A stretch of DNA of 11,177 nucleotides from assembly GCA_012744415.1 (NCBI GenBank), contig JAAYCF010000138.1, forward strand, positions 1 through 11,177. Reading direction: 5' to 3'. Positions 1 to 11,177 of this stretch are shown one piece after another; the stretch's first letter is position 1, and every line of letters begins with the position of its first letter. The position numbers and the translations under genes were made by a program. Origin of the DNA: Thermotogaceae bacterium. Lineage in GTDB: Bacteria > Thermotogota > Thermotogae > MWEM01. The notes under the pieces are model-generated. The model did no database searches. It had not been told where the DNA came from and saw only the letters and a list, made by a program, of their open reading frames with translations.

Positions 1-194
1 AAGGAGAAGTCGCTCGATTTTTACAAGTTTTGGAAAAATACGAAGTATCCCCGGAGATCACGCGCCAACGCTTGTACATCGAGACCATGGAAAAAGTGCT
101 CCCGAACTTCAAAACCCTGATTATACCTGGAGATAGCGGAAATACCTTGAAACTCCTGGATATTCAAGCCTTGCTAAACGGAGGGGATCTATAA
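1..194 (+). CDS. hflK: HflK (FtsH protease modulator, SPFH/band-7 family), C-terminal fragment; the 5' end lies outside the window
   Basis: Frame 3 translates as ...EITRQRLYIETMEKVLPNFKTLIIPGDSGNTLKLLDIQALLNGGDL*. The 'ETMEKVL' C-terminal stretch is typical of HflK. The TAA stop at 192-194 overlaps the hflC ATG (TAATG), which is the classic hflK-hflC arrangement. Confidence 0.7.
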   Translation, partial: GEVARFLQVLEKYEVSPEITRQRLYIETMEKVLPNFKTLIIPGDSGNTLKLLDIQALLNGGDL

Positions 195-1054
195 TGAAAG
201 CTTTTTGGTGGTTCCTCGGGATTTTCATAGCTTTTTTCGTTGTTTTCGCCTTAGTGACCTACACGGTTGATGAGACACAACTCGCGATCCGTTTGCGGTT
301 TGGAAAGATTATGGACGTCCACGATAAGGCCGGAATCCATTTCAAAGCTCCTTTTATCGATAAGATAGAAAAGCGGGACAAACGCATCATGCTTTATGAT
401 AGCGCCCCCGAAAGCGTTCTCACAGTTGACAAAAAGCGACTGGAAGTGGACAGTTTCATCTTGTGGCGGATCTCGGATTCGAAAACCTTCCTGGAAACGC
501 TCAACAACACGAATAGCGCGTTAAACCGAATCGATGACATCGTCTACTCGAATATCCGCGATTCCTTTGCCAAACTGACGATTTCGGACATCATCTCTGA
601 AGACCGCCGCGCCTATCTTGAATCGATTACGAACCAGACATCCGATATTTTAAAGACATTTGGCGTACAAGTAACGGACGTCAACGTAAAACGGACCGAT
701 CTTCCGGACACCAACGCGAAGGCGGTATTCGAACGGATGAAATCTGAACGGTATCAGGCGGCGGCGAAGATTCGAGCCGAGGGAGAGAAAGAGTATAAAG
801 AGATCGTGGCGAGAGCGGAAAAGGAATCTTCGGTCCTGATCGCAGAAGCGAATAAACAAGCGGAAGAGATTCGAGGGAAGGGAGACGCTTCGGCTTTGGA
901 GGTTTACGCCTCAGCTTTTTCGAAAGACCCGGAATTCTACCATTTCTGGCGCTCTTTGACCGCTTACGAATCCGTCTTTCAAAAAGAAGCCGTGGTGTTA
1001 CTGGACGAAAAGGTTGATTTTTTACAGTATCTCTTTTCACATAAAGCTGAATAG
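194..1054 (+). CDS. hflC: HflC (FtsH protease modulator, SPFH/band-7 family)
   Basis: 286 aa. There is an N-terminal TM anchor (FWWFLGIFIAFFVVFALV). Segments 'LEVDSFILWRISDSKTF' and 'ASAFSKDPEFYHFWRSLTAYESVF' closely resemble E. coli HflC ('IVDSYIKWRISDF', 'ADAFSKDPDFYAFIRSLRAYENSF'). An SD-like cGGAGGGG sits 7 nt upstream of the ATG. Confidence 0.85.
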   Translation: MKAFWWFLGIFIAFFVVFALVTYTVDETQLAIRLRFGKIMDVHDKAGIHFKAPFIDKIEKRDKRIMLYDSAPESVLTVDKKRLEVDSFILWRISDSKTFLETLNNTNSALNRIDDIVYSNIRDSFAKLTISDIISEDRRAYLESITNQTSDILKTFGVQVTDVNVKRTDLPDTNAKAVFERMKSERYQAAAKIRAEGEKEYKEIVARAEKESSVLIAEANKQAEEIRGKGDASALEVYASAFSKDPEFYHFWRSLTAYESVFQKEAVVLLDEKVDFLQYLFSHKAE

Positions 1055-1060
1055 GGAAAG

Positions 1061-1768
1061 ATGAGCGTCGGTTCGACCGCGGGTTCTTTTTTTTCCGTGC
1101 GGGACCCTATCCTTGGGCAGACTTCTCGGGGACAGGAAAGGATAGAAACGGAGGTCGTTATCCATCGATCGCGGTTTATCGGTTGTGCCGCCCAGGTTCA
1201 TACGAAAGAAGAAGTGACAGATTTTATAAAAACCGCGAAAACGAGACATCCTCAAGCGAATCATCACGTTTGGGCTTATGTGATCGAGACGAAAAGCGGC
1301 AGCTTTCATTTTTCAGATGATGGTGAACCGGGAGGAACGGCCGGTGCGCCAGTTTTCGGGGTCTTATCCAAGTATCGGCTGGAGAAGACGGCCCTTGTCG
1401 TAACCCGTTACTTCGGAGGCATCAAGTTGGGGATTAGCGGGTTGATCGAAGCCTATCGCCGGTCCGCAGAAGAGACGGTTATGACAGTCGGTATCGTGCG
1501 TTACCGTCTCTATCGACGATATGCCTGTTCTTTGGCCTATCACGATTGGAAAGGCTTCCGTCACTTTTTGTCCGCGCTTGACGTTCCAGAGATTGGGATT
1601 ACAGTTCGATATGCCGAAAAGGTTGAGATTCTGGTCTCGATCGCTGAGGAAAAAGCGAGCCGACTCAGGGAAGAATTGGATCGTTACGTCGGGATGCGGA
1701 AGATCACAGGATATTCGGAAGGTGAACCGGGTTTTGCCCCGGATGAATCTGAAGCGGACACTCTTTAG
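1061..1768 (+). CDS. yigZ: YigZ / IMPACT-family protein (UPF0029 N-domain plus a C-terminal DUF1949-like region)
   Basis: Motifs 'IHRSRFIGCAAQV', 'HHVWAYV', 'FSDDGEPGGTAGAPV' and 'VVTRYFGGIKLGISGLIEAY' match the IMPACT/YigZ signature (E. coli 'KKSRFIT', 'HHCVAWV', 'FSDDGEPAGTAGKPM', 'VVVRYYGGILLG'). The gene begins 6 nt after the hflC stop. The exact start is uncertain; the ATG at 1061 has a very short SD spacing. Confidence 0.8.
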   Translation: MSVGSTAGSFFSVRDPILGQTSRGQERIETEVVIHRSRFIGCAAQVHTKEEVTDFIKTAKTRHPQANHHVWAYVIETKSGSFHFSDDGEPGGTAGAPVFGVLSKYRLEKTALVVTRYFGGIKLGISGLIEAYRRSAEETVMTVGIVRYRLYRRYACSLAYHDWKGFRHFLSALDVPEIGITVRYAEKVEILVSIAEEKASRLREELDRYVGMRKITGYSEGEPGFAPDESEADTL

Positions 1769-1783
1769 CGGAGCGTATAACGT

Positions 1784-4327
1784 ATGAGCGTATGGGAAGC
1801 GTTGGTATTCAGTCTCTCGTTATTAACCTCGGATCTGTTGATTCTCAACGGAATCTCAAAGTTTGATCTCAACAGGAAGACATCATTCTCTTTTATCCTG
1901 ATGTCTTTCGTTACCTCGATCGGATACGGACTCCTCCGATATGTCACAATTATTCTATTTGACGATCTCTATCTCGTCACCAACATTTTGTTTTTTTTGA
2001 ATAATCTCTGGTTGTTGGTATTCTTTCGAAATGCGGTCGTTCAGTATAATGATCACATTCCGATCGGCCGATATTTTGTTCTGTCGATTATTTGCTTCCT
2101 CGTCCCCATCTCCTTCGGTCTGTTTTTCAACCCGATGGGCAACTTCGAAACCCTAATGGTCCAAATGTCCTACATGTTGGGCGTTTTACCGATGGTCGTC
2201 TATTCTTCGATGCTGGCGGGGGTTTCCGTCGGCTCGGCGGTGTGGGGGATCATCATCGCGTGTTTCTTGTTTTCTGTGGACTTCTTTCTGCGTTTCGGGT
2301 TTTTTCGGATCCTACAAACGGAATTCCAAGAGGTGGTTTCGGAAACTTTTCGCGTCGTGTCGATCTTGCTGATTAGCATCTTCGGTCACTACGGCCAACC
2401 GATTCCGCCGGGAAAAAATCGGGAGATCATCCCTGGCACGCAACGGTTAAACAATGTGTTCTTCGCCTTGATCGCGTTTTTTCCAGTTATGATCTTTTAC
2501 ACCGTCTTTTGGCAGGTCAATCTCAACGACCGAAAAATGCAACAAAAAGAGATTGAGCTATCGAAAGAAGTCTTTATGATTAGCAGCAAAATGCTGGAAG
2601 ACAGAATCGAAACCTACTCTCGGATCGTCAACGAAGTGAAGAATTCGGCGAATCTTGCCACGGCGCAATGGAAACTCAAGACTTTTTTGTTTACCGACCC
2701 CGAAATCGATGTCGCGCAGCTTCTAACCTCTTATCCGATCATGTACAAGAACGAGGAAGTGGTCTTCGAGAGGGGTCGCGTCACTTTCTATACCCGTACC
2801 GATCAAGGGTGGGGCATTAAACTTTCGGTGAACATGGAGACCCTGTACGCGCAATTCCCGCTAAACGACTCCCAAAGGTTCTACGCTTTCCTGAACGATA
2901 CGACGTTTTTGTACCCTCCGGGGAGACTAATTGAAGCGAACGCCCTTTTCACCAGTCTCGGAGAGAGAGACTATATCTTCGTGAATTCGATCAATCTCTA
3001 TGAAAAACCGTTTCTTACCTACCTCATATTCAGCACCTCTCCGATCAGCGTCAACATCTATACGCTCGCTTTCATGCTGGGGGCGATATTTATTCTGGTC
3101 TTAGTATGGTGGTTCTATGGTTTCTACATCCATAGTTGGGAGAAGACGGCCAAAGAGAAGTATTTCTCGTTGAATCAAGCCAAAGAAGAGTACGGGGAAC
3201 AGATTGGCCGTTTAGAAAGCTCTTTGAAACTCATGTCTGGAGACTTGCAGATTACGGCCGATAAGCTTGATCAGTTCAGTCGAACGGTGTACCAACTTAC
3301 CGATAGTTTCTCGGGCTTTGATTTCCAAAAAGGGCCGACCTTTGAGCTGAAACAGTTATACGATAAGTTGCTGTCGATTATGAACTGGGTCGAAGATATC
3401 CTCTTTTTCCAAAAAACGGAACCGAAAGGGAAACTTTTGGCTTTTTCAGGAGGCGAACCTGTTTTAACGGCGCTGCCTCCTTCTCTCTTTCAGACTCCCA
3501 AAGAACTGTGGGTTGGACAACTTTCCTTGGGCCTTCCCGAAGAAGATCGGGGGACCTCTTCGGAAGGGTTATCGCCTCTTCAGAAAAAGGTTTTAGCCTC
3601 AAAAACCATCTCAATCGACAAACGCGATCTGATCCTCCTTGTTTTATTGAAAAGCAGAGCTTATGATCCTTCCGATTACGAGTTTCATTTTTTGCGCACA
3701 CTGTTCAATATTTCCGAACTGTATTTAAAAATCTTTTATTCGACGAAACGCAACGAAACCATCTCCCAAAAGTATATCTTACTATCTCGGTTTCAGATGA
3801 GCCTACTTTCTCCCCAAACGGTCGAGGCTACGGGCGCGGTGGCGGTTAACCCGTCCAACATCGGCGACGGTACCCAGAAAGTCATTTCGGCCTTTATCTC
3901 TTTCTTAAGGAAAATATACCCGGAAGCTTCCTTATGGGGAGTACGAATCGGTCCTGAAGAGAAGCCCGAAGATCAAATGCTCTACTATGCCAGGAAACCG
4001 TCCCATCCTGATCCAGGCGGGAACGTCTCTTTGAAGATCGAAAGAAAACGCTTGGATGAAGAGTTACAAGAACGCTTTTCCGCTTCGTTTTCTCCGGCGA
4101 AACCGTTCATGGGAGAGATCAGCGAAAAAGAAGGGATCGCACCCGATTCCCATTCCCGGATCTACCTCCCGCTTTACGCCCGTTCCGAGCCGATCGTGGC
4201 GCTATTAATGGAGTTTTCGTTTTTTAAGGTGTTTTCCAATGTGGAGAAAGAATACCTCTTTTTTCTTTGCCAGATACTCGGAGAAGCATTCGACGCCGTT
4301 CATCATAGCGGAAAGGTTTCACGATGA
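1784..4327 (+). CDS. Polytopic membrane sensor-like protein of 847 aa. It has about 8 N-terminal TM helices, a ~155-aa soluble domain, a TM hairpin, a coiled-coil segment and C-terminal GAF-like region(s). No kinase, GGDEF, EAL or other output domain is recognisable.
   Basis: Hydrophobic stretches occupy residues ~5-246 and ~400-440. The heptad-like charged segment 'EKTAKEKYFSLNQAKEEYGEQIGRLESSLKLMSGDLQITADKLDQFSRTV' looks like a coiled coil. The C-terminus 'SRIYLPLYARSEPIVALLMEFSFFKVFSNVEKEYLFFLCQILGEAFDAV' resembles the end of a GAF domain. An earlier 'KRDLILLVLLKSRAYDPSDYEFHFLRTLFNISELYLK' suggests a second GAF-like unit. 'ggag' lies 9 nt before the ATG. Confidence 0.6.
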   Translation: MSVWEALVFSLSLLTSDLLILNGISKFDLNRKTSFSFILMSFVTSIGYGLLRYVTIILFDDLYLVTNILFFLNNLWLLVFFRNAVVQYNDHIPIGRYFVLSIICFLVPISFGLFFNPMGNFETLMVQMSYMLGVLPMVVYSSMLAGVSVGSAVWGIIIACFLFSVDFFLRFGFFRILQTEFQEVVSETFRVVSILLISIFGHYGQPIPPGKNREIIPGTQRLNNVFFALIAFFPVMIFYTVFWQVNLNDRKMQQKEIELSKEVFMISSKMLEDRIETYSRIVNEVKNSANLATAQWKLKTFLFTDPEIDVAQLLTSYPIMYKNEEVVFERGRVTFYTRTDQGWGIKLSVNMETLYAQFPLNDSQRFYAFLNDTTFLYPPGRLIEANALFTSLGERDYIFVNSINLYEKPFLTYLIFSTSPISVNIYTLAFMLGAIFILVLVWWFYGFYIHSWEKTAKEKYFSLNQAKEEYGEQIGRLESSLKLMSGDLQITADKLDQFSRTVYQLTDSFSGFDFQKGPTFELKQLYDKLLSIMNWVEDILFFQKTEPKGKLLAFSGGEPVLTALPPSLFQTPKELWVGQLSLGLPEEDRGTSSEGLSPLQKKVLASKTISIDKRDLILLVLLKSRAYDPSDYEFHFLRTLFNISELYLKIFYSTKRNETISQKYILLSRFQMSLLSPQTVEATGAVAVNPSNIGDGTQKVISAFISFLRKIYPEASLWGVRIGPEEKPEDQMLYYARKPSHPDPGGNVSLKIERKRLDEELQERFSASFSPAKPFMGEISEKEGIAPDSHSRIYLPLYARSEPIVALLMEFSFFKVFSNVEKEYLFFLCQILGEAFDAVHHSGKVSR

Positions 4328-4349
4328 GAGTTAATAAAAGGAGGGCGGC

Positions 4350-4895
4350 ATGAAACGCCGACGAATAGGAATCGTAATATTCTGGATGCTTGTACTGAGC
4401 GGAGTGTGTTTGATGGCCGCCGAGTACCGCACCTCTTTGCAGGCAGAGTTTCCAAATCGGGTGAAAGAGCTGGAAGCGATTCTGGGAATGACCATCGAGG
4501 AGTCCGTCGTCGTTGTAAAAGAGTTCTCAAGCGTCGAGGCCTTTACGCGCGAAACCGGCGCGCCCTATTGGATTCGAGGGTTCACGAACGCTTATCGGAT
4601 ATGCTTGCAGAGCCGGCATCTGTTAGGCGAATCCGTCTATCGGAGCCTTTTAGAACACGAATTGCTGCATTGGACGATTCGGCGGCAAGCGGCTTTTCCT
4701 CTCTGGTTCGAGGAAGGAGTCGTCTGTTTAATCACGGGAGAGTTGTCCGGTTACCGAGATATCCCCGTGATGAAAAACGTGGAATCCGTAGACCCGATTA
4801 CCTTGAAAAATCCGTGGGAAATGGTATCCTATTCATTGGGTTGCTTGGAAAAAGTGAAAGAAATCGTGCAGAAGCAAACGGAGGGGCGTCCATGA
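4350..4895 (+). CDS. Small secreted or membrane-anchored putative zinc metallopeptidase with an HExxH zincin motif resembling the Peptidase_MA_2 pattern
   Basis: 181 aa. The N-terminal signal or anchor is MKRRRIGIVIFWMLVLSGVCLMAAEY. In 'LEHELLHWTIRRQAAFPLWFEEGVVCLITGE' an HExxH is followed ~17 residues later by a W-x-E-E-G motif, the pattern of the Peptidase_MA_2-like gluzincin family. A strong SD (aAGGAGGg) sits 7 nt upstream. Confidence 0.6.
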   Translation: MKRRRIGIVIFWMLVLSGVCLMAAEYRTSLQAEFPNRVKELEAILGMTIEESVVVVKEFSSVEAFTRETGAPYWIRGFTNAYRICLQSRHLLGESVYRSLLEHELLHWTIRRQAAFPLWFEEGVVCLITGELSGYRDIPVMKNVESVDPITLKNPWEMVSYSLGCLEKVKEIVQKQTEGRP

Positions 4896-5644
4896 TTTAT
4901 CCGGTACCGACACATACTTATAAAAAAAAGCCGAAACGCAAAGTTCCATGGCTGTTGATTTTGATTCTCATCGCGATTGCGTTCGCTGTTTTTTTCCTTT
5001 TCTATACTCATAATCTTCTCTTCGACAGCAGCGATATGACCGAACCCGTCGTCGACTTTCTCTTTCTGATACAGGATAAAGAGGAAGTCTTCTTTATCCG
5101 GTCCAACAGACAGCAAAAAATCAGCTATGCCGTACAGATGCCCTTAAAAAGCTTTGAACCGATCCAAGCCGTATCTTTGGACCAATCGACACCGCAGGGC
5201 ATCTATAATTCGATAGAAAAGCTCTTTGGACGGGCTAATCGGAGTTTCTGGGCGACGATAGAGACCTCTGACTTCACCGTTCTCGCACAGCTCTCGAAGA
5301 ACGCGCCAGACGTATCCCAAACAGGCGCTTCAGCGCCTTCATATGACATTCATCACTTTATCGGATTAGTACAACAGATTGATCTATCCGTGATCGAATT
5401 TATTTTCTTTCCGAAGATGAAGGCGTTACAAAATATCTTTAAGATGGATAACTTCAATAATCGCTCCGCTTTTCGCTTGGTCGACCAGCTGAAAAATTAT
5501 GCCTATAAAGCCACGCCGGTGGCCTTTCTCACTAAAAACCCTGTTACGATCCGGTACCTAACCGATTCGGGAGAAGTCGAGGTGGAACGGTTTTATTTAG
5601 ACGATAAGAGTTTAAAGTCGATCAAGGAGTTTATGTCCCAATGA
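4892..5644 (+). CDS. Membrane-anchored (type II) hypothetical protein, possibly a catalytically degenerate LCP-like paralog
   Basis: The ATG at 4892 overlaps the upstream stop (ATGA) and is preceded by GGAGGGG. The product is 250 aa with a Lys-rich cytoplasmic tail and one TM (WLLILILIAIAFAVFFLFY). The segment 'QGIYNSIEKLFGRANRSFWATIETSDFTVLAQL' aligns by eye with the LCP core of the next gene ('NGIYKKYGVEALQRTIESLFDLSIARYAVVDYEVFEFL'), but the RxD and SIPRD catalytic motifs are absent. The longer ORF-track version (4406..5644) is an out-of-frame upstream extension and is not used. Confidence 0.55.
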   Translation: MIYPVPTHTYKKKPKRKVPWLLILILIAIAFAVFFLFYTHNLLFDSSDMTEPVVDFLFLIQDKEEVFFIRSNRQQKISYAVQMPLKSFEPIQAVSLDQSTPQGIYNSIEKLFGRANRSFWATIETSDFTVLAQLSKNAPDVSQTGASAPSYDIHHFIGLVQQIDLSVIEFIFFPKMKALQNIFKMDNFNNRSAFRLVDQLKNYAYKATPVAFLTKNPVTIRYLTDSGEVEVERFYLDDKSLKSIKEFMSQ

Positions 5645-6948
5645 TACGGAACAGCCAAAGGGGCGGCGGGGCTTTATTAGCGTTGCCTTCCATCCTTCTT
5701 TGCGCCTCTGTCACCGTGTTCTTCCTAATCTTGCCCGGTTTCTTGAGCGACATTTTTACAGGGTCCGACGACACAACCGCGCAAACGGGTAAGGCGTACT
5801 ATCTGATATTAGGTGTAGACGACGCGGCAGCGGGAGGCGCTGATCGAACAGACATGATCGGCATTTTGGGGATCCATTTTGAAACGAAAAAATCGATCTT
5901 TATAAGCATCCCACGTGACTTGATGGTATCGAACGTTTCAGCGGAACAACCGCCTTCGGCTACTTCCACCGTGAGCGACCTAATATCACAACCTCTCGTG
6001 AAGATTAACGGAATTTATAAAAAATACGGTGTCGAGGCGTTGCAAAGAACCATCGAATCTTTGTTCGACTTATCGATCGCGCGGTATGCCGTGGTCGACT
6101 ATGAGGTTTTTGAATTTCTGGGCGATCTTCTCGGTCCGGTTAAAGTGAATATACGAACCACTTTAGACTACGAAGACACGCAACAAAACCTGAAGATCCA
6201 TTTTGAACCCGGTATTCAGGAACTAAACGGGAAGCAGCTGTTGCTCTATATCCGGTACCGAAACGACCCGCTCGGTGATTTGGGCAGAATCCAACGGCAA
6301 AAAGAAGTCTTATTCAGTTTGCTCCAGTCTTTGAAACTGAAGAAAGAAACAGCAACGATCAACCGCGTCATTCAGGAAGTTTTGGGAAAGATCGAAACGA
6401 ATTTCGACGCCCTCGACTTGCTTTCTTTGTGGGGATATGCGGAGGCATTAGGTGAAATCGCGTTTTTAAACTTTCCCTATACGATCAACGCCAAAGGAGA
6501 TATAGAGATTTCCTCCGAAAAGATGAAGCAAGTGCGAGAAGAAATCATTCTGATGGAAGCGGTCCAAGAACCTTATGTTCCCCAGTTGATCTTAATCAAT
6601 GCCTGGAACGACAATGCTTATCAATTCTCCGTCGTGGAATACAATCAATGGACGGGGCAGGGGATCCGCCCTTTCATTATCGAAAAACGGCTCGTTAATG
6701 AAGCCGTGAAAAAGGTTGCCGAAAACCGTGATTTAGTGTGTTTTTTAACACGAGACACGGAAAAACAAAAGGATATTTCGGAACGTTATCAAAGGGTGTA
6801 CCCAGCACGCCCGTATTTAGCGATTTATCCTGATATCGGCGCCGCATTTTCATTTCAAGATTATCTATCCGTTGTCGATACGTTGATGAAAGCGAAGGCC
6901 GCTTTTCCTTTTCCCGCTGACGCTTTGATTATCAAAACGCACCCATAA
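5641..6948 (+). CDS. LytR-CpsA-Psr (LCP) family phosphotransferase-like protein with an N-terminal TM anchor and a ~190-aa C-terminal extension
   Basis: The ATG overlaps the upstream stop (ATGA). There is one TM (ALLALPSILLCASVTVFFLILPGFL). LCP hallmarks are present: 'YYLILGVDDAAAGGADRTDMIGILGI', 'ISIPRDLMV', 'INGIYKKYG', 'YAVVDYEVFEFLGDLLGPVKVNI', 'LNGKQLLLYIRYRNDPLGDLGRIQRQKEVL'. Confidence 0.8.
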   Translation: MIRNSQRGGGALLALPSILLCASVTVFFLILPGFLSDIFTGSDDTTAQTGKAYYLILGVDDAAAGGADRTDMIGILGIHFETKKSIFISIPRDLMVSNVSAEQPPSATSTVSDLISQPLVKINGIYKKYGVEALQRTIESLFDLSIARYAVVDYEVFEFLGDLLGPVKVNIRTTLDYEDTQQNLKIHFEPGIQELNGKQLLLYIRYRNDPLGDLGRIQRQKEVLFSLLQSLKLKKETATINRVIQEVLGKIETNFDALDLLSLWGYAEALGEIAFLNFPYTINAKGDIEISSEKMKQVREEIILMEAVQEPYVPQLILINAWNDNAYQFSVVEYNQWTGQGIRPFIIEKRLVNEAVKKVAENRDLVCFLTRDTEKQKDISERYQRVYPARPYLAIYPDIGAAFSFQDYLSVVDTLMKAKAAFPFPADALIIKTHP

Positions 6949-6961
6949 TAAGGAGGTCGGC

Positions 6962-8371
6962 ATGCTTCAGAAACAAGAAATGGAAGAGGTTTTAAGCATA
7001 CTACTCGAGGCGGGAGGGGATTTCGGAGAACTTTTTTTTGAAGACACGCGTTCCGCGGAAATGTCTATGATAGACGGCAAACTCGAGAAGGTCAACTCCG
7101 GAAGGATTTGCGGAATCGGGTTAAGAGCCTTCCTGAATACGAATGCGGTCTACGCTTATACCAATGATCTCTCCATCGAAAACCTGAAAGGGACGGCCCG
7201 GAGAATAGGTAAAGCGTTAAAAGGCCTGCCGAAACCCCAAGAACCGTTTATTCTCAACGAAAAACATTATGAAACGAAGCTGCCCGTTTTATTGCCCTTC
7301 GAAATCATTGAAAAACGAGAAAAAAAACACGTGATGCAAATGGCGAACGAAGGCGCGAGAACTTATGCGCCGTCGGGAAGTGCTTTAGCGGATTTGATCG
7401 GCCAGATAGAGGTCAGTTATTTGGAAAAGGATCAATATGTGCGGATCGCTAATACCGATGGAATGCTTACCGAGGATCGCCGAAGAAGGACCCGGCTGAC
7501 CACGAGGGTTATCGCGGCTGAAAACGGTCAAAAAGAGACCGGTTCGAGTTCTCCGGGATACGGAACAGGTTTCGAATTTTACAACCTCATCGACCCGAGG
7601 GAGGTCGGGCAAGAAGCCGCCCGTATCGCGCTTCGAATGATACGCGCGGACTACGCTCCTGCTGGAATGATGCCGGTTGTGATTGGAAACGGCTTCGGCG
7701 GCGTCATCTTTCATGAAGCGTGTGGGCATTCTCTTGAAGCGACGTCTGTCGCGAAAGGAGCGTCCGTCTTTTGTGGTAAAGTCGGGCAGAAGATTGCGAA
7801 TGACTGCGTGAACGCGGTAGATGATGGCACGATCCCGAATGCCTGGGGGACTAGCACCGTCGATGACGAAGGAACACCCACCCAAAGAAATCAGTTGATC
7901 GAAAACGGGATCCTAAAAGGATATCTGGTGGATCGTCTGAATGCCCGAAAGATGGGGGCGAATCCGACAGGAAGCGGTCGTCGCGAAAACTATACCTACG
8001 CGCCGACCTCACGGATGTCCAATACCTTCCTAATGCCAGGACAATCCATACCGGAAGAGATTATAGCCAACACCGAAAGGGGCTTGTACGCGAAGACGAT
8101 GGGTGGGGGTTCCGTTCAACCGACAACCGGCGAGTTCAACTTCGCCGTGCTAGAAGGGTACCTTATAGAAAAAGGACGGGTGGTGAAACCGGTACGCGGC
8201 GCTACCCTTATCGGGAAAGGCCATGAAGTATTGGAAAAGATCGATATGATCGGGAATGACCTTACGAGATCCCAAGGAATGTGCGGCTCCATTTCGGGGT
8301 CGATCCCGGCAGATGTCGGACAGCCGACGATCCGTGTTTCCGAATTGCTGGTGGGGGGGCGAAATACATGA
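6962..8371 (+). CDS. tldD: TldD metalloprotease (TldD/PmbA family, HExxxH)
   Basis: 469 aa. 'AGMMPVVIGNGFGGVIFHEACGHSLEA', 'GTPTQRNQLIENGILKGYLVDRLNARKMGANPTGSGRRENY', 'KPVRGATLIGKGHEVLEKIDMIGNDL' and 'VGQPTIRVSELLVGG' align almost motif-for-motif with E. coli TldD. An AAGGAGG SD sits 7 nt upstream. Confidence 0.9.
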   Translation: MLQKQEMEEVLSILLEAGGDFGELFFEDTRSAEMSMIDGKLEKVNSGRICGIGLRAFLNTNAVYAYTNDLSIENLKGTARRIGKALKGLPKPQEPFILNEKHYETKLPVLLPFEIIEKREKKHVMQMANEGARTYAPSGSALADLIGQIEVSYLEKDQYVRIANTDGMLTEDRRRRTRLTTRVIAAENGQKETGSSSPGYGTGFEFYNLIDPREVGQEAARIALRMIRADYAPAGMMPVVIGNGFGGVIFHEACGHSLEATSVAKGASVFCGKVGQKIANDCVNAVDDGTIPNAWGTSTVDDEGTPTQRNQLIENGILKGYLVDRLNARKMGANPTGSGRRENYTYAPTSRMSNTFLMPGQSIPEEIIANTERGLYAKTMGGGSVQPTTGEFNFAVLEGYLIEKGRVVKPVRGATLIGKGHEVLEKIDMIGNDLTRSQGMCGSISGSIPADVGQPTIRVSELLVGGRNT

Positions 8372-9735
8372 ACTTCGAAACCTTTAAAAACGCTGTCTTC
8401 GATATCGCTGCAAAAAAAGGCTTAAAAAACTACGAACTCTTCGGCATGGAACAGCGAGAATTTGAAATTAACTTTTTTGAAGGCGCGATCGAAGGTTACA
8501 AAGATGCCTCTTCCTCTGGGGCCAGTTTTAAAACGATCGTCGATGGGAAAGCAGGAATGAGTTTTACCGAAGTCTGGACGCCGGAAACAGCTGAAAAGAT
8601 CATCGACGATGCCTGCGAGAACAGCCAACAGGTTGACGCTTCGGATCCCGAGTTTATCTATGAAGGAAACGGTTCCTATCGCACTTTCCCGCCGTTTGAG
8701 GATCGATACGTGAAACTGCCGGTTGAGGAGAAGATCGCCTACGGCTTGGAGATGGAGAAGGCGGCGAAAGCGCATCATCCCTCGATCGTGAATATTCCCC
8801 ACTGCACCTATTTCGACGCGGCAGAGAGGTTTTACGTGAGTAATTCTCACGGGGTTCATTTGGAATGTGGCCGTGAAGGCGGAGGAGGGTACCTCGTCGC
8901 GGTCGCTTCAGACGGAAAAGCCGCGAAAACCGGTTTAGAGTTCGTCGCGCAGGAATCTCCTGTCGGTTTGGATTTTGTGACAATGGCGCAAAAAGCGGCA
9001 GAAAGAGCCCTGAAGAAACTCGGCGCAAAAAGTATCAAAAGCGGGAAATATCCGATTATCCTTGATTACAATATGGTCGGCGAATTGTTATCGCTTTTTT
9101 CATTTATGATCAACGCCGAAAACGTGCAAAAAGGGTTATCGCTGTTAGCTGGAAAGCTACATCAAGCGATCGTTTCTCCCGCGATCACTATCGTCAACGA
9201 ACCTTATATCGAAGGCGGAATCTCGAATATCCCTTTCGATGCTGAAGGCGTACCGACAAAGACGCTAACGATCGTACAGAACGGGATTTTGGAAACCTTT
9301 TTGCATCGCATCAAAACGGCTAAGAAGGATGGTGTTCCTCCGACGGGCAATGCGACACGAGGGCGATACAATCAAGCGCCGGCGATCGCTCCGCAAAATC
9401 TGTTGCTGCGCGCGGGTCCGCTCTCTTTGGAAGAACTGATGCGAAAGATGGGGGATGGCCTCTATATCACGGACCTGCAAGGGATGCACTCCGGCGCGAA
9501 TCCGTATTCCGGGCAATTGTCGCTCGCTGCGGAAGGCTTCAGGATAGAGAACGGAAAGATCGCTTATCCTGTAGAACAGATAACGATCGCCGGGAATGTG
9601 TTGGAACTATTCGGGAAAGTCGCCGGGATCGGGTCGGAGTCGAAGCTTTCGTTGCCATCAGGTAACTTTAGCGTTTATTGTCCTGATCTCTATTTTTCCG
9701 AAGCGGATATCGCCGGGACGGAATCTCCTTCTTGA
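8368..9735 (+). CDS. pmbA: PmbA/TldE, the partner subunit of TldD
   Basis: The ATG at 8368 overlaps the tldD TGA (ATGA) and follows a G-rich SD-like stretch (GGTGGGGGGG). The product is 455 aa. 'PFDAEGVPTKTLTIVQNGIL', 'GVPPTGNATRG', 'LEELMRKMGDGLYITDLQGMHSGANPYSGQLSLAAEGFRIENGKIAYPVEQITIAGNV' match the PmbA family. The ORF-track start at 8281 is an in-frame upstream extension inside tldD and was not used. Confidence 0.88.
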   Translation: MNFETFKNAVFDIAAKKGLKNYELFGMEQREFEINFFEGAIEGYKDASSSGASFKTIVDGKAGMSFTEVWTPETAEKIIDDACENSQQVDASDPEFIYEGNGSYRTFPPFEDRYVKLPVEEKIAYGLEMEKAAKAHHPSIVNIPHCTYFDAAERFYVSNSHGVHLECGREGGGGYLVAVASDGKAAKTGLEFVAQESPVGLDFVTMAQKAAERALKKLGAKSIKSGKYPIILDYNMVGELLSLFSFMINAENVQKGLSLLAGKLHQAIVSPAITIVNEPYIEGGISNIPFDAEGVPTKTLTIVQNGILETFLHRIKTAKKDGVPPTGNATRGRYNQAPAIAPQNLLLRAGPLSLEELMRKMGDGLYITDLQGMHSGANPYSGQLSLAAEGFRIENGKIAYPVEQITIAGNVLELFGKVAGIGSESKLSLPSGNFSVYCPDLYFSEADIAGTESPS

Positions 9736-10325
9736 AAAAAGTGGGGATAACCGGATCCATTGCTTCCGGAAAATCTGTAGTGAGTCGATACTACGAAAGA
9801 AAAGGATATCCGGTCGTTTACGAAGACGAGGTGGGACATCAAGCGCTTGCGGATCAACGAATCCTTAAAAAGATCATCTGTTTCTTTGGAAATGGGATTT
9901 TAGGCGCTCACGGCGAAATCGACCGGAAAGCATTGGGAAATATTGTTTTCTCTGATCCCGAGGCATTGCGTAGCCTGAACGCTATCGTCCATCCTTGGAT
10001 GATCTCTCAAACGTTGTCGCGTTTTTCGGCCTTAGAAGAAACACGTTATCCGCTTGTCTTTTTGGAAGCGGCGATTCTGTACGAAATGAGTTTAGACCGG
10101 CACGTCGATTCGGTTGTTTTCGTCGACGCGACTCAAAAAACCCGAATTCAACGCCTCATGACCTCTCGCGGTTATGACTTGGCTGAAGCGCAAAAGCGCG
10201 TGAAAGCGCAACGTATCGGACAATACAAAAAGAAAAGCGATTTCGTTATTCGTAATGAAGGCACGCTTGAATCACTATACCAACGATGCGACCGCCTCTT
10301 GAACGTTTTATTGGCAAACGGGTGA
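9732..10325 (+). CDS. coaE: Dephospho-CoA kinase
   Basis: There is a P-loop 'GITGSIASGKS' at the N-terminus, and the length (~195 aa) and overall pattern are CoaE-like. The start is TTG at 9732 overlapping the pmbA stop (TTGA); the in-frame GTG at 9741 is an alternative. Confidence 0.8.
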   Translation: MKKVGITGSIASGKSVVSRYYERKGYPVVYEDEVGHQALADQRILKKIICFFGNGILGAHGEIDRKALGNIVFSDPEALRSLNAIVHPWMISQTLSRFSALEETRYPLVFLEAAILYEMSLDRHVDSVVFVDATQKTRIQRLMTSRGYDLAEAQKRVKAQRIGQYKKKSDFVIRNEGTLESLYQRCDRLLNVLLANG

Positions 10326-10347
10326 AAACCCGTTTGCCTCACGGTTT
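10326..10347. terminator. Short hairpin in the 13-bp gap between convergent coaE and the MaoC-like gene, overlapping the MaoC stop codon; a possible bidirectional terminator
   Basis: AAACCCGT / ACGGTTT form a 7-bp stem with one bulged C and a 7-nt loop. T-runs flank it on both strands (TTT on plus, GTTTT on minus). The stem is weak and short. Confidence 0.25.
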
Positions 10348-10743
10348 CATGACTTCGGCTTCGCCGATGATCACCTTTTCTCCACTTTCGCTGATGACAT
10401 CTGTTCTCAAGATCAGCCGCTTTTTTTCGTCATTCTTTTCTGTCACTTCCACCTCGACGGTCACCTTATCCCCGATAAAGACTGGCCGTCTGAAACGAAC
10501 CTTTTGCGACACATAGATCGTCCCGTCACCCGGAAAATCGCGCCCAAGAACCTTCGAAATAAAGGATGCCACGAGCATCCCGTGGGCGATTCGCCTACCA
10601 AACTGCGTTGTTCTGGCGAATTCCTCGTCGAGGTGGACGGGGTTCATATCCCCGGTCAGTTCCGCGAAAGCTTTTACGCGTTCTTCCGAAACGAGGAATT
10701 CTTGCCGGTTAATCATTCCGATACCGATATCCGAAAAATCCAT
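10339..10743 (-). CDS. MaoC-like (R)-specific enoyl-CoA hydratase / hotdog-fold dehydratase
   Basis: 134 aa. 'FAELTGDMNPVHLDEEFARTTQFGRRIAHGMLVASFIS' is the MaoC dehydratase signature. An SD-like GGGGGT sits 6 nt before the ATG on the minus strand. Confidence 0.85.
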   Translation of the reverse strand: MDFSDIGIGMINRQEFLVSEERVKAFAELTGDMNPVHLDEEFARTTQFGRRIAHGMLVASFISKVLGRDFPGDGTIYVSQKVRFRRPVFIGDKVTVEVEVTEKNDEKKRLILRTDVISESGEKVIIGEAEVMKP

Positions 10744-10760
10744 AATCTACCCCCTAGCCG

Positions 10761-10779
10761 ATCGAACCGTTTGTTCGAT
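10761..10779. promoter_or_regulatory. Perfect 7-bp inverted repeat ATCGAAC-N5-GTTCGAT, a possible operator in the 5' leader of the MaoC-like gene
   Basis: I read the palindrome directly from the sequence. It lies between the predicted minus-strand TSS and the start codon. Confidence 0.25.
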
Positions 10780-10789
10780 AATCCCCTTT

Positions 10790-10818
10790 ATACTAACGGA
10801 CGCGTTGATAAATGTCAA
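10790..10818 (-). promoter_or_regulatory. Candidate sigma70-type promoter for the MaoC-like gene
   Basis: The minus strand carries TTGACA (plus coordinates 10813-10818), a 17-nt spacer and TAGTAT (plus 10790-10795). This places the TSS near 10782, about 38 nt upstream of the ATG. Confidence 0.35.
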
Positions 10819-10909
10819 GGGGGGAGCGAATTTCGACTATACCGAGCTGTTCGTGCCCGTTGTCGGACTATCCTCCCCAAAAAGGCGCGTTTACTGATAG
10901 TAGATATGT

Positions 10910-10939
10910 TTGTTTTTTATTAACTGTTTCGGGTATAAT
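10910..10939 (+). promoter_or_regulatory. Candidate promoter for the TPR lipoprotein gene
   Basis: A perfect TATAAT sits at 10934-10939 with TTGTTT 18 nt upstream. The leader to the GTG is ~30 nt and includes GGGAG. Confidence 0.35.
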
Positions 10940-10974
10940 TCTTCCATTACCGTCGAATAGGGAGTGATTGAAGT

Positions 10975-11177
10975 GAAAAAAGCGGGTTGGTTGGGGATTC
11001 TTTTTGTCGTATTCATACTCTTCTTTTCTGCTTGCGCCTACATCGATATTCGGCCGATGATTGACGCCGGGTTCACTTATCTCAACTCGGGAGACTTGGG
11101 TACTGCGGAAACATGCTTTCGAGAAGCGCTCAGAAGGAATTACTCACAACCGCAAGCCAATCTCGGACTTTCTCTGA
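10975..11177 (+). CDS. TPR-repeat putative lipoprotein; N-terminal fragment that continues past the window end
   Basis: A GTG start lies 8 nt after GGGAG. 'VKKAGWLGILFVVFILFFSAC' is a signal peptide with a lipobox-like FSAC. 'GFTYLNSGDLGTAETCFREALRRNYSQPQANLGLSL' is TPR-like. There is no ATG in frame; an alternative GTG is at 10966. Confidence 0.55.

Follow-up and report, generated by a model that had tools for sequence, protein, structure and literature searches.

What does a membrane protein do when it carries the parts of a receptor and no enzymatic output? The question is raised by gene X, which lies between hflC-yigZ and the genes p181, p250, and LCP in a stretch of 11,177 nucleotides from a Thermotogaceae bacterium (here called the window; Table 1). 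The ORF list and a check of the junction bore out an 847-aa product whose gene ends 22 nucleotides before the next ATG (position 4350), with an AAGGAGG ribosome-binding site within the gap. Homologs at 29% to 99% identity share the start and are similar in length, and those at 29% to 85% identity have the M-x-[IV]-W start in common; judging from these comparisons, the ORF is a real gene, since its homologs share its start. No match to X was obtained in Pfam and NCBIfam at an E value of ≤1, in Pfam with X and six homologs (seven members) at an E value of ≤10, or at the sequence level in the PDB by phmmer and profile searches. The literature on LCP proteins with GAF domains and on the Thermotogota envelope yielded no description of the family, and scans of the window for promoters and terminators, tRNAs, and Rfam elements gave nothing above chance.

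Table 1. Features of gene X, its product, and the adjacent genes in the window (gene coordinates of X include the stop codon)
Feature	Positions	Strand	Description	Basis
hflC	194-1054	+		Pfam, NCBIfam
yigZ/IMPACT	1061-1768	+		Pfam, NCBIfam
Gene X	1784-4327	+	847-aa receptor-like membrane protein	ORF list, ATG start
X, residues 1-247	1784-2524	+	Eight TM helices bundled with the N-terminus outside and joined by very short loops	Hydropathy, AF2
X, residues 248-424	2525-3055	+	Periplasmic domain, probably PDC/Cache-like	
X, residues 425-447	3056-3124	+	TM9, a lone helix running from outside to inside	Hydropathy, AF2, alignment, K+R counts
X, residues 448-491	3125-3256	+	Helical (coiled-coil-like) linker in the cytoplasm, extending TM9	AF2
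X, residues 492-675	3257-3808	+	GAF-like module A and long connecting helix	AF2, Foldseek
X, residues 676-847	3809-4324	+	GAF-like module B	
p181	4350-4895	+	Small protein with N-terminal signal or anchor, putative extracytoplasmic zincin	Alignment
p250	4892-5644	+	Single-pass membrane protein	Junctions, alignment
LCP	5641-6948	+	LCP (LytR-CpsA-Psr) glycopolymer transferase with TM anchor	Pfam, NCBIfam

Domain architecture and predicted topology

Hydropathy and the AF2 model agree on the eight N-terminal TM helices that had been proposed in the first-pass annotation, and AF2 places them at residues 2 to 25, 35 to 57, 60 to 88, 94 to 115, 121 to 149, 152 to 171, 179 to 203, and 219 to 247. The connecting loops are only 2 to 15 residues long, giving a compact bundle. 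The bundle could not be assigned by eye to 5TMR-LYT, MASE, or 7TMR-DISM, and this held in Pfam, where the profiles of 5TMR-LYT, MASE1-4 and later MASE families, and 7TMR-DISM_7TM had no match in X and six homologs at an E value of ≤10; the number of helices is also unlike that of 5TMR-LYT and 7TMR-DISM. A 4+4 repeat within the bundle was not detected by sequence (hhalign probability, <1%), and a PDB fold search with the full-length model gave no membrane protein among the top matches listed. Membership in the exosortase/rhombosortase, CPBP/CAAX, and PrsW types, considered on the basis of their motifs, was rejected, as the bundle has no invariant Cys or His and no Pfam match.

The topology was examined by counting K and R residues in 13 family members. 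The means were 2.3, 1.85, 4.5, and 3.1 for loops 1, 3, and 7 and the segment following TM9, respectively, and 0.15, 0.23, 0.15, and 0 for the N-terminus, loops 2 and 4, and the segment preceding TM9. This distribution resolves the predicted topology, with the N-terminus outside, the insert in the periplasm, and the tail in the cytoplasm; the positive-inside rule had earlier been considered ambiguous for the insert. The insert is about 177 aa long, instead of the ~155 aa first estimated, and is built from a long stalk helix that extends TM8, another helix, and then eight beta strands. Its predicted fold is probably PDC/Cache-like: Cache domains were among the listed matches of the full-length model, for which the tool does not give the aligned region of X. 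The Pfam profiles for Cache domains (dCache_1, sCache_2, sCache_3, and related ones) had no match in X or its six homologs, and comparison of the ectodomain with each GAF-like module by sequence gave an hhalign probability of <1%. The soluble domain is followed by one TM helix only, not by the TM hairpin originally described, and this helix contains the invariant residues L438, V439, L440, W442, and F444.

AF2 predicts a continuous helix from residue 425 to residue 487, with low pLDDT over residues 474 to 495. The heptad-rich linker that had been noted is present as a helical segment (residues 448 to 487), although its pLDDT is low and the PDB profile search of this region gave only weak matches of the tropomyosin, GCN4, and Lpp type, which are coiled-coil noise.

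One or two GAF-like modules had been suspected at the C-terminus. Two are supported at the level of the predicted fold, whereas every sequence-profile test for them failed. The five AF2 models of the C-terminal region were concordant (pLDDT, 69 to 74), and Foldseek returned 225 matches at an E value of ≤1e-3, of which the top 50 were all tandem GAF or GAF-PHY structures; the best E value was 7e-9, and the tandem GAFs of PDE6, PDE2A, and PDE5A and the GAF-PHY modules of phytochromes ranged from 7e-9 to 1e-6. The predicted model has the antiparallel five- to six-stranded sheet, the flanking helices, and the N- and C-terminal helices on one side that characterize the GAF fold. However, the GAF profiles PF01590, PF13185, and PF13492 had no match in X at an E value of ≤1 or in the seven members at an E value of ≤10, the PDB profile search of X gave no GAF match, and a repeat relationship between GAF-A and GAF-B was not detected by sequence (hhalign probability, <1%). 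The GAF and Cache identities rest on AF2 models built from seven to eight sequences, and of the five full-length models, one reached a pLDDT of 72.5 and the other four had pLDDTs of 51 to 55. Module A carries a lineage-specific, low-confidence insert at about residues 575 to 600, and module B terminates with a conserved motif, LP...E[FY]..[FY][KR].F....E.E..FF. The pocket residues are too poorly conserved in the family alignment to suggest a ligand.

The claim that X has no enzymatic output was borne out. Pfam and NCBIfam searches at an E value of ≤1 identified no kinase, GGDEF, EAL, HD-GYP, STAS, or DNA-binding domain in X, and neither did searches with the seven members at an E value of ≤10; no profile of HisKA/HATPase_c, GGDEF, EAL, HD-GYP, cyclase, or PP2C matched X even in degenerate form. 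Fold searches with the models of X gave only GAF, PHY, and Cache structures in the ranks listed. In the AF2 model, the chain ends (residue 847) five residues beyond the last GAF helix, and a cryptic degenerate kinase was rejected, as no sequence remains past GAF-B. The HMM and structure searches together revealed neither a cryptic catalytic domain nor a C-terminus of a fold unlike GAF.

Distribution and conservation of the X family

A profile search of 1.84 billion representative proteins identified the X family in about eight lineages, with all members originating from Thermotogota metagenome-assembled genomes or metagenomes. A word-indexed search of 5.8 billion proteins and this exhaustive profile search both recovered the same small clade alone and no fused variants. 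The 13 family members are collinear and 759 to 850 aa long, and none carries a fused output domain. Among the sequences recovered, P0008 looks like an assembly chimera and P0010 to P0012 look like fragments.

The best-conserved parts are the TM bundle and the ectodomain rather than the GAF-like modules. Of 71 invariant residues, 39 lie in the bundle and include intramembrane D, E, R, and N (N73, N74, R82, D166, R170, S186, E187, R190, N224, Q244, and N246 among them), whereas the GAF region has only nine in about 400 aa. Similarly, the mean pairwise identity is highest in the bundle (42%) and lowest in the GAF region (24% to 26%; module A, 24%). The conserved polar residues form one cluster at the outer-leaflet boundary (D166, R170, S186, E187, R190, Q244, and N246, with Q253 and E256 on the stalk) and a second one at the cytoplasmic face (R82, S148, S151, W154, G155, and N224).

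Conserved gene neighborhood

The gene block hflK-hflC-yigZ-X-p181-p250-LCP is identical across lineages in which X shares 29% to 36% identity and HflC 54% to 62%, and the order hflK-hflC-yigZ-X is found at every X locus for which upstream sequence is available. Outside the block, the flanks on both sides differ between lineages. The linkage of X to the downstream genes is conserved in every lineage found. X/p181, p181/p250, and p250/LCP are joined by start/stop overlaps or short gaps: p181/p250 and p250/LCP share ATGA overlaps, and in most lineages X either overlaps p181 or directly adjoins it. All four of these genes encode products with extracytoplasmic parts.

p181 contains the motif H103-E104-x-x-H107...E121-E122-G123-x-x-C126, in which H103, E104, H107, E121, E122, and G123 are invariant in six p181 lineages, so that an HExxH motif and a downstream candidate for the third ligand are both present. 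The Pfam matches were below threshold (Tox-MPTase3, E value of 0.027 in two of six members; MPTase-PolyVal, E value of 0.17), no curated peptidase profile matched above threshold, and there was no PDB sequence match. A lipoprotein assignment for p181 was rejected, as there is no conserved lipobox Cys. Only seven p181 homologs were found, all within the clade of X; p181 lies directly downstream of X in all loci, and neither gene was found without the other.

The p250 gene, which was not mentioned in the first-pass annotation, encodes a protein with an M-I-Y-P-V-P start followed by a poly-K stretch and then a TM helix. It has no Pfam or PDB match, and a relationship to LCP as a degenerate paralog, suspected by eye, was rejected (hhalign probability, 1%). 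The LCP assignment is based on PF03816 (E value of 5e-31; 108 bits, with a cutoff of 24.6) and TIGR00350 (98 bits, with a cutoff of 62.3), and the C-terminal extension of about 200 aa (202 aa) has no Pfam match. The p250-LCP pair, an older pairing, also occurs in loci of other lineages without X and p181.

The downstream zincin and LCP proteins, or HflKC/FtsH upstream, had been put forward as the only plausible partners in cis. The linkage itself is conserved, but these candidates are not equivalent, since p181 is as clade restricted as X; the best reading is that p181 is the most specific partner of X.

Possible roles of X and known systems

The receptor-like architecture of X, already recognized in the first-pass annotation, is well supported; its function we infer, including ligand binding, contact with p181, p250, or the LCP protein, and the direction of signalling. 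We also infer that X is probably dimeric. The first-pass statement that X has to signal through protein-protein interaction may be too strong, since the membrane domain may itself be the effector. The reading that we favor, tentatively and at a little short of an even chance, is that X is a receptor-like subunit with a regulatory or transducing role in a presumably cotranscribed, extracytoplasmic envelope module and that p181 is its most specific partner. The order of parts would be an N-out 8-TM bundle with conserved polar residues inside the membrane, a periplasmic PDC/Cache-like domain, a TM helix, a linker, and, in the cytoplasm, GAF-A/GAF-B modules in tandem as in PDEs and phytochromes. 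The membrane and periplasmic parts would contact p181, the secreted or anchored HExxH protein, and the p250-LCP pair would be reached either by way of p181 or in parallel with it. The tandem GAF would couple the contact with p181 to a small-molecule or protein signal in the cytoplasm, as inside-out control; alternatively, X may relay an envelope signal inward. The p250-LCP pair functions without X in other lineages, which counts against this regulatory reading.

Given the conserved bundle (39 of 71 invariant residues) and the variable GAF-like modules (9), the membrane domain may itself be the effector. X would then not be without output: a new membrane domain would bind, translocate, or process a membrane-embedded substrate, such as a polyprenyl-phosphate-linked LCP precursor or product, an ion, or a small molecule, with the Cache-like and GAF domains as regulatory appendages. 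We regard this as rather unlikely, though it is the leading alternative. It is consistent with the two polar clusters and the compactness of the bundle and with the neighboring LCP enzyme, as LCP enzymes use polyprenyl-pyrophosphate-linked polymers. The conservation pattern, as read from the alignment, is at least as compatible with an active or binding site embedded in the membrane as with a pure signal relay. The synteny may also mean less than it appears to, since the X family is one clade and the gene order may be partly inherited rather than selected. If it were inherited without any functional coupling, X would be an orphan sensor-like protein whose partners are encoded elsewhere, such as a soluble kinase, a cyclase, or a second-messenger network, or else a substrate or modulator of HflKC-FtsH. 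The equally invariant hflK-hflC-yigZ genes upstream, the occurrence of p250-LCP elsewhere without X, and the uninformative promoter and terminator scans point in this direction, but the block has stayed intact while both flanks were rearranged, X and p181 are overlapping or adjoining genes in most lineages, and the two are equally restricted with no locus having just one of them, which makes such an absence of coupling unlikely. A proteolytic role is very improbable: by analogy with anti-sigma factors, X could be a proteolytically controlled anchor and p181 a site-1 protease acting on its periplasmic domain, after which release or degradation of the tandem GAF, perhaps by FtsH-HflKC, would let it act in the cytoplasm. 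The putative extracytoplasmic zincin that always adjoins X, the FtsH modulators HflK and HflC encoded just upstream, and the single TM helix between the ectodomain and the cytoplasmic module would suit such cleavage. However, this is pure analogy, the conserved block contains no sigma factor, transcription factor, or site-2 protease, and the 8-TM bundle would have no role, yet it is the best-conserved part.

Known systems resemble X in parts only. The GAF-A/GAF-B modules of PDE2, PDE5, and PDE6, those of the cyanobacterial CyaB cyclases, and the GAF-PHY modules of phytochromes are soluble and have a catalytic domain (phosphodiesterase, cyclase, or kinase) fused to them as output, whereas X is membrane anchored and has no output; its structural alignments with the PDE and phytochrome GAFs have 8% to 13% identity, with sequence similarity undetectable. 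LytS/BtsS sensor kinases have the order 5TMR-LYT, GAF, HisKA, and HATPase_c. They are similar to X in having a polytopic TM sensor with conserved intramembrane polar residues and, directly after it, a cytoplasmic GAF, but X differs in its 8+1 TM helices, its periplasmic domain, its pair of GAFs, and its lack of a kinase and of a 5TMR-LYT match (seven members; E value of ≤10). Compared to Cache/PDC sensors such as KinD, DctB, PctA, and TlpC, X has eight preceding TM helices instead of one, and unlike Cache/PDC histidine kinases and chemoreceptors, it has no kinase or MCP output and no sequence-level Cache match. PelD, in which TM helices precede a GAF domain and a degenerate GGDEF domain, controls an exopolysaccharide machine by protein contacts without catalytic output. 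X resembles it in concept, both being membrane proteins that lack catalytic output and have a GAF-containing sensor on the cytoplasmic side, and no homology is claimed; the four TM helices, lack of an ectodomain, and c-di-GMP-binding degenerate GGDEF domain of PelD have no counterpart in X. FtsEX, together with PcsB, EnvC, or RipC, is a membrane complex for allosteric control of an extracytoplasmic cell wall hydrolase. It offers an analogy of mechanism only: an input from the cytoplasm crosses the membrane by way of a TM protein that has a large ectodomain, and it reaches an extracellular hydrolase whose gene is close by; FtsEX is of the ABC type and driven by ATP hydrolysis, whereas X has GAF domains and p181 is a putative zincin, and the systems are not homologous.

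A more specific proposal, which we consider decidedly unlikely, is that X and p181 make up a hitherto undescribed device in the Thermotogota envelope for control from the inside out, in which a GAF sensor, an 8-TM bundle, and a Cache-like ectodomain gate a zincin and LCP polymer attachment. In such a device, the outer-leaflet polar cluster would recognize a lipid-linked wall precursor, the wall polymers would tether the outer sheath (toga), and the bundle would be a new family that senses or handles polyprenyl-linked substrates.

The general importance of these observations is limited by the tiny size of the family, known from uncultured genomes and metagenomes only. Sequence searches of Pfam, NCBIfam, and the PDB detected no relative of the 8-TM module, and if this module binds lipid-linked precursors, it would represent a new membrane domain family. 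If the favored function is true, X would be a compact receptor composed of familiar sensor folds, Cache outside and tandem GAF inside, whose sole output is contact with envelope enzymes, and it would provide a first handle on how Thermotogota regulate the attachment of wall polymers by LCP enzymes.

Gene neighborhood and distribution of X

X, an 847-aa receptor-like membrane protein, is encoded by a single long ORF that begins with ATG 15 nt after the yigZ stop codon and ends 22 nt before the ATG of the gene for p181, a putative extracytoplasmic zincin; AAGGAGG lies inside the latter gap. Homologs with 99, 85, 59 to 63, 35, and 30% identity match along the entire length of X, and all share the start M-x-[IV]-W; the X gene is real. 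Downstream, ATGA start/stop overlaps join the gene for p181 to that for p250, a single-pass membrane protein, and the latter to that for the LytR-CpsA-Psr (LCP) glycopolymer transferase. The MaoC-like dehydratase gene, the only one on the minus strand, closes the long plus-strand array.

Features of the window (nucleotide positions) and of X (residues), with conservation over 13 X sequences
Feature	Position	Strand	Family match or description	Invariant residues	Mean pairwise identity
hflC	194-1054	+	Band_7; TIGR01932		
yigZ/IMPACT	1061-1768	+	Pfam and NCBIfam		
X	1784-4327	+	No family match		
X TM bundle	Residues 1-247			39	42%
X ectodomain	Residues 248-424			16	38%
X TM9 and juxtamembrane				7	45%
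X linker and GAF-A/GAF-B	About 400 aa			9	24-29%
X insertion, GAF-A loop	About 3506-3580 (residues ~575-600)		Low complexity, low pLDDT		
X insertion, linker joining the GAFs	About 3806-3868 (residues ~675-695)		Low complexity, low pLDDT		
p181	4350-4895	+	181 aa, no Pfam match		
p250	4892-5644	+	250 aa, no Pfam match		
LCP transferase	5641-6948	+	PF03816, E 5e-31		
LCP C-terminal extension	6340-6948 (residues about 233-435)		~200 aa, no Pfam match		
TldD	6962-8371	+	Pfam		
PmbA	8368-9735	+	Pfam		
CoaE	9732-10325	+	Pfam		
MaoC-like dehydratase	10339-10743	-	PF01575, E 1.8e-27		

A word-indexed search of 5.8 billion proteins returned six relatives of X. Searching 1.84 billion cluster representatives exhaustively with an HMMER profile returned nine, of which five are full-length and divergent; the others resemble fragments or what is apparently an assembly chimera. 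The latter, P0008 (438 aa), is identical to an X homolog over its first 310 residues, after which an unrelated, duplicated KTGDILGPYTFENFKWATVKACKVDSDKKPLAGWELTLGTV repeat sets in abruptly; it is probably an assembly chimera and not a domain fusion. With metagenome loci added, there were 13 full-length sequences (759 to 850 aa), all collinear and none with an additional domain. Both hosts named by the genome scan are Thermotogae/Thermotogota metagenome-assembled genomes, and one NCBI record also carries the Thermotogota label. X represents a genuine, unannotated, lineage-restricted family.

The block (IF-2B-like)-TatD-HflK-HflC-YigZ-X-p181-p250-LCP is conserved wherever the sequence around an X locus is long enough to show it, both in the lineages of homologs P0005, P0006, P0003, P0007, P0009, and P0027 and in metagenome loci L017 to L020, L022, and L026, so the linkage to the downstream genes is kept. 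Outside the block, flanking genes vary by lineage. The X/p181 junction is a 4-nt overlap, a 23-nt overlap, or a gap of 1 to 22 nt, and the p181, p250, and LCP genes abut or overlap. Identities to the window proteins (HflC, 54 to 62%; X, 30 to 36%; p181, 37 to 46%; p250, 32 to 38%; LCP, 30 to 33%), in ranges that leave out the closer lineage L009, show that the genomes bearing the block are moderately diverged. The overlapping TldD/PmbA metallopeptidase genes (6962-9735) follow LCP only in the lineage of the window and in L007; other X lineages have different genes there, which places the pair outside the conserved block.

Predicted architecture of X

Hydropathy and the AlphaFold2 (AF2) model concur on eight N-terminal TM helices (residues 2-25, 35-57, 60-88, 94-115, 121-149, 152-171, 179-203, and 219-247), in line with the roughly eight of the first-pass annotation, joined by loops of just 2 to 15 residues. 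In the AF2 model, TM8 extends as a long helix up to residue 286, followed by a second helix (291-304), eight beta strands (308-417), and TM9 (425-447), which runs on as a cytoplasmic helix to ~487; two alpha/beta modules (492-675 and 694-842) complete the chain, whose last residue is 847. Over 13 family members, mean K+R counts were 2.3, 1.85, 4.5, and 3.1 for loops 1, 3, and 7 and the post-TM9 segment, and 0.15, 0.23, 0.15, and 0 for the N terminus, loops 2 and 4, and the pre-TM9 segment. These counts put the N terminus outside, residues 248-424 in the periplasm, and the 400-aa tail in the cytoplasm, which settles the topology of the soluble insert, previously left ambiguous.

Searches of X against Pfam and NCBIfam gave nothing at E<=1, and no Pfam family was common to even two of seven family members at E<=10. 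Sequence and profile searches against the PDB gave only coiled-coil-type noise (residues 454-513), and no sequence-based test placed X among GAF, Cache, 5TMR-LYT, MASE, or 7TMR-DISM proteins. The GAF-like character of the C terminus was instead recovered from the predicted fold. Residues 490-847, modeled on their own with AF2, gave a self-consistent result (five models, pLDDT 69 to 74), for which Foldseek returned 225 PDB matches at E<=1e-3, of which the top 50 (E from 7e-9, probability 1.0) were all tandem GAF-A/GAF-B domains (PDE6C, PDE6, PDE2A, PDE5A) or phytochrome GAF-PHY pairs. The AF2 models were built from 7 to 8 sequences; for full-length X, one model reached pLDDT 72.5 and the other four stayed at 51 to 55. 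We infer that the Cache matches of the full-length model belong to residues 248-424, because no Cache domain was among the top 50 listed matches of the C-terminal model and the modeled periplasmic part runs, as expected, from a long helix through a second helix to a sheet. The receptor-like architecture is well supported as a prediction, and X resembles a transmembrane receptor of the Cache-plus-GAF type, its Cache-like part being probable.

No cryptic catalytic domain was found, and X has none of the outputs by which histidine kinases, cyclases, and phosphodiesterases are defined. The earlier description of an output-less sensor-like protein stands, except that a single TM helix replaces the proposed hairpin after the insert, the insert is ~177 aa rather than ~155 aa, and p250 had been left out. 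Phosphodiesterase and phytochrome tandem GAFs appear structurally closest to X, and the LytS/BtsS kinases, with a polytopic sensor followed by GAF, are closest in architecture. The two insertions listed in the table are confined to the lineage of the window and its closest relative and are missing in homologs of <65% identity.

p181, p250, and the LCP transferase

The distribution of p181 is exactly as narrow as that of X (7 matches). This small protein starts with a signal or anchor, and its HExxH-x13-EEG-x2-C motif is invariant. It is covered by neither a Pfam nor an NCBIfam model; its only Pfam matches were to zincin families, all below threshold. The unannotated p250 has an M-I-Y-P-V-P motif, poly-K, one TM helix, and a ~200-aa ectodomain. 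It seemed as narrow as X in the word-indexed search, but profile searches of LCP-centered metagenome loci placed homologs immediately before LCP in ten loci (L025, L030, L031, L033, L034, L036, L039, L040, L050, and L055; E 3e-6 to 4e-26) where the recovered sequence matched neither X nor p181; several of these loci are short contigs that reach only a little way upstream. Upstream ORFs, listed for four of these loci and scanned with Pfam in three, encoded an HD-domain protein, a weak DUF4139-like protein, and EF-G or AlaRS. Therefore, p250 and LCP, a translationally coupled pair, are the older unit, and X with p181 is a clade-specific, strictly co-occurring addition. Its presence in lineages without X and p181 gives p250 the look of an accessory protein of LCP that is widespread and undescribed. 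A degenerate LCP origin of p250 was unsupported (hhalign probability 1%).

The C-terminal extension of LCP keeps its length across the clade and its sequence in part. In several lineages, with and without X, an ORF of about 294 to 333 aa comes next after LCP: in L001, L011, L012, and L015 (e.g., L001:14939-15859) and, at about 9079-10061, in L034, L036, and L039. Its product had no Pfam match in the X-bearing loci scanned. These ORFs may represent an additional conserved component of the LCP module that the lineage of the window has lost or has exchanged for TldD/PmbA.

Possible roles of X

The 71 invariant residues of X are concentrated in the TM bundle. In the predicted topology, one invariant polar cluster lies at the outer leaflet (D166, R170, S186, E187, R190, Q244, and N246, plus Q253 and E256 of the stalk) and another at the cytoplasmic face (R82, S148, S151, W154, G155, and N224). 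In the cytoplasmic part, strong conservation is limited to the end of GAF-B (P796, E810, F817, E821, E823, and F826), which resembles the 'F-[ST]-x-x-[DE]-x-x-L-L' opening typical of the last GAF helix. From this pattern follows a reading, somewhat unlikely in our judgment, in which the bundle is the effector, a new binding or translocating module regulated by the Cache and GAF domains and acting perhaps on a polyprenyl-linked compound that LCP uses or produces.

That the gene order is synteny without functional coupling we consider improbable, given that the block recurs in lineages with otherwise variable flanks. The presence of a putative zincin beside X also brings to mind protease control of X by an anti-sigma-like release scheme, which we hold to be very improbable.

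The reading that we tentatively rank as the likeliest casts X as a regulatory, receptor-like subunit that serves an extracytoplasmic envelope module. PelD-type output-less receptors and the FtsEX control of extracellular hydrolases are conceptually among its closest counterparts, by analogy only. The analysis shows the gene, its topology, its predicted folds, the lack of an output domain, the distribution, and the gene order; for such a subunit we infer dimerization, ligand binding, contacts, and a direction of signaling. It would touch p181 through its membrane and periplasmic parts, and p250-LCP either in the same way or indirectly, and its tandem GAF would link those contacts to a cytoplasmic signal.

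Follow-up and report, generated by a model that had tools for sequence, protein, structure and literature searches.

A coupled gene string for a zincin-like protein, a candidate degenerate LCP paralog and an LCP enzyme in an uncultured Thermotogota lineage

We analyzed an 11,177-nucleotide stretch of DNA (the window) from an uncultured Thermotogota lineage of digesters and activated sludge. Three consecutive genes in the window lie within a nine-gene, same-strand operon of envelope and housekeeping genes. [quoted passage not shown] Direct reading of the sequence confirmed the earlier note's description of a string joined by ATGA at 4892 and 5641. The P1/P2 junction reads ccATGAtt (overlap at 4892-4895) and the P2/LCP junction reads caATGAta (overlap at 5641-5644), so that each overlap is 4 nt, with the start codon overlapping the preceding stop. 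All three starts (3/3) are preceded by a GGAGG-type ribosome-binding site. The note had also assigned each protein one N-terminal signal or anchor, and a Kyte-Doolittle scan found exactly one N-terminal hydrophobic segment in each (residues 6-24 in P1, 18-36 in P2 and 12-30 in P3).

We found that overlaps of this kind are common in the operon. The same 4-nt overlap occurs at TldD/PmbA (ATGA, 8368) and at PmbA/CoaE (TTGA, 9732), making four of the eight same-strand junctions in the window, and the PmbA/CoaE overlap joins functionally unrelated genes. The overlaps are thus a habit of this operon and no special mark of the trio. A scan for promoters and terminators found nothing above shuffled sequences, and no such signal breaks the nine-gene string.

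Directly upstream of P1 is an open reading frame (1784-4327) for a protein of approximately 847 aa, which we call BIG, that is polytopic by hydropathy. Its predicted layout comprises roughly 7-8 N-terminal transmembrane (TM) segments, an extracytoplasmic stretch of ~180 aa and a further TM segment at ~423-441. A coiled coil follows, and then ~340 aa of C-terminal sequence. BIG had no match in Pfam, NCBIfam or the PDB, including a PDB profile search with the BIG family, and seven orthologs searched against Pfam at E values up to 10 also had none. Orthologs could be traced to 30% identity. Comparison revealed no relationship between BIG and the proteins encoded downstream of the LCP gene in loci L003, L007 and L012, or between BIG and a 426-aa protein encoded upstream in L009.

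The identification of P3 as a canonical LCP protein, proposed in the earlier note, was borne out. P3 matched PF03816 (E=5e-31, 108.3 bits; cutoff 24.6) and TIGR00350 (98.3 bits; cutoff 62.3). The LCP domain spans residues 69-232 (nt 5845-6336), and the PDB matches of P3 were MsrR, TagV, BrpA, TagU, TagT and Cps2A. Twelve residues (D60, D61, R69, D71, R92, D93, R205, R207, D209, R216, R219 and Q220) were invariant in six orthologs. The invariant Asp and Arg residues, predicted to form the pyrophosphate/Mg site, align to the same motifs of TagV, MsrR and BrpA, and P3 keeps the D-D, RxD, PRD, RxRxD and GDxGRxxRQ positions of the solved LCP enzymes. In the predicted topology of P3, a short tail in the cytoplasm is followed by a single TM segment and then by the exported catalytic domain; this arrangement is described for LCP proteins (PMC2632651) and shared with TagT/U/V, MsrR, Cps2A and BrpA. 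LCP proteins are present in all sequenced Thermotogae, where they form their own sequence cluster (PMC2632651). The family matches and conserved motifs fully support the prediction that P3 is an intact, membrane-anchored LCP glycopolymer phosphotransferase. In contrast to known LCP proteins, P3 has a conserved C-terminal extension of ~170 aa that matched no family, its host is a toga-bearing diderm, and its gene is translationally coupled to that of a candidate degenerate paralog. A literature search found no description of an LCP gene coupled to a degenerate paralog.

P1 is predicted, from its sequence and a structural model, to be an exported or membrane-anchored minimal gluzincin-like protein with its signal or anchor at residues 6-24. 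It contains the motifs HELLH at residues 103-107 (nt 4656-4670) and WFEEG at residues 119-123 (nt 4704-4718). H103, E104 and H107 did not vary among eight orthologs, the most divergent of them at 35% identity, or in two distant relatives; the earlier note had made its finding depend on this conservation. Both glutamates of the WxEEG motif, E121 and E122, were also invariant, and one of them is a candidate third metal ligand. The model places this Glu pair in a helix (118-129) straight after the HExxH helix (94-113), and its overall fold is that expected of a zincin. Compared with gluzincins of clan MA(E) (the M9 collagenase catalytic domain, M30 hyicolysin/lugdulysin, M1 aminopeptidases/LTA4H and Peptidase_MA_2, PF13485), mature P1 is only ~155 residues and has no accessory domains; its HExxH-to-Glu spacing is shorter than in M1. 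The P1 protein of the window matched no model in Pfam or NCBIfam, PF13485 included. One of eight orthologs reached E=0.021 with PF13485, and a P1 relative in L029 scored 15.4 bits, below the cutoff of 32.4. A Foldseek search of the PDB with the P1 model, which was of good quality, gave no significant match, and a PDB profile search with the P1 family found nothing. Of the Peptidase_MA_2-like zincin proposed earlier, then, the invariant HExxH...EEG pattern and a gluzincin-type fold (in the model) stood, but the PF13485 gathering score was not reached.

P2 is, from its sequence, a predicted type-II membrane-anchored protein (TM 18-36). It had no match in Pfam, NCBIfam or the PDB, including a PDB profile search with the P2 family. 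The family is Thermotogota-wide yet small, with only 16 representatives among 1.84 billion proteins; its members, which include Thermotoga maritima AAD36714.1 and a Kosmotoga protein, are annotated as hypothetical proteins.

Comparison of profiles pointed to a possible relationship between P2 and LCP proteins. Alignment of P2 and LCP profiles with hhalign gave P=1.2e-4 over 95 columns and P=7.9e-5 over 181 columns, at a probability of only 54-61%. The score was reached by none of 400 shuffles (0/400), lay 7-10 SD over the shuffle nulls, and exceeded all unrelated-family controls. P fell as the profiles were deepened (0.26, 0.0072 and 1.2e-4), and the similarity recurred for both P2 subfamilies separately and against an LCP profile built from PDB sequences only. 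The 181-column alignment is colinear and begins directly past the TM anchor in both proteins. Within it, P2 lacks the RxD loop and the whole RxR-containing hairpin, P-L-K stands at the place of PRD, and no equivalent of a catalytic Arg or Asp is conserved across the 15-member P2 family. Direct BLAST of P2 against P3 gave nothing significant, and the C-terminal half by itself had no LCP similarity, either in the window-clade alignment or in that of all 15 family members (residues 137-250 of the window's P2). The AF2 model of P2 was poor (pLDDT 48). The pseudo-LCP of the earlier note is therefore retained in part: the profile-profile similarity and the missing catalytic residues favor it, but there was neither an HMM match nor a usable model. 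P2 as a dead LCP paralog is plausible but, because the structure model is poor, unproven.

We found that the trio is conserved among relatives. It was intact in the window and, with no exceptions, in the 19 further loci of the same clade that were retrieved in full, and it held together in every related locus with enough flanking sequence, in agreement with the co-conservation that the earlier note had anticipated. BIG was directly 5' of P1 in all clade loci that included the upstream flank and was never separated from it; the conserved unit is thus four genes. BIG and P1 overlap through ATGA in L003, and by 4 nt in L007 and L008. The P1/P2 overlap is also present in L003, and L005 and L007 have none at this junction. 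P2 and LCP overlap in the distant loci L003, L005, L007, L009 and L012, and in L032 they share a single base. Downstream genes vary among lineages while BIG, P1, P2 and LCP remain together. In L005-L008 the upstream genes for IF-2B, TatD, HflK, HflC and YigZ keep their positions just as well as the trio does, so synteny within the clade is weak evidence for a shared function.

The four genes did not stay together in more distant lineages. Among eight distant lineages with P2, the LCP gene adjoins P2 in three (L009, L012 and L032) and does not in five, Thermotoga included. P2 followed by LCP is thus found in two upstream contexts: BIG-P1 in the clade of the window and DUF503-HD in L009, L012 and L032. 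BIG and P1 are absent wherever P2 has the DUF503-HD context, and the zincin gene is missing from all eight lineages, including the three with an adjoining LCP gene. Where P2 and LCP are adjacent, the adjacency is explicable by tandem origin alone. Distant P1-like proteins are encoded next to alpha-2-macroglobulin genes, with neither P2 nor LCP.

We favor the interpretation that the four genes are two envelope modules, a P2-LCP pair in which P2 would be a non-catalytic, LCP-derived partner, and a separate zincin-BIG module in front of it. We hold this tentatively, at a probability of roughly 0.45. The LCP enzyme would transfer an undecaprenyl-pyrophosphate-linked secondary cell-wall polymer to peptidoglycan, and this polymer would be the likely ligand for the SLH domain of Omp-alpha, the Thermotogota toga tether. 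P2 may have arisen from an LCP gene by tandem duplication followed by decay of the active site, and may act as a scaffold, substrate holder or regulator that is co-made with the LCP enzyme through the overlapping stop and start. The zincin and BIG would form a second, lineage-specific module. The most likely substrate of the zincin is an exported protein or peptide, perhaps the exported loop of BIG (residues ~245-420) or wall peptides, and the zincin is probably not in direct service of the LCP reaction. The Omp-alpha SLH domain binds peptidoglycan-associated secondary wall polymers, and CsaB/SLH occurs in the phylum (bioRxiv 10.1101/2022.09.22.508938; 10.1101/2021.05.31.446380).

A candidate parallel for P2 comes from pseudoenzyme partners of cell-wall enzymes. 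EnvC is a catalytically dead LytM factor that activates amidases. P2 would be analogous in that it lacks catalytic residues and is encoded beside an active envelope enzyme, both being predicted to face the same side. In contrast to EnvC, the fold and chemistry of P2 are different, and P2 is unlinked to LCP genes in Thermotoga.

Several other explanations were weighed against these modules. The three or four products might be independent envelope proteins whose genes happen to lie in a housekeeping operon that is compact and passed on vertically, with overlaps that reflect genome compaction. The frequency of 4-nt overlaps (4/8, with PmbA/CoaE among them), the unbroken nine-gene string, the equal synteny of the upstream housekeeping genes, and the occurrence of P1 relatives and of P2 relatives elsewhere without the other two proteins are all in line with such packing. 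However, P2-LCP adjacency recurs under a different upstream context, BIG and P1 are never parted, the four genes stay together despite variable downstream genes, and their products are all envelope proteins whereas the flanking genes are cytoplasmic. We consider packing alone somewhat unlikely. It is doubtful, too, that P2 is an unrelated Thermotogota-specific membrane protein whose weak likeness to LCP proteins comes from having the beta-beta-beta-alpha-beta-alpha topology in common, and that its true partner is the HD hydrolase or the DUF503 protein encoded ahead of it across most of the phylum. The margin over the shuffle nulls, repeated by independent subfamilies and the PDB-only profile, and the colinearity over 181 columns from just after both anchors argue against this. 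Moreover, the HD protein lacks both a signal and a TM segment and is predicted to be cytoplasmic, which makes a direct partnership with the exported domain of P2 unlikely.

The earlier note had envisaged a dedicated complex of the three proteins, and this received little support: the unit has four genes with BIG always upstream, family members are scattered (P2 with LCP in 3/8, zincin relatives by alpha-2-macroglobulin genes), and overlaps are common in the operon, so that a dedicated complex is not shown. In its specific form, the acceptor peptide or anchor used by the LCP enzyme would be trimmed by the zincin, with the dead paralog as a scaffold for both proteins. Such a complex would fit the unbroken trio in the window and 19 clade loci, the predicted placement of P1, P2 and P3 on one membrane face, and the overlaps at both trio junctions in the window and L003. 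Its components are nonetheless separable. The zincin is missing in 8/8 distant P2 lineages (three with an adjoining LCP gene), its distant relatives pair with alpha-2-macroglobulin rather than LCP, it is bound at least as closely to BIG as to P2, and the P1/P2 junction lacks an overlap in L005 and L007. We regard this complex as improbable. A more elaborate version of our own reading is also improbable: a previously unrecognised, phylum-wide pseudo-LCP (the AAD36714.1 family) would pair with the active LCP enzyme that attaches the toga-tethering polymer, and in this lineage would have recruited the minimal zincin and BIG into a four-part machine for envelope assembly or sensing.

LCP enzymes are well studied in Gram-positives and hardly in toga- or outer-membrane-bearing Terrabacteria, whose outer layer is believed to be held in place by wall-bound polymers via SLH domains. 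If P2 is indeed a conserved LCP paralog without catalytic activity, it would be a new kind of LCP accessory factor and would offer a handle on how the ligand of the toga tether is installed, since the Thermotoga homolog (THMA_1688 family) could be deleted. The P1 family, which has no Pfam model and lies beside LCP here and beside alpha-2-macroglobulin elsewhere, may represent a new periplasmic metallopeptidase family. At present the significance of both the pseudo-LCP and the zincin is an annotation-level inference. A weak DUF2300 match led us to compare P1-like proteins with E. coli YfaQ, and neither HMM searches nor hhalign (P=0.15) supported a link. YfaQ, encoded in an alpha-2-macroglobulin operon, has a terminal HEYLH motif.

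The three genes lie within a long, tightly packed operon. We found nine genes, all on one strand, between 194 and 10325: an HflC-like Band_7 gene, YigZ/IMPACT, a gene for an 847-aa polytopic membrane protein (BIG; 1784-4327, + strand), the small zincin P1 (4350-4895, +), P2 (4892-5644, +), the LytR-CpsA-Psr (LCP) gene (5641-6948, +), TldD, PmbA, and CoaE. MaoC is on the opposite strand. As the earlier note had claimed, P1, P2, and LCP are joined by 4-nt ATGA start/stop overlaps (4892-4895 and 5641-5644), and each product has a single N-terminal signal or anchor (one strongly hydrophobic segment, N-terminal in all three). A GGAGG-like ribosome-binding site precedes each of the three starts. The overlaps alone are little informative, because the operon is packed and four of the eight junctions in the string overlap by 4 nt, including TldD/PmbA (ATGA, 8368-8371) and PmbA/CoaE (TTGA, 9732-9735), the latter between functionally unrelated genes. 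A promoter and terminator scan of the window gave no signal above shuffled controls.

Judging from its sequence, the third gene encodes a canonical LCP, as had been proposed. The protein matched PF03816 (E=5e-31), scored over the TIGR00350 cutoff, and was matched by the solved enzymes MsrR, TagV, BrpA, TagU, TagT, and Cps2A (best E=1e-20 with the single sequence and 2e-36 with an ortholog profile). The D-D, RxD, PRD, RxRxD, and GDxGRxxRQ positions do not vary among six orthologs, although these are only 31-34% identical to the window protein. A C-terminal extension of ~170 aa (residues ~265-435; nt 6430-6945) is conserved in the clade, with invariant residues that include P314, N320, F329, S330, F424, P425, and D427; it matched no family, LytR_C included. 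LCPs have been reported from all sequenced Thermotogae, in a sequence cluster of their own (PMC2632651).

We found that P2 is probably a degenerate LCP paralog without catalytic residues (roughly 60-65%). In profile-profile comparisons, the signal between P2 and LCP rose with profile depth, from P=0.26 with shallow profiles to P=0.0072 with a 15-member P2 family profile; against an LCP profile of 12 sequences, four of them PDB enzymes, P was 1.2e-4 (probability 54%, 95 columns). The observed score was 38.9, and none of 400 shuffles reached it (column shuffles, mean 14.4, maximum 23.7; block shuffles, mean 16.4, maximum 28.3). Scores of 13-20 were obtained with reversed profiles and with unrelated families. 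Each P2 subfamily independently yielded the same LCP alignment (P=1.6e-3 and 7.9e-5), and a profile of PDB LCPs alone gave P=1.2e-3. The best alignment covers 181 columns colinearly, beginning just past the transmembrane anchor and reaching the end of the LCP core. The RxD loop and the whole RxRxD hairpin are missing from P2 in this alignment, and PRD is replaced by P-L-K. The degenerate-LCP reading is favored by one kind of evidence, this profile-profile signal with its controls and the catalytic segments missing from the alignment. The earlier suggestion of a dead LCP paralog is thus plausible, although P2 itself had no family or PDB match.

When 1.84 billion representative proteins were searched in full with HMMER, only 16 relatives of P2 (218-251 aa) emerged, among them "hypothetical proteins" from Thermotoga maritima (AAD36714.1, THMA_1688), T. 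petrophila, and Kosmotoga. These relatives indicate that the family is Thermotogota-wide and phylum-restricted. It would be a new LCP-like family without an active site; we found no description of a pseudo-LCP in the literature.

P1 is a zincin that belongs to no described family. HELLH (residues 103-107) and WFEEG (residues 119-123) supply H103, E104, H107, W119, E121, E122, and G123, all invariant in orthologs down to 35% identity. Seven relatives came from a word-indexed search and others from genome and metagenome scans. AlphaFold gave a confident model (pLDDT 89, pTM 0.81), in which a small beta-sheet subdomain is followed by the HExxH helix (94-113) and the EEG helix (118-129). P1 of the window had no match in Pfam, NCBIfam, or PDB sequences, and its orthologs hit zincin models below threshold (Peptidase_MA_2 in 1/8, E=0.021; Tox-MPTase3 in 2/8). 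The proposed likeness to Peptidase_MA_2 therefore holds at the level of fold and clan, but not as PF13485 membership. Since Foldseek of the model against the PDB gave no significant match, we regard P1 as a minimal and distantly related member of its clan, representing a new small zincin family that has no Pfam model. In one MAG (L004, 7911-8420), the zincin ORF ends after 124 aa, just past EEGLVC, while tblastn similarity runs on to residue 172, which indicates a pseudogene or, through an assembly error, a frameshift.

The order BIG-P1-P2-LCP was unbroken in the clade. When every fetched locus was scanned with profiles, it was present in the window and in 19 clade loci with all four genes, a count that includes duplicate samplings of the same lineage; five further clade loci, cut by contig ends, showed no exception. 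In one locus (L003, with ATGA at BIG/P1), every internal junction is a 4-nt overlap, and in two others (L007 and L008) this is true of BIG/P1 and P2/LCP. Among the lineages spanned by these loci are some in which identity to the window is only 30-42% for the four proteins but 57-62% for HflC. Genes downstream of LCP differ among lineages. However, synteny within the clade cannot separate function from shared descent, because the upstream genes (IF-2B, TatD, HflK, HflC, and YigZ) are equally conserved.

Eight distant P2 loci are a better guide. Neither the zincin nor BIG is present in any of them, and LCP is directly downstream of P2 in three (L009, L012, and L032). Conversely, two distant zincin relatives with 34-35% identity (L028, 1233-1745; L029, 145-699) retain HExxH and P-x-WFEEGLVC and adjoin bacterial alpha-2-macroglobulin genes (bMG10 domain), with a 4-nt overlap in L028; P2, LCP, and BIG are absent from these short contigs, one of which comes from an organism of high GC content that does not belong to Thermotogota. 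Together these loci point to two pairs (P2 with LCP, and BIG with the zincin) instead of a single trio. The three annotations of the earlier note are right or plausibly right and its sequence observation is confirmed, but its dedicated three-protein complex finds no support past conserved adjacency in one clade.

In the distant P2 loci, which sample Thermotogota widely, an HD-domain gene lies directly upstream in 8/8 and DUF503 in 7/8. Stops and starts of these genes often overlap, and their linkage to P2 is tighter than that of LCP. The HD-domain protein carries neither a signal nor a transmembrane segment and is cytoplasmic.

The most likely role of LCP is to join a lipid-linked secondary wall polymer to peptidoglycan. 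In Thermotogota, the toga tether Omp-alpha uses its SLH domain to bind peptidoglycan-associated secondary wall polymers, and CsaB/SLH occur in the phylum (10.1101/2022.09.22.508938; 10.1101/2021.05.31.446380), making the SLH-bound polymer the obvious candidate. P2 would be a tandem duplicate of the LCP gene that lost its catalytic residues and would function as a non-catalytic partner. An envelope protein or peptide would be the target of cleavage by the zincin, which is exported or membrane-held through its N-terminal helix. LCPs are also able to glycosylate proteins, as does Actinomyces LcpA (PMC6381275), and LCP may therefore have a protein acceptor that is processed by the zincin.

BIG, as the constant companion of the zincin and directly upstream of it throughout, would be its most economical candidate partner or substrate. 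This uncharacterized 800-aa membrane protein, newly linked to the zincin, had no Pfam, NCBIfam, or PDB match. Invariant charged and aromatic residues form a block within and near TM5-TM8 (W154, G155, D166, R170, E187, R190 ... W243, Q244, N246).

E. coli K-12 YfaQ (2328148-2329797), a tandem DUF2300 protein of the yfaS alpha-2-macroglobulin operon with HEYLH at its end, was rejected as a relative because its similarity to the zincin family is not significant. Composition is even throughout the window (GC 0.43-0.54). The closest genomes are MAGs labelled Thermotogae or Thermotogaceae (e.g., ADurb.Bin062), and the zincin gene is 100% identical in a 245-kb activated-sludge contig (UOWO01000015.1).
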